NCBI GenBank assembly: GCA_963666285.1
Contig: OY762711.1
Origin: Sedimentisphaerales bacterium
GTDB taxonomy: Bacteria; Planctomycetota; Phycisphaerae; Sedimentisphaerales; SM23-30
Strand: one strand, 5' to 3'
DNA length: 64,000 nt
The position numbers were made by a program, and so were the translations under genes. Shown one piece after another: positions 1 through 64,000 of the stretch. Below the pieces are notes generated by a model. It was not told the DNA's origin and searched no databases. It saw nothing but the letters and a program-made list of their open reading frames with translations. Position 1 is the first letter of the stretch, and every line of letters starts with the position of its first letter.

Positions 1-2
1 AG

Positions 3-1616
3 GTTTTGGATGGTACCTTACCTGATGAGGATATTCAAAGGTTTAATGAGTTGATCATTAACGATGCAAGATTGCGTGAATATTATTGTGAATATATTAA
101 TATAACTATAGGAATTGAAAGGCAATGTATTAATTTGCCGGTCTCAATACATGCCGGGGGTGGCCAGGCCGGTACTATTTTCAGGGATTTATTAAAACTG
201 GAACGAGAAGCACCTGCGGTTGAAACTTACGACGAGATTGAAGTTGAAGAGGTCGTGAAATCTAAAAATGCCAGGAAGCGACAAATTCCAGGCAAGTTTT
301 TTATGATATATAATAAACTGGTTTCGCTGGCAGCTGTTTTGATGATTCTGTTTATACTGTATGCGAATGTTTTTCCGCCGAAATATTCAGTTCCCGTTGG
401 TGTTGTTGTTGACCAGATGGGGTTAGAATGGGCTAAATCATCAGAGGTATTGAAGGATGATGATGTTTTATTTACCAATCAGGCACCGTATGTAATCAGC
501 AAAGGATATCTTAAATTAAGATATAATGAAGGTGTGGATGTTCTTATTGAAGGTCCGGCTTCTTTTGAGATTGATAAGTCTCGGCTTTACCTGGAATATG
601 GGAAACTGTATGCTCATGTTTCAGAGATAGGCAAAGGTTTTACCGTTGAAAGCTCGAAGACTAAATTTGTTGATCTTGGAACAGAGTTTGGGGTTCTGGT
701 TGATAGCACCGGCTCTTCCGAGCTGCATGTATTAAAAGGTGAGGTGCAGTTTTATGCCGGTTCCAAAGATAATAAGAACAAGACCAGGAAAGTATACCAG
801 GATAATGCAATACGCTACGATTCTGATGATAGTACAATAGAATCGATACCAATTAATAGAAACAGTTTTGTACGTAATTGTAATTCATCATCAAATTTTG
901 CCTGGAAAGGCCAGCATATTGACCTGGCTGATATTATAGGAGGGGGCAATGGTTTTGGTACAGGCAAGACAAATTACGGGATAGATTTCTATAGCGGCAA
1001 AGTTAGTTACGTTGAATCTGAAGCAGAGTCATTTCGAGTGTCCGGGTATGTTGCTGCTTCGCACCCTTATATAGATGGTGTGTTTATGCCTGACGGAGGG
1101 GATGGTTCGGTTGAAATAACATCTACCGGCATTAGCTTTGATCGATTTCCTGATACAAATGGAGATTGTTATGTTCCTGTTTGTAATAATCGTGAAATCA
1201 AGAAGGGTTTTGGTGGGAATCCGGAATTGGGATATTTGATAATGAATGGAGAGGATGTGCAAAAACAAATATCACCGCGTATTTGTTTGCATTCAAATGC
1301 CGGTATAACATTTGATTTAGATGCTATCAGGTCATCTTTGTCAGGAGTAGAGATAGAACGTTTTACAGCGGTATTTGGTCTTATAGAGAGTAGTACAGAG
1401 GAGCCTACAGATGTCGATCTGTTTATTCTGGTTGACGGTATAAATGTGTTTTCCCATAAAGGTTATCTCTCAACCGATAACCCGCTTGATATCAAGGTTG
1501 AGTTGGATAGCTCAGACAGGTTTCTTACAATGACTTGCCTGGAAGGCATGCAAAATTTTGGAGACTGGGCTTTCCTGGTTAACCCGATTTTGGAGTTGAA
1601 GTCTGCGGAATATTAA
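3..1616 (+). CDS. FecR-domain anti-sigma/sensor protein with C-terminal NPCBM/NEW2-like domain (5' end lies outside the window)
   Basis: Frame is open from the window edge. One TM helix (LAAVLMILFILY), FecR-like motifs (LIEGPA, FVDLGTEFGV, LHVLKGEV) and a C-terminal HSNAGITFDL...GDWAFLVNP domain. Confidence 0.8.
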   Translation, partial: VLDGTLPDEDIQRFNELIINDARLREYYCEYINITIGIERQCINLPVSIHAGGGQAGTIFRDLLKLEREAPAVETYDEIEVEEVVKSKNARKRQIPGKFFMIYNKLVSLAAVLMILFILYANVFPPKYSVPVGVVVDQMGLEWAKSSEVLKDDDVLFTNQAPYVISKGYLKLRYNEGVDVLIEGPASFEIDKSRLYLEYGKLYAHVSEIGKGFTVESSKTKFVDLGTEFGVLVDSTGSSELHVLKGEVQFYAGSKDNKNKTRKVYQDNAIRYDSDDSTIESIPINRNSFVRNCNSSSNFAWKGQHIDLADIIGGGNGFGTGKTNYGIDFYSGKVSYVESEAESFRVSGYVAASHPYIDGVFMPDGGDGSVEITSTGISFDRFPDTNGDCYVPVCNNREIKKGFGGNPELGYLIMNGEDVQKQISPRICLHSNAGITFDLDAIRSSLSGVEIERFTAVFGLIESSTEEPTDVDLFILVDGINVFSHKGYLSTDNPLDIKVELDSSDRFLTMTCLEGMQNFGDWAFLVNPILELKSAEY

Positions 1617-1679
1617 AATAACGAATATGGATGTGTATCCTTATCTAAATAATATTATTGTTTTTTGGAGGTAAAGAAG

Positions 1680-2237
1680 ATGAAAAAGCTATTGGTAACT
1701 TTGGTTGTTCTGGTTGTTTCTGGAATAACCCATGCAAATCTAATTCAGAATGGCAGTTATGAAAGTGGTGCAGATTACTGGTATACCGGCGGAGGTACAA
1801 TAGTCGATACTGATGCTGTTGATGGTATTTATTGTGCCCAGTTATATGCAGAAGATACGGGGGATAACCTGGATTGGCGAAGTGCCGGCGTTTCAGTATT
1901 ACCGGGAGAAGAACTAACCTTAATTTTCAGTTACAAAACAACTGATGTGCTTTATGATAATAGTACTCAGGTTCGTTTCAGGTTTTTTAGTGATAGTGGA
2001 TGGATTGGTGAAGCTCAGTCTGATCTTGCTGTGACCAATGGTCAGTGGCAAGAAGCCAGTCTAACTTATACATCTCCGGATGAGGTGAGTTATTTCGATG
2101 TATGGTTTACATTAAATACTTTTGGCGACAGGTCAACAGGAGCAGTTTTGTTTGATTCTGTTGTTGTCACACCTGAACCGGCTACAATGATTTCTTTAGC
2201 CCTTGGCGGCCTGGGAGTGCTTGTCAGACGCAAGTAG
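1680..2237 (+). CDS. PEP-CTERM sorting domain protein with carbohydrate-binding-like domain
   Basis: GGAGG RBS, signal peptide MKKLLV..., C-terminal TPEPATMISLALGGLGVLVRRK. Confidence 0.9.
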   Translation: MKKLLVTLVVLVVSGITHANLIQNGSYESGADYWYTGGGTIVDTDAVDGIYCAQLYAEDTGDNLDWRSAGVSVLPGEELTLIFSYKTTDVLYDNSTQVRFRFFSDSGWIGEAQSDLAVTNGQWQEASLTYTSPDEVSYFDVWFTLNTFGDRSTGAVLFDSVVVTPEPATMISLALGGLGVLVRRK

Positions 2238-2309
2238 ATTAGCGACTTTATTATTTGATTTCTATGTTATATGTTATAGAACTTATTATATAATTTTTTG
2301 GAGAAGTGC

Positions 2310-3563
2310 ATGATGAAAAAAATGGATACAATTTTGTGGCAAATGAGAAAACAGGTTTTAGCCGTAGTTGCTTTTATAGTTTTGGGTTTTTCAAGTGCCG
2401 GTTTTGGGGCATTTAACAATACTGTTAACCTGATAAGCGTAAATCCAGGTTTTGAAGAAGGTGGCCAAGGCTGGTATACCGGTGGTGGTACTATCGATGA
2501 TACCGAAGCCAGTGAAGGAACTCACTCAGCTAAGCAGGAAACAGATGGCAGCAGCAGAGATTGGCGTAGTCAGGGTTACAGTGATATTACCATAGGCCAG
2601 GTGTATCAATTTGCTTTTGATTACAAAACAGCAGAAGGCTCAACAGGCAATCTTCAGTATAGATTCCGTTTCTTTTCAAATGGAGGGGATTTTAAAGGAG
2701 AATCTCAAGGGACGCTCGATCTGACTGATGGTGAATGGGTAAGTGTCACAAGTGAATATACCTGTCCGGATGGTGCAGATTATTTTGACATATTTCTCTC
2801 TGCAAATTTATTCGATACACCGTTTTCTGGATCAGCGTGGTATGACAATGTTGCAGTGCATCCATATGTAGATGATAATTTGGCAATAAATCCTGATCCG
2901 GCTGATGGCGAAATTGATGTTCCGGTTGACACCTCATTAAGCTGGAATAAGCCATCTACTCAACAAGAAGGATATTCTCTGTACCTGGCAGAAGGCGCAG
3001 ACCCTAACTGGACATTGATTACTACCCCAACCTGGACAACTGATGATCCAAATGAAATTTCATTTACACCTCAAGAAGAGCTAAAAGCAGGTGTAACTTA
3101 TTCATGGCGTGTTGATACAAGTATTACCGGCGATGTTTGGTCATTTACTACAATACCGCCAACGGCATATTCGCCAGATCCTGCTGATGGCGAAACTGCT
3201 GTTTCTCCGTTACGTGTTTGCAGTTGGGGAAGTGTGCCGGGTGCTGTTTCGTATGATGTTTACTGGGGTTCTGATGAAGAACTGGTTACGAATGGTGATG
3301 CTTCTGTTTATCAGGGTAATCAGGCTGGTACAACATTTAGCCCGGAAATGGATTTCACTACTGAGTATTTCTGGCGTATTGACAGTATCTTAACAGATAG
3401 TGTAGCAACTGGTAATATTTGGAGTTACACAACTGATCAGCGTATTTGTGATCCTGTGATGGCAGGTGATGTTAATAATGACTGTGTCGTTAATATCGCG
3501 GATTTTGCCATTATGGCTGCTGATTGGCTAAACTGTACTTTGTCAAACGGTATCTGTGATTAA
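2310..3563 (+). CDS. Secreted protein: CBM4/9-like domain, two P.P.DG repeat domains, C-terminal dockerin-like motif
   Basis: Signal peptide, NPGFE...WYDNV module, YxWRVD repeats, GDVNNDCVVNIADFAIMAADWL. Confidence 0.75.
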   Translation: MMKKMDTILWQMRKQVLAVVAFIVLGFSSAGFGAFNNTVNLISVNPGFEEGGQGWYTGGGTIDDTEASEGTHSAKQETDGSSRDWRSQGYSDITIGQVYQFAFDYKTAEGSTGNLQYRFRFFSNGGDFKGESQGTLDLTDGEWVSVTSEYTCPDGADYFDIFLSANLFDTPFSGSAWYDNVAVHPYVDDNLAINPDPADGEIDVPVDTSLSWNKPSTQQEGYSLYLAEGADPNWTLITTPTWTTDDPNEISFTPQEELKAGVTYSWRVDTSITGDVWSFTTIPPTAYSPDPADGETAVSPLRVCSWGSVPGAVSYDVYWGSDEELVTNGDASVYQGNQAGTTFSPEMDFTTEYFWRIDSILTDSVATGNIWSYTTDQRICDPVMAGDVNNDCVVNIADFAIMAADWLNCTLSNGICD

Positions 3564-3604
3564 AATATAGATAAAAAAGGCAAAGGTTTAATTATGTGAA
3601 TGAT

Positions 3605-3633
3605 GACCAGGGGAGTATAATGCTTCCCTGGTC
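3605..3633 (+). terminator. Stem-loop between genes (possible terminator or mRNA stabiliser)
   Basis: GACCAGGGGAG...CTTCCCTGGTC inverted repeat with a weak U-tract. Confidence 0.4.
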
Positions 3634-3717
3634 TGTTCCATATAATGAGAATTATCCTTGATGACTTCATTAACGTGTCTGATTGATTTGGAAGTCAGTC
3701 TGTTGGAGGGTTGAATT

Positions 3718-6279
3718 TTGAGAGAACGAATGGCTGATATAATTTGTTGCAGGTTAGTCCTGTTGTTTCTATTGATGTTTTTCTGGCAGGGAGAAATTTC
3801 TTCGGCTCATGCAGATTATGATGATAGTGTAAACCTGGTCGAAATCAATCCGGGCTTTGAGTCTGGTAGCCAGGGTTGGTATACCGGGGGTGGTGTTGTT
3901 GACGATAGTGAAGCAAGTGAGGGCGTACGGTCAGGGAAACTGGTTTCGACAGGGATAGGGAATCACCGGGATTGGCGTAGCCAGGGGTATGTGAACATTG
4001 AGTCAGGTAAAAAATACAGGCTGTCATTTGATTATAAGACCAGTAGCGGTGCTATTGGAAACCCTCAAGTTCGTTTTCGATTTTTTAATGTAAGCGGGAT
4101 TTTTTTAGGTGAAATTCAAAAGACTCTGGTATTAACAGAAAATAGCTGGCAGGTAGTTCAGATAGAAGCAACAGCTCCTGAAGATGTGGCAAATTTTGAT
4201 ATATTCTTTTCAGTCAGTACGTTTGGAGATTTTGCTGGTAGCGTGTGGCTGGATGATGTCGCAGTTAATCCATGGGTAGATATGTCTTACGATTATTTCC
4301 CGCCAGATGGCACAGAAGGGTGGTCTGACAAACTGAATCTGGCGTGGAATAGTGCAGATTCGGATTTGATGTATATTGTTTATCTTGGCAAAGATCCGGA
4401 AGAAGTAACCGAGGCGCAACGCACTTTTCTGGCAGGAGATATAGATTATGATGGTCAGGTTGGGATTATGGACATGAATATTTTTGTCCAGCAGTGGCTG
4501 GCAGAGGAAAATTCTACCGGTACATATTCTTCGGATATGAATTCCAGTGGAGATGTTAATTTGCTTGATCTCAACTTCCTGTCCCAAAATTGGGCAGAAG
4601 CGAATGAACAGCCGGCTGCATTTGAGGCTGTCACTTTTACGAACTCTTACAAAGTGGGATTGGAGTTAGGGCAGGAGTATTACTGGCGTGTTGACAGGGT
4701 AACAAATGGTCAGGTGCAGGCCGGTCAGGTTATGAGTTTTTCATGTGCTGATTATCTTGACTTTGGTATTTCAGCTCCGACTCAAATATTTTACCTGGAC
4801 CAGGGGTATTTAAGTACAACGCAGCAAGTTATGGTTCAGTCATTGCAGGGTTTGATTGCACGTGTCAAACCGGCGTTGTTTATTCGCACAAACGGAAACA
4901 GACTTTGGCTGGATGATCTAAACTCACAGTATAAAGTAAGCAAAATAGATATTTCTGCAATAAGTTCGTCAAAGCCGGTAGAATGGACGCTTGGTCATTT
5001 TTCAAGCTATTATAACAGTTATATCTTATGCGATGCTTATAATGATACCGATTCCTTGACCGCTGCTGTTTGTCTGGCAGCTGTGTTACCAGATTCTCTG
5101 GTTGTCGATGTTAATGATCTATCGTTAATGGATAATTTAGGAGTTTCTATGGCTTATGATGCCAGGGGACATGATGAAAAATGGGTATGGGATCAGTTTG
5201 GTGAAAGTTTTGCAAAAGAGGCAATCTTTGTTCAGCGAAACGATATCTCAAGTCATGGAGCGTATTTACGAGATTTGCCTGTTGCTCTTGGTGCTCTGAC
5301 ATGGTGGCATGAAGATTTAGAAGAGACAGAAGATGTTTTTAGCAGTTTTAAGGCAAATATTCCTTGTTTTGGCTGGGATAGCTCCGTAGCTCCAGGTGAA
5401 GATAATGCGATTACATTTCATTCTAACCACAACATGTATACTGTTGTTACGGATTGGATGTTGAATCTTTCACTGTTTGCGGGAACGGCATCAATGACAC
5501 CTGTGGTAGAATTTCAACAGCCTTGCAGTGATAATAAATATGTGCCGGAAGATAATGTGCATTATGTTGCTTTTTGTATGAGTGATATGGATAACGTAAA
5601 TACGATTTTCAGTGCAGATGGCTGGGCCCAGAATTCGCAGCGATTTGGCAGTCAGTATCGTGGGCAGTTTGCAATGGGCTGGGGGATGCCGCCGGTAATG
5701 ATGAAAATAGGTCCTACTGTAATGAAATGGTGGTATGATAATGCAGAGGAAACTGATTGCTTTATTGGGTACTGTTCAGGTCTGGATTATTTTCATCCAT
5801 CTCAGTTTCCAGAGCTGGAACTGCATATGAGTCACTTGGATAAATATCTCGATCAGGCTGATTTAAGTACAATGTGTATTCTGGATAATTATACCGGGCC
5901 GCTAACTAGTGAGGCTTATACTACGGGACAGCTTTATTCTCAGCTGGATAGTCTGCGTGGCATGTTTCTTGGATATGATAGTGGCGGTGGCAAAATAGTC
6001 TGGTTTAACGGTAAGCCTATGGTTACCGGTAGGTATGCACTATGGGCCAATCGTCGGGAGGGGGTATGTGATACAGGTGTTAACCTGGCTGCCAGTATTA
6101 ATGCCTTACCGGCAAATCCTTATAGTGAAGATGGTTATACTTTTGTTATTGTTCATGCCTGGAGTTATGGCTGGGATGAAGTGGCTGAATGTGTCAGTCG
6201 GCTTGATTCTGATGTTAGAGTTGTTACGCCAAATGAATTAATAGAGCAATTATACCTTCATAATGTTTCACAGGAATAG
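3718..6279 (+). CDS. Secreted GxGYxYP-family putative glycoside hydrolase with CBM-like and dockerin-like domains
   Basis: SLQGLIAR, MSDMDN, RGQFAMGW, SGLDYFHP, YTFVIVHAWS and VRVVTPNE motifs, plus two DxxxDG.V EF-hand-like repeats. Confidence 0.8.
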   Translation: MRERMADIICCRLVLLFLLMFFWQGEISSAHADYDDSVNLVEINPGFESGSQGWYTGGGVVDDSEASEGVRSGKLVSTGIGNHRDWRSQGYVNIESGKKYRLSFDYKTSSGAIGNPQVRFRFFNVSGIFLGEIQKTLVLTENSWQVVQIEATAPEDVANFDIFFSVSTFGDFAGSVWLDDVAVNPWVDMSYDYFPPDGTEGWSDKLNLAWNSADSDLMYIVYLGKDPEEVTEAQRTFLAGDIDYDGQVGIMDMNIFVQQWLAEENSTGTYSSDMNSSGDVNLLDLNFLSQNWAEANEQPAAFEAVTFTNSYKVGLELGQEYYWRVDRVTNGQVQAGQVMSFSCADYLDFGISAPTQIFYLDQGYLSTTQQVMVQSLQGLIARVKPALFIRTNGNRLWLDDLNSQYKVSKIDISAISSSKPVEWTLGHFSSYYNSYILCDAYNDTDSLTAAVCLAAVLPDSLVVDVNDLSLMDNLGVSMAYDARGHDEKWVWDQFGESFAKEAIFVQRNDISSHGAYLRDLPVALGALTWWHEDLEETEDVFSSFKANIPCFGWDSSVAPGEDNAITFHSNHNMYTVVTDWMLNLSLFAGTASMTPVVEFQQPCSDNKYVPEDNVHYVAFCMSDMDNVNTIFSADGWAQNSQRFGSQYRGQFAMGWGMPPVMMKIGPTVMKWWYDNAEETDCFIGYCSGLDYFHPSQFPELELHMSHLDKYLDQADLSTMCILDNYTGPLTSEAYTTGQLYSQLDSLRGMFLGYDSGGGKIVWFNGKPMVTGRYALWANRREGVCDTGVNLAASINALPANPYSEDGYTFVIVHAWSYGWDEVAECVSRLDSDVRVVTPNELIEQLYLHNVSQE

Positions 6280-6458
6280 GATATTCCTGATTTTTTTTTG
6301 CATCTGACGACTGTATATGCTAACGGTTGATGATTATATGGCAATAATATGTCATTATTACCGTAGAGAACTTAAACAGATATGGTTCAGTGGGTTATGC
6401 CATTACAGTTAGTCTGTAAATCAGACCAAACTTAGTTATATGCAGCTGCAAAAAGAAA

Positions 6459-6533
6459 TCGGGCTGACAGGATTTGAACCTGCGACCTTTTGACCCCCAG
6501 TCAAACGCGCTAGCCAAGCTGCGCCACAGCCCG
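6459..6533 (-). tRNA. tRNA-Pro (GGG)
   Basis: Minus strand reads CGGGCTG...TTTGA-CTGGGGG-TCAAA...GGTTCAAATCC...CAGCCCGA, a cloverleaf with GGG anticodon. CCA is not encoded. Confidence 0.97.
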
Positions 6534-6709
6534 TAATATGTCGAAACAGATCAAACAGATTAATGATATATAAGATGAAAGTCAAGAGAATTGTCTGATA
6601 TATAATATCTTACTGATATGTAAGTTATTATATACAAATACTTAAGTTGATGTTTCCCAGTGTGTCAACCAGTTCAGTTTTGTCAGGAATGAAGGATATT
6701 GGAGTTGTG

Positions 6710-7057
6710 CTATCCCTGTGACGTTTCCTGTTCATGAATTGGTGGTACCACATCGATAGGGCTGCCGTCGATCATAAGAGTGAAATCGAGATCAGCGATA
6801 CTGACTACATCGCCGGGAGAAACGGCGGTAGGGTGGTCAATTTTCTTGTGGTTTACGTAAGTGCCGTTTGAGCTGTTGAGGTCTGTAACCACAATATGCC
6901 CATTTTCACAGATAAGTTTACAGTGCTGGCGTGAGACTGCAGATTTAAGAACTCTGATATTACAATCAGGCCTTCGGCCAATAATAGTGCTATCTCCGTT
7001 TAGGTGGATATCTTTTCTCTCCCCATTCTTTTTAAACAATACTAATGTGGTGTCCAT
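6710..7057 (-). CDS. FHA domain protein
   Basis: IIGR...VSRQHC...DLNSSNGTYVN FHA signature. Confidence 0.93.
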   Translation of the reverse strand: MDTTLVLFKKNGERKDIHLNGDSTIIGRRPDCNIRVLKSAVSRQHCKLICENGHIVVTDLNSSNGTYVNHKKIDHPTAVSPGDVVSIADLDFTLMIDGSPIDVVPPIHEQETSQG

Positions 7058-7321
7058 TCAAATACCCCTGTCACAAGAAATAGTGCAAAACGAATTTCAT
7101 ACAAGTAACCAGTGCTCTCCATGAATAGGAGATGAATATCAATAATAGATTACATAGAGATGATAGTATATTTCAAGAATAAAAAGTAAATTTTATCAGA
7201 ATATGAGAGGAAATCGCTTAAGTTTAAAAGTTTAGATTGTTCTAATTGATTATTAGTGATGGATTTATTGAATTTTATAATACAGGTGGAATGGGTGTTG
7301 TTTGTATTGTTAGTTAACATA

Positions 7322-8200
7322 TTATTTAACTATCATACTCAACTTGTCAACAGCCTGGTTCTGAATTTGTCTGATTCTTTCTTTTGATAAACCCAATATT
7401 AGACCTATGTCTTTTAATGTCATTTGATTACCGTGAAAATCTCCGACCGAGAATCTCATTTTTAGCACTTCACGCTCAATATCGGACAGATTACCATTAT
7501 TGCCAAGTATATAATGTCTGACTTGTCGAATAGTCTCAAAAATTCGTTGTTCTCTAATTTGCTGGCAGGTATCATCTTTTTCCAGAGCCGGGTCATAATC
7601 AATATATAAAATGCGGTTATTGCGGAATTGTTTTTTTGCCAGTCTGACAAAGCTTTTACCAATGGCTCTGCATGCGTAAGTGCTGAAATGGAAACCAAGT
7701 CTGTAATCATAACACTCAGTAACTCGCAGAAGTGCCATGGCACCTTCGCTGACGAGTTCGCCGTATTCCAGGTTTTTATACCTGCATTTTTGTGCCATGC
7801 TGAGTACAAGTCCCATATTAGAGGTTGTAATAATGTCTCTGATAGAGGTTTGTTTTCTATCGATGTCAAGCAGTGCTTTTATCCATTTGTAATGAATTTT
7901 ATTGTTAGGCTTTAATATTTTATGCCTGATTTTTTCTAGTAAGTACCTGGTATAATGCAACTTACTGAATAATAATTCATGCTGTCTGTGTGTGGGGGGA
8001 GTTCCAGGAACAAGGTCAAGTTTATGGTCGCAAATATACCTTACCCAATCCGGATCAGAAAAATTAGAGTTATTATGGAATCTTACGCCATTAATGAGCA
8101 ACTTAGAGATACGTTTTTGTTCAACGAGTGAAAATTGAGTTTCGATCATTCGTTGAAGACTTGTGTTTTGCTCGTCCTTGCAGTCCACTTCTTTAATCAT
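7322..8200 (-). CDS. Sigma-70 family RNA polymerase sigma factor (alternative, RpoD/RpoS-like regions 2 and 4)
   Basis: SNMGLVLSMA, GFHFSTYA (region 2) and TLKDIGLILGLSKERIRQIQNQA (region 4.2). Confidence 0.92.
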   Translation of the reverse strand: MIKEVDCKDEQNTSLQRMIETQFSLVEQKRISKLLINGVRFHNNSNFSDPDWVRYICDHKLDLVPGTPPTHRQHELLFSKLHYTRYLLEKIRHKILKPNNKIHYKWIKALLDIDRKQTSIRDIITTSNMGLVLSMAQKCRYKNLEYGELVSEGAMALLRVTECYDYRLGFHFSTYACRAIGKSFVRLAKKQFRNNRILYIDYDPALEKDDTCQQIREQRIFETIRQVRHYILGNNGNLSDIEREVLKMRFSVGDFHGNQMTLKDIGLILGLSKERIRQIQNQAVDKLSMIVK

Positions 8201-8516
8201 CGTTATACTCCCTTTAATATGGCGATTGCCGCTAAAACTTGTTGACTAAATTAGAACATAAGTAGTAAAAAAATACAATCGGAGTAAGGTACTTATTGGC
8301 TATAGTCCTATAATCCTTATAATATGTAGGTATTATCCCCTATAAAGTGCATCGAATTTATGGTAAAGTTTTTTTGTAAGTCACTAATATAGCTAAATTT
8401 ATTTTATTGACACATAATCTGGCCTAGGGTATAACTATTCTCGTCTCAGGGCATTTAGGTAATGTTATTTTGGTGTGAAAAACAGATAATAATAAATTCT
8501 TTTCTGGATTATTAAG

Positions 8517-8864
8517 ATGATTATTGTGAATACGGAAACTGTTGTTGGTAAAAAGATTGTCAAGCTTTGCGGTTTGGTTCAGGGTAATACAATTCGTGCG
8601 AAACATGTTGGTCGAGATATAGCAGCCAGCTTCAAGAATATGCTGGGCGGAGAGTTGACAGGGTATACCGAATTGCTTACCGAGGCACGTCGCCAGGCGA
8701 TGGAGCGTATGATAGCACAAGCTAACCAGTTGGGAGCTAATGCCATTGTGAATGTCAGGTTCAGTACAAGTGCCATTACCCAGGGAGCAGCAGAGCTTTA
8801 TGTATATGGAACGGCAGTAATATTGGAAGACGATATACCGGTAGCACAAATGGAGGAAAGCTGA
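8517..8864 (+). CDS. YbjQ/UPF0145 family protein
   Basis: HVGRDIAASFKNMLGGELTGYTELLTEARRQAMERM...GANAIVNVRF...YGTAV. Confidence 0.92.
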   Translation: MIIVNTETVVGKKIVKLCGLVQGNTIRAKHVGRDIAASFKNMLGGELTGYTELLTEARRQAMERMIAQANQLGANAIVNVRFSTSAITQGAAELYVYGTAVILEDDIPVAQMEES

Positions 8865-8865
8865 G

Positions 8866-9384
8866 TTGATTCTTTTGCAACTTTCATCTGATATCTCTTC
8901 TTCAGGTCCGCTATTTGCGTATTTTGCAGAGATAGTAATTTTTGTTCTGCTTCTTCTGACCGGCTTGATAGCTGGCAGGCACTTTGAAAAGAAGCATTTA
9001 AATAGCCTGAACGAAGCAGAAAGCGAACTGGGCTATTTTTGTATAACAAACGGTCGTAATCCGGTTGGCCCAGTTGACGCAAGCTGCTGTTCGTGTATAG
9101 TTGAAGGGCAGGTAGTGATAGCAAATGATTATCTAAAAAGTTTCCTGTCTCATTTTCGGATGATATTTGGCGGCGAGATGAAGAGCTATGACCGCCTTAT
9201 GATGCGTGCCCGTCGCGAGGCAATAGTGCGTATGATGAGGGATGCCGAAAGAATGGGGTATAATGCTGTTTGTAATATAAGAATGGATTTTTCGAGTATA
9301 GTATCTGGCAGTATGAATAAGGCACCCGCAGTGGAAGTGTTGGTAACGGGAACAGCGTATAAATTACGTGAAGTGAAGAACTAA
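8866..9384 (+). CDS. Membrane-anchored YbjQ-like (heavy-metal-binding domain) protein
   Basis: N-terminal TM helix, then IFGGEMKSY...ARREAIVRM...EVLVTGTA. Confidence 0.85.
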   Translation: MILLQLSSDISSSGPLFAYFAEIVIFVLLLLTGLIAGRHFEKKHLNSLNEAESELGYFCITNGRNPVGPVDASCCSCIVEGQVVIANDYLKSFLSHFRMIFGGEMKSYDRLMMRARREAIVRMMRDAERMGYNAVCNIRMDFSSIVSGSMNKAPAVEVLVTGTAYKLREVKN

Positions 9385-9556
9385 AAGTGAAGAGCTGAGG
9401 AGCCGCTTCGCTCACCTTTATTATAAGCTAACGCAAAAATATTTACTTCATAATTCGTTAATATGATATAACAGTTTGTATCTAAAAATGTTACAATGAT
9501 AAACAATGTTTAATTGGTCACTTTGAGTTATTAAAGACCTTAAATAAATAATAAAT

Positions 9557-10321
9557 ATGGATGATCGTGAACAGTTTGATATAAGAAATGAGCCGGGATA
9601 TACCGGTGAAATATTTCATCCTGAAGAGGCTAATCGACCGGTTGAGCCGGGATATGATTCAGAAATGGAACCTCAGGATCGTCTGCAGGACATAGAGCAC
9701 AGCGTATTTGATGAGCCTGCACTGGCAGATGCCGAAAAGACTGCAACAAAAGAGCTTAGCTATCGATACTGGCTGGCGGAAGGCTGGGAGAAGACGTCAT
9801 ATCTGAAGAGCTGGCTGATTACTATTGGTATTGTTTTGGTAGCTGGTCCGCTGGCGGCTGTAGCATCGCTGATAAGTTCATCTTTTACCCATGGTACCGG
9901 CTGGCAGATAGTTAATCTTGTCACATTTGGTCCGATGATAGAAGAGATCTTCAAGATAGCACTTATATACTACATAGTCGAGAAACGGCCATACCTGTTT
10001 CATAATTTATTCCAGATTTTGATAGCGGCACTGGCCGGTGGTTTGATGTTTGCGGTGATCGAAAATATTTTATACATATATATTTATATCGATTTGCCCA
10101 CCCCAGAGATAATTAAGTGGCGATGGACGGTCTGCACTATGCTGCATGTATCATGTTCGGCGATAGCGTCATTTGGACTTATCCGTATGTGGCTGGATGT
10201 ATTTCAGCAGCAATCGCGTCCAAAGCTGGAGCTGGCGTATCCATTTTTGACCGCGGCAATGATAATTCACGGCAGTTACAATGGTATTGCCCTGATGCTT
10301 GATTGGGTTGGCACATTCTAG
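9557..10321 (+). CDS. PrsW family intramembrane metalloprotease
   Basis: GPMIEEIFK, FAVIEN, LH and IHGSYN motifs in a multi-TM protein. Confidence 0.88.
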   Translation: MDDREQFDIRNEPGYTGEIFHPEEANRPVEPGYDSEMEPQDRLQDIEHSVFDEPALADAEKTATKELSYRYWLAEGWEKTSYLKSWLITIGIVLVAGPLAAVASLISSSFTHGTGWQIVNLVTFGPMIEEIFKIALIYYIVEKRPYLFHNLFQILIAALAGGLMFAVIENILYIYIYIDLPTPEIIKWRWTVCTMLHVSCSAIASFGLIRMWLDVFQQQSRPKLELAYPFLTAAMIIHGSYNGIALMLDWVGTF

Positions 10322-10406
10322 GGAAAAAACAGGCGTTATGTTGTTAGGGTGGGAAGTTGGATAGGTACGCCGGGAGCGGCGAACAAGCTCGAGGTATTTC
10401 ACGAAC

Positions 10407-10440
10407 AAAAGAGCCCATCCAAATTTCTCTGGATGAGCTC
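10407..10440. terminator. Intrinsic terminator between convergent genes
   Basis: AAAAGAGCCCATCCA...TGGATGAGCTC hairpin with a U-tract on the minus strand. Confidence 0.55.
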
Positions 10441-10491
10441 ATAAATGATTGCTGTGCTATATGTTATAGCAGTGTCTATGGAGGTTTATGG

Positions 10492-11370
10492 TTATTTCAT
10501 TTTTCTGTTTAATGCCGGGGCGAGTATCCTTAGATCGTCCATAAGTTCAGAGAACTGCTGCGGGTTAAGAGATTGCTGGCCGTCTGACATGGCCTGATCC
10601 GGGTGGACGTGAACTTCTACCATCAGTCCGTCGGCACCGGCCGCCATAGCAGCTTTACATAGTGCGGGGACGTATTCGGTATGTCCGCAGGCGTGGCTTG
10701 GATCAACGATAACGGGCAGGTGGCTGCGGCTTTTGATAACCGGTATCGCATTGATATCCAAGGTGTTACGTGTTGCAGTCTCAAAGCTGCGGATTCCTCT
10801 TTCGCATAGGATAACATTTGGGTTGCCTTCAGCCAGTATATATTCAGCCGCCATTAAAAACTCGTCAATAGTATTCATATAACCCCTTTTGAGAAGGACA
10901 GGCTTGCCGGTCTTTCCAACTTTTTTGAGCAGTGAGAAGTTCTGGCAGTTGCGGCTGCCGATCTGGAGGATATCGCAAGCTTCGGCAACGGCTGTAACGT
11001 CAGCAGTATCCATAACTTCTGAAATTACAGGAATATTGAGTTCGCGTGCTATTTCGCTGAGCAGGTCGAGCCCTTTCTGGCCAAACCCCTGGAAGGTATA
11101 TGGGCTGGTGCGTGGTTTATAGGCACCGGCACGAAAGACATTAGCACCGGAAGCATGTACAGCAAAAGCACTTGCGAACACCTGGCTGCGAGATTCGATA
11201 GCACAAGGTCCGGCGATAACAGCGAAATTTCTGCCGCCGATTTTCATGCCGTTGATGTCTATGACAGTTTCGGTCTGTTTGGCCTGGCGGCTGTATAGCA
11301 TCGCCTGCGGCTTGTTGATGGTTGGTATTACCAGTTCCGATGTTTGGTTGCATGTCGTTTCGTTTTCCAT
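10492..11370 (-). CDS. aroF: 3-deoxy-7-phosphoheptulonate (DAHP) synthase, type I-beta
   Basis: IAGPCAIES, AYKPRTSPY, QIGSRN, LLKRG, LCERGIR, DPSH and SDGQQSL motifs. Confidence 0.95.
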   Translation of the reverse strand: MENETTCNQTSELVIPTINKPQAMLYSRQAKQTETVIDINGMKIGGRNFAVIAGPCAIESRSQVFASAFAVHASGANVFRAGAYKPRTSPYTFQGFGQKGLDLLSEIARELNIPVISEVMDTADVTAVAEACDILQIGSRNCQNFSLLKKVGKTGKPVLLKRGYMNTIDEFLMAAEYILAEGNPNVILCERGIRSFETATRNTLDINAIPVIKSRSHLPVIVDPSHACGHTEYVPALCKAAMAAGADGLMVEVHVHPDQAMSDGQQSLNPQQFSELMDDLRILAPALNRKMK

Positions 11371-11446
11371 TTTTTTAATCTCACTTGTTTTAGGGGTTAT
11401 TGAATACTATTGATTTATAAGTTTTTATTTTGTTGGGGTTTAAAAC

Positions 11447-11482
11447 AAAAAAACCGTGAACAAAGGATTTTGCTCACGGTTT
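11447..11482 (-). terminator. Attenuator terminator upstream of aroF
   Basis: Minus strand AAACCGTGAGCAAAATCCTTTGTTCACGGTTTTTTT: hairpin plus U-run, 5' of the aroF start. Confidence 0.85.
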
Positions 11483-11519
11483 ATAATTTTTGTTTTGTAT
11501 GATTATGTGCCAGGGAAGA

Positions 11520-11618
11520 TCATCTGGCGTAGGCGCGGGCAAAATCCGGTTTCAGACGATAAAAATAAAATCGCCAGAAATAATAAAAGTTATAGATTTT
11601 GCCTGTAAGTTTTGTCAT
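11520..11618 (-). CDS. Aromatic amino-acid-rich attenuator leader peptide (32 aa, MTKLTGKIYNFYYFWRFYFYRLKPDFARAYAR)
   Basis: Manual translation. 10 of 12 consecutive codons are Tyr/Phe/Trp, and the ORF precedes the terminator and aroF. Confidence 0.85.
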   Translation of the reverse strand: MTKLTGKIYNFYYFWRFYFYRLKPDFARAYAR

Positions 11619-12013
11619 AAGTTCTTAATTTATATATATCATTGTAAAAAAATCTTTATTGTTTACACTATTATATTACAAAATATCGGTGTGAGAGACA
11701 AGAAAAATAAGGGAAAATCGTTCTTATTTATAGAAACATTTTTGTGCTGTTATATAAGTTAATGTAAATAAAAGGATTGCGAGATACTTGGGACGGTAAA
11801 ATTGCCGCCTAAGTAAGTGAAAAATTAAAATTAAAAAGTGAAAAATTAATGTGTTCGGCTAATGCCTCACGCTTTTTTGTTAAACGGTGTAAAATGTTAT
11901 CATCATAAAGTATTGTGCTATATTGCTTTAAATTAGATGTTAGATGTTTTGAATGATAATATTTAACTTATGCTCGAGCACTTAATCCGAAGATTTAATT
12001 AGAAAGGGTATAT

Positions 12014-12442
12014 ATGTTTTTTACCGGGCAGATAGAGATTTCAACGAAAGGCAATTGTGATATAGTGGATATAACCAGTGAGGTTGATGGTATCGTATCG
12101 AAAGTTGTTGAAACAAATGAAGTTATGGATGCTGCGGTGCTGCTGTTTGTAGTTGGTTCGACGGCGGCCCTGTCGACGATCGAGTATGAGCCCGGTCTTG
12201 TAAATTATGATATAAAAGCAGCTTGTGAGAAGTTTGCTCCGCAGGATGGTCGTTATGAACATGAGCTGACCTGGCATGATGATAACGGTCATGCACATGT
12301 GCGAGCGACGCTGATGGGGCCGTCGCTGAATGTGCCTATCGTCAATAGTAAGCTGATGTTAGGGACCTGGCAGCAGATAGTGCTGGTTGATTTTGATACG
12401 AGGCCGAGGAAGCGGACGGTGATCGTGCAGGTTGTATCTTGA
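12014..12442 (+). CDS. yjbQ: YjbQ/UPF0047 family (secondary thiamine-phosphate synthase) protein
   Basis: GSTAAL..IEYEPGL, DDNGHAHVRA, LGTWQQI..DFD motifs. Confidence 0.9.
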   Translation: MFFTGQIEISTKGNCDIVDITSEVDGIVSKVVETNEVMDAAVLLFVVGSTAALSTIEYEPGLVNYDIKAACEKFAPQDGRYEHELTWHDDNGHAHVRATLMGPSLNVPIVNSKLMLGTWQQIVLVDFDTRPRKRTVIVQVVS

Positions 12443-12925
12443 GTGATGAACTAAGAGTTGAGGAGTTCGTTTTCGGCTCATAATTTGTTTTACAGCTGGT
12501 GAAGAGTTAAAGTTGTGGTGTTGCTATGCGAAAGAGGATTAACTGGTAATGGGATGTATGCGGCGCTGGACGGAGGGGAGTTGCGGGTGAATGGAATGGG
12601 GGTGGAAGTTTCGCGGCGGAAGGAAGAGCTCTGTCGGGCAGTTTCGGAGTGAGGTGGCGAACGGGGGGAGCGTGAAAGCTAACGGGATATATGCCGAGGG
12701 CTGCGGAGAGGCGCGGCGGTGAGAAGGGCTCTTCTGGTATTTCGGTGGGTGTGTAGAGATTGTGTGGTGATAATGCGATGGTTAAACGGCGGGTGTGCGG
12801 CGGGCTACGGAGCTATAGCGGCGGTAATTTACCATTAGTCAATCCGCCGGATTTCAACCGCTGGACAGACCAGATGCCGCGGAGCGGCATCAAAGTGTAA
12901 AGGGTAAAATAAAAAGTGTAAAGGA

Positions 12926-13038
12926 GGTGTCCTGATGTACGTTGACATCAGGAATAATTCGCTGTCGCTCACAACTTATTTTAAAGCTGTCGCATATTTA
13001 AATTCAGAATTATGAAAAAGATTGTCAACCACGAAAAT
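12926..13038 (+). repeat. Dispersed repeat family A, left part (interrupted by the IS, continues at 14611-14690)
   Basis: Near-identical to the intact copy at 22122-22312. Contains the palindrome CCTGATGT-ACGTTG-ACATCAGG (12931-12952). Confidence 0.85.
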
Positions 13039-13157
13039 ACAATGAAAGCCAGAATATTCCTGTAGCATGGCTTGTGTTATAATACACAATAATTTTAGCA
13101 CGAGCTGTCACAGGGACGCTCAAATATTTAACCAATTTTATACGGAGTATTCTGGCT

Positions 13158-14204
13158 ATGAAGACTATTATGTCAATTGATTTAGGAAAATTCAAGAGTG
13201 TAGTTTGTTTTTATGAGGTAAAAAGCTGTAAGGCTACATATAAGTCGTTTAAGACTAACCCTCAAGAGCTTCATGACCTGGCAGTATCTCACCCTGCTGA
13301 TCTTATTGTATTTGAGGCTTGTGATATCATAGGCTGGATTTGTGACCTTTTTGACACCCTGGAATTAAAATATGAAGTGGCAAATACTAATACCGGCGAA
13401 TGGTCTGGCAGAAAATTGAAGAAGAAAACAGATAAAAAGGATGCATTTTGGCTGGCCAAGCGTGCTGCTTTAGGAGATTTATCAACTGTCTATGTTCCTA
13501 AAAAGGAAATTCGAGAGAAACGATCTTTGATAAATTATCGTCAGAGCCTAACAGAGCGTATAACTCAGGTAAAAAATACTATTCGTTCTTTATTAAATGC
13601 CCAGGCGTATTCGTTGCCGTCAGGCAGAAAGTGCTGGTCTAAGCAGAATCTGGAACAGTTAAGAAGTATGGCTATGCCAATGGATAAAGTTAAACCAGAT
13701 GAGCTCTGGAAAGGCAATCTATGGAGCGAGCTTATATTACTGGAACAATTAACAGACGCTTTGCAAGTAGTTGAAGATAAACTGGAAGAGTTAAATAGTA
13801 CTGATGAAAAGGTAAAACTATTACAGACTGTTCCCGGAGTTGGCCCACGTCTGGCAGAGGCAGTTGCAGCTTATATTGATGATCCACATAGATTTAAGAA
13901 TTGCAAACAAGTTGGCAGCTATATTGGTATGACACCGCGTCAGTACCAATCAGGTAATACAGACCGTCATGGGCGGATAAGTAAATATGGCAATAGGTTA
14001 TTGCGAGCATTACTTGTTGAGGTTTGCTGGCTGGGTTTGCGTTGGAATCCATGGATAAAAGAAACATACGAAAGAATAAAGAGGGGAAGTAAAACTCGTG
14101 CAAAAATAGCGATAGTAGCTACAGCCCGACGGTTGTTCGTACGATTGTGGGCGATGATGCGAGATGGGACAAGTTGGCAGATGCCTGAATTGCAAGGTGC
14201 TTGA
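13158..14204 (+). CDS. IS110 family transposase/recombinase
   Basis: DEDD RuvC-like motifs (IDLGK, FEAC, KTDKKDA), VPGVGP, and YQSG with the conserved Ser. Confidence 0.97.
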   Translation: MKTIMSIDLGKFKSVVCFYEVKSCKATYKSFKTNPQELHDLAVSHPADLIVFEACDIIGWICDLFDTLELKYEVANTNTGEWSGRKLKKKTDKKDAFWLAKRAALGDLSTVYVPKKEIREKRSLINYRQSLTERITQVKNTIRSLLNAQAYSLPSGRKCWSKQNLEQLRSMAMPMDKVKPDELWKGNLWSELILLEQLTDALQVVEDKLEELNSTDEKVKLLQTVPGVGPRLAEAVAAYIDDPHRFKNCKQVGSYIGMTPRQYQSGNTDRHGRISKYGNRLLRALLVEVCWLGLRWNPWIKETYERIKRGSKTRAKIAIVATARRLFVRLWAMMRDGTSWQMPELQGA

Positions 14205-14251
14205 TAAAAATATAAGTAGAAAAATATAAATATTACCTATGATTTTTCCCG

Positions 14252-14540
14252 ATTGAAATCGATACGGAACCTTGGTCGTGCATTTGGGTTTTGAACCTGA
14301 CACGAAAATTAAGCCGTATCGCAATATATATAATGGAACCATGGCGTAAAATACAGCCTCGGACACTCCGGATAGAAAGATGAAACAATCAGGTAAATAA
14401 TGATTCGCTACGCGAAAATTGTTTTAAATAGGTTTATCGCATAAGGTCAAAAAGCAAAAAACGAGGCGGTGTAAAACCGCCCCGGCTTCTCGACAACTTG
14501 CAACGCTCGGGTTGCTCCTCAGCAGAGCCCTATCCTTTGC
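14252..14540 (+). ncRNA. Putative bridge/seek RNA of IS copy 1 (ends approximate)
   Basis: Stem CGATACGG/CCGTATCG encloses TCGTGCATTT and CACGAAAATT, matching the bottom and top strands of the insertion target. Further hairpins lie downstream. Confidence 0.7.
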
Positions 14541-14720
14541 AAGATAAAGGAATTATAGCAAAAATGAATAAAATTAGAAAATTAATGTTGCATTCTGGCT
14601 TCATAGAAATTCACGAAAGAACACGAAAATAATACTGTTGCTCGCAGAGGCCGCAGAGCTTGCAAAGAATATTATTTGGCCATGAAGGGAATGTTTTAAA
14701 TTAAGAATTCAAAATTAAGA

Positions 14721-16649
14721 GAGCGCCAAGGTAAGCTGGTGCAGTCAAGCCGGCCAATCCGGCATGGGTAAGGGTTAGCCACCGGCCCATTACAGAACCG
14801 GGCGTGCAGTGAGGTAACAAGCTGTGCGAAGCCCCGGGAAAGGAGTTTGTCAGCTACAACGTAAGTGAAGGTATTGAGCCCCGAAATTAGAAATTAACGC
14901 ATCCGGGCCAGGTGATTCTTAACACTGAAGCTAATACTGGTATATGCGAGATAAGGCGAGTATATATCGGCGAGCCGGGGTCTGAGTCCGTAGCGGGTAA
15001 ACGAACTGACTGCATTGGAACTTGGGAGAGCCAATATGTTCCAAAAGGAAGCTGTCGAGGAAGCTGAAGAAGTTACGAGACGGTATGGCATATTGGCAGT
15101 CGGATCGGCCCATAGTAGAGGAGTAAGCAGGGTAATGCCTGCTGAGGGCAATAGAACCCACTCGAAGGAGCCGACGGTTTAATGTAAAGAGACAGAATTA
15201 GAAATGCAATACACTGAAATTGGCAAAACATTGACAAAGTTGTCTCTTATAGCCGGTCATGCCCGAAGAGACCGAAGCTTCAGGTTTACGAGCCTTGCTC
15301 ATTTACTTGATGTTGAATATCTCCGGTATTGCTACAATAGCCTGAACAGGAATAAGGCAGTAGGAATAGACGATGTAAGCTGGCAGGAATATGGAGTTGA
15401 CTTAGAAGCCAATCTGGAACGACTGGTAACAAAGCTCAAACGTAATAAGTTTAAGCCCAAACCAGCCAGACGGGTCTATATACCCAAAAATGACAGGGAA
15501 ACCCGTCCTTTGGGTATATCAGCTCTGGAAAACAAGATAGTAGAGCGTGGTATCACGTGGATACTGGAAAGTATATATGAACAGGATTTTTCAGACTGTT
15601 CGTATGGCTTTCGACCTAAAAGAAGCTGTCATCGGGCATTGAAAAGTCTCAACGACCTGATAATGTTTCAACCAGTAAACCATATAGTCGAAGCGGATAT
15701 AAAGGGCTTCTTTGATAATGTTGAGCATGATAAACTTATGGAATTTATACGCATAAGAATATCAGATACGGCATTATTAAACATAATAGAGAAGTTCCTT
15801 GAAGCCGGATATGTTGATGAGGGTTTACTGGTAAGGTCAGACAAAGGTACGCCGCAAGGCAGTATTCTTAGCCCGATGTTAGCCAATATATTCCTGCATT
15901 ATGTATTAGATGAATGGTTTGAGACGACAGTTAAGAGCCATGTCAAAGGATACTGTGAATTGGTGAGGTATGCAGACGACTTTGTTTGTGTGGTTCGTTA
16001 CGAAGAAGATGCCCGAAAGATCGAAAAGACGTTGAAGAACCGGTTCAATAAATATGGGCTGGAAATTCATCCGACTAAGAGCCGAAATATGACTTTTGGC
16101 CGGTATGAGAGAGAAAACGCTATAAAACAAGGCCGTAAGGCCAATACGTTCGATTTTTTGGGTTTTACGCATTATTGTGACAAATCCCGCAGAGGAAATT
16201 TTAAGCTGGGTCGTAAGACCAGCAGCAAGAAGTTTAAGACCAAATGCCGGGAAATGAATGATTGGCTGAAAGATATAAGAAACCAGTTCAAGACAAAGGA
16301 ATGGTGGAAGGTTCTGGAAGCCAAACTGCGAGGCCATTATCAATACTATGGTGTCAGTGAGAACTCTATAGGAATAATAAAGTTTTACAAACTAACACTT
16401 AGGATGGTAAAGAAATGGCTGAACAGGCGTAGTCAGAAGCGTAAGATGAACTGGGCTAAGTTTACAGAGTACCTGAATCATTATCCGTTGCCGAAACCGC
16501 GGATAGTACATAGTTTTTACGGATGTCACATGTAAGGTGAGTTAAACCGAAGAGCCGGATGTGGGAAAGCCACAAGTCCGGTTCTGTGAGGGGTATTGAA
16601 GTTCCTCACATATAACTATATGATAGGAACCATATTATGCCTACTCGAC
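14721..16649 (+). mobile_element. Group II intron (RT-encoding, no endonuclease domain)
   Basis: 5' GAGCG. EBS1 TCTTAA (14917-14922) is complementary to the upstream exon TTAAGA. Domain V GAGCCGGATGTGGGAAAGCCACAAGTCCGGTTC (16552-16584). 3' end CCTACTCGAC with A at -7. The flanks rejoin to a sequence like the intron-free copy at ~20730-20760. Confidence 0.9.
15204..16535 (+). CDS. ltrA: Group II intron reverse transcriptase/maturase
   Basis: RRVYIPK...RPLGI, SYGFRP, DIKGFFD, GTPQGSILSP.LANI, YADD, FDFLGF and X-domain LRGHYQYY. No HNH tail. Confidence 0.96.
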   Translation: MQYTEIGKTLTKLSLIAGHARRDRSFRFTSLAHLLDVEYLRYCYNSLNRNKAVGIDDVSWQEYGVDLEANLERLVTKLKRNKFKPKPARRVYIPKNDRETRPLGISALENKIVERGITWILESIYEQDFSDCSYGFRPKRSCHRALKSLNDLIMFQPVNHIVEADIKGFFDNVEHDKLMEFIRIRISDTALLNIIEKFLEAGYVDEGLLVRSDKGTPQGSILSPMLANIFLHYVLDEWFETTVKSHVKGYCELVRYADDFVCVVRYEEDARKIEKTLKNRFNKYGLEIHPTKSRNMTFGRYERENAIKQGRKANTFDFLGFTHYCDKSRRGNFKLGRKTSSKKFKTKCREMNDWLKDIRNQFKTKEWWKVLEAKLRGHYQYYGVSENSIGIIKFYKLTLRMVKKWLNRRSQKRKMNWAKFTEYLNHYPLPKPRIVHSFYGCHM

Positions 16650-16769
16650 ATTAAGAAAATAACTGACATTAAAAACCGTGGCTACGGATAAGTACCAATA
16701 ATTATAAGATGGCTTGCTTCAGCCTTCGCTAAAGCTATGGTTCGACAAGAGCGTACGTGATTAATAATT

Positions 16770-16895
16770 TTGAACTACTGATGCACGCGGATGGACACCG
16801 ATAAGAAAATGTTTAGATAACTTGACGATAAATTTTACAACCACGAAAATTCACGAAAGAACACGAAAAAAAATACTGTTGCTCGCGGAGGACGC
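16770..16895 (+). repeat. Repeat module containing an unoccupied IS target
   Basis: 16770-16850 matches 18991-19071 and continues CCACGAAAAT|TCACGAAAGAACACGAAA...GTTGCTCGCGGAGG, as on the right flank of both IS copies. Confidence 0.85.
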
Positions 16896-17386
16896 TGTGC
16901 GGCAAGTGAAGAACGAAGAGCGAAAAGTGAAGAATTGTGGTGTTCTGCACCGTATGGTACAGGACGTTGTTTTAAATCGCCTGCGGCGAAATGTGCCGAG
17001 CTCCGCCTTAGGCGTATTTCATTCTGCTCGGCATAAAGCTTTTTCTCAATGCAATATATGTCAGTATCGATAGATATCTCTTGGCAGAGACCAGACCTTG
17101 TCTGGACTAGACCTCGCTCCGCTCGGAGATTAATTGCAACTGTTAGATAAATGAGCCTCGCATACTGCTCGGCAAAAAGTCTATCTGATAATAATAAAAT
17201 AGAACCACAGATGAACACCGATGCACACAGATATAATAGGAAATAATAAGTTTTCAAGGCTCCAAGGAATTATTTTTATTCAGGCTCCCCAATACCCCTA
17301 ATGCCGCAGAGCGGCAAGTGAAGAACGAAGAACTAAGAGTGAAGAATTGTGGTGTCACTTCGTGACTTTATTTTAAACGGCTTCGC

Positions 17387-17445
17387 CTATCACCCCTACG
17401 GGGTTCTTCATCTTGGGACTCCAAGAGCCAAATAAGGTTGGTTGG
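17387..17445. repeat. ~59-bp repeat X (second copy 18745-18802)
   Basis: GGGTTCTTCATC(T/C)TGGGACTCCAAGAGCC(A/T)AATAAG(G)TTGGTTGG. Each copy lies just 3' of a minus-strand small membrane ORF. Confidence 0.8.
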
Positions 17446-17467
17446 AAAAGTGGTGGTTAAAATGAGT

Positions 17468-18022
17468 TTATTTTACTTCTAAAATAAACTTTGATTGAGG
17501 AAGAATTACAAAATCATATTCTTTCCCTAACTTAACCGATCTAGACGGATACATATACAGTCTTTTAATAGTCTCACCGCTATCGATTTTAAACTCAACA
17601 GATTTACAAATAAAAAGTGCTCCAGGTCCAGTTGAAACATTTTCAACAATCCCTCTTAATATTTCAGGATCTTGCTTGCTAATTATAAGTCTATACACAT
17701 CTTTCATTTGCGGAAGTAAAAGAAACCAAAACGCGGTCAATCCAACACATAATATAATAATGCGTATAGCAAACTCAACTCTTGGTCTTATTTTTGAATA
17801 TTCTTTGTTATTAAGTTTTCCATCTTTCTTAATAATTTTATAATTTGGTGATAGCCCCACATAAAGACAGAAAAACATTCCGCATGATATGGAAATACTA
17901 CTTGCAATAATTCTATTTATCCAATTACCATGCCCAATATGAACTAATAATATAGGCAAAATAATCATAAAAATAAACAGAAGTAATTTCTCATCTATTT
18001 TTTTGACTGTGTTTTTCTTCAT
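17468..18022 (-). CDS. Hypothetical membrane protein, probable immunity protein of the adjacent RHS toxin tip
   Basis: GAGGA RBS, three hydrophobic segments, AT-rich, directly downstream of the RHS C-terminal fragment. Confidence 0.65.
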   Translation of the reverse strand: MKKNTVKKIDEKLLLFIFMIILPILLVHIGHGNWINRIIASSISISCGMFFCLYVGLSPNYKIIKKDGKLNNKEYSKIRPRVEFAIRIIILCVGLTAFWFLLLPQMKDVYRLIISKQDPEILRGIVENVSTGPGALFICKSVEFKIDSGETIKRLYMYPSRSVKLGKEYDFVILPQSKFILEVK

Positions 18023-18069
18023 AAAACATCCTCAACTATTATACTTAAAGAATAAATATTATCAATAAT

Positions 18070-18627
18070 TTACTCTCTAACACCATCTACTACACCTCCT
18101 ACAATAGCTGAAGGGAATGCCCAGGACAGACTATTAGCAACATACATCTTAAATGCTGTCATACTTTTAAAACCACTGATAATATTTCTTTCAAACTTTG
18201 TAACTATCTGTTTGCTTATTGCCATATAGCTTCCTCTGCCAGCCGTAATACCCTTAATTTTAGGTCCAGGTATAGCTCCAACCGCAAATCCTTCCAATGA
18301 TTTTACTGTAGCCTCAACAAAATCAAATGACTCCTGTTTACCTGAAGCCATTCTTAGCAATTGAGTAACGCTTGAAGATGTTAGGTTCCCTAAACCAGTC
18401 GCTAAGCTACTATTTCGAGCATATAACATAATTTCACCTGCAACAGCTCCGCCCATTGCAGCTCCCACATAGGCTTCCCAACCACTATCTTTTCCTGAAG
18501 AAACATCAGTAATAACTTGTTGCGTAATCCCCCAAGACATTCCTACACCTATAAACAATGCATCCAGTGCAAATTCTCCAGAAGGGTCAGTTAGGTTAAT
18601 CGGGTCATTGAGGCAATAGAGGTACTG
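18070..18627 (-). pseudogene. Orphan RHS-repeat protein C-terminal (toxin tip) fragment
   Basis: The frame upstream of the listed ORF reads QYLYCLNDPINLTDPSGEF, the RHS core terminal motif. A Gly/Ala-rich C-terminal domain follows. No RHS body upstream. Confidence 0.8.
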
Positions 18628-18812
18628 GGGTTTGGTGGTGGTAGTTTAAGTTGCGAAAGAGCCATAAGTCAGAGTTTGATTATAGTATATTTGTATGAGA
18701 ATGCCAGAGGGAATTGAATATTTTGTGTTTTATTGCGTTTTTCTCTATCGCTCCTAACGGGTTCTTCATCCTGGGACTCCAAGAGCCTAATAAGTTGGTT
18801 GGGGAGGCTTGG

Positions 18813-18990
18813 TTATTGATTATTATTTGCCATAGCCAGGTAAGCACTGCATCCTCTTTCATATAAATCATCTATTTTTAAAATTGGTAAGACCAAACAA
18901 AACAATCCTGACCAACCAATATGTAAACAAAAAACAATTACCCCTAAAACAGCAGGGAAGAAAGTTAAAAAACCTTCTTCATTAATAAAT
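18813..18990 (-). pseudogene. 5'-truncated small membrane protein remnant
   Basis: Hydrophobic frame (FLTFFPAVLGVIVFCLHIGWSGLFCLVLPI) cut off by the repeat module at 18991. Confidence 0.35.
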
Positions 18991-19190
18991 TTGAACCACT
19001 GATGCACGCGAATGGACACCGATAAGAAAAAGTTTAGATAACTTGACGGTAAATTTTACAACCACGAAAATACAATGAAAGCCAGAATATTCCTGTAGCA
19101 TGGCTTGTGTTATAATACACAATAATTTTAGCACGAGCTGTCACAGGGACGCTCAAATATTTAACCAATTTTATACGGAGTATTCTGGCT

Positions 19191-20237
19191 ATGAAGACTA
19201 TTATGTCAATTGATTTAGGAAAATTCAAGAGTGTAGTTTGTTTTTATGAGGTAAAAAGCTGTAAGGCTACATATAAGTCGTTTAAGACTAACCCTCAAGA
19301 GCTTCATGACCTGGCAGTATCTCACCCTGCTGATCTTATTGTATTTGAGGCTTGTGATATCATAGGCTGGATTTGTGACCTTTTTGACACCCTGGAATTA
19401 AAATATGAAGTGGCAAATACTAATACCGGCGAATGGTCTGGCAGAAAATTGAAGAAGAAAACAGATAAAAAGGATGCATTTTGGCTGGCCAAGCGTGCTG
19501 CTTTAGGAGATTTATCAACTGTCTATGTTCCTAAAAAGGAAATTCGCGAGAAACGATCTTTAATTAATTATCGCCAGAGCCTTACAGAACGGATAACTCA
19601 GGTAAAAAATACTATTCGTTCTTTATTAAATGCCCAGGCGTATTCGTTGCCGTCAGGCAGAAAGTGCTGGTCTAAGCAGAATCTGGAACAGTTAAGAAGT
19701 ATGGCTATGCCAATGGATAAAGTTAAACCAGATGAGCTCTGGAAAGGCAATCTATGGAGCGAGCTTATATTACTGGAACAATTAACAGACGCTTTGCAAG
19801 TAGTTGAAGATAAACTGGAAGAGTTAAATAGTACTGATGAAAAGGTAAAACTATTACAGACTGTTCCCGGAGTTGGCCCACGTCTGGCAGAGGCAGTTGC
19901 AGCTTATATTGATGATCCACATAGATTTAAGAATTGCAAACAAGTTGGCAGCTATATTGGTATGACACCGCGTCAGTACCAATCAGGTAATACAGACCGT
20001 CATGGGCGGATAAGTAAATATGGCAATAGGTTATTGCGAGCATTACTTGTTGAGGTTTGCTGGCTGGGTTTGCGTTGGAATCCATGGATAAAAGAAACAT
20101 ACGAAAGAATAAAGAGGGGAAGTAAAACTCGTGCAAAAATAGCGATAGTAGCTACAGCCCGACGGTTGTTCGTACGATTGTGGGCGATGATGCGAGATGG
20201 GACAAGTTGGCAGATGCCTGAATTGCAAAGTGTTTGA
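19191..20237 (+). CDS. IS110 family transposase/recombinase
   Basis: Protein identical to 13158..14204 except the last two residues (SV vs GA). Confidence 0.97.
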   Translation: MKTIMSIDLGKFKSVVCFYEVKSCKATYKSFKTNPQELHDLAVSHPADLIVFEACDIIGWICDLFDTLELKYEVANTNTGEWSGRKLKKKTDKKDAFWLAKRAALGDLSTVYVPKKEIREKRSLINYRQSLTERITQVKNTIRSLLNAQAYSLPSGRKCWSKQNLEQLRSMAMPMDKVKPDELWKGNLWSELILLEQLTDALQVVEDKLEELNSTDEKVKLLQTVPGVGPRLAEAVAAYIDDPHRFKNCKQVGSYIGMTPRQYQSGNTDRHGRISKYGNRLLRALLVEVCWLGLRWNPWIKETYERIKRGSKTRAKIAIVATARRLFVRLWAMMRDGTSWQMPELQSV

Positions 20238-20281
20238 TACCAATATAAGTAAAATATAAATATTACCTATGATTTTGCCCG

Positions 20282-20570
20282 ATTGAAATCGATACGGAAC
20301 CTTGGTCGTGCATTTGGGTTTTGAACCTGACACGAAAATTAAGCCGTATCGCAATATATATAATGGAACCATGGCGTAAAATACAGCCTCGGACACTCCG
20401 GATAGAAAGATGAAACAATCAGGTAAATAATGATTCGCTACGCGAAAATTGTTTTAAATAGGTTTATCGCATAAGGTCAAAAAGCAAAAAACGAGGCGGT
20501 GTAAAACCGCCCCGGCTTCTTGACAACTTGCAACGCTCGGGTTGCTCCTCAGCAGAGCCCTATCCTTTGC
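20282..20570 (+). ncRNA. Putative bridge/seek RNA of IS copy 2 (ends approximate)
   Basis: Same stem-loop as copy 1, with guides at 20306-20315 and 20331-20340. Confidence 0.7.
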
Positions 20571-21110
20571 AAGATAAAGGAATTATAGCAAAAATGAATA
20601 AAATTAGAAAATTAATGTTGCATTCTGGCTTCATAGAAATTCACGAAAGAACACGAAAAAAAATACTGTTGCTCGCAGAGGCCGCAGAGGTCGCAACGAA
20701 TATTATTTGGCCATGAAGGGGATGCATTAAATTAAGAATTCAGAAAATAACTGACATTAAAAAATTGTGGCTGCGGGTAAGTATCAATAATATATAAGGT
20801 GATTCGTTTCGTTCATGATAAAAGAACCGGGTTTTTGTCTTGATAGAAATGGTATAATGCATTATTATTTTTTGCGGAATATAAGAGTCGGTTTATGGAT
20901 ATACAAATAATTTTACAATTGAGGGTTATGTGAATTTGATAAAGAAATATTTTTGTGTTATTCTATTTTTGGCAATTGTATTGTTATTTGCAGGTAAATT
21001 ATGTTCTTATAAACATGCTGGAGGTATTACAAGATCAAAAGCAATTTCCAGAGGTCTCCTATGTTTTGTCTGATCGTGCGGAAGTTAACTGATTTATTGA
21101 GGAAATAATT

Positions 21111-22040
21111 ATGGGTAAGTTAAGTTTGATATGTGTTTGTATATTTTGTGGGTTGATGGCGGTAGGGTTGGCCGGCTGCGGCGGGCAGGGGTGCGACAGG
21201 TCGTTAATCGAGGCTGAAGGGATAGTTGCCAGGGGGGCGGTGCTGGAGACGATATCGACGGAGTTTGAGTTTACCGAGGGGCCGATATCTGACAGGGCGG
21301 GTAATGTGTATTTTACTGATCAGCCGAATAATCAGATAATGGTCTATACGGTCGAAGGTGGGCTGGAGACGTTTATGCGGCCAGCGGGTCGGGCGAACGG
21401 GCTGTATTTTGATAATGACGGGTATCTGCTGGCCTGTGCCGATGAGAATAGTGAGTTATGGAAGATAGATGTTGAGACTAAGGAGTATGAGGTACTGGCA
21501 CATGAGTATAACGGTGTGCGGCTGAACTCAACGAATGATCTGTGGGTTAGGCCGGACGGCGGGATATATTTTAGTGACCCGTTCTATAAGCGGAGCTGGT
21601 GGGAGCATGAAAAGCCGACGCAGGATGGCGAGTGTGTGTATTATCTTATGCCGGGCAGCGGCGGGCCGGTGCGGGTGATAGATGATATGGTGAGGCCAAA
21701 CGGTTTGATCGGTACGGCTGATGGTAAGGTGCTGTATGTATCTGATATTGGGGCCGGTAGAATATATAAATATGAGGTTCTGGAGGATGGTGGGCTGGCT
21801 GGTAAGCAGCTGTTCTGCGAGATGGGGTCTGACGGGATGACGATTGACTGCTGCGGGAATGTGTATCTGACGAATAACCGCGGGGTGGTGGTGTTTGATA
21901 GAGAAGGCAAGCAGGTCGAGAATATTAAGATACCGGCGGGCTGGACGGCGAATGTGACGTTTGGCGGTGCTGATGGTAAGATGCTGTTTGTTACGGCGCA
22001 GAAGGGGGTGTATAGTATCAGGATGAATGTGAGCAATTAG
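21111..22040 (+). CDS. SMP-30/gluconolactonase/LRE family lipoprotein
   Basis: LAGC lipobox; FTEGP, YFTD, NSTND, YFSDP, RPNG, SDGMTID and NVTFGG motifs. Confidence 0.93.
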   Translation: MGKLSLICVCIFCGLMAVGLAGCGGQGCDRSLIEAEGIVARGAVLETISTEFEFTEGPISDRAGNVYFTDQPNNQIMVYTVEGGLETFMRPAGRANGLYFDNDGYLLACADENSELWKIDVETKEYEVLAHEYNGVRLNSTNDLWVRPDGGIYFSDPFYKRSWWEHEKPTQDGECVYYLMPGSGGPVRVIDDMVRPNGLIGTADGKVLYVSDIGAGRIYKYEVLEDGGLAGKQLFCEMGSDGMTIDCCGNVYLTNNRGVVVFDREGKQVENIKIPAGWTANVTFGGADGKMLFVTAQKGVYSIRMNVSN

Positions 22041-22510
22041 AGAAGAGTGAGAAGTGAGAAGTGAGAAGTGAGAGGTGAGCTTCGCTAAATGAAAAATGAA
22101 TAGTGAAAAATGAAAAATTAAGGTGTCCTGATGTACGTTGACATCAGGAATAATTCGCTGTCGCTCACAGCTTGTTTTAAAGCTTTCGCATATTTAAATT
22201 TAGAATTATGAAAAAGATTGTCAACCACGAAATTCACGAAAGAACACGAAAAAAAATACTGTTGCTCGCAGAGGACGCAAAGATCGCAAAGAATATTTTT
22301 TGACCATGAAGGGAGTGAAGTTAATGAAGGATGGTAAGAGTGAGAAGTGAGAGGGAAGAGGTAAGCTTCGCTAAATTAAAAATGAATAATTAAAAGTGAA
22401 AAATTAAGGTGTCCTGATGTACGTTGACATCAGGAATAATTCGCTGGCGTGACCTATTTTGAATCGCCTGTGACGAGCAGGAAAGTGACTACGAAAATCA
22501 CGAAAAAGGC
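22040..22510 (+). repeat. Mosaic of heptamer tandem repeats and family A repeats
   Basis: (GTGAGAA)n and (ATGAAAA/GTGAAAA)n runs, palindrome copies at 22127-22148 and 22413-22434, and CACGAAA triplet at 22226-22251. Confidence 0.85.
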
Positions 22511-22532
22511 GGAAGTGTTAGAGGGGGGTGTT

Positions 22533-22982
22533 CTAATGGTGATTTGATTTGATGCTGCCGTCGGGCAGGATGTTGATTAGCCAGGTTTCTCCCCACCAGA
22601 GGTCTACAAAGCCTTCGGAGTGTTTGATCGTTTGGCCATCGATAGTGAAAGATAGCTCTATTTCAGATTCGAGAAATTTGTGTTTTAATGTTAATGATTG
22701 GCCCGGAGCGATAGAGGTTGCTTTTTGGGAAACCATTTTAGAGCTGTCAAGATCCTTTACTGTAAGTTGGACAGAAGTAATTTCTTTGCCGCTGGAATTG
22801 CGTAAAGTTGTTTTGTTGTTAACTGACCAGAAATAGATATATGATGTAAGCATTAAGCCGGTAGCTGCTATGATAAGATATGCCGGGCCGGTCATTTTGT
22901 ATTTTATCAGATGAATTGTGCTTTTATTGTTATATGATTTGGAATTCATTTCAATGGCCTTATTACTTGATTGCAGGAACAT
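22533..22982 (-). CDS. Hypothetical protein with single TM helix (start uncertain)
   Basis: 149-aa ORF with a hydrophobic segment and a beta-rich soluble domain. Confidence 0.55.
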   Translation of the reverse strand: MFLQSSNKAIEMNSKSYNNKSTIHLIKYKMTGPAYLIIAATGLMLTSYIYFWSVNNKTTLRNSSGKEITSVQLTVKDLDSSKMVSQKATSIAPGQSLTLKHKFLESEIELSFTIDGQTIKHSEGFVDLWWGETWLINILPDGSIKSNHH

Positions 22983-23070
22983 CTATATAAGATCTAATTT
23001 TTTTTGTCACAACTAGTTCAATTCATAACACTATATGAAAACGGATTAAATAATCATTGTCATTATATTA

Positions 23071-23250
23071 GTGCGGTTTCGCACTTTTGACTGTTCAATA
23101 TTACACGCAAAGGCCGGAACAGGGCCTTGTGAATGAAAAACTATATATTTAATTGTATTTCCGAGCTAATTCTCGAAAGTACATTTAATTCAAAGCGTTG
23201 CAGGAAGGCCCTTTTAGGCGATTTTTGCAACTTAAAAACTGCGAAAGTAA
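23071..23250. repeat. MITE-like repeat family B, copy 1
   Basis: Imperfect terminal IR TTTCGCACTTTT / AAAACTGCGAAA. Homologous to 26881-27118, 43356-43558 and 48214-48424. Confidence 0.75.
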
Positions 23251-23522
23251 GCTATTAAATATATCAACTTTATTAATTATATAGAAGAAAATTATGCTCG
23301 AATTCTTGCAAAATTTTGCATAAAGCTAGTAGTTGATTAAGTTTGTGTTATCTGTTACCATGGTCGCAATCATAAGCAACAAGATTTATTATCTCAACTT
23401 TTTAAATTTTAATATAACATTGAATCACAATATATTATAGCAAAACAAAGTGTATAATCGGTCACTTAGAGTATTTTAAATAATGACAACCAGATTTAAG
23501 CAGCATGTTGAAAGGAAAAATT

Positions 23523-26500
23523 ATGCCTAAAGTGAATCTAAAGAGTTTGTTATTGTCGGTATTGTTAGCAGTAAGTTTTTTAAGCGGTTCTGTGTCAGCT
23601 GATATAGCGGCGGCAGATAAGCTGACGGTTAATGAAGGTTTTACCGACCCGGTTGGATTTTATACCTCAGATGTTGATTTTTCGTGGATATTACCGCAGG
23701 GTGAATCCAAGCTGCTGGGGCTGGTGCCGATGGGTGGTGCGGTATTGAGTCAGAGCGCGTACCAGGTTGCAGTGGCGAGTTCGCCGAAACTGCTGCCTGA
23801 CGAAGCAGATTTATGGGATAGCGGCAAAGTAAAATCATCGCAGAGTATTCATGTGAAGTATGCGGGCAAGAAGCTTGGTTCGCGGCAGAAGGTATACTGG
23901 ATGGTGCGATACTGGGACCAGGACGGGAGGCGGTCTAAATGGAGTAAGGCCGCTAGTATTGAGCTGGGGCTGCTGGGTAATGCAGACTGGCAGGGCAGCT
24001 GGATACGTATGAAGGGTAAGGATTTTACCGCGGCGTCTGCGAACTCAAAGATAAAGATATTGAAAGCTGTTTATGGCGTTAGGGATGATGCCGGGCGTCA
24101 GATCGACCTGGCCAAGAAGATACAGGCTCGCGTTGACGAAGGTAAATATACAGTGCCGGCGTCAAATGAATTTGCCGGAAGAGATCCGGCAGATCGAGTT
24201 GTCAAGGTTTTGCAGATGGAATACATGTTAAATGATGAAAAGGTGATCGCAGTGGTTGAAGAGAATTCGATCTTTAACCTGGTGACAAAAATTGGCGGTC
24301 TGATACCTTCGTTTACTTATACGCCCGAGTATTTACGCAAAGATTTTTCGGTAGAATCTCCGGTTGCATCGGCTCGTTTGTATGTAACGGCTAAAGGGTT
24401 GTATGAAGTGTATCTGAACGGTGAGAAGATCGGCAAAGATTATATGGTGCCGGGCTGGACGCCATATGAAAAGCGAATTGAGACGGTGACCTATGATGTA
24501 ACAAAGCAGGTGAAGAAACAGGATAATGCGATAGCGGCGATACTGGCAGAAGGCTGGTATGCGGGTGATTTGATGGGCAAGCAGGAGAAGTATCCGGAGC
24601 TGCAGCCTCAGTTGCTGGCACAGCTGGAGATAACATTTAAGGATGGTACCGTTAAGAAAATCGTAACGGACGGCAGCTGGAAGGCGACGAATGAAGGCGC
24701 GATACGCTATTCGAGTATCTATCATGGCGAAACCTATGATGCGGCAAAAGAGATGGCGGGCTGGAACGAGGCCGGGTTTGATGACAGCGGCTGGAAATCG
24801 GTAACGGTTTGTTCGATCGGCTCTAAGGATAATCTTGTGCCGAAACGCCATAATACAGTTCAAATGGAGACAGAGCTGAAGACCCAGGCAGTAACCGAGC
24901 CTGGCGAAGGTAAGTATGTCTTTGATCTGGGCCAGAATATGGTAGGCTGGCCGAAGCTGAAGATCCCGGTAAAGGCCGGGGAGACGATAACGGTTCGTTA
25001 TGCCGAGATGCTGGAGACAGACGGTAATATGTATACCGCCAATTATCGCGGTGCGAAATCGACAGATTATTATACTGCAGCAGAAGATGGTGTTGTCTGC
25101 TGGCATCCGACATTTACATTTCATGGCTTCAGGTATGTAGAGCTGAGCGGTTTTTCTGAAGGAGTTAAGCCGAAGAAAAACTGGGTGACAGGCTGCGTGT
25201 TGCACTCTGCGTTTGGTCAGGTCGGCAAGTTTGAATCGTCACATGCCAAGCTGAACCAGCTGCAGAAGAATATAACGTGGGGTCAGCGTGGTAATTACCT
25301 GGAAGTTCCGACGGATTGTCCTCAGCGGGATGAACGGCTGGGCTGGACAGGTGATGCGCAGGTTTTCTGTCCGACATCACTGTTTAACTATGATGTGCAT
25401 TCATTCTGGGCGAGCTGGCTGGAGAGTATACGAGAGGACCAGAGGGAAGACGGCTATGTTCCAAATGTTGTACCGTCGGTAAGCTGCGGGTATGGCTCGC
25501 CGGGCTGGGGAGATGTTTCGGTTGTGTCGCCGTGGGATGTTTATGTGCGGACGGGCGATCTGGATATCCTGAGGGATAACTACGAGATGATGAAAGGCTG
25601 GACCGGCGCTTACGAACGTGAAGCAAAAGATTATATCGTTGCAAGGAACGGTTACGGTGACTGGCTGCAGCCGTTTCCATCAAGTGGTAATTTTACCGAT
25701 ACTCAGATGGATATCATAGCGACAGCGTATTTTGGCAGGTGTACTATGATAATGGCGAACTCAGCGAAATTGCTGGGTAAAGAAGCAGAAGCCGGTAAAT
25801 ACAGCAAGCAGTTTGCCAATATACGCAAGGCATTTTCGAGCAAGTATTTTGACGATAAGGGCTATTTGACAATTGCGATCCCGACTCAGACATCATATCT
25901 GCTGGCGTTGGGTTACGATTTGCTGGAGCCGGAATTGCGAGAAGGTGCGGTTCGGGGTCTGCTGGAGCTGATAGAGAAGTCAGACGGTAATTTGCGAACC
26001 GGCTTTTTGGGTACTCCGCTGATAAACCAGGTTTTGGACGATTATGGTTATTCGGATATAGCGTACCAGGTATTGTTTAAGGAGACATATCCATCGTGGT
26101 TCTTTTCCATTAACGAGGGAGCGACGACTATGTGGGAGCGATGGAACAGCTACAGTCGTAAAGACGGCTTTGGTGATGCCGGGATGAACTCTTTTAACCA
26201 TTATGCCTATGGCGCGATCAATCAGTTTATGGTAGAGCGTATTGCCGGCCTGGCACCGGATTGGAAGAAGTCCGGCTATAAGCATTTCTATATTCAGCCG
26301 ACACCGGGCGAGCCGCTAACATGGGCGAGGGCGGAATACCAGAGCCCATACGGCAAAGCCGCAAGCGGCTGGAAGCAGACGAAGAAAGGTCTTGAGATAG
26401 AAGTGGTTGTGCCGACAAATACCACCGCGACGCTGATAGTGCCGGAGATGGCAGAGGGCAAGCCTGTTTTGACAGAATCCGGTAAGAAATGCAGCTTGAG

Positions 26501-26567
26501 CCGGGAAGGCGGCAAGTATGTATATCAGCTGGTGCCGGGTGAATATAAATTTTTGCTGGCGAAGTAA
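23523..26567 (+). CDS. Alpha-L-rhamnosidase, GH78 (paralog 1)
   Basis: DLGQNMVG, FTFHGFRYVE, PTDCPQRDERLGWTGD, GATTMWERW and MNSFNHYAYG motifs, with signal peptide. Confidence 0.95.
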   Translation: MPKVNLKSLLLSVLLAVSFLSGSVSADIAAADKLTVNEGFTDPVGFYTSDVDFSWILPQGESKLLGLVPMGGAVLSQSAYQVAVASSPKLLPDEADLWDSGKVKSSQSIHVKYAGKKLGSRQKVYWMVRYWDQDGRRSKWSKAASIELGLLGNADWQGSWIRMKGKDFTAASANSKIKILKAVYGVRDDAGRQIDLAKKIQARVDEGKYTVPASNEFAGRDPADRVVKVLQMEYMLNDEKVIAVVEENSIFNLVTKIGGLIPSFTYTPEYLRKDFSVESPVASARLYVTAKGLYEVYLNGEKIGKDYMVPGWTPYEKRIETVTYDVTKQVKKQDNAIAAILAEGWYAGDLMGKQEKYPELQPQLLAQLEITFKDGTVKKIVTDGSWKATNEGAIRYSSIYHGETYDAAKEMAGWNEAGFDDSGWKSVTVCSIGSKDNLVPKRHNTVQMETELKTQAVTEPGEGKYVFDLGQNMVGWPKLKIPVKAGETITVRYAEMLETDGNMYTANYRGAKSTDYYTAAEDGVVCWHPTFTFHGFRYVELSGFSEGVKPKKNWVTGCVLHSAFGQVGKFESSHAKLNQLQKNITWGQRGNYLEVPTDCPQRDERLGWTGDAQVFCPTSLFNYDVHSFWASWLESIREDQREDGYVPNVVPSVSCGYGSPGWGDVSVVSPWDVYVRTGDLDILRDNYEMMKGWTGAYEREAKDYIVARNGYGDWLQPFPSSGNFTDTQMDIIATAYFGRCTMIMANSAKLLGKEAEAGKYSKQFANIRKAFSSKYFDDKGYLTIAIPTQTSYLLALGYDLLEPELREGAVRGLLELIEKSDGNLRTGFLGTPLINQVLDDYGYSDIAYQVLFKETYPSWFFSINEGATTMWERWNSYSRKDGFGDAGMNSFNHYAYGAINQFMVERIAGLAPDWKKSGYKHFYIQPTPGEPLTWARAEYQSPYGKAASGWKQTKKGLEIEVVVPTNTTATLIVPEMAEGKPVLTESGKKCSLSREGGKYVYQLVPGEYKFLLAK

Positions 26568-26591
26568 ATAGTCGATAAGTTTTAGTATTAG

Positions 26592-26634
26592 AAGCAAGTC
26601 TGGCAACCAGGGAGGGTGTCAGGCTTGTTTTTTT
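26592..26634 (+). terminator. Intrinsic terminator
   Basis: AAGCAAGTCTGGCA...TGTCAGGCTTGTTTTTTT. Confidence 0.7.
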
Positions 26635-26880
26635 GTACCTTTCGTTTTTAGCTTGTAGTGTTCGGGTAAGAGGTAAAAGGTAAGAGGAGGTTGTTTGTCT
26701 CTATGTGTGTCGGGAATAATAATTTTATTATTATTTTCAGGGAAGGGGTGATTGAATTCTTGCAAATTTTTTCATAAAGCTATTAGTTGATTATATTTGT
26801 GTTATGTGTTACCATATTTGAACCATTAGCAACAAGAGAATTCTTTATCTCTAAACTTTGTTCTTTGTTTATTATGTTTA

Positions 26881-27118
26881 GTGCGGTTTATGCTCCGCAT
26901 CATATAGATTTTGCACTTTTGACTTTTTAACGTTATCCGCAAAGGTCAGAACAGGGCAATTAAGTGAAAAATGAATAATGAAAAGTGAAAAACTAAGGTG
27001 TCCCGATGTACGTTGACATCAGGAATAATTCGCTATCGTCTCACGCTTTGTTTAAATTCAAGATTCACCTAAAAGACCCTTTAAGGCGATTTATGCAACT
27101 TAAAAACTGCGAAAGTAA
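26881..27118. repeat. MITE-like repeat family B, copy 2 (with nested heptamer and palindrome module)
   Basis: Same ends as copy 1. Palindrome at 27002-27023. Confidence 0.75.
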
Positions 27119-27290
27119 ACTGTTTATATTGTAATATTTATGAACGTTATTAATAAGAACGATACATGGAAAACAACGTTTTGAATGATAGTAGTTCAAT
27201 ATATTAGAGCGATACAAAGTTAATAATGTCACTTTGAGTACTTAATAGAATGGCTATGAGGTCCAGGCTGCATATTGAAAGGAAAAAGTT

Positions 27291-30200
27291 ATGCCTAAAA
27301 TGAATCTTAAGAATCTATTATTGTTGGTTTTGTTAGCAGTCAGTTATTTATGCGGGTCAGTATCAGCTGATGTAGCGGCCGCGGATAAGCTGACGGTGAA
27401 TGAAGGGTTTGTAGATCCGATAGGGTTTTACGCGTCAGATGTGGATTTCTCCTGGATACTGCCGCAGGGCGGCTCGGTAGAGAGTCAGAGTGCGTACCAG
27501 GTTGCCGCGGCGAGTTCACCGAAACTGCTGCCAGATAAAGCTGATCTATGGAACAGTGGTAAAGTAAATTCATCGCAGAGTATCCATGTGAAGTACGAAG
27601 GCAAGAAGCTTAGCTCCAGGCAGAAGGTGTACTGGATGGTGCGATACTGGGACCAGTCCGGCAGGCGGTCTAAGTGGAGTAAGGCCGGTACTATTGAGTT
27701 TGGTCTGCTGAATAATACAGACTGGCGGGGCAGCTGGATATATATGAAGGAAAAAGATACGGGTGCGTCGAAAGATGCGTCGAAGATAAAGGTGTTGAAA
27801 GCCGTTTATGGAGCAAAGGATGATGCATCAAAGCAGATCGACCTGACCAAGAAAGTTCAGAACAGTGTTGACGGCAGGAAATATGCTGTCAGCGCATCTA
27901 ATGCTTTTGCCGGTGATGACCCGGCATATGGAGTAGAAAAGGTAATGCTGCTGGAATACATGTTAAATGATGAAAAGGTTGTCACGGAAGTTAAAGAGAA
28001 TTCATACTTTAACTTGGTGACAAAAAAAGGAGGCCAGCCGGCAGCGACAGATTATGTGCCGGAATATTTGCGAAAAGAATTTAAGGTAAAACAGCCGGTT
28101 GAATCTGCTCGCTTGTATGTAACGGCTAAGGGTCTTTATGAAGTGTATCTGAACGGCGAGAAGATCGGGAAAGATTATATGGTGCCGGGCTGGACGCCTT
28201 ATGAAAAGCGAATCGAGACGGTAACATATGATGTTACAAAGCAGGTGAAGAGACGTGATAATGCTTTAGCTGCGATACTGGGCGAGGGCTGGTATGCCGG
28301 TGACCTGATGGGTAAGCCGGTAAAATACCCAGCGGTTCATCCTCAGTTCCTGGCACAGCTGGAGATAACCTTTAAGGATGGCACGGTGCAGAGAGTGGTA
28401 ACGGACGGCAGCTGGAAGGCGACGAATGAAGGCCCGATTCGCTATTCGAGTATCTATCATGGCGAAACCTATGATGCGGCAAAAGAGATGGCGGGCTGGA
28501 ATGATACGGGTTATGATGCCGGCGGCTGGAATTCAGTGGTGACATTACCGGTTGAATCTAATGTCAGCCTGGTGCCGAAACGTCATAATACGGTACAGGT
28601 AGAGGCAGGTCTGAAGACACAGACAGTTAACGAGCCTAGCAAAGGCAAATATGTATTTGATCTGGGTCAGAATATGGTAGGCTGGCCAGAGCTGAAGCTG
28701 CCTTTGAAGGCCGGTCAGAAGCTAACAGTTCGGTATGCCGAGATGCTGGAGAAGGACGGCACTTTGTATACGGCAAATTATCGGGGTGCAAAATCGACAG
28801 ATTATTATACAGCGTCAGAAGATGGTGTTGTCAGCTGGCATCCGACATTTACTTTCCATGGTTTCAGGTATGTCGAGCTGAGCGGTTTTTCTGAAGGAGT
28901 TAAGCCAAAGAAAAACTGGGTGACAGGCTGCGTATTGCACTCTGCATTTGGCCAGACCGGTAAGTTTGAATCATCACATGCGAAGCTGAATAAGCTGCAG
29001 AGTAATATAACCTGGGGCCAGCGCGGCAATTACCTGGAGGTACCGACCGATTGTCCGCAGCGTAATGAGCGTTTGGGCTGGACGGGCGATGCGCAGGTGT
29101 TCTGTCCGACATCGCTGTTCAACTATGATGTGCATTCATTCTGGGCGAGCTGGCTGGAAAGTATGCGAGAGGACCAGAGAAAAGATGGATATATTCCTAA
29201 TGTTGTACCTTCGGTCAGCTGTGGTCATGGCTCGCCGGGCTGGGGTGATGTATCGGTTGTATCGCCCTGGGATGTTTATGTACGGACGGGCGATCTGGAT
29301 ATCCTGAGGGATAACTACGAAATGATGAAAGGCTGGACCGGCGCCTACGAGCGTGAGGCAAAAGATTATATTGTAAACAGGAATGGTTTTGGTGACTGGC
29401 TGCAGCCATATCCGGCGAATGGTAATTTTGCCGATACCCAGATGGATATCATAGCGACAGCGTATTTTGGCAGGTGCAGTTTGATAATGGCACAGGCCGC
29501 AAAGAAACTTGGCAAAGAAGAAGATGTTCGTAAATACGGCAAGCAGTTTGCCAATATTCGCAAGGCATTTTCGAGCAAGTATTTTGATGAGAAAGGAAAG
29601 CTGACGGTCAAGACACCTACCCAGACAGCTTATCTGATGGGTTTGGGTTATGATCTGCTGGAGCCAGGTCAGCGTGAAGGTGCGGTGCAGGGTCTGCTGG
29701 AGCTGATAGAGAAGGCAGACGGTCATTTGCGAACCGGTTTCCTGGGTACACCATTGATTAACCGGGTACTGGAAGAATGCGGCCATCCTGATATTGCATT
29801 CCAGGTATTGTTTAAGGAGACATATCCATCGTGGTTCTTCTCTATCAACCAGGGTGCAACGACAATGTGGGAGCGTTGGAACAGCTTCAGTCATAAGGAT
29901 GGTTTTGGTGATGCCGGTATGAACTCATTTAACCATTATGCTTATGGCGCGATCGATCAGTTTATGGTAGAACGTATTGCGGGTCTGGCACCGGATTGGA
30001 AGAATTCTGGGTATAAACATTTCTATATTCAGCCGACACCGGGCGAGCCGCTGACATGGGTGAGAGCGGAATATCAGAGTCCATACGGTAAGGCAGCAAG
30101 CGGCTGGAAGATGACTAAAAAAGGTCTAGAGATAGAAGCTGTTGTGCCGACAAATACAACCGCAACACTGGTAGTTCCAGTACTTTCAGCGGGCGAGCCT

Positions 30201-30302
30201 GTTTTGACAGAGTCTGGTAAGAAATGCAGCTTGAGCCGGGAAGGCGGCAAGTATGTATATCAGCTGAGATCGGGCAAGTATAAATTCTTGCTGGCAAAGT
30301 AG
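27291..30302 (+). CDS. Alpha-L-rhamnosidase, GH78 (paralog 2)
   Basis: Same GH78 motifs, co-linear and highly similar to paralog 1. Confidence 0.95.
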   Translation: MPKMNLKNLLLLVLLAVSYLCGSVSADVAAADKLTVNEGFVDPIGFYASDVDFSWILPQGGSVESQSAYQVAAASSPKLLPDKADLWNSGKVNSSQSIHVKYEGKKLSSRQKVYWMVRYWDQSGRRSKWSKAGTIEFGLLNNTDWRGSWIYMKEKDTGASKDASKIKVLKAVYGAKDDASKQIDLTKKVQNSVDGRKYAVSASNAFAGDDPAYGVEKVMLLEYMLNDEKVVTEVKENSYFNLVTKKGGQPAATDYVPEYLRKEFKVKQPVESARLYVTAKGLYEVYLNGEKIGKDYMVPGWTPYEKRIETVTYDVTKQVKRRDNALAAILGEGWYAGDLMGKPVKYPAVHPQFLAQLEITFKDGTVQRVVTDGSWKATNEGPIRYSSIYHGETYDAAKEMAGWNDTGYDAGGWNSVVTLPVESNVSLVPKRHNTVQVEAGLKTQTVNEPSKGKYVFDLGQNMVGWPELKLPLKAGQKLTVRYAEMLEKDGTLYTANYRGAKSTDYYTASEDGVVSWHPTFTFHGFRYVELSGFSEGVKPKKNWVTGCVLHSAFGQTGKFESSHAKLNKLQSNITWGQRGNYLEVPTDCPQRNERLGWTGDAQVFCPTSLFNYDVHSFWASWLESMREDQRKDGYIPNVVPSVSCGHGSPGWGDVSVVSPWDVYVRTGDLDILRDNYEMMKGWTGAYEREAKDYIVNRNGFGDWLQPYPANGNFADTQMDIIATAYFGRCSLIMAQAAKKLGKEEDVRKYGKQFANIRKAFSSKYFDEKGKLTVKTPTQTAYLMGLGYDLLEPGQREGAVQGLLELIEKADGHLRTGFLGTPLINRVLEECGHPDIAFQVLFKETYPSWFFSINQGATTMWERWNSFSHKDGFGDAGMNSFNHYAYGAIDQFMVERIAGLAPDWKNSGYKHFYIQPTPGEPLTWVRAEYQSPYGKAASGWKMTKKGLEIEAVVPTNTTATLVVPVLSAGEPVLTESGKKCSLSREGGKYVYQLRSGKYKFLLAK

Positions 30303-30333
30303 TAATAATAGATTAGTTAAACTTTTGTATCAC

Positions 30334-30380
30334 AAGCAAGTTTGGCAACCTGAAAAGGCCGCTAAACTTGCTTTTTTTTT
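30334..30380 (+). terminator. Intrinsic terminator
   Basis: AAGCAAGTTTGGC...GCTAAACTTGCTTTTTTTTT. Confidence 0.75.
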
Positions 30381-30453
30381 GTAACCTATTTCAATATAGA
30401 GTGTAGAAGTGGTTGGAAGTTATTCAATTAGAACGAATAAGGAGATATATGGT

Positions 30454-31056
30454 ATGAAGCCTGTAATATGCAGTAAGTGCAATGGAGAGATACGGGAATG
30501 GTCGGAGTTTTGTCCGGAATGCGGAGAGGAGATCGAGAATTTTGCCCGTCCGGCCGGGTTTTGGATACGGTTTGGGGCTCATATAATTGATGATTTGATA
30601 ATTATTCCGATAGGAATTCTGGCATTCTGGAATATTTTGTCACTAAAGAGTATGTCACTTATGTTTGTGCTGGGTGGTGTCGGGCTGGTCTATAAGCCGT
30701 TTATGGAAGCCTTTTGCGGGGCAACGGTTGGTAAGATGCTGTGCGGGATAAAGGTGGTGAATGATAAGAGTGAAAAGCTGTCTTTGATGAGTGCATATAT
30801 CCGCTTTCTTCCGTTTCTGGGTTCTACGGTGGTAAGTTTACTGGGTCAATATTTTTTGTTCAGTTCAGAAGACTTTGCGACGATTACTACCTTGCTTGAA
30901 TATAGTCAGACACAGCAGAGTAACGGGCCAGATTTTGTGGGTCTAGCTTTGGGGGTAATAGTTATTGTTGACTGTTTATTTGCTGCGTTCACCTTCAGGA
31001 AGCGAGCTTTGCATGATATGATGGCAGATTCGTATTGTGTGTATAGAGCAATTTAA
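30454..31056 (+). CDS. RDD family membrane protein with N-terminal zinc ribbon
   Basis: CSKC...CPECG, then AGFWIRFGAHIID, GATVGK and RALHD. Confidence 0.92.
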   Translation: MKPVICSKCNGEIREWSEFCPECGEEIENFARPAGFWIRFGAHIIDDLIIIPIGILAFWNILSLKSMSLMFVLGGVGLVYKPFMEAFCGATVGKMLCGIKVVNDKSEKLSLMSAYIRFLPFLGSTVVSLLGQYFLFSSEDFATITTLLEYSQTQQSNGPDFVGLALGVIVIVDCLFAAFTFRKRALHDMMADSYCVYRAI

Positions 31057-31223
31057 TTTTTATGCTTCGCATCACTTTGTGGCGTGTTCGCTTTTTGCCT
31101 GTTGCGGTTTCGGCTGACTACATCAGAAATACTCGCAATATATGAATATTACTGTGTTTTCTTCTTTGTCAGCCTCGTCCTCACAGAGGCATAAATCGGA
31201 ACAGAAAATATTAAAGTGCTCTA
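31044..31223. repeat. 180-bp MITE-like hairpin element
   Basis: Terminal IR TAGAGCAATTTAAT / ATTAAAGTGCTCTA, with internal arms GGCTGAC/GTCAGCC and TGCCT/AGGCA. Confidence 0.65.
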
Positions 31224-31274
31224 AAGAAACGAAATGAGTTAGAATGCTTTAGTCTGGCGTTATACGTTTGGTAT

Positions 31275-33047
31275 TTATTTTACGGTTAGGGCAATGGGGC
31301 GGCTGGTGCAGCTGCCGGAATCGTTGGTGAAGGTTACTGTGTATTGGCCGCTATCATTGGCGTCAGCGTTTTTGATTTTGAGTGTTGGTTTGGTACAGCC
31401 GGTGATTGCAGTGCCGTTTTTGTACCATTGGCAGACGGGATCAGGCACGGCGGCGGTTTTAACGGACAGTTCTGCCGTGTGGCCGGGTTGGACGGTAAGG
31501 TTGTCAGGTTGGGAGAGGATTAGAGGTGCCAGTTGTGGCTGCCAGCCGCCGAGGATATATGCCGGGGTGCTGTAGTTAATGATAGTTTCGGCATCGTCTG
31601 GCATTTTCAGCTGACGAGAGGCGGGGTGGCGCTGACTGGTATCGACCGGTGTGCCGTCGGCGAGGCTGGTGCTGTTGTATTCCCAGTAGTGAATGTTTGT
31701 GCAGTCGTCGCAGATGCGTCCCCAGCCGACAGGCGATATGCCTTCGAGGGCACAGTTCAGCAAAACGGCTTCAGCGTGCGGGTAGTTGTATTTTTTGTTC
31801 TGGGGAGCGCGTGCGATTTCTGTCTGGCGTCCGTTGAGGGTTTTGAAGGAGCAGTTTAGGAATATATTGCCATGGTTGGCTTCGGTGTTGCGGATCCACA
31901 TGTAGACGTAGCCGGTCGAGTACATCCGGCAACGGTCGAAGAAGGTTGGGCCTCGTCCGAGTACGATATCGCCGCCGCCGGTGACGCTGCAGTTTTTGAG
32001 GTAAACGGGGCCGTTGGACTGGAGGGCGTCGCCATCGCCGACAATGGTTAGATCAGAGCATATGATCCGTTCGCCGGCGAGCAGTAGACCTTCAGCCTGG
32101 CCCTTGGCGGTGGTCATAATGGTCATATTGACGAGGTTGATGTCTGTGCTGTGGTCAACCATGAACGCGGCACGACGTGAAGGGAAAGTGCCGGGCCATT
32201 CGTTGGTGGCGACATTTAAGGGGTGGGGGTTGAAGACCTCGTTGTTGGCATAATGGACGATAACATTTTCGCGGCTTTCGCCGATGATGGTGAGGTTTGA
32301 TTTGTTGCGGAAATACACGATTTCTTCGTAGTCGCCGTTTTTGATGAAAATGGTAATGGGTTTGGTGCTGTAGTCGGGTGTGGAGTCGATAGCACCCTGG
32401 ACGGTATTGAAGCTGCCTGAGCCGTCGGCGCTGACGGTGAGGTATTGTGAGTTTGCGGGCGGTGGAGCGGTTTTGGTGGAGAAAGTCCAGGCTGTTTTGT
32501 CGTTTATGCCGGGAAAACTGTTGTCAGGGGTTGTGAGCACTTCGGGATCGATTTGTATATAGTAGGTTTTGTTGTATTCGAGCAGGTTGTTGTGTGGGTA
32601 GATAGTGGCGGTGCTGCCGTGGATGATGACGGGGTAAAAATGGAACGCATCGGTAAAGCCGCCGATGATGGTGAGCTGATAGGTGTCCGGGGTTGGCAGA
32701 GCGGCACCGGACGGAGTGCCAGGTCTGGTGTTGGCGTTGGTGAATTTGCCGGGTAGATATTGGTAGGGTATGGGGGTGTAGGGAACTTTTGTTTTGTCTG
32801 GTTCGGTAGGCCCTGGCGGAATGCTGAGGTCCAGTGTATCGATGAGCCGGTCGTCAGCGGCATCGTAAATGCGTACCTGGCCAGATGAGCCGAGGTTTGG
32901 CTGGTCGGGGAAAGTTATTACCAGGTGGGTGTCGGGGTTGACGTTTTGGGCGTTGTTAGCTGGGGAAAGGTTGAAATTTTGGGCTAAACCCAGGTTGCAC
33001 ATGGTGAGAGATATAGTAAATAATGCCAAAACCAGAAACTTTTTCAT
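31275..33047 (-). CDS. Pectinesterase (CE8) family protein with Ig-like domains
   Basis: VSADGSGSFNTVQGAID, IFIKNGDYEE, IIGESRE and YWEYNS motifs. N-terminal Ig-like (SPANNA..V.PDT) and C-terminal Ig (SQP...QWYKNG...DSGQY) domains. Confidence 0.88.
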   Translation of the reverse strand: MKKFLVLALFTISLTMCNLGLAQNFNLSPANNAQNVNPDTHLVITFPDQPNLGSSGQVRIYDAADDRLIDTLDLSIPPGPTEPDKTKVPYTPIPYQYLPGKFTNANTRPGTPSGAALPTPDTYQLTIIGGFTDAFHFYPVIIHGSTATIYPHNNLLEYNKTYYIQIDPEVLTTPDNSFPGINDKTAWTFSTKTAPPPANSQYLTVSADGSGSFNTVQGAIDSTPDYSTKPITIFIKNGDYEEIVYFRNKSNLTIIGESRENVIVHYANNEVFNPHPLNVATNEWPGTFPSRRAAFMVDHSTDINLVNMTIMTTAKGQAEGLLLAGERIICSDLTIVGDGDALQSNGPVYLKNCSVTGGGDIVLGRGPTFFDRCRMYSTGYVYMWIRNTEANHGNIFLNCSFKTLNGRQTEIARAPQNKKYNYPHAEAVLLNCALEGISPVGWGRICDDCTNIHYWEYNSTSLADGTPVDTSQRHPASRQLKMPDDAETIINYSTPAYILGGWQPQLAPLILSQPDNLTVQPGHTAELSVKTAAVPDPVCQWYKNGTAITGCTKPTLKIKNADANDSGQYTVTFTNDSGSCTSRPIALTVK

Positions 33048-33204
33048 AGCGGGCTCCTATAACCGTTAGTGATTAAACAATTCGTAATCTTATTATGGGA
33101 GATGCGGGAAATAATGCAAGATGATTTCGGGTAATGAAAAGGTCGGTTTTGTGCAGGGGTGGGAGGGAGTATTATTTAATAGTAATCAATTGATCTCAGG
33201 TTGG

Positions 33205-34146
33205 TTAACATAATTTATTATGCAGTTTCCGTACTTCTTTCCAGTTTGGGTATTGTTTTAGTAATTTTGAGATTAACTTAACATCCTTAGAGATACGGGC
33301 AATATGATATTGTGCAATCAGAAAATAATTTTTATTGCATCGTTTCAGGTCTGCTTTGCTGTAAAATTTTCGATTTACTACATTGTCGACAATATGATCT
33401 GTAATACTATTTTCTGGCCACATACTGTATTTAAAGCGATTTTGTTTTGAGCAAACGGTTATTGCCTGCCAGAAATCGACACTATTCCAAACTGTGTCGG
33501 TCATATAAAACCAGTCGGCATAAGTCATTTCAATTTTACTTGTTAATTTTGCTATCTTTTGCCACTGCTCAACAGCTTCGCTGCCTTGTTCCAAGACAGA
33601 ATGAGCTCTTGACATGGTTTTATAAGCTTCGATTGATCGTTTGCCTTTCAGTAACTTTATGGCAGATTCGGGTTTGTCCTGTGCGATGAACTCTCTGGCC
33701 TGCCAGCATATATCGCCTTTTTTATATAAGGCTTCACATGGGTCTTCTATCGCGATTTGATAATCTACCGCAGCATATTTATCATCAGGGTCTATTTGAA
33801 GTGCTTTTTTTAATACAGTTGCAGCTTTTTTGTTTTGGCCCATATAATAATAACAACCGCCAATTTCACGCATGGCAGGTGCATTGAGAGGGTCAAATTC
33901 AAAACTCTTTCTATACGCCTTTATGGCTGCTTTTGGGCAATGTGTAAAATCATGTACATCACCGATCATATAATATGACCAGCCAAGGAGAAACTTATCT
34001 TTTTTAAAGTTTGCTTTTTCGAGGCATGCTACAGCTGGCAAATAGTTTTCCTTGAGCCAGAAACAATCTCTGGCAATAACCCCAGATATTCCCCGTTGAT
34101 TGTACCATTGTAAATATTTTCTTGCACTTTCCAGTGTATAAGCCAT
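33205..34146 (-). CDS. Tetratricopeptide repeat protein
   Basis: TPR-like helices (AIKAYRKSFEFDP, LKKALQIDP). Confidence 0.8.
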   Translation of the reverse strand: MAYTLESARKYLQWYNQRGISGVIARDCFWLKENYLPAVACLEKANFKKDKFLLGWSYYMIGDVHDFTHCPKAAIKAYRKSFEFDPLNAPAMREIGGCYYYMGQNKKAATVLKKALQIDPDDKYAAVDYQIAIEDPCEALYKKGDICWQAREFIAQDKPESAIKLLKGKRSIEAYKTMSRAHSVLEQGSEAVEQWQKIAKLTSKIEMTYADWFYMTDTVWNSVDFWQAITVCSKQNRFKYSMWPENSITDHIVDNVVNRKFYSKADLKRCNKNYFLIAQYHIARISKDVKLISKLLKQYPNWKEVRKLHNKLC

Positions 34147-34180
34147 GACCAATACCTCATTTACAAAGTTATATGTTTAT

Positions 34181-34537
34181 TTACGCTCCGTTAAGTTTTG
34201 CTCTGAATACGAAGAAAACAGCACCGAGCAGGCAGACTCCGGCACAGGCATAATCGAAGGTTATTTTTTCTTTCATATACAGTATTGAGAACGGAACGAA
34301 AACCGAAAGGCTGATGACTTCCTGGATGATTTTAAGCTGTCCGACGTTCATTACCTGGTGGCCGATCCGGTTGGCGGGTACCTGGAGCAGGTATTCGAAG
34401 AGGGCAATGCCCCAGCTGATAAGAACGACCAGCAGCAGCGGTTTGTTGGCCAGGTGCTTGAGGTGTCCGTACCAGGCGAAGGTCATGAATATATTGCTAC
34501 AGCTTAATAAAACAACAGTTAAAAAGATTTTGTCCAT
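34181..34537 (-). CDS. DMT family small membrane protein
   Basis: SNIFMTFAWYGHLK, SWGIALFEY.LQVPANRIG and QLKIIQE motifs. Confidence 0.92.
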   Translation of the reverse strand: MDKIFLTVVLLSCSNIFMTFAWYGHLKHLANKPLLLVVLISWGIALFEYLLQVPANRIGHQVMNVGQLKIIQEVISLSVFVPFSILYMKEKITFDYACAGVCLLGAVFFVFRAKLNGA

Positions 34538-34586
34538 ATCATTCTCGAAAAAAGTTTTATTTGTTTTGCATTTTGTGCGTGTTAAT

Positions 34587-34746
34587 TACTCAAACTGACC
34601 GATGTTCAGTTAGAGAGGTACCAGGTATTAGTTTTAGGTATTAGGGAAGGAATGCCGCTGAGCGGCAATCAATAAATTATTAATGTAACAGACTGAGCTA
34701 TAATTTATTATAGCTCAGCAAAGTGTAAAACCGATTACTTTGAGTA
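34587..34746. repeat. MITE-like repeat family C, copy 1 (second copy 37550-37690)
   Basis: Ends TACTCAAACTGACCGAT / ACCGATTACTTTGAGTA. Internal ATTAATGTAACA and AAAGTGTAAAA are shared with 37550-37690. Confidence 0.7.
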
Positions 34747-34814
34747 AATTACATTTTTGATGGCTTTGAGATATTGTGCGTTTGGGTCGCCTTTGGTGGG
34801 TGCGATATACCCAC
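34735..34814 (-). repeat. 80-bp duplicate of the 3' end of the 35792..36886 gene
   Basis: 78/80 identical to 35792-35871. Confidence 0.9.
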
Positions 34815-34824
34815 TTTTTGTTTT

Positions 34825-35592
34825 TTACCAGTTATCATCATCGTCATCAAAATCAGGGTACTGTTCAGGGGAATCTCCTTTACGTTCTATAATACGTGGA
34901 TATTCGTCCTCATCAGCTTTAATATTAATTTTTTCTATCTTAAGTTCATGCCACCATTCATCGCCGAAGTCAAACAGGTAATAGAATTTTTGCCCCTCGA
35001 TTAAATGCAGTGATTCTAGAGTAGTTTTTGCACCATTAAGGCTGCTGTTATAAGATTCTGAGTCTTCACAATCGCACGGATGAGAATACCGGTTAGAATT
35101 TTTATATATTTTACGTGCATTGAAACTTTTTTGAGTTAGATGCGGGAAAAAGAAAGAATACAAATGTTCATCATATCTGTCAAAAGCATCAAATATGGCA
35201 TTATGTAAAGAATGAAGAGTTTGTCCTTCTCGAATTGCAATTTTTCGCCATATTTTTGCTCCAATAAGAGCTACTTTTATAATGCAGACCGGGCCAGAAT
35301 AAGTCGAACAATCATCCTCATCGCCAAAAATGTCACTGTATTGGCTTATATGATCGTATAAATCGTCAAGTTCGTCCTGGGTTTTCTCGTCTTGCTCGTT
35401 ATTGCTAAATTCGCCAATCTGGTCGAGTAATTCTTCAAGCTGCTGTGGTTCCGGATAAATTTCATATTTCTGACCTTTTTTGACTGTAATAGAAACCAAT
35501 CTGAATAGCTCTTGGTCCTCATAAAAAGGTTCATATGTTAAAAGTAGTTTCCGCTGCTTTTTTGTAAGTGGAATTGTAATTTTATCTTCCAT
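34825..35592 (-). CDS. Plasmid pRiA4b ORF-3 family protein
   Basis: IWRKIAI...TLHSLHNAI..AF...HLYSF...YLFDFGDEWWH...YPRII...G.SPEQY. Confidence 0.9.
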   Translation of the reverse strand: MEDKITIPLTKKQRKLLLTYEPFYEDQELFRLVSITVKKGQKYEIYPEPQQLEELLDQIGEFSNNEQDEKTQDELDDLYDHISQYSDIFGDEDDCSTYSGPVCIIKVALIGAKIWRKIAIREGQTLHSLHNAIFDAFDRYDEHLYSFFFPHLTQKSFNARKIYKNSNRYSHPCDCEDSESYNSSLNGAKTTLESLHLIEGQKFYYLFDFGDEWWHELKIEKINIKADEDEYPRIIERKGDSPEQYPDFDDDDDNW

Positions 35593-35791
35593 GTATTGCA
35601 CCTCATAAAAATCGGATAATATGCTCAACTAATAGAGTTATTTTTGTCTGATCGGTCCGGTGTGTTCGTACTTCATATGACCGGGCCAAGCATGTGTTTC
35701 CAAACTATATTATTGCTATTTTAATTGGGATATCCAACTATAAACTTAATGAAATATCTTACATAAGATTGTCCTTCAAGTAAAAAAATGG

Positions 35792-36886
35792 TTACTTTGA
35801 GTAAATTACATTTTTGATGGCTTTGAGATATTGTGCGTTTGGATCGCCTTTGGTGGGTGCGATATATCCACCTTCGCCAAGCTCGTTCCAGGCATATAGC
35901 AGAATGAGTCTTTCGGCGGTGGTCTGGTCGGGGTGGCTGTCGAGCCACTTTACGGCGTCGTCGAGCAGGTTGGCGGTCTGGTCGGGAGTTCGGTCTGGGA
36001 AATACCATCCTTCCTGCTGGTTCAGGCCGGCAGGTCCTTCCCATGGCCGTTTGTCCCAGCCGGTAGTGACAACAGGTATATAAGGCTGGGTTTTGGAGCC
36101 TTGCCAGTTGGTATGATGGTGGGGGACCAGTTCGGAGTAGCTGTGTTGTTCTGATTTGTCGATGTAGCCCTTGTTGATGTTGTAGTGGGTTTTGATGGAG
36201 TAGCCCTGTTTGGCGGTACCATTGCCGCAGGAGGCGATAGCTATGCCTGGCAGCCCGGCTTTTCTGGCGGTAGCCTGTAGGATATCGAGTTCGGCTTTGG
36301 TCGCACCATCGGGGTTGAATAAGATGATAAGCGGTTTACCATCAACGGTGAGATGCTGTGGGTGTTTGAAATATGGCATCCAGAAATCCGCGGCGGCCTG
36401 CCATTGATCAGGTCCTTTGATATCGTAGCCGGCATGGTTGGCGACGAGCAGGCAGAATTTGATCCGATGGTTGTTTTCGGCCTTGAGGAAGAGGTTCAGG
36501 CTGGTATGTTTGGGGTCGGATTGGATGGCTGCCGGGTTGATGGGTTCGGCGTTGTCGTGCCAGTACCAGCAGAATGCGAACCATTCGAGGCCATGGTCGG
36601 CGGCGAGGTCGATCTGCTGCTGCATAGTGGGCATGGAGTCGTCACGCCAGCCCCATATCGGTTCCCTTTCGGGGAATTCTTCGACCATGCGGCGGGTAAG
36701 ATGGGTAGGAGCGTTTTTGGCCCAGGGCTGAGCGGGGTCATGGGTCCATCGGCTCTGGCCGGACCAGCCGTCGAAGTAGTAGGCACCAACCGATGCCCTG
36801 GGGGCAGGTTTATCGGTTTGGGCGAAGGTTGAGGCTGTGAAGCAGGTGACGATAAGTATGAGGATGAATAAAATTGTTTTTTTCAT
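35792..36886 (-). CDS. Secreted GH99-like/WbsX-like glycoside hydrolase domain protein
   Basis: VGAYYFDGW, QQIDLAADHGL..FAFCWY, GWDKRPW and IYAWNE-like LYAWNELGEGGY motifs. Confidence 0.8.
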   Translation of the reverse strand: MKKTILFILILIVTCFTASTFAQTDKPAPRASVGAYYFDGWSGQSRWTHDPAQPWAKNAPTHLTRRMVEEFPEREPIWGWRDDSMPTMQQQIDLAADHGLEWFAFCWYWHDNAEPINPAAIQSDPKHTSLNLFLKAENNHRIKFCLLVANHAGYDIKGPDQWQAAADFWMPYFKHPQHLTVDGKPLIILFNPDGATKAELDILQATARKAGLPGIAIASCGNGTAKQGYSIKTHYNINKGYIDKSEQHSYSELVPHHHTNWQGSKTQPYIPVVTTGWDKRPWEGPAGLNQQEGWYFPDRTPDQTANLLDDAVKWLDSHPDQTTAERLILLYAWNELGEGGYIAPTKGDPNAQYLKAIKNVIYSK

Positions 36887-36950
36887 AGCAGAATTGTGGT
36901 TGGCGGAGTTTTCTGTTGATAGTTTAATATAGTTTAGTTTTTTTGATCGT

Positions 36951-37433
36951 TTAATTAGTCGGCGGTGTGTCGCTGTTGTATATTTCGACTGCGATTTTAA
37001 GTTTGCCGTCTGGTTGAAGTTTCCATATGGTGATATATTTGCCGGTCTGGTTTATTGGTTCCTGTGAGCCGGGAAGGAGTATGGACTGTCGGAAAGTACC
37101 GATTTCATAGACCAGGCTGCCATCGGCCTGTGCATCGATAGTAGTGGATTCCAGAGCCAGGAATTTCATGCCGGAGGTGAGTACGGTTTCGGTCATTTTC
37201 TTTAAGTTTTGTTTGCCTTTAATCATGGGGTGGGTATTGGGCATAGATATGATATCATCACAATAGAACTCGAGCAAATCATCAATTTTGCCGTTGAGGA
37301 AGCATTGTTCGGCCTGGTTGCCAAGCGAATCGACGATGGATTTCAGGTCTTGTTCCGGCTTGCTGTTGATGTGGGAGCATCCGGTTTGCATGATTAGTAT
37401 TATGCCGAGGAATAGGATAATGATGTTTTTCAC
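36951..37433 (-). CDS. DUF4440/NTF2-like lipoprotein
   Basis: Lipobox QTGC; YEIG...GKYITIWKLQPDGKLKI. Confidence 0.85.
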   Translation of the reverse strand: MKNIIILFLGIILIMQTGCSHINSKPEQDLKSIVDSLGNQAEQCFLNGKIDDLLEFYCDDIISMPNTHPMIKGKQNLKKMTETVLTSGMKFLALESTTIDAQADGSLVYEIGTFRQSILLPGSQEPINQTGKYITIWKLQPDGKLKIAVEIYNSDTPPTN

Positions 37434-37549
37434 GCCAGGCTCCTTTTTTTGCGGGATCAGAATATTATTGATAATTCACTATTAAATGCATTTTTGATAC
37501 TAAAGCAAGATTATTTGAAGGAATTATAATTGTTAATATTGAATATATT

Positions 37550-37690
37550 TACTCAAACTGACCAATGGCCAGTTTGAGAGGTATCAGGGATGGTTTGCTG
37601 CAATGCGTTGAGCTAATTAAATCATTAATGTAACAATTTGCATTAAATTGTGTTACAGCAATAAAAGTGTAAAATCGGTCACTTTGAAAT
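37550..37690. repeat. MITE-like repeat family C, copy 2
   Basis: TACTCAAACTGACCAAT ... ATCGGTCACTTTGAAAT. Confidence 0.7.
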
Positions 37691-37819
37691 AAGTATGTTT
37701 TGACTTTTTTTGGTGGGAAAGGGGGCGAGAATTGTCTGTTGTAGTCGTATAAATATCGCTATTGACTATATTTCCGGTAGATATTATAATAATATATTCA
37801 GTCACACTTTGGCTATTCC

Positions 37820-38175
37820 GGGGATGACAGGTATCGACCGGATTGTTTGAGGTGCGAGTGGCATGTCCAGGATGTCGGTTGGCCTGGTTAATCATCCGGC
37901 AACATAAACTTAAATGGCAACACACAGTTGCGCATGGCTGCCTAAATAAAGGCGCCCGTCTGTACCGAGACGCCCGCTATCGGATACAGGCGCCATTAGT
38001 GGGCTGGCTTGCATTGGTCGCCTGAGGCGATGCGAGTGAGATAATACTTTGGGCTGGCCGAAGAGATATCCTGTCTGTTGGAGATTTCCGAGGCGAGACC
38101 TTAATAAATAGACTAAACATGTAGAGGCTCGTACTGATCCATCACGGGACGGGGGTTCGATTCCCCCCATCTCCA
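37820..38175 (+). ncRNA. ssrA: tmRNA, tag peptide (A)GNTQLRMAA
   Basis: 5' GGGGATGACAGGTATCGAC and 3' GACGGGGGTTCGATTCCCCCCATCTCCA form the tRNA-like domain. Tag ORF 37916-37945 follows TTAAAT and ends in AA-stop. Confidence 0.96.
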
Positions 38176-38505
38176 ATAAGCCCTTATTTTGCAAGGATTT
38201 ATGGAAGCTATTCTTGCTAATGCGCTAATGGGATGTGCTATTTTTTTTAGTGTTTCAAAGGATGAAAATTATTTCTATCTTCTCCTGATAATTCTTCTAA
38301 TTCCTTATTTAATAGATTGACTTTAAGTATTTGATTTTGGTACCATAGATAATGAAAATATGGGACTTATATATAGGGAGAAAGTTCTAAATTATTCCCT
38401 GATTCTCCCTTATTTATTGACTGCCTTAGATTATATAAAGGCTGTTCAATGGGAACAGTTTTGAGGATAGAAGTTGTTAAGTGTTACGAAAGGAAGAATG
38501 GAATA

Positions 38506-41436
38506 ATGAGGAATGTTTTTACAAGGTGTTTTCTGGGAGTAGTTACTTTAATGTTAGTAACATCAGGGGTAATAGCAGATGGAAATCTTCATGATACCAC
38601 AACTGGACAAATTGGAGTTATGTCTGTATCTTCTGGACCTGAATCAATCGATAATGCAGAGGATTATAAGTTTTTAGTTTATGATTGTGGCTCAATAGAT
38701 AATGGTAGTCAAACTACTGATATAGTCTTGGCGTTGGAAGAGTTGGGACTGTATTCAGATGATTATACTTTAAGAAGAGGTAGTTCAAATCCTGTTACTA
38801 TTCAAGATTTACAAGAACATGATATTCTTATTGTAGGTTGGAATCTTATAGGGGATATAAGTGGTCTTGACCCATCTGTTATTGATGTAGGCATTCATGG
38901 TAGGGTTATTTTGACTGGACATGATGCAGACTATCACACTGCTACTCATGCTGGAAGCCACGATGAGGGAGATTTCCAACCTGCTGATATTTTTCTTTCA
39001 CAAGCAATAGAATATGTTTTAGAGGGTGAAGGAACAGGATTAATTGCATTAGGAGACCCTGACGATGGTTTTTCTTGGCTTCCTTCATATTGGGGAATAG
39101 ATACTACAACAATTAATACTGGTGAAGAGGTTACAGAAATAACTACTGAAGGAATAGCAAGTGGAGTTTATGATAGACTTGACCCTAACTATCTCTCTGA
39201 TTGGTCATATTCTTATCATAATAGTTTTGATAATTGGGGAGTTGGTTTTGTTCCTTTTGAACTTGGAGAATATGCAAATGTGGAGAGAGTTATTACTATT
39301 GCGGCAAATATAAATCCTTATGCCTTTGAGTTTGATAAAGAAGATGATGTGGCTGATGAGGATTGTGTTTCTCCTGAAGAAACATTAACATATACAATTA
39401 CATGGAATAATTTGTCTGACACAATTTATACAGATGTTTCTATAGTTGATTATCTTCCATTTGAAGTGTATTATCCTGAGGGTTTCTATCAAGAGTCAGG
39501 AGACATTTGGAATCCAATTCCCCCAGACCCTAATTACTTTGAGGAAAGCCATTCCTATGTATGGAATATAGGGACAATTGGAGCATGGGAAACAGGAAGT
39601 GTTACTTTGGAAGTAGTAGTTTCTGAAGCGGCAATGCCTGGAATGTCTTTTATGAATATTGCATATATCTATTCTGGTCAAGCTACATTAGGTGTAGCAA
39701 ATGAATATACAAATGTATGTTGTTGGCAAACTACCAATCCTGATATTATTTATGTAGATAAAAATGCAAATGGATACAATTCTGGAATTAGTTGGGTTCA
39801 TGCTTATACTGATTTGAAAGATGCTGTTAACAGAGCTACTGTTACTGAATGTTCTGCAACGGGATATAAGATTTATGTTGCACAAGGAGAATATAGTCCT
39901 GGGGGAGATGTTTCTGATAGTTTTGATTTGCCAATTTATACAGAAATGTATGGAGGATTCATAACAGGTGGTAGTGACTTTGAAGACAGAAACCCAAACA
40001 AATATATTACTATTTTACAAGGAAAAATTAGTGATACATTACAAAATGAATCCATAGTTAATGTTGAAAATGAATGTATAATTGATGGATTTATAATTCA
40101 GAATGCTAGTGATTATGGCATTTATGGGAGTGATTCTGATTTTGAAATTAAAAATTGTCAAGTTCTTAATTCTGGATATGGTGTTTATTCTATTGGTGGA
40201 GATGTTAATGTAGAATGGTCATGGTTTAAATATAATACCCATCATGGGATTTATCACTATGGAGCAACGAAAACACTTTCAATCTTAAATTGTTTTTCTT
40301 CATTTAATAAAGAACATGGTATTTTAGCTGAAAATTCATCACTTACTCTCAAAAACAGCGTAGTCACTAAAAACGGTATCGAAAATGACGCATACTGTGG
40401 TGTTAAGGTGATAGACCCTAATGATGTTCCCGTCTTATATAATAATACAATCTCATACAATTATAACGAAGGCATTTCTTATGTAAAATCAGACCCTAAC
40501 GCTTTTGCTGATGTTCAAAATTGTATTATATATTACAATAATGTTGGTGGGGAGCAAATGTCTGGGATTGAGTATCCTGAATACTGTTGTATCTATGACC
40601 CTGTAAATGACCCAAATGGACTTGATTACATTGATTATGGGGATGGTAATGTCTCTGGTAAGCCAATGTTTGTCTATTTTGGGGACCCCAATAATATCCA
40701 TCTCGCATATAATTCAGAATTGATAGACAGTGGAAATCCATCTTTTACAAATGCAGAAACAGGCACTGAAGATATAGACAATGAAACAAGGATTATTAAT
40801 AGTTGGATTGATATTGGAGCAGATGAAGTCTATTCTTGTGATGACGATTTAAGTGAAGATGATATATATAATGAAAGAGATTGGAATGGAGATGGAATTG
40901 TAAACTTGCATGAGTTTGCAATGATGTCTGCTGCTTGGTTAGCCAACAGCCCAAATAACCCTGCTTACGTGGCTGACCCTAATTCATTTCCATCTAGCTA
41001 CTGTGATAACTGGGATGAGACATGTAATTTATATGTTGATTACAAAATAGACATATCAGACCTTACATTATTTACCCCTGAGTGGCTTTGGACTGCCTGT
41101 TGGAAAGATAGTTATGGTAGTAGATTTGAGAATGTTACAGTTCCTTTAGGTGGTGAGTCTTTGATGGTCTCTATGTCTTTGTCAGTAGAAACAATATCTT
41201 CAACAGAATTAGAAAGCATAAATGAAACAACAGAGGAAGAAAATCTTGCTATGTTGGTAATTGCTATCTATCAACTAATGGACATTATGGATGAGGCTAA
41301 ATATAACCCAAGTCCTGATTTTGCCATAGAGAACATTGATGAGGAAAAAGCCAAATTAGAAGAAATTCTATGGGAAATGTATGATGATTATTATTCAATA
41401 GATGGCAAAAAAACTAAGAAAGATAAATTTAAATAA
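38506..41436 (+). CDS. Large acidic secreted protein (DUF11-like domain, right-handed beta-helix, dockerin-like motif)
   Basis: Signal peptide; LTYTITW.N..D.LP, IIYVDKNANG.NSG.SW..AYTDL, IDIGADE and DWNGDGIVNLHEF motifs. AT-rich. Confidence 0.8.
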   Translation: MRNVFTRCFLGVVTLMLVTSGVIADGNLHDTTTGQIGVMSVSSGPESIDNAEDYKFLVYDCGSIDNGSQTTDIVLALEELGLYSDDYTLRRGSSNPVTIQDLQEHDILIVGWNLIGDISGLDPSVIDVGIHGRVILTGHDADYHTATHAGSHDEGDFQPADIFLSQAIEYVLEGEGTGLIALGDPDDGFSWLPSYWGIDTTTINTGEEVTEITTEGIASGVYDRLDPNYLSDWSYSYHNSFDNWGVGFVPFELGEYANVERVITIAANINPYAFEFDKEDDVADEDCVSPEETLTYTITWNNLSDTIYTDVSIVDYLPFEVYYPEGFYQESGDIWNPIPPDPNYFEESHSYVWNIGTIGAWETGSVTLEVVVSEAAMPGMSFMNIAYIYSGQATLGVANEYTNVCCWQTTNPDIIYVDKNANGYNSGISWVHAYTDLKDAVNRATVTECSATGYKIYVAQGEYSPGGDVSDSFDLPIYTEMYGGFITGGSDFEDRNPNKYITILQGKISDTLQNESIVNVENECIIDGFIIQNASDYGIYGSDSDFEIKNCQVLNSGYGVYSIGGDVNVEWSWFKYNTHHGIYHYGATKTLSILNCFSSFNKEHGILAENSSLTLKNSVVTKNGIENDAYCGVKVIDPNDVPVLYNNTISYNYNEGISYVKSDPNAFADVQNCIIYYNNVGGEQMSGIEYPEYCCIYDPVNDPNGLDYIDYGDGNVSGKPMFVYFGDPNNIHLAYNSELIDSGNPSFTNAETGTEDIDNETRIINSWIDIGADEVYSCDDDLSEDDIYNERDWNGDGIVNLHEFAMMSAAWLANSPNNPAYVADPNSFPSSYCDNWDETCNLYVDYKIDISDLTLFTPEWLWTACWKDSYGSRFENVTVPLGGESLMVSMSLSVETISSTELESINETTEEENLAMLVIAIYQLMDIMDEAKYNPSPDFAIENIDEEKAKLEEILWEMYDDYYSIDGKKTKKDKFK

Positions 41437-41449
41437 GGAGAATTAAGTT

Positions 41450-42097
41450 ATGAAAAAGTTATTAGTTTGTATTATTGGATTGTTGTGTAGTATTTCATAT
41501 GCTTCATCGTTTGATTATACTATAACAAGTGGTTTTACTAGTGGATTCTTTAAAATAACTAATGAGTCTCTTCTTGTAGAAGGTGGTGGCATAGAAAATA
41601 TCCAAGCGTATGAAAATAGCTATGTAAAAGTCACTGGAACTGATGCTTATGTTTATCAAAATAGTGGGATAAGAACTATCACACTTAAAGATGATAGTAG
41701 TTTAGATTTATATGATGGTGAAATAGGGAAGGGTATTGATGCGTATGATTCGAGTTCAATCAATATATATGGTGGAAGTATTGAAAGCTTAACTGCAATG
41801 GGTGCCTCTACGATTAATATATATGGTGGGAATATTAGTGTTATTGATACAGCACAATATGTTCTATTTGATGATAGTTTTGAAATTACTATTGTTTGCT
41901 ATGATTGGGCTTGGGATGATGATAACAATATTCTTTCAGGTTATTGGGAAGATGGATCTATATTAAGTATAGAATTACCTGATTCTATTTGGGAAGATGG
42001 TTCAGCATATAGTTTGTATGAGCATGTTACTATAGTCCCTGAACCTTGTTCTTTAGTTCTACTAGGATTAGGTGGATTATTGATTAGAAGGAAGTAA
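41450..42097 (+). CDS. PEP-CTERM sorting domain protein
   Basis: AAGGAG RBS, signal peptide, C-terminal VPEPCSLVLLGLGGLLIRRK. Confidence 0.92.
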   Translation: MKKLLVCIIGLLCSISYASSFDYTITSGFTSGFFKITNESLLVEGGGIENIQAYENSYVKVTGTDAYVYQNSGIRTITLKDDSSLDLYDGEIGKGIDAYDSSSINIYGGSIESLTAMGASTINIYGGNISVIDTAQYVLFDDSFEITIVCYDWAWDDDNNILSGYWEDGSILSIELPDSIWEDGSAYSLYEHVTIVPEPCSLVLLGLGGLLIRRK

Positions 42098-42107
42098 CTC
42101 AACTTCT

Positions 42108-42359
42108 ACCGAACAAGTAACCGAACAAGTAGAAAAACTGATTAACACTTTGTATGGCAAGGAGTTAAGTACTAAAGAAGCAATGAAGGAGGTAGGGATT
42201 TCGCACAGACCTACTTTCAGAGATAACTACCTGTTGCCAGCAATAGAGCTGGGTATAGTGGAAATGACAAATCCGTCATCACCTACCGCCAAAAACCAAA
42301 AATACCGACTTACTTCTAAAGGCACAGCCATTGTATCTTCAAGAAATAAAGGCAGCTGA
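42108..42359 (+). pseudogene. C-terminal winged-helix remnant of a Fic-family-like protein
   Basis: TEQVTEQV repeat, then HRPTFRDNYLLPAI..G.VEMT.P..PT..NQKYRLT. No N-terminal domain or good start. Confidence 0.65.
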
Positions 42360-42479
42360 CTTTACGCATTTGTAAAATAATAATGCCCATTCTACTCCTT
42401 CGGCAAATGCCCTGAGTAAACTAAGTGCATCAAAGGGAAAGTAATATGAATTATATAAGTAATGAAGTAGTATGTTACT

Positions 42480-43121
42480 ATGCTGAAAAAAATAATAAAT
42501 AAAGTAAGAAGTCTGTTCAAAAAAACGAAGGAAGTAGATCCTTCATCTTTTAATGATCCTGTAGCCAAAATTACAGATTGGTCACCTGCTAAAGGAGGAG
42601 GTTCAAATTTTAGAACTCATAGGATTGTTACGGTTAGCCCAGACAGAGTTGAGTTTAAAATATCTGTTGGAGGCTTTCTATTCTGTTTCGCATTTATAGC
42701 AATTGGTGTTGGGGCACCTGTGGGGATACTGCTATCAGCCGAAACAAGTAATGCCAGGATCTTCGGCATTTCATTTGGTGCTATTTTTGCTACTGTTGGG
42801 TTAGTTATGCTATACTGCTTTGCTTCACCCAGAGTTTTTGACAAGAGCAAGGGCTATTACTGGAAAGGTAGAAAATCCCCTGACAATTATGATCTCAGCT
42901 CAATAAAGGAATACACCGAACTAAGCAGAATTCATGCATTACAGATAATTTCAGAACATTGCAGTGGTAATGACAGTTCCTATTACAGCTACGAGCTAAA
43001 CCTGGTACTAAAAGATGGAGCCAGAATTAATGTTATTGATCATGGCAGCAGGAAAAAACTATGTCAGGATGCAGAAGTACTTGCAGATTTTTTAAATGTT
43101 CCGATCTGGGATGCTACCTAA
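42480..43121 (+). CDS. Hypothetical membrane protein (2 TM)
   Basis: 213-aa ORF with two hydrophobic helices and a YELNLVL.DG.R.N motif. Confidence 0.75.
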   Translation: MLKKIINKVRSLFKKTKEVDPSSFNDPVAKITDWSPAKGGGSNFRTHRIVTVSPDRVEFKISVGGFLFCFAFIAIGVGAPVGILLSAETSNARIFGISFGAIFATVGLVMLYCFASPRVFDKSKGYYWKGRKSPDNYDLSSIKEYTELSRIHALQIISEHCSGNDSSYYSYELNLVLKDGARINVIDHGSRKKLCQDAEVLADFLNVPIWDAT

Positions 43122-43355
43122 ACTTGCGTATATATCGAACCCGGGAATAATTAAGCTATTTCTTTGATTTTTCAAATTTGCAGAATTATAGAATGAGAAA
43201 TTATGTGTATTGGGGTACACAATAAAATAATTTTGACCCTATAATATATTTATGCTAGAATCATTTGCGTAATCGCGAGAAAATCATATTTTATAAGTAC
43301 TTATGAGAAAAGAGATAGTGAAATGTGTATTGTTGCGATTTTGCATATGCATTAA

Positions 43356-43558
43356 GTGCGGTATCGCACTTTTGACTGTTCAACATTACACGCAAAGGCC
43401 GGAACAGGGCCAATTAAGTGAAAAATGAAAAATTAAGGTGTCCCGATGTACGTTGACATCAGGAATAATTCGCTATCGTCTCACATTTTGTTTAAATTCA
43501 AAGTGTTGCAGGAAGGCCCTTTTAGGCGATTTATGCAACTTGAAAACTGCGAAAGTAA
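43356..43558. repeat. MITE-like repeat family B, copy 3
   Basis: GTGCGGTATCGCACTTTTGAC...AAAACTGCGAAAGTAA, with nested palindrome at 43442-43463. Confidence 0.75.
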
Positions 43559-43613
43559 ACTTTAATGGATATATATAATATTGCAGGTGGTATGATAAAA
43601 TCGGTTGGTAGTT

Positions 43614-44519
43614 ATGAATGAACAGGTACTAATACAGCATGCACTGAAATTGCTTGCCGAATGTGAGTATGAGAAGGTTGTAGTAACAGCCGAGTTATTA
43701 GCTGATAAGCTTTCGGTTACGCAGGTTCAGGCTGAGCATTTGCTGGGCGATTTGAGGTCGGCCGGCTTGGTGGAGTCGGCAAATATTGTTTTGACAACAA
43801 GCGGTCGAGAGTATGCCATGCATGTCTTGCAGGCTCACCGTCTGTATGAGACGTACCTGGCGAGGAAGACTGGTGTTCCGGAAGCTTCCTGGCATACACT
43901 GGCGGATGCGAGGGAGCATGAGCTATCGGAAAGTGATGTCCGTGAGCTGGCCCGTGAACTGGGGAACCCGCGATTTGACCCGCATGGCGACCCGATCCCT
44001 ACCAGAAGCGGTAAGATGCCGGAGAAGCAGGGTAAGTCCCTGGTAGAATATTCGGCCGGTTGGGTGGGTCGCGTCGTGCATGTGGAAGATGAGCCGCCGA
44101 GACTATATGCCCATATTTCCAAGGCGGGTATTGCCCCTGATACGGTACTGCGGATTGACAAGATAGATTCCAAAGAGCTGGCAATAAGTACCGAAGGACG
44201 AAAGTTTGTCTTTCCTTATGAAGTTGCCGAGCAGATATCAGCGGTTGAACTGACAGAGGGTGAGCAGTATGATGAATCAGTTGCACGCTTATCGAGCCTG
44301 GAGCCGGGCGAGTCGGCGGATATAATAAGTTTATCGCCTTTATGCCGGGGGCTGGAGAGAAACCGGCTGCTGGATCTGGGTTTTGTACCTGGTACCAGGG
44401 TAAAGGTTGAGTTGACGAGCGCTTCGGGCAGCCCGATCGGGTATCGTATTCGTGGAGCATGTATAGCGTTGCGACTGGATCAGATAGAGCGTATACGTAT
44501 AAGAAAGGTCGGGGTATAA
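43614..44519 (+). CDS. DtxR/MntR-family metal-dependent regulator fused to FeoA domains
   Basis: HRLYETYL, ADAREH and NPRFDPHGDPIP motifs. C-terminal RLLDLGFVPGT...GSPI.Y.IRG..IALR is FeoA-like. Confidence 0.9.
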   Translation: MNEQVLIQHALKLLAECEYEKVVVTAELLADKLSVTQVQAEHLLGDLRSAGLVESANIVLTTSGREYAMHVLQAHRLYETYLARKTGVPEASWHTLADAREHELSESDVRELARELGNPRFDPHGDPIPTRSGKMPEKQGKSLVEYSAGWVGRVVHVEDEPPRLYAHISKAGIAPDTVLRIDKIDSKELAISTEGRKFVFPYEVAEQISAVELTEGEQYDESVARLSSLEPGESADIISLSPLCRGLERNRLLDLGFVPGTRVKVELTSASGSPIGYRIRGACIALRLDQIERIRIRKVGV

Positions 44520-44520
44520 A

Positions 44521-45345
44521 ATGAGTAAAAAAGGTCAACATTGCGGAAACTGTCAGATTCCGGCGATTTCCAAGCTTGAGAAGCTTGGCATGAAGCTGGG
44601 CAGATCTGATTATGTGGTGGCTTTGGCAGGAAATCCGAATACGGGTAAGAGTACGGTTTTTAATTCCCTGACCGGTTTGAGACAGCATACCGGCAATTGG
44701 CCGGGTAAGACAATAGCTAGGGCAGAGGGGGCATTTTCGCTGAATGGTAAGCAGTATAAGCTTGTCGATCTGCCGGGCACATACTCGCTGCAATCGGCGA
44801 CAGATGATGAAGAGGTTGCACGCAACTTTATTTTGTTTGGTCGTCCGGATGTGACTGTGATAGTAGTTGACGCGACACGGCTGGAGCGTAACCTTAATCT
44901 TGCGTTGCAGGTATTGCAGATAACCGATAAAGCGATCCTGTGTGTTAATCTGATAGATGAGGCAAAGGCTCATGGTATTGAAGTTGACGGCAGGGGTCTG
45001 GCTCGAGATCTTGGAATACCGGTTGTAATGGCAGCGGCTCGCCAGGGAGTTGGAATTGACCAGCTGCTAAATGAAATTGAAGATATGGCTCATGGCCGCA
45101 GTGAATGTCGACCGCATCAGTTGCCGATAGATATTCCAACGGTAAATGAAAGTGTTACCGAGCTGGTAGATGCTTTAGGAGAGGCATTTCCTAATATGCC
45201 GCACCGGGAATGGGTAGCCTTGAGGCTGCTGGAAGGCGATCCGCGAGTTGTCCAGGCGGTAGCCAGTGGCGAAATTGGATCGCTGGGTGCGGACCACGCC
45301 TCTTCCGGAGGTTCCGACGCAACAAATACGAGAGGTCAGGAATGA
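44521..45345 (+). CDS. feoB: Ferrous iron transporter FeoB, N-terminal GTPase part
   Basis: GNPNTGKS, TGNWPGKT, DLPGTYSL, VVDATRLERNL and NLIDEA motifs. Confidence 0.92.
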   Translation: MSKKGQHCGNCQIPAISKLEKLGMKLGRSDYVVALAGNPNTGKSTVFNSLTGLRQHTGNWPGKTIARAEGAFSLNGKQYKLVDLPGTYSLQSATDDEEVARNFILFGRPDVTVIVVDATRLERNLNLALQVLQITDKAILCVNLIDEAKAHGIEVDGRGLARDLGIPVVMAAARQGVGIDQLLNEIEDMAHGRSECRPHQLPIDIPTVNESVTELVDALGEAFPNMPHREWVALRLLEGDPRVVQAVASGEIGSLGADHASSGGSDATNTRGQE

Positions 45346-46760
45346 TGAATCCAGAACAAATAGTCGAGCGAGCAAGTGAGTTGCGCTGGAAGCTACCGCA
45401 GAATTTTCACGATCACTGGGTGGAGAATATTTATGCAGAGTCTGCCCGTATAGCGTCACGAAATGTTAGTCAGAGTAATAAAACACATCGTCTCTCATGG
45501 GAGCGTCGTTTGGACTGGCTGCTGACTAACCGCTGGACGGGAGTGCCAATAATGGTGTTTATGCTTGCACTGGTACTTTGGCTGACAATTGAAGGAGCCA
45601 ATGTGCCATCCGGCTGGCTGGCGACATTATTGCTGGATATGGGTCATCCATTCCTGAACGGTCTAGCCGAGTCAGTGAATATGCCATGGTGGCTATCCGG
45701 TGTGCTGATAGATGGATTGTATCTTACTACAGCATGGGTTGTAAGTGTTATGCTGCCGCCGATGGCGATATTTTTTTCAATGTTCACTTTGCTGGAAGAT
45801 TTTGGCTATTTACCGAGGGTTGCCTTCAATATGGATAATCTGTTTCGTCGGGCCGGAGCTCATGGCAAGCAGGCTTTGACGATGTCGATGGGGTGGGGTT
45901 GTAATGCGGCAGGAGTTGTGGCGACACGAGTGATAGATAGTCCCCGTGAGCGGCTGATCGCAATAATAACAAATAATTTTGCCTTATGTAACGGCAGATG
46001 GCCGACGCAGATATTGCTGGCCACTATATTTCTGGGTGTACTGGCACCGCCTGCCATGGCAAGTTTTGTCTCTGCCGGTGCAGTTCTGGGAGTAGCTTTG
46101 CTAGGAGTCTTTTTGACCTTTGTATCATCATGGATGCTGTCGCGTACGGTGTTAAAGGGAGAGGCGTCTACATTTACACTGGAGCTGCCGCCGTTCAGGC
46201 CGCCGAATATATTACGGACATTGTATACATCGATAATTGACAGGACCTTGATTGTATTGTGGCGTGCAATTGTATTTGCGGCTCCAGCCGGAGTAGTGTT
46301 GTGGACGATCTGTAATTTGAGTTTGGGTGAAACGACACTAGCAGAAGGGCTGGTACATTTTCTGGACGGACCAGGCTGGCTGTTGGGATTGAATGGTGTT
46401 ATACTGGTAGCCTATATAGTAGCGATTCCGGCCAATGAAATAGTGATTCCAACGGTACTTATGCTTACAGTAATGACAACCGGAGTTACCGGGGTAGGTG
46501 AACAAGGTGCCGGAGTGATGTTCGAGACCAATGAAAATTCGGCTCTGGCAACTTTATTGCATGCCGGTGGATGGACCACGTTGACCGCGATATGCCTGAT
46601 GCTTTTCAGTCTGTGTCATAATCCATGTTCGACAACAATATTTACTATCTGGAAAGAGACTAAGAGTGTTAAGTGGACGATCCTGGCGACGTTTATGCCG
46701 ATAGTTTTTGGAGTAATAATATGCGGCACAGTGGCACTTGTCTGGCGGTTAGTGACCTGA
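45342..46760 (+). CDS. feoB: Ferrous iron transporter FeoB, membrane (gate) part
   Basis: LLEDFGYLPRVAF, MGWGCNA, RERL, ELPPFRPP and HNPCSTT motifs. Its ATG overlaps the upstream stop (ATGA). Confidence 0.9.
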   Translation: MMNPEQIVERASELRWKLPQNFHDHWVENIYAESARIASRNVSQSNKTHRLSWERRLDWLLTNRWTGVPIMVFMLALVLWLTIEGANVPSGWLATLLLDMGHPFLNGLAESVNMPWWLSGVLIDGLYLTTAWVVSVMLPPMAIFFSMFTLLEDFGYLPRVAFNMDNLFRRAGAHGKQALTMSMGWGCNAAGVVATRVIDSPRERLIAIITNNFALCNGRWPTQILLATIFLGVLAPPAMASFVSAGAVLGVALLGVFLTFVSSWMLSRTVLKGEASTFTLELPPFRPPNILRTLYTSIIDRTLIVLWRAIVFAAPAGVVLWTICNLSLGETTLAEGLVHFLDGPGWLLGLNGVILVAYIVAIPANEIVIPTVLMLTVMTTGVTGVGEQGAGVMFETNENSALATLLHAGGWTTLTAICLMLFSLCHNPCSTTIFTIWKETKSVKWTILATFMPIVFGVIICGTVALVWRLVT

Positions 46761-47052
46761 TATTTTGAGCAACTTGGGCTGCCGGGCAGAATGAGAAGAG
46801 TGGTGTGTAAAAAAAACAGAAACTGCAATAAAATATATGTAATATTCGTTAAGCTTTAGGCAACTCTGAAAAATCATTTTGAGCGACTAGTTTTTCTTTT
46901 GCCAGCAACCAAAATCTTAAAATATCGCATCAAAAGCAATTTCCAGAGGTCATCTTAATATTTTGTATGTTAAGCAAGATCAGGTATGTTGTAACCTGTT
47001 TTTGTTAATGGGTATATGAAACATGTCAGTTTTTTTTGAAAAGGAGCGCATC

Positions 47053-48078
47053 GTGAAACACTTAACCATTTTTAAACAATCTGTATGTTCTATTATTCTG
47101 TTGGTATTATTTCTTTCTGTGCCTGTTATGGCCCAGACAAACCGGCCATTCGGACGTGGGATTTACGGTGACTGGCAGATAAAAATGCAGTTTGGCGAAC
47201 GGGAATTTGAGTCGATATTATCATTTTCGCGCAATGATGACCGTCAATTGACCGGCCAGTGGATCACAAACTGGGGGATGAGTGATCTGAAAGAAGTTCA
47301 GTTTGAAGACGGGAAATTAAGTTTCACTCACGAAAGGCAGACACGTGAGGGAGACACGATGACATCGAAATTCTCCGGAACAGTTGAGGAAGGCAAGCTG
47401 ACCGGAACACTTACCAGCGACCGAGGTGAAACGAAAATTGAAGGCCAGCGTAGTGGGCGTATGCCTCGAGTAGTTGGAAACTGGGAAATGAAATATAAGA
47501 TAGGTGACAGAGATATAACCAGTACACTGGTGATTAAAGCAGACAAAGATGGTAATCTGGCAGGTGAATGGAAGAGTGAATGGGGCGAGCATGAAATTTC
47601 CGAACTGAAGTATGAGCGTGGCAGCCTGAGCTTTAAGAGAAAGTCAACTATGGGTGATCGTCAGTTTGAATCCAGCTTTGAAGGAAATATTCAGCGTGAA
47701 GGATTGACAGGTGTATTTAAGTCTGATCGGGGAGAAATAACGGTTGAGGGTCAAAAGGCCGGCCAGGACCTAATCGGCACCTGGAACCTTGATATAGATA
47801 CTGAATATGGTCAGATGAAGCAAAGATTGGTTGTTAATCCTGATATGAGCGGTCTTTACGGGGCAATTCCAGTTGAGAAAATCGAACTGAAAGATAACCA
47901 GGTAAGTTTCAAGATTGAGATGCAGTTTGGTGATCAGAAAATGGAAATGAGTTTTTCCGGAACAATAAAAGACCAGACTATTACAGGAGAAACAGAATCC
48001 GACTTTGGTACCAATAAGATTAGTGGCAAGAAGGTTGTTCGTTCGTTTCGCAGGCCTACGGCAGCATCAGAACGATAA
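47053..48078 (+). CDS. Secreted hypothetical protein with three internal repeats
   Basis: AAGGAG RBS plus GTG start, signal peptide, three ~100-aa G.W...F.G....LTG repeats. Confidence 0.8.
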   Translation: MKHLTIFKQSVCSIILLVLFLSVPVMAQTNRPFGRGIYGDWQIKMQFGEREFESILSFSRNDDRQLTGQWITNWGMSDLKEVQFEDGKLSFTHERQTREGDTMTSKFSGTVEEGKLTGTLTSDRGETKIEGQRSGRMPRVVGNWEMKYKIGDRDITSTLVIKADKDGNLAGEWKSEWGEHEISELKYERGSLSFKRKSTMGDRQFESSFEGNIQREGLTGVFKSDRGEITVEGQKAGQDLIGTWNLDIDTEYGQMKQRLVVNPDMSGLYGAIPVEKIELKDNQVSFKIEMQFGDQKMEMSFSGTIKDQTITGETESDFGTNKISGKKVVRSFRRPTAASER

Positions 48079-48158
48079 GATCTAAATCCAATAATTGCTA
48101 TTTAGAATTTAAAGGAAATGATTTATATTTTCCTTTTTATCTGCAAGCTATTAATATT

Positions 48159-48193
48159 AAAGCATGGGTTTCTTTGGAGTCCATGCTTTTTTT
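48159..48193 (+). terminator. Intrinsic terminator
   Basis: AAAGCATGGGTTTC TTTG GAGTCCATGCTTTTTTT. Confidence 0.75.
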
Positions 48194-48213
48194 GTATTGA
48201 GCAAAATATTGAG

Positions 48214-48424
48214 ACGCGGTATCATACTTTTTACTGTTCAATATTACATGCAAAGGTTGGAACAGGGCCGATTAAGTGAAAAATGAATAATGAAAAGTGA
48301 AAAATTAAGGTGTTTCTACTATCCTTCGACTAGCTCAAGACAGGTCGTCTCACGCTTTTAAACTCAAGATTCGCCAGAAAGGACTTTAAGGCGATTATTG
48401 TAACTAAAAAACTGCGAAAGTTAA
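48214..48424. repeat. MITE-like repeat family B, copy 4 (diverged)
   Basis: Same ends and GCAAAGG..GGAACAGGGC core, with a different nested module (CCTTCGACTAGCTCAAGACAGG). Confidence 0.7.
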
Positions 48425-48426
48425 CT

Positions 48427-50256
48427 ATGTGTAGATACATACTAAATATCTGGTTCAATCGTTTGGTAAAAGCGATATTCATTTTAGTTTTAGCTTTAAT
48501 AATATCCTGCGGTAGTAAAACATTTGCAGGATATCTTGAAGCGATTAAAGATATATTTGATAAACCGGTTGAATTTTCAGAAGCTGATCGGAAAGAGTTG
48601 AATGAATGGCTGCAAGAAAATGCAATTAAGTTTAAAACTGTTCAGGTAGGGACGGGCTATGATGATTTGCAGCCTTTAAAGAAAGTTATAGGTGATGCGC
48701 GAATAGTATCTCTAGGTGAAGCAGCGCATATGAATCGCGATTTCTACCAAATGAAACATCGTATAGTCGAGTTTTTAGTAAACGAGATGGGTTTCAATGT
48801 TATTGCGATAGAGGGCACTTTTGCCGGCGGCATGGAACTTAATGAATATATTCAGACAGGTAAAGGCGACCCGCAGCGGGCATTGGGGGCGTTATCTTAC
48901 CCGGCATGGAATACTGAAGAGATTCTGGATATGGTAGTATGGATGAGGGAATATAATGCTACCCATGAAAACAAGATCAAATTTTATGGTTTCGATGTTA
49001 AGCCGGCATGTGGTTCTGCAAAAGTTGTTTATGATTATCTGCAAAAGACCGGTGCTATAGATGAATATGACCAATTGCTAAGCCGGATGATGAACCCTTG
49101 GATTATGTCGAGGTTGACAGATGAGTTCAAAAAAGATCCGTCCGGTATTAACGTTAAGCTGAAAAATTTAGTAGAGCATATGGAAACTATCAGTCCGGAT
49201 AGTGTTTCAAATGATATAAAAGAGTGGGAGCTGGCGATACAACATGCTCGTGTTCTCCGGCAATATGTTAATTTCTATAGTAAGTCTTCCATTTCGCAAG
49301 CTACCGAATTTAGAGATAAAAGCATGGCCGAAAATGTTCGGTGGATAATGGATTATGAGCCGGGAGCGAAAGCAATTTTATGGGCAGCGAATCCTCACAT
49401 ATCCAAATTTCCATCAAGCGGGACAATGGGTTGTTGTTTGTCTGATATCTACGGCGATGATATTGTTATTATAGGAATGCTGAGAAACAGGAAATTCGCC
49501 AGTGAGCAGGAAAAAGCTGATGGAGCAAATTATCCAATTGACATTGGCGGCAGAAGGGAAGGAACCCTTGAAGATACTTTAGGCCGGGCCGGACTTCAGA
49601 ATGCATTAGTTGATTTTCGTTTTTTGCCTGAAGGTTTAGTTTCTGATTATTTCAATAGCCCCATATCAGGGAATGCGGGTATTAATATTGAATATCCTTT
49701 AGCGTATGATGCTGTTATCTTTATCGAGTCAACCTTAGATGCCATATCTCTCGAAGCAGGCAATATTCGCAGGTTTAATATCCTCGATAAGCCGTCTAAC
49801 CTGGATTTTGAAATAATTGAAGATGGCAGACCAAAGGGTTGGATCAGGCAGGCCGGTCAATCGCGAGTAGAGTATGATGTTATCCCGATGCGAGAGGAGC
49901 CTTATCACGGTGAGTTATGCTGTATGATTAAAAGGAGACCGGGTCGGGCGTTTCATGGCGCGTTTGGGAATGTAGGTCAGGTAATAGATGCATCAAACCT
50001 TTCAGACGGTAGTCTGCAATTTAACGCAGCAGTAAGAGTTGAAGATGGAAAAGGGTACCTTTGGCTATCGGTGGAGCACTTCAATGGTCCTGCAGTATTC
50101 CAGGAGAAAATGATATGTTCTGATGAGTGGCAGGAGTATTCTTTGCAGATAGAAATTCCGCAAAAAGCTAAGAAGCTGATTTATGGTTTAGCTTTTGTAG
50201 GTGAGGGAGCAGCTTTTATAGACAATGTCGAACTAAAAAATATAACAGCTAAATAG
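48427..50256 (+). CDS. Erythromycin esterase family protein with C-terminal beta-sandwich domain
   Basis: IGDARIVSLGEAAH, LVNEMGF..IAIE, W.TEE, FYGFD, RDKSMAEN and YDAVIFI motifs. Confidence 0.88.
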   Translation: MCRYILNIWFNRLVKAIFILVLALIISCGSKTFAGYLEAIKDIFDKPVEFSEADRKELNEWLQENAIKFKTVQVGTGYDDLQPLKKVIGDARIVSLGEAAHMNRDFYQMKHRIVEFLVNEMGFNVIAIEGTFAGGMELNEYIQTGKGDPQRALGALSYPAWNTEEILDMVVWMREYNATHENKIKFYGFDVKPACGSAKVVYDYLQKTGAIDEYDQLLSRMMNPWIMSRLTDEFKKDPSGINVKLKNLVEHMETISPDSVSNDIKEWELAIQHARVLRQYVNFYSKSSISQATEFRDKSMAENVRWIMDYEPGAKAILWAANPHISKFPSSGTMGCCLSDIYGDDIVIIGMLRNRKFASEQEKADGANYPIDIGGRREGTLEDTLGRAGLQNALVDFRFLPEGLVSDYFNSPISGNAGINIEYPLAYDAVIFIESTLDAISLEAGNIRRFNILDKPSNLDFEIIEDGRPKGWIRQAGQSRVEYDVIPMREEPYHGELCCMIKRRPGRAFHGAFGNVGQVIDASNLSDGSLQFNAAVRVEDGKGYLWLSVEHFNGPAVFQEKMICSDEWQEYSLQIEIPQKAKKLIYGLAFVGEGAAFIDNVELKNITAK

Positions 50257-50270
50257 AATTTTCTGTTTGT

Positions 50271-51398
50271 TTATTGTATTGTCATACTTAGAAGGCCAAT
50301 TGCCGCACCGCCGAGTATCAGCCAGGTAGTATTGATCTTATAGCGGATAAGAAGAACAAGTGATATTATGGCTACAATGATAGTTAACGGGTCGGTAAGT
50401 GAGTTTTTACTGAGTGTCCATGTGACCGCGGCCATAAGACTCAAAGAAGCAGCATTAACGCCATCGAGCAGACTGCCAAACCAGATTGATTTACGCATCC
50501 GAGGGATAACAGGGCTGGAGAGGGCAACGAAAATAAACGAGGGCAGGAATATTCCTATAGTTGCCAGTAGAGCCCCGGTCCATCCGCCCACAACATAACC
50601 GATAAAAGTAGCGGTAGTGAAAACCGGTCCAGGTGTGACCTGTCCAATTGCAACGGCATCGACAAGCTGCCGGTCGGTCATCCAGCCAAATTTTTCGACA
50701 AGATCGCCGTGAAGGAAGGCGAGCAGAACATAGCCGCTGCCATACAGGACAGAACCGATTTTGAGGAATGTAAAAAACAGTGTTGGGAAGCTGAAAGCTG
50801 TGACAGCCTGTGGGGCGGCAGATATAGTACCAAGCGGCAGTAACATTAATCCCAGGTTATGAGTATTGATTTTTTTGTAGTTGGAAGCGATCATTACGGT
50901 GAGTCCGCCGGCAAAGAGCAGAATAATCTCATTTATGCCGGTGAAGTAGAGGGCTAGTAATACTATTCCAACGGAAATCGTAAGAGGACCTTTTATGGCT
51001 TTTTTGCCCAGATTAAAAAGAGCCTGCAGAATTACAGCAATAACAACCGGTTTAATGCCATAGATGAGTCCTTGTGTCTGTGGCATTGTTCCGAAGCGTA
51101 CATATGCCCAAGACAAAAGAAGAACAATTGCCATTGCCGGGACTATAAAGCAGAATCCTGCGGTGATAAGCCCTTTCCAGCCACCTCTCAGGAATCCAAT
51201 ATGGATGGCTAATTCAGTTGAGTTTGGACCTGGTATGAGGTTGGTGGCCCCGATCAGGTCTAGGAATTCCTGGTCGGTAAGCCATTTTCTGCGTTTAACA
51301 GTCTCATCATGCATCATTGAAATATGCGCAGCCGGACCGCCGAAAGCAGTGATGCCGAGTCTGAAAAACAATTTGGCAATTTCTGTTAGATTTTGCAT
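50271..51398 (-). CDS. chrA: Chromate efflux transporter
   Basis: AFGGPAAHI, IPGPNSTE, YGSGYVL and GQVTPGP motifs of a bi-domain CHR transporter. Confidence 0.95.
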   Translation of the reverse strand: MQNLTEIAKLFFRLGITAFGGPAAHISMMHDETVKRRKWLTDQEFLDLIGATNLIPGPNSTELAIHIGFLRGGWKGLITAGFCFIVPAMAIVLLLSWAYVRFGTMPQTQGLIYGIKPVVIAVILQALFNLGKKAIKGPLTISVGIVLLALYFTGINEIILLFAGGLTVMIASNYKKINTHNLGLMLLPLGTISAAPQAVTAFSFPTLFFTFLKIGSVLYGSGYVLLAFLHGDLVEKFGWMTDRQLVDAVAIGQVTPGPVFTTATFIGYVVGGWTGALLATIGIFLPSFIFVALSSPVIPRMRKSIWFGSLLDGVNAASLSLMAAVTWTLSKNSLTDPLTIIVAIISLVLLIRYKINTTWLILGGAAIGLLSMTIQ

Positions 51399-51914
51399 AT
51401 CAATTTACATTACAAGGGTTTATGTGGTTTGTTGTCTGGTCTGATATTAAATTTAACTTGTTGTGGATATTATAGACGGAAAAAATAGCGGAGTCATATT
51501 TTTGCCCAATTTGTTAGCAAATCATGAGCTGGTATGCCTGTTGTCGTAAAATTAACTTATAACGTCTTTGCTGGCAATGTGTTATAGTATTATTAGTGTT
51601 GTTTTAGAGGTTTGTTAAATAATGGCAAGCTGTAAGTTTCTAGCAATAAAGATTTTACAGTAATAAAAAGGTAATTTTCTTATTTTTATGTTTCAGTGAT
51701 TGACATAACTACCCGATATTTAATACTATATAAGGAATAGCCCTCAGATAATTTATTATTTTCGGAAAAAAGTTCTTATATTCTGCAAGGGATGACCTTG
51801 TACCAGTTCCAGGAGTCATTATCTAAGGCCTGTTCAAAATAGTTATATGTTGCCCGTCGTCATTGAAAAGTATATTGTTGAAAATAAAGTATTTGTTAAG
51901 TAACCGAGGAGAGT

Positions 51915-54900
51915 ATGAAAGCAGCATATTTGTTTTCCAGTGCAGCGTTGAAAAAAGTTTCGTTCCTTCTAGCAATCACCTTTTTGTATAGTACCTCTGT
52001 GTATGCAGTATGGATGGACCGCACCGACAAGGGCGGGGTAGTCAAGGCCAGTTCTCAGATCCATGAGGGTGAAGCAATGGAAATGGCGTTTGATAATACC
52101 ACCAGTACTAAGTGGTTGACGGATCATACCTCAACCGGCTGGCTCCAGTTTCAATTTCCAAACAACCAGCAATATTCAATAACGCGATATTCAATATCAT
52201 CAGCCAATGATGCACAAGAACGCGACCCTTACAATTGGACATTATACGGCTCCAATGATGAAGAAACCTGGACCGTAGTAGATACCAAGGAAGGTGAAAC
52301 CTGGACAGACAGGTGGCAGAGGCGAGAGTTTATTTGCGACAGTCCCGGCGCGTATAATTTTTATAAGCTGGATATAACAGCGAATAGGGTTGCATCATCA
52401 AACCTGACAGGTTTTTCGGAGATGGAACTTCTAGAGGATGTATTCCAGGCACAGACACCAACACCGGCAGATAATTCAGAGGGAATATTATATTATAATC
52501 CAACATTGAGCTGGGAAGGGCCGTCAGAATTAGCTACCCCAGAATATGCAATTTATCTGTCAGACGATCTTTCATTGGTAGAGCAGTCAGATCCATCAGT
52601 TTTGGTGGCACAGCAGTTTGAAACAAGTTTGTCTGTAGGTTATCTTGATACTTTTACTACTTATTACTGGCGAGTAAATGTAATTAATGGCGGCCATGCC
52701 GGAGATGTCTGGCAGTTTCAGACAGAGCAGCCGAGTTTGGATTGTCTGACGCTGACAGGCGATATTGATAATGACTGCCAGGTAGATATGTCTGAACTTG
52801 AACTAATCGCAGCTCAGTGGTTAGCAGAGGCATGTCCGGCGGGTCCTTGTGCCGATATTGATGACTCTTCAAAAGTTGATATGGCGGATCTGGCGAAGGT
52901 TTCCGATGACTGGTCCAAAGAGGCAGGTACAATTGTCCTGCACGAGATAATGGCAGATAATGAAACTACCTTGGCAGATAATTTTGGTGAATATCCAGAT
53001 TGGATAGAGATACGGAATCTAGGCAATACAGCGCAGAACCTGGAAGGCTGGTACCTGACAGATGATGATGAACAACTGGATAAATGGGTTTTTCCAAGTG
53101 TAGAGATAAGTCCGAAAGGATACCTGATAGTATTTGCTTCAGGATTAGACCTGACAGATGATCCGGAATATTTGCATTTGAACTTTAAGTTAAGTAAAGG
53201 CGGTCAGTACTTGGCACTGGTACGGCCTGATATGTCAATAGCTCACGAATTCAGCCCGGAATATCCAGAGCTGGGTAATGACGAGGCTTACGGTTTGACA
53301 TTACTGTCGGGAGAAGAATCCTTTGTAACCAGTCTTCTGGCATCTCCAACGCCAAACGCTTCAAATGCATCGGCGGTAGTATGGGGCAAGCCGGAATTTT
53401 CGGTTCCGTCAGGCATTTACGAGGATGCATTAACTTTAGAGCTATCTTATGCTAAGCCAGGATACGAGATACGTTACACGCTAGATGGTTCATTACCGAC
53501 AGGGATATCAGAGTTGTATACCGGTCCACTGACAGTGTCGCATTCGACCTGTATCCGAGCGTCAGCATATAAAGAGAAATATCTGCCCGGCAAACCAGCG
53601 ACGCAGACGTTTATTTTCCTGGACGACGTTGCCCAGCAGTCAGCTTTGCCGGATGGATTTCCAGATTACTGGAAGGCAACAGAAGCCGATTATGAAATGG
53701 ACCCTGATATTGTAGGCGACCCTGTTTACGGTCCACAGTTGAAATCTTCGCTGCTTTCGCTGCCAACAATTTCAATTGTAACAGATCAGGATAATCTGTT
53801 TGATTCTAATATTGGTATTTACTCGAACCCGACCCAGGAGGGCGTAAGCTGGGAACGACCAGCTCATGTTGAGCTAATAACTCAGGATGGTTCAGATGAG
53901 TTCCAGATAGATTGCGGATTAAGGATACAAGGTGGAGCGTTCAGGCGTTTTGACCTGACAAGGAAGAAGTCGTTCAGGCTGGTATTTAAGCGAGAGTATG
54001 GAAATGGCAAGCTGAACTTCCCTCTATTTGACTATGACCCAGACGCTTCAGAAAGTTATGATACAATAACGTTGCGTGCCGGTGCTAATGACGGTTATTC
54101 CTGGAGCACAGGATATCTGACCGAGCAATATATTCGAGATGAATTTGGCCGTAGTGTGCAGTGTGATTCCGGTAATGCCGGGTCGCATGGAACATTTTTC
54201 CATTTATATCTAAACGGATTATACTGGGGTTTATATAACGCAGTAGAGCGACCTGATAATTCCTTTAGCGCCACTTATAACGGTGGAGATAAGGATGACT
54301 GGGATGCAATTAATGCCGGAGACCTTAGTGAGGGCAGTATGGATGCCTGGAATAGTCTTGTAAGCAAATGTCAGTCCGGTATGAGTACGATGGAAGCTTA
54401 CGAGGAAATTCAGGGTAATAATGCAGACGGCAGTCGCAACCCAGAATACCCCGTTCTTATTGATATGGCCAATTATATTGACTATATAACAATCAATATG
54501 TGGGGCGGAAACGGCGACTGGCCGCATCGTAACTACTGGGTAGGCAGAGATCGCAGTGAAGACAGTGAAGGTTTCCAATTCTATTGCTGGGATTATGAAG
54601 GAACGATATCATCGCCATTTGCCCAATATAATAAAGTTACAGCAGATTTAAATTCCGGAGCAGGAATACCACATAATTATTTGAGAGCCAATTCAGAGTA
54701 TAAGGTTTTATTTGGAGATCGCGTCCACAAGTTATTCTTTAATGGTGGAGCATTGACTACAGATGTTAATATTCAACGTTATACTGATCTTGCCAATTGG
54801 GTAGAGCCTGCGATAATAGCAGAATCAGCCCGGTGGGCGGACCAGCATCATACAGATCCGCCAAGTTTGGATGAATGGATAGCCAAGCGAGATGATATTC

Positions 54901-57251
54901 TGACAAATTATCTGCCAACGAGATCAGATATTGTACTGCAACAATTGCGAGATGCGGGTTATTATCCAGACTTAGACGCACCGGTATTCAATGTAAACGG
55001 TACTTATCAGTATGGCGGATACGTTGAATCCGGAGATGTTTTGACAATGGCCAGCACTGTTTCGGGTGTAGGTGAAATGTACCTGGTTCCAGAGTCATAT
55101 CCGGTTTATATATATGTACCAATAGATGATACATTAGGTTTGAGCTGGACTGCGCCGGAGTTTGTTCCGGATTCCAGCTGGACAGACGGGACAACAGTAA
55201 CCGGTGTTGGTTATGAGCGTTCTTCCGGTTATGAAGATCTAATAGGTACAGACATGCATGATGCGATGTACGGGGTTTCTACCTCTGTTTACTGCCGTAT
55301 GGAATTTAGCTGTGAGAGCGTCGCCCAGGTGCAGGGTCTGGTCCTGGAAATGAAATATGATGATGGTTTCATAGCTTATCTGAATGGTGTTGAAGTATGC
55401 CGTACGACAAATATCACGTCAGATGTTCCGGGCAGTGCATCGGCAAGAAATCATGAAGCCGGATACTATTATGAAGAGTTTGATATTACCTCTTATATCA
55501 ATCTGCTGAATACAGGGACAAATGTTTTAGCGATTCATGGAATTAATTATTCCACGACCAGCAGTGATATGATAATTATGCCGCAATTGAAGATGCAATA
55601 TGAATCAGTTCCGGTATATTATACGACTGATGGTACTGATCCTCGTTTGCTAGGCGGGGAAGTTAATCCAAGCGCTAAAACTTATTATGGCCCGATATCA
55701 ATGACTGAAAGCTGTCTGATAAAGGCACGGGTATATGTGAACGAGCAATGGAGCGCATTAAATGAAGCTCAATATGCAGTTGGTCCGGTTGCTGACAGTC
55801 TGCGTATAACAGAGATTATGTATAACCCGTCAACAGATCCAAACAGTGAGTTTATTGAACTGATGAATATAGGTGTAGAATCAATAAATCTTAACCAGGC
55901 AGAACTGACCAAAGGTGTAGAGTTTATTTTTGGTTCTCTTGAAGTTGCACCGGGTGATCGTGTTGTCGTTGTTAGGAATATTGATGCTTTTACTGCCCAG
56001 TATCCCGATTTTAGTGGTGTGATAGCCGGTGAATATAGTGGTTCTCTTGATAACGGCGGAGAGAGGATCAAGCTTATTGATGTTCTAGGTACCGAGATAC
56101 TTGATTTTGACTATAAAGATTCATGGTATGATATAACCGATGGAGAAGGATTTTCGCTGGTAATCAAAGATCCGTTAGCGTCAGATATAACATTATGGGA
56201 TGATAAATCAGGTTGGCGTCCAGGAGCAGTGCCGGGCGGAACCCCTGGTACAGACGATAGCGACCTGATACCAGCTATAGGTTCAATTGTGTTCAATGAA
56301 ATTTTATCACATTCAGATCAGGATGAATATGACTGGATAGAACTGTATAATACAACAGATGAACCAATTAATATTGGCGGCTGGTATTTGTCAGATAATA
56401 ATGACGATGATGCCAAACGCAAGAAGTACCAGATTGCCGAGGGTACTGTTATCAAAGCCCATGATTATAAAGTATTTTATGAAAATCTGCATTTTGGCAA
56501 TATAGGCGATTCCGGCTGCAGTATACCATTCCAGTTAAGTGAAAATGGTGAGACAATCTACCTCCAGTCCGGCAGTAACGGTGTACTAACCGGTTACTAT
56601 CAGGAGGAAGAGTTTGGTGCGGCAGAAAGAGATATTGCTTTTGGCCGATATCAGAAGAGTGACGGCGGAATTAATTTTGTAGCTATGAGTTCCAATACCC
56701 CGGGAGATGATAATGCGTATCCTAAGGTAGGGCCTGTTATTATAACAGAGATTATGTACCATCCTGAAGATGACGGTGATGCTGAATATGTAGAGCTGCA
56801 GAATATTAGCGGATCACCGGTGCCGCTTTATGATTATGAGACAGGAGCCGCCTGGCGTTTTGTTGATAATAAAGATGATATTGGTGTTGAGTTTTATTTT
56901 CCAGTGGATAGCCCGGTTGTTCTTGCGGCAAATGAAAAGATCCTGCTGGTTAAGAACCTGGCAGCGTTTAGCGATGAATTTGGAGAACCTGCATCCGGTC
57001 TGAAAATATTCGAATGGCTGGACGGCAGCCTGAGCAATGGCAGCGAGAAGCCAGAGCTTCAGATGCCGGGTGATGTTGATGAATCTATGACTCGATATTA
57101 TATTCGCATTGATCGTGTCAGTTATGATGATGAGTCTCCATGGCCAACAGAAGCAGATGGAGATGGATATTCACTGGAACGTATCAGTACAACAGTATAT
57201 GGTAATGATCCTGCCAGCTGGCAGGCCGCCAGTCCGACACCTGGCAGTTGA
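51915..57251 (+). CDS. Large secreted lamin-tail-domain / CotH-kinase family protein
   Basis: F5/8-like N-terminus, dockerin-like motif, several (N/H/T)EI.....DWIEL.N lamin-tail domains, YTLDGS.P domains and CotH motifs (KKSFRL, YWGLY..VERPD, DWPHRN, WDYE). Confidence 0.9.
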   Translation: MKAAYLFSSAALKKVSFLLAITFLYSTSVYAVWMDRTDKGGVVKASSQIHEGEAMEMAFDNTTSTKWLTDHTSTGWLQFQFPNNQQYSITRYSISSANDAQERDPYNWTLYGSNDEETWTVVDTKEGETWTDRWQRREFICDSPGAYNFYKLDITANRVASSNLTGFSEMELLEDVFQAQTPTPADNSEGILYYNPTLSWEGPSELATPEYAIYLSDDLSLVEQSDPSVLVAQQFETSLSVGYLDTFTTYYWRVNVINGGHAGDVWQFQTEQPSLDCLTLTGDIDNDCQVDMSELELIAAQWLAEACPAGPCADIDDSSKVDMADLAKVSDDWSKEAGTIVLHEIMADNETTLADNFGEYPDWIEIRNLGNTAQNLEGWYLTDDDEQLDKWVFPSVEISPKGYLIVFASGLDLTDDPEYLHLNFKLSKGGQYLALVRPDMSIAHEFSPEYPELGNDEAYGLTLLSGEESFVTSLLASPTPNASNASAVVWGKPEFSVPSGIYEDALTLELSYAKPGYEIRYTLDGSLPTGISELYTGPLTVSHSTCIRASAYKEKYLPGKPATQTFIFLDDVAQQSALPDGFPDYWKATEADYEMDPDIVGDPVYGPQLKSSLLSLPTISIVTDQDNLFDSNIGIYSNPTQEGVSWERPAHVELITQDGSDEFQIDCGLRIQGGAFRRFDLTRKKSFRLVFKREYGNGKLNFPLFDYDPDASESYDTITLRAGANDGYSWSTGYLTEQYIRDEFGRSVQCDSGNAGSHGTFFHLYLNGLYWGLYNAVERPDNSFSATYNGGDKDDWDAINAGDLSEGSMDAWNSLVSKCQSGMSTMEAYEEIQGNNADGSRNPEYPVLIDMANYIDYITINMWGGNGDWPHRNYWVGRDRSEDSEGFQFYCWDYEGTISSPFAQYNKVTADLNSGAGIPHNYLRANSEYKVLFGDRVHKLFFNGGALTTDVNIQRYTDLANWVEPAIIAESARWADQHHTDPPSLDEWIAKRDDILTNYLPTRSDIVLQQLRDAGYYPDLDAPVFNVNGTYQYGGYVESGDVLTMASTVSGVGEMYLVPESYPVYIYVPIDDTLGLSWTAPEFVPDSSWTDGTTVTGVGYERSSGYEDLIGTDMHDAMYGVSTSVYCRMEFSCESVAQVQGLVLEMKYDDGFIAYLNGVEVCRTTNITSDVPGSASARNHEAGYYYEEFDITSYINLLNTGTNVLAIHGINYSTTSSDMIIMPQLKMQYESVPVYYTTDGTDPRLLGGEVNPSAKTYYGPISMTESCLIKARVYVNEQWSALNEAQYAVGPVADSLRITEIMYNPSTDPNSEFIELMNIGVESINLNQAELTKGVEFIFGSLEVAPGDRVVVVRNIDAFTAQYPDFSGVIAGEYSGSLDNGGERIKLIDVLGTEILDFDYKDSWYDITDGEGFSLVIKDPLASDITLWDDKSGWRPGAVPGGTPGTDDSDLIPAIGSIVFNEILSHSDQDEYDWIELYNTTDEPINIGGWYLSDNNDDDAKRKKYQIAEGTVIKAHDYKVFYENLHFGNIGDSGCSIPFQLSENGETIYLQSGSNGVLTGYYQEEEFGAAERDIAFGRYQKSDGGINFVAMSSNTPGDDNAYPKVGPVIITEIMYHPEDDGDAEYVELQNISGSPVPLYDYETGAAWRFVDNKDDIGVEFYFPVDSPVVLAANEKILLVKNLAAFSDEFGEPASGLKIFEWLDGSLSNGSEKPELQMPGDVDESMTRYYIRIDRVSYDDESPWPTEADGDGYSLERISTTVYGNDPASWQAASPTPGS

Positions 57252-57391
57252 CGAATGATGCCGTTTACAGGCTGAGAAACATCAGTATCGAAAAGAACTT
57301 CAAGCTCTTCAGGGTAACTTTACCAGTATATCCAGAAGAGCTTTTTTATAAACGTTATTGTAGAGAGTGTCGATTGTGTATTACAGGGTTA

Positions 57392-58054
57392 TCAGTGCAG
57401 CTCACCATTTTGCAGTTTTATACAATCGCCGGCTAGCTCCGGAACCATTTGTGGGATATGGTTGCATATATAATCAATATGTTTCTGCTCTGCGAGTTGA
57501 AAGGTTTGCAGGTTTTGTAAAAAAGCAGAGTTGGCAGAATTGATAACTCCGGTGAACAGTGAGTTGATTTCCGAGCCTTCGATACTTATTACAAGCTGTA
57601 AAACTTCGTGTTCGGTCTCAATATGTTCAGATTGCAGTTCAATATCATCCATTGTTTGTTCCAGTATGGGCAGGGTATTTTCCCATTGAGCGAATCTTGC
57701 ATATTGTGTATGTTTTCTGCCTGAGAGTTTTCGGCATATTTCCAGAATTTCAGCATGTTCCTGTTCCTGATCAGCCAGATTCTGCAGGAAAATACACAAA
57801 TCTTTTTTGTGCTGCATTCGCAATGAAAGATAATAATACAGGTGGTTGGCACGCTGCTCAAGTTTAATGCAGCGATCAATGACTTTAGCAACGTTTACCT
57901 GTGGAGGAGTCATCTGGCAGTGAATCGCTACCAGGTCAAGAAAGGTCTGGTTCGGGCTGGCAAACAGTACATGCCAGAATAATTTCCAACCGAAGCACCG
58001 GATCGTGACAATAGGGTGAGAGCAAACTTCTTTTTTGCATATTACGCCAGTCAT
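57392..58054 (-). CDS. Hypothetical protein with ferritin/rubrerythrin-like domain
   Basis: LEQRA..LY, LADQEQEH and AEQKH ExxH-type motifs. Confidence 0.7.
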   Translation of the reverse strand: MTGVICKKEVCSHPIVTIRCFGWKLFWHVLFASPNQTFLDLVAIHCQMTPPQVNVAKVIDRCIKLEQRANHLYYYLSLRMQHKKDLCIFLQNLADQEQEHAEILEICRKLSGRKHTQYARFAQWENTLPILEQTMDDIELQSEHIETEHEVLQLVISIEGSEINSLFTGVINSANSAFLQNLQTFQLAEQKHIDYICNHIPQMVPELAGDCIKLQNGELH

Positions 58055-58488
58055 TATATAACCTTAGGTGATTTTTAGTGTTTTGCACCAGATGGCAAAC
58101 GAGCGTCTCCTAGCCATTCTAATCTTATCCCATTATTAAGTTTGGGTCAAGAGATGCAGGCAGAGAGTTGCATCTATCAGTTCATATTTTCAAGATGTGA
58201 TATTAATAACTAGTTATGATTAAAAGGTTTATCGTTAAAAAGCCTCCTGTATTTTACTGATTGATAAGTAGGCATATTATTTTAGAGAAACTCACAGAAT
58301 TATGATAGATGTTTGAAGAATGGTTAGATTTTGTGGTTTGCAAGTTAGGTTTAAGTGTTGCTGTATTTGATATAAGTTATTGTTTGTTATGAGTTTATTA
58401 ACTATGTTGACAAAGTTGGTGTTGTTATTTAGAATTAATTCAAATATTTTGGAATATCAGATTATCTAATGAAAGAGAGAGTCAGGGC

Positions 58489-59985
58489 GTGAAAAAAAAA
58501 GTAAATATTATTGGAGCCGGTATTGCCGGTTTGTCGGCAGGTTGTTATCTCCAGATGAATGGTTATGATTCCGAGATTTTTGAGCTGCATAATATTCCCG
58601 GTGGGTTGTGCACAACCTGGAAGCGGGGAGAGTATACTTTTGACGGCTGTATTCACTGGCTGGTAGGCTCCAATCCAAGGGACTCGTTTTATAAAATCTG
58701 GAATGAACTAATTGATATGTCTTCGATAGATTTTGTTGAACCGGAAGAGGCATTGCGGGTAGAAGATGGTTCGGGGGACAGTATAAGGGTTTTCAGTAAT
58801 GTCGACAAGCTGGAAGAAGAGATGCTGGCAAAGGCTCCGTCTGATAAAGAGCTTATCTGTAAGTTTTGCAATGCGGTTCGCAAGTTCAGTGAGTTTGAGT
58901 TGCCAATAGAAAAGTCTCAAGAGTTGTTTTCAGTATTTGATAAGATGAAATTCATATTTAGATTTCTACCATACTTTAAGGATATGAAATACTGGATGGG
59001 TATGACAGCCCATGAGCTGGCAGATAAATGTACTGACCCTCTGTTAAGAAAGACATTTGAATATTTATTTTTTCCTGATATGGCTGCATTGTTTCTAGTC
59101 TTTACCCTGGCCTGGCGTAATAAAGGCAGTGCCGGGTATCCTATAGGAGGATCACTAGAGTTTGCCCGGAAAATAGAAGAGAGATATTTAAGTTTAGGAG
59201 GCAAGGTCAGTTATAAGTCAAGAGTCAAGAAGATTGTTGTTGAGAATGGCTGTACTAAAGGTGTTCGGCTGGAGAATGATGAAATTCATAATGCTGATAT
59301 TGTGATTTCTGCGGCAGATGGTTATTGTACAGTCTATGAAATGTTAGAAGGAAAGTATGTTGATGATGAGATTAACGGTTATTATAAAAATTTCAATGTC
59401 TTTCCATCTTATCTCCAGATTTCTTTAGGGGTAGGCAGGACTTTTGATGATTGCCCTCATACTACAGTTTTTCCGCTGGAGACTCCGATTCAAATCGGCA
59501 GGGCGGATAAGGCAGACTATATCGGGGCAAGGATATTCAACTTTGACTCTACTATGGCACCAGAAGGAAAGACGGTTTTAACTGTAATTTTACCAACAGA
59601 TGATAATGAATATTGGGAAAAGATGAGGCTGGAGGATATTGATAAATATCGAAAAGAGAAAAGCAGAATTGCAGGTGAAGTTATATCAGCGTTAGAGAAG
59701 AGATTTGGTGATATCGAAGGCAAGGTTGAGCAAATAGATGTATCTACGCCGGCAACGGTCAGGCGTTATACAAATAACTGGAAGGGCAGCCTGGAAGGTT
59801 GGGTTTTGTCGCCAGAGGTTGGCTTCAAGCAGATGAAAAAGGTATTGCCGGGATTAAGTAATTTTTATATGGCCGGGCAATGGGTAGAGCCGGGTGGAGG
59901 TTTGCCGCCTGCAATATTGTCAGGAAGAAATGTTACGCAGTTGATATGCAGGGCGGATAAGGTGAAATTTAGGAACAGTTTATAG
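58489..59985 (+). CDS. NAD(P)/FAD-dependent oxidoreductase (phytoene desaturase-like)
   Basis: IIGAGIAGL, PGGLCTTW.R..Y.FD, STPAT and FYMAGQW..PGGGLP motifs. Confidence 0.92.
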   Translation: MKKKVNIIGAGIAGLSAGCYLQMNGYDSEIFELHNIPGGLCTTWKRGEYTFDGCIHWLVGSNPRDSFYKIWNELIDMSSIDFVEPEEALRVEDGSGDSIRVFSNVDKLEEEMLAKAPSDKELICKFCNAVRKFSEFELPIEKSQELFSVFDKMKFIFRFLPYFKDMKYWMGMTAHELADKCTDPLLRKTFEYLFFPDMAALFLVFTLAWRNKGSAGYPIGGSLEFARKIEERYLSLGGKVSYKSRVKKIVVENGCTKGVRLENDEIHNADIVISAADGYCTVYEMLEGKYVDDEINGYYKNFNVFPSYLQISLGVGRTFDDCPHTTVFPLETPIQIGRADKADYIGARIFNFDSTMAPEGKTVLTVILPTDDNEYWEKMRLEDIDKYRKEKSRIAGEVISALEKRFGDIEGKVEQIDVSTPATVRRYTNNWKGSLEGWVLSPEVGFKQMKKVLPGLSNFYMAGQWVEPGGGLPPAILSGRNVTQLICRADKVKFRNSL

Positions 59986-60007
59986 TAAATTGTTTTTACT
60001 AAAAGGA

Positions 60008-60045
60008 AAAAGCGACTATTTCTTAATGCAGAAACAGTCGCTTTT
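60008..60045. terminator. Intrinsic terminator
   Basis: AAAAGCGACTATTTCT...AGAAACAGTCGCTTTT. Confidence 0.7.
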
Positions 60046-60411
60046 AATTTACATGATTAGTTGACGGATTCCAATCTATGAAATCGATTATACATAGAAA
60101 AGCAGAATCAAGAATAATCATAGGTGTTATCGGCACTAAAAACGACTAATTTGAGCATGAAGTCTAAAATGGACAATTTTGCCTGTTTGCGTTTTATAAG
60201 GTCTTTATTACAAGGCGGTTACTCTTTGTTATTTAATTGACCATAATACTTATTAAGCGCACAGTATGCGTAAAACGGAGTATTTTCCTGCGCTAAATAG
60301 CCTTGCATTAGTCGATTTAATTTTGGACAATAAAAATATAAATCTTTTTTAGGTTTGGAAAGATTTTCTAGAAAATTATTATAATTTGAAAGTGGAATTA
60401 TGGAGGTCGTA

Positions 60412-62301
60412 ATGAGAAAGGTCGTATTGGCTCTGTCTGCAGTAGTTTTGTTGTCTTATTCAATGGTTTATGCCGTTGATGGTTTTGCCTCCGAAAATGG
60501 AGGGACGACCGGTGGTGCCGGTGGAGCAACAGTTACAGTTACGAATGGCGCAGATTTTTTGACTTATGTAGAAGAGGAAGATACTCCTTATATCATTCAG
60601 ATATCCGGAACAGTTGAGCTTTCTGAAGCAGATGGCGGAAGAGTCCGAATTCAGTCTAATAAGACCATAAAAGGTATTGGTGACAATCCTACAATAATAG
60701 GAAGCCTGGGTTTTAAAAATAAATGCAGGAATGTTATTATCGAAGGTCTGACGGTTACGTGTCCAGATGGTTATACAAGTGAGGAAGATGGTATAAGTGT
60801 AAAAGATGATATTGAAAATGTTTTTATCACCAAGTGTACTCTTTTTGATTGTTATGATGGTTGTATTGATGTTGCCCGCCGGTCTGACTGGGTAACAATT
60901 TCATGGTGCAGATTTTATTTTAATGGAAATAACGGCAATAACAACCGTGTCAGCCTGATAGGAAATTCTGATGGTGCTTCTGACGATCTTGGTCATTTAC
61001 ACGTAACACTGCATCATAACTGGTACGATAAGGACTGTATGCAGCGAATACCGTCGGTTCGCTACGGTCGTGTACACATATACAATAACTATTATGACTG
61101 TCAGAATGAAGAAATGATTTACTGTGTCTGGTCTCGTATACAGGCAGAGTGTCTGATAGAGAATAACTATTTCAAGGAAGTGAATAACCCTTATGTGAAT
61201 AATCGTGATGGAGCCCCCGTGGAAGAGTGGGGTAAGATTGGAGCATCCGGCAATATAATTGATAATTGCACCGGCGATGTTCATGATGGTACCGATGTCG
61301 TTTTTGACCCACCGTATGACTATTCTCTGGACGATGCAAATTTTGTTCCTGCTATAGTTAAATATAGTGCCGGTGCAGATGGTAAGGAAGGTACTCCGCC
61401 TCATTGGTATTTTGGCCAGTATGGTGATTTTGATATGAGTGGTTTTGTCGATATTGTAGATTTTGCGTCGTTTGCTACTTACTGGCTAGGGACAGAAAAT
61501 ATAGAAAACGCAGATTATGATGAAAGCGGAAGAGTTGATCTGGGTGAATTTGCGATGTTCTCAGGTAACTATATGTATGTCGCACCAGACACGACAGCTC
61601 CTGAAGTGCCAGCAGACCTTTGGGCTCTCGGACAGGACGGGCAGATAAGTTTAGATTGGTCAGAAAACAATACCGAAGCTGATTTTGCCGGATATAATCT
61701 GTATCGTTCTACAAGTCCATCTTCAGGTTTTGTCAAAGTAAACGGTATGCTGCTGCAAAACTCAAAATTCAACGATATTGCTGTTACTAACGGCACAATG
61801 TATTTCTATGAAGTTAAGTCATTAGATACAAGTGGCAATGAGTCTGTCGGTTCGATTCTAGCTTGTGCTGTTCCGGGAACAACGAATCTGCTTATCCAGG
61901 AAGAGGCTCTTGGTTTCTGTATGTCTGGTGACATTCAGACGATTGAAACCAAAAACAGCGGATTTACCGGTCTTGCTTATGCCAATACTTATAACGAGAC
62001 AGGCATGGGAGTTGACTATAGTGTTAATATAACAACCGCCGGTACGTACACATTGACTTTCAGGTATGCCGGTACAACCAACAGAACGGCAAATCTAATT
62101 GTTAACGGTGTTACTGAAGTGACAGGTATTCCATTTGTCAGCACAGGTGCCTGGACCAGCTGGGCTACAGAAACAGTGATGGTTGATCTTAGTGCAGGCG
62201 TTAAATCAATCCGGCTGGAAGCTACTACCGGTGATGGTTTGAGCAATATTGATTATATGCAGATTGAGGGGGCCGGTCCTGAGGCTACTGTTTGTCCATA
62301 A
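60412..62301 (+). CDS. Pectate lyase (PL1) with dockerin-like, FN3 and CBM35/CBM6-like domains
   Basis: GTTGGAGG, SNKTIKG, DGCID, VTLHHNW and RIPSVRYGRVHIYNNYY motifs. C-terminal TFRYA...TGAWTSW...NIDY. Confidence 0.93.
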   Translation: MRKVVLALSAVVLLSYSMVYAVDGFASENGGTTGGAGGATVTVTNGADFLTYVEEEDTPYIIQISGTVELSEADGGRVRIQSNKTIKGIGDNPTIIGSLGFKNKCRNVIIEGLTVTCPDGYTSEEDGISVKDDIENVFITKCTLFDCYDGCIDVARRSDWVTISWCRFYFNGNNGNNNRVSLIGNSDGASDDLGHLHVTLHHNWYDKDCMQRIPSVRYGRVHIYNNYYDCQNEEMIYCVWSRIQAECLIENNYFKEVNNPYVNNRDGAPVEEWGKIGASGNIIDNCTGDVHDGTDVVFDPPYDYSLDDANFVPAIVKYSAGADGKEGTPPHWYFGQYGDFDMSGFVDIVDFASFATYWLGTENIENADYDESGRVDLGEFAMFSGNYMYVAPDTTAPEVPADLWALGQDGQISLDWSENNTEADFAGYNLYRSTSPSSGFVKVNGMLLQNSKFNDIAVTNGTMYFYEVKSLDTSGNESVGSILACAVPGTTNLLIQEEALGFCMSGDIQTIETKNSGFTGLAYANTYNETGMGVDYSVNITTAGTYTLTFRYAGTTNRTANLIVNGVTEVTGIPFVSTGAWTSWATETVMVDLSAGVKSIRLEATTGDGLSNIDYMQIEGAGPEATVCP

Positions 62302-62331
62302 AATAACTTTACCAATAAAGTTAAATTATTT

Positions 62332-62372
62332 GTGCCGTTACCGGGTATATATCCCGATAGCGGCATTTTTTT
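62332..62372 (+). terminator. Intrinsic terminator
   Basis: TGCCGTTACCGGG TATATA TCCCGATAGCGGCATTTTTTT. Confidence 0.75.
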
Positions 62373-62420
62373 ATATGAAACTACATTTGTGGTGATTATA
62401 ATTAATGTACGTGAGGAAAT

Positions 62421-63050
62421 ATGATTTCATTTAACGATATAATTCTATTCTCGATAACTGTATTTATCGCATCTATTATACCAGGACCGAGTATGCTGCT
62501 TGCACTTACACATGGAATGCAGTATGGCATGCGCAGGACTGTTGTATCTGCACTTGGCAATGTTACAGTAACTATATTGCAGGCCATTGTATCTATTGCG
62601 GGTTTAGGTACAATACTTATAGCTTCTGAGTCGTTTTTTCATTATGTAAAGCTTGCCGGAGCATGTTATCTTATCTATATGGGAGTCTGTATTTTATTTT
62701 TTTCCGGTTTCTTTACAGGTCCTACAATTCAAGATGATAAACGTAAAGCGAAGTCGTTATTGAAAATGTATGTGCAGTCAGTATGTGTAACGGGAGGAAA
62801 TCCAAAGGCTATCGTATTTTTTACAGCTGTTTTTCCCCAGTTTATAGATCTTAATTCATCCTGTCTGCCCCAGTTTTGTCTGCTTATCAGTATTCTGGCA
62901 AGTATCGCATTTGCATGTTTTATGATCTATGCTTTTGGCGGCCAGAAGGTAGTATCCTTATTTACACGCACTACAGTAGTGAAATATATCAAAGTTATAT
63001 TGGGGCAGGACTGCATCTGGCACTGGACAGAGATTAGGGTTATCAAATAG
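62421..63050 (+). CDS. LysE family translocator (C-terminus probably frameshifted)
   Basis: IPGPSMLL, KLAGACYLIYMG and NPKAIVFF..VFPQFI motifs. Confidence 0.88.
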   Translation: MISFNDIILFSITVFIASIIPGPSMLLALTHGMQYGMRRTVVSALGNVTVTILQAIVSIAGLGTILIASESFFHYVKLAGACYLIYMGVCILFFSGFFTGPTIQDDKRKAKSLLKMYVQSVCVTGGNPKAIVFFTAVFPQFIDLNSSCLPQFCLLISILASIAFACFMIYAFGGQKVVSLFTRTTVVKYIKVILGQDCIWHWTEIRVIK

Positions 63051-63185
63051 TACTTGTAGTAAATTGCATATGCCGATATATAAGTGGTATTACCAAAAAA
63101 CTTCTTGAAAAATCCAATTTGCGGAGTATTATCTAACTCTTTATAGCAAACGGTTTAATTAACACTTTTCATAAAGGAGCAACAC

Positions 63186-64000
63186 ATGAAAAAAAGTCTC
63201 TGGACTAAATTTGCAGGTATTTGTATATTTGCAGCTTTGATCTCTGTTTCCTGCGTAAGTACTTTGTTCGCAGGGGATTATCCACTAGCTGAAAAGGTAG
63301 ATCCATTTATTGGGACAGGTGCCCATGGTCATACCTATCCAGGAGTATCATTGCCGTTCGGTATGGTTCAGCTTAGCCCTGATACAAAAACTCAGGGTTG
63401 GGACTGGTGTTCCGGTTACCATTACAGCAGTAAGACAATAATGGGCTTTAGTCATACCCATCTGGATGGTACAGGCTGTGCAGATCTTGGTGATTTTCTG
63501 TTTATGCCTACAATTGGCAAGATCCAGTTTGAACCAGGCTCCGAAAATCAAACATCCAGTGGATATCGCTCTTCTTTCAGCCACGATCAGGAAAAAGCCA
63601 TGGCGGGCTATTATGCCGTAAAGCTACTGGACTATGATATTGATGTAGAGCTAACAGCAACTCCGCGTGTTGGTGTTCATAGATATATTTACCCTAAGAG
63701 TAAGGAAGCAAATGTAATTATTGACCTTACACATCATATTGGCGGTTCAAATATCCGTGAGAGCAAGGCTGAGATTGTTGGAAAAGATGAAATTCGCGGT
63801 TATGTACGTAAAAGCGGCTGGTCGCCAGACCGATTTATGTATTTTGTAGCGAAATTTTCCCGTCCGTTCGAGGAAAGTGGTTTATTTGCTGATGGTAAGG
63901 CTCTTGACAGCTCTGTGACTAGCAGTGATGCCCGCAGGATTCAGTGTTATGCTCGTTTTGATACTACATCTAATAAGGAACTGATTGTAAAGGTTGGTAT
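63186..64000 (+). CDS. GH92 alpha-mannosidase family protein (runs off the window)
   Basis: Not in the ORF track. AAGGAG RBS, then MKKSLW...VDPFIGTGAHGHTYPGVSLPFGMVQLSPDT...GFSHTHLDGTG. Confidence 0.92.
   Translation, partial: MKKSLWTKFAGICIFAALISVSCVSTLFAGDYPLAEKVDPFIGTGAHGHTYPGVSLPFGMVQLSPDTKTQGWDWCSGYHYSSKTIMGFSHTHLDGTGCADLGDFLFMPTIGKIQFEPGSENQTSSGYRSSFSHDQEKAMAGYYAVKLLDYDIDVELTATPRVGVHRYIYPKSKEANVIIDLTHHIGGSNIRESKAEIVGKDEIRGYVRKSGWSPDRFMYFVAKFSRPFEESGLFADGKALDSSVTSSDARRIQCYARFDTTSNKELIVKVG

Follow-up and report, generated by a model that had tools for sequence, protein, structure and literature searches.

The window, that is, the whole 64,000-nucleotide stretch of contig OY762711.1 (GCA_963666285.1) that was analysed, comes from a Sedimentisphaerales bacterium and holds two of the nine genome copies of an insertion sequence. 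With a probability of roughly 0.92, as judged from its sequence, this is an IS1111-group (IS110-family) insertion sequence that carries its own bispecific guide RNA. The two copies, and the gene and ends of the first, are located as follows.

13035–14607, plus strand: IS1111-type insertion sequence, copy 1; 1573 bp, nine genome copies at 96–99% identity, ends set by the 7+3 rule
13035–13041, plus strand: left extension of 7 bp (donor core 13035–13036, right-donor arm 13037–13041)
13038–13043, plus strand: −10-like hexamer TACAAT of a predicted circle-junction promoter
13042–13055, plus strand: left sub-terminal inverted repeat, matching the right repeat at 13 positions, with one base bulged
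13158–14204, plus strand: DEDD recombinase/transposase of 348 amino acids (PF01548, PF02371, NF033542, catalytic residues)
14394–14587, plus strand: remainder of the right end, containing additional hairpins and lying outside the conserved RNA
14588–14593, plus strand: −35-like hexamer TTGCAT of the predicted circle-junction promoter
14592–14604, plus strand: right sub-terminal inverted repeat, followed by a 3-bp extension (14605–14607)
19068–20637, plus strand: second element copy in the window, with a predicted RNA at about 20278–20423

The reading frame retains all of the catalytic residues D8, E53, D92, D95 and S265. A DEDD RuvC-like domain is followed by a C-terminal PF02371 domain with the catalytic serine, the combination that marks IS110/IS1111 enzymes, and the protein scores 214 bits against NF033542 (cut-off 140). 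Its nearest named homologues (73% and 66%) belong to the Sedimentisphaerales. A PDB search returned structures for IS621 and ISCro4 alone, whose proteins are distant and align in the C-terminal part (E 2e-15 and 4e-14).

The sub-terminal inverted repeats are near-perfect, with 13 matches and one bulged base, in keeping with the approximately 11–13 bp of the IS1111 group. If the element is taken to extend 7 bp beyond the left repeat and 3 bp beyond the right, its ends are identical in 9/9 copies, and it then shares only AA with its flank in every copy. There is no target duplication, as the same ends rebuild an existing empty paralogue. Measured to the inverted repeats, the non-coding stretches are about 116 bp before the gene and 400 bp after it. 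Insertion is into a specific target and in one orientation in 9/9 copies. The left junctions are alike in all nine, and four kinds of right junction occur (in 5, 2, 1 and 1 copies).

For comparison, 213 loci were collected, candidate ends were obtained for 165, and 150 passed filters for the length of the ends, an AG following the right repeat and the length of the flanks. Some decisions were made by eye: L101 was dropped, L137 was admitted, and the close relatives L111 and L170 were given an 8-bp extension. The 150 loci form 101 clusters at 90% right-end identity. Of these, 98 lie above 40% protein identity, and 71 with a unique anchor motif were aligned without using their targets. The 67 elements tested, which exclude one mis-anchored element and three with short flanks, have 51 distinct left flanks and 61 distinct right flanks. 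A held-out set comprised 19 elements outside both the RNA model (R1) and the first test, aligned by R1, which matched 30 of 44 loci. Viral contigs yielded just two distant pieces, and plasmids just two records, at 42%.

Once the ends are joined in code, the hexamers TTGCAT and TACAAT are spaced 17 bp apart, which forms a predicted promoter only. TTGAC occurs 14–18 bp ahead of the junction in 87/101 clusters. Contigs from three DNA runs of one study include a form that skips exactly 1573 bp, probably an empty paralogue. The circle joint was not seen in the contigs of those three runs, which drop rare forms and are thus uninformative on circles. A −10-like hexamer is also present in 32/101 left ends. 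An extended −10-like sequence, TGnTATAAT, lies within the left end at 13085–13094 and recurs in L002, L004 and L027; it is a possible internal promoter.

The predicted RNA, its tracts and the host DNA that they match are arranged as follows.

14248–14393, plus strand: predicted seek/bridge RNA, from the consensus fold and pair counts, with inferred ends
14251–14255/14386–14390, plus strand: closing stem of the predicted RNA
14260–14321, plus strand: target-binding arm, made up of an outer stem, an internal loop and an inner hairpin (14285–14299)
14276–14284, plus strand: right target guide, complement of the core and 7 nt of right target; 8/9 match in this copy
14301–14307, plus strand: left target guide, corresponding to 5 nt of left target and the 2-nt core
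14308–14309, plus strand: handshake-like bases, matching donor +1/+2 rather than the target
14327–14331, plus strand: short right donor guide, 4/5 match here
14372–14378, plus strand: left donor guide ATAGAAA, of which 14377–14378 follow the core
13030–13034, plus strand: left half of the target, 5 nt of host DNA, the same in 9/9 copies and matching the left target guide
14608–14616, plus strand: host DNA, target core (14608–14609) and right half of the target

The position of the closing stem gives an RNA of about 145 nt, near the size of the long seekRNAs (145–170 nt). The initial annotation had assigned the RNA to 14252–14540; the conserved RNA covers 14248–14393, and the remainder of that interval, 14394–14540, falls outside it. 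The perfect 8-bp stem (14260–14267/14314–14321), the GGTT-TTG-AACC hairpin (14287–14297) and the tracts TCGTGCATTT (14276–14285) and CACGAAAATT (14301–14310) are all present where they had been placed. The RNA region is identical between both window copies, and 14248–14490 has zero variable columns in an alignment of all nine genome copies. In the RNAalifold consensus of 59 sequences none of the four guide tracts is paired, and 12/15 pairs show changes on both sides. In a 27-pair structure, drawn partly from the same alignment on which it was counted, 18/27 pairs have changed on both sides, and 87% of cells are paired versus at most 41% in slid controls. Model R1 included a mis-registered outer stem (25.7% paired); the 27-pair count used the corrected structure, with R1 left unchanged.

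The folding z for 14240–14560 is only −1.9. Rfam gave no family over the RNA, with group II intron hits nearby only, and no orphan RNA copies were found, as R1 matched the nine elements only (150 of 406 first-look candidates scored). In L115, L118, L127 and L098 the inner hairpin of the target arm is lengthened by long insertions, and the model matches span 185–216 nt. In the predicted fold of the lone RNA of this element, the two target guides pair together with a probability above 0.9, at 8.3 kcal/mol below the open form. They are self-complementary because the target is a direct repeat, and direct-repeat targeting with self-pairing guides likewise occurs in 9/67 relatives. The protein would need to open this pairing.

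The aligned relatives show that the four tracts vary with the DNA that they match while the RNA stems persist. From 5′ to 3′ the order of the tracts is right target guide, left target guide, right donor guide and left donor guide, and the target is matched on both strands with the top-strand complement first. The left guide (14301–14305) equals target −5 to −1 in 271/335 cells across the 67 elements, compared with a null of 103±9 and a maximum of 132 in 5000 permutations; z per position is 8.4–10.4. The right guide (14276–14282) complements target +7 to +1 in 221/469 cells (null 127±10, permutation maximum 164). When anchored on the inner stem, it occupies two registers one base apart, in 21 and 21 of 64 elements; the remainder comprise 8 that are weak in all registers, 8 that are best in a third register and 6 others. 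The best of the two registers gives 286/384 matches against a null of 146±8, the registers having been picked after seeing the data. In the held-out 19 elements, the left guide scores 77/95 (null 30±5) and the right guide 95/114 (null 52±5).

Because related elements are not independent samples, every RNA was in addition scored on the target of its nearest neighbour. The own target gives 547/704 matches and that of the nearest relative 357/704, with 50 wins and 11 losses among 64 elements. The arm had been annotated as an IS1111-type target-binding loop, and this is borne out: the guide tracts vary with the insertion site of each element, and relatives with other targets have different loops. 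The proposed guide–target match also exceeds chance. At the empty site at 22226 the joint match is 15/16, a score reached by 0/1000 dinucleotide shuffles of the right end, the best of which gave 14/16 (4/1000).

The run of identity between the element end and the right flank in the 101 clusters is 2 in 62, 0–1 in 20, 3 in 15 and 4–5 in 4. Since it is mostly 2, a 2-nt core is indicated, which is AG in most relatives and AA here; the cores within this branch include AG, AA, GG, AC and TG. Donor and target cores differ in 20/101 clusters, and among 17 multi-site elements the core varies at the right junction in 4 and at the left junction in 0. One sub-branch has a fixed core mismatch, with AG at the left junction and CG at the right (L051, L053–L055, L057, L103, L104, L107–L110, L174, L178, L186 and L204); in the three members tested, the left donor guide carries the core of the target.

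Directly behind the left target guide, 14308 and 14309 match the donor in 61 and 65 of 67 relatives and the target in 14 and 15 of 67. The held-out set behaves alike, with donor matches in 18 and 19 of 19 versus target matches in 5 and 1. Support for a handshake is thin: about two independent donor changes are tracked by the guide at these bases, and two elements miss. The next base, 14310, is a stem base and is T in 66/67. Handshake bases after the left donor guide were considered and rejected: 14379 relates weakly to target +1 (33/66, null 26.5, with 111/5000 shuffles as high), and 14380 gives no signal.

The donor arms hardly vary, so that donor-guide covariation rests on few changes. In the short right donor guide, 14327, 14329 and 14330 covary with donor +5, +3 and +2 in 46, 65 and 59 of 67 elements (null 36.6, 52.5 and 54.0). 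In the left donor guide, 14376 matches donor −1 in 67/67 (null 50.8), through three states. Among roughly 15 elements whose ends are unusual, the own donor is a better fit than the common one in 12 and a worse fit in 3; these donor-end results are to be read with the caveat that the end-caller gave preference to AG following the right repeat. Three donor-guide candidates had been put forward in the initial annotation, and ATAGAAA is retained as the left donor guide. AAATACA (14349–14355) is discarded as a right donor guide: it lies in a variable hairpin and matches the own left extension at 7/7 in 1/67, namely this element. ATTGTTTT (14418–14425) is rejected by position, as it lies beyond the closing stem, and the tract at 14327–14331 is better supported.

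It could be argued that a short processed RNA of the target arm (approximately 14260–14321) does the work, with the ends read mainly by the protein at the inverted repeats and the donor loop dispensable. An 82-nt RNA is enough for ISEc11 movement according to the available text of PMC11187229, relatives show almost no variation in the inverted repeats and extensions, and the right donor guide is short and imperfect. A dispensable donor loop would sit poorly with its stems being the best conserved of the RNA (98% paired), and with the tracking of donor −1 by 14376 and of donor +3 by 14329. On balance, this seekRNA-only account is unlikely, and a bispecific RNA with both loops in use is the preferred reading.

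The initial annotation had read a 15-bp target with 10-nt guides and a 4-nt AAAT core. The host repeat that bears on this occurs in three-A and four-A forms, both of which are found empty in the window.

22226–22239, plus strand: unoccupied three-A site of 14 bp within a paralogous host repeat
16842–16856, plus strand: unoccupied four-A site of 15 bp within a paralogous host repeat; the form taken as the target in the initial annotation

Some observations suit the longer register: five four-A sites are empty, two of the nine copies lie in four-A sites, and the three closest relatives use the longer register of the right guide. In addition, the nearest empty paralogue of copy 2 has four A, which leaves the original site of copy 2 uncertain by one base. 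The AAAT core nevertheless fails at several points. In that register 3/9 right junctions lack the T, 14308–14309 follow the donor, and positions +1 and +2 are common to donor and target in just 15 and 14 of 67 relatives. The rejoined flanks of copy 1 match the three-A paralogue at 22226 at 93% over 197 nt, gap-free at the site. A similar 4-bp duplication for ISEc11 is retracted in PMC11187229, in the text available. The reading is very improbable, and a 2-nt AA core takes its place. Of the 10-nt guides, the tracts themselves stand and the length does not; the left guide measures 7 nt. Coincidence accounts for part of the 10/10 match of the 10-nt left tract, because 14308–14309 track the donor and 14310 belongs to a stem. 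A one-base deletion upon insertion is unnecessary for copy 1 given the three-A empty paralogues, and possible for copy 2.

It is scarcely credible that the tracts merely form the two strands of an RNA stem or match AT-rich DNA by chance, with the protein alone picking the repeat: TCGTG does pair with CACGA in the free fold, but the tracts share at most 4 self-complementary bases in 58/67 relatives, are left unpaired by the consensus fold and follow the flanks of each element.

A genome scan found no perfect match to the site spelled by the guides. Five copies lie in sites matching at 13 of 14 positions, two in 12-of-14 sites and two in the longer register, at four-A sites. The same right guide thus serves 14- and 15-bp sites, in 7 and 2 copies here and in 5 and 3 in G020. 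The repeat holds 4 more 13-of-14 sites, all empty. Another 15 sites of the genome, outside the repeat and with at least 12/14 matches, are empty as well, a point against the guide-RNA reading. The filled fractions of three-A (5/9) and four-A (2/7) sites are based on numbers too small for a preference.

Programming against the host repeat, as proposed initially, applies to 7/9 copies; the other two are elsewhere, one of them in a CRISPR spacer. This copy (L013; genome C1:3248295–3250718) interrupts a spacer of a 14-repeat Cas12a array, in which 14 identical 36-nt repeats lie behind cas12a (TIGR04330, 1145 bits, L214). The rebuilt spacer is 29 nt long and the other 12 spacers are 26–28 nt. Its presence within a spacer indicates that the host-repeat context is dispensable and that a short sequence suffices as the target. 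The inserted element opposes the gene direction of the array, and it may cut off the far spacers.

Mechanistically, the analogy with ISEc11 and IS621 suggests that the element would form a circle, whose joined ends would make a promoter, and that the RNA would load onto the DEDD/serine recombinase. The target loop would open a 14-bp site (5 + 2 + 7) while the donor loop would hold the circle junction, and strands would be exchanged at the left edge of the core without duplication. A site longer by one base is also within reach of the right guide, and most of the best matches in this genome are copies of the dispersed intergenic repeat.

The order of these events may be a mirror image of IS621, a tentative proposal held at slightly under even odds. 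The bottom strand would be exchanged first, the cut would fall at the left edge of the core, and the handshake bases, located behind the left target guide, would pair with donor +1/+2 once exchange has occurred. The proposal draws on the reversed guide order, the handshake-like bases after the left guide and the variation of the core at the right junction only. The available text of PMC11208158 describes, for IS621, cleavage of the top strands behind the core, with handshake bases placed after the right guides. Single-strand exchange is reported for other IS110 elements in the accessible parts of 10.1101/2025.10.25.684509 and 10.64898/2026.08.31.748434, with which the mirror-image order fits.

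This class of system has been known since 2024, and the present element is a well-supported new example of it, the mechanism itself being published. As far as the available text of PMC11187229 (Siddiquee et al. 2024) extends, ISEc11, ISPa11, ISKpn4 and ISPst6 are alike in the non-coding region behind the gene, the sub-terminal inverted repeats and the 7 + 3 bp extensions. ISEc11-type seekRNA elements further resemble it in a 348-aa enzyme with a T/SG motif, a junction promoter (predicted here), a top-strand complement that precedes the bottom-strand match, and natural reprogramming among relatives. A repeat as target is shared with ISPa11, which inserts in REP. They differ in host group and target, and the present element is known from its sequence alone. 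The donor loop with covarying guides mapped here goes beyond the seekRNA account given in that text.

The portions available of PMC11208160, PMC11208158 and 10.1101/2025.05.14.653916 describe IS621 and ISCro4 (IS622) with two loops, four guides, a 2-nt core and a 14-bp site, as here, and with handshake-like bases that follow the target loop's second guide. An additional base in the target is reported to be tolerated at IS621 off-targets and is likewise seen here. In contrast, the RNA lies behind the gene here and before it in IS621/ISCro4, the guide order is reversed, the core is AA/AG rather than CT, and the site is split 5+2+7 instead of 7+2+5. The predicted bridge RNAs of ISCARN28, ISAzs32 and ISPa11 (Durrant et al. 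2024, PMC11208160, Fig. 6d together with Extended Data Fig. 10c, compared by their legends) are alike in an RNA in the right end with donor-binding bases in a multi-loop. A literature search of text, with figures, supplements and ISfinder outside its scope, found no IS1111 bridge RNA tied to Planctomycetes; in the same scope, it found no handshake or structure study of IS1111, only IS621/ISCro4 work and a review.

The present work adds roughly a hundred IS1111-type elements, fully mapped and reprogrammed by nature, with non-CT cores; most of them come from Planctomycetota, Acidobacteriota and metagenomes. Such cores could widen the range of sites reached by bridge recombinases. If true, the mirror-image order would offer design rules applicable to a branch whose cores are AG/AA/GG/AC/TG. 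The predicted IS1111 strand order and handshake position are directly testable, the PDB search having given structures for IS621/ISCro4 only.

Several further features of this genome were observed. A second IS1111-type family (L027–L030) has 4 copies at 34–36% protein identity, inserted in a sister repeat; its 5-nt left flank is the same as that of the main element in 3/4 copies, and R1 gave no match to it. The first spacer of the Cas12a array (C1:3248331–3248356) resembles by eye the short intergenic repeats targeted by this second family; with up to 3 mismatches allowed, the rest of the genome contains no match to it. The dispersed intergenic repeats at 12900–13034, 14608–14720 and 22050–22450 form a mosaic family of short imperfect tandem units, one module of which has about 80 genome hits. 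Many relatives of the element likewise insert into short-unit repeats. A group II intron (14720–16650) with a 443-aa reverse transcriptase (15204–16535) starts about 110 bp behind the element and shares its repeat-rich intergenic stretch, with several copies by contig depth. Further along the window, at 23505–30302, two tandem genes of about 1000 aa each are 75–84% alike at the DNA level.
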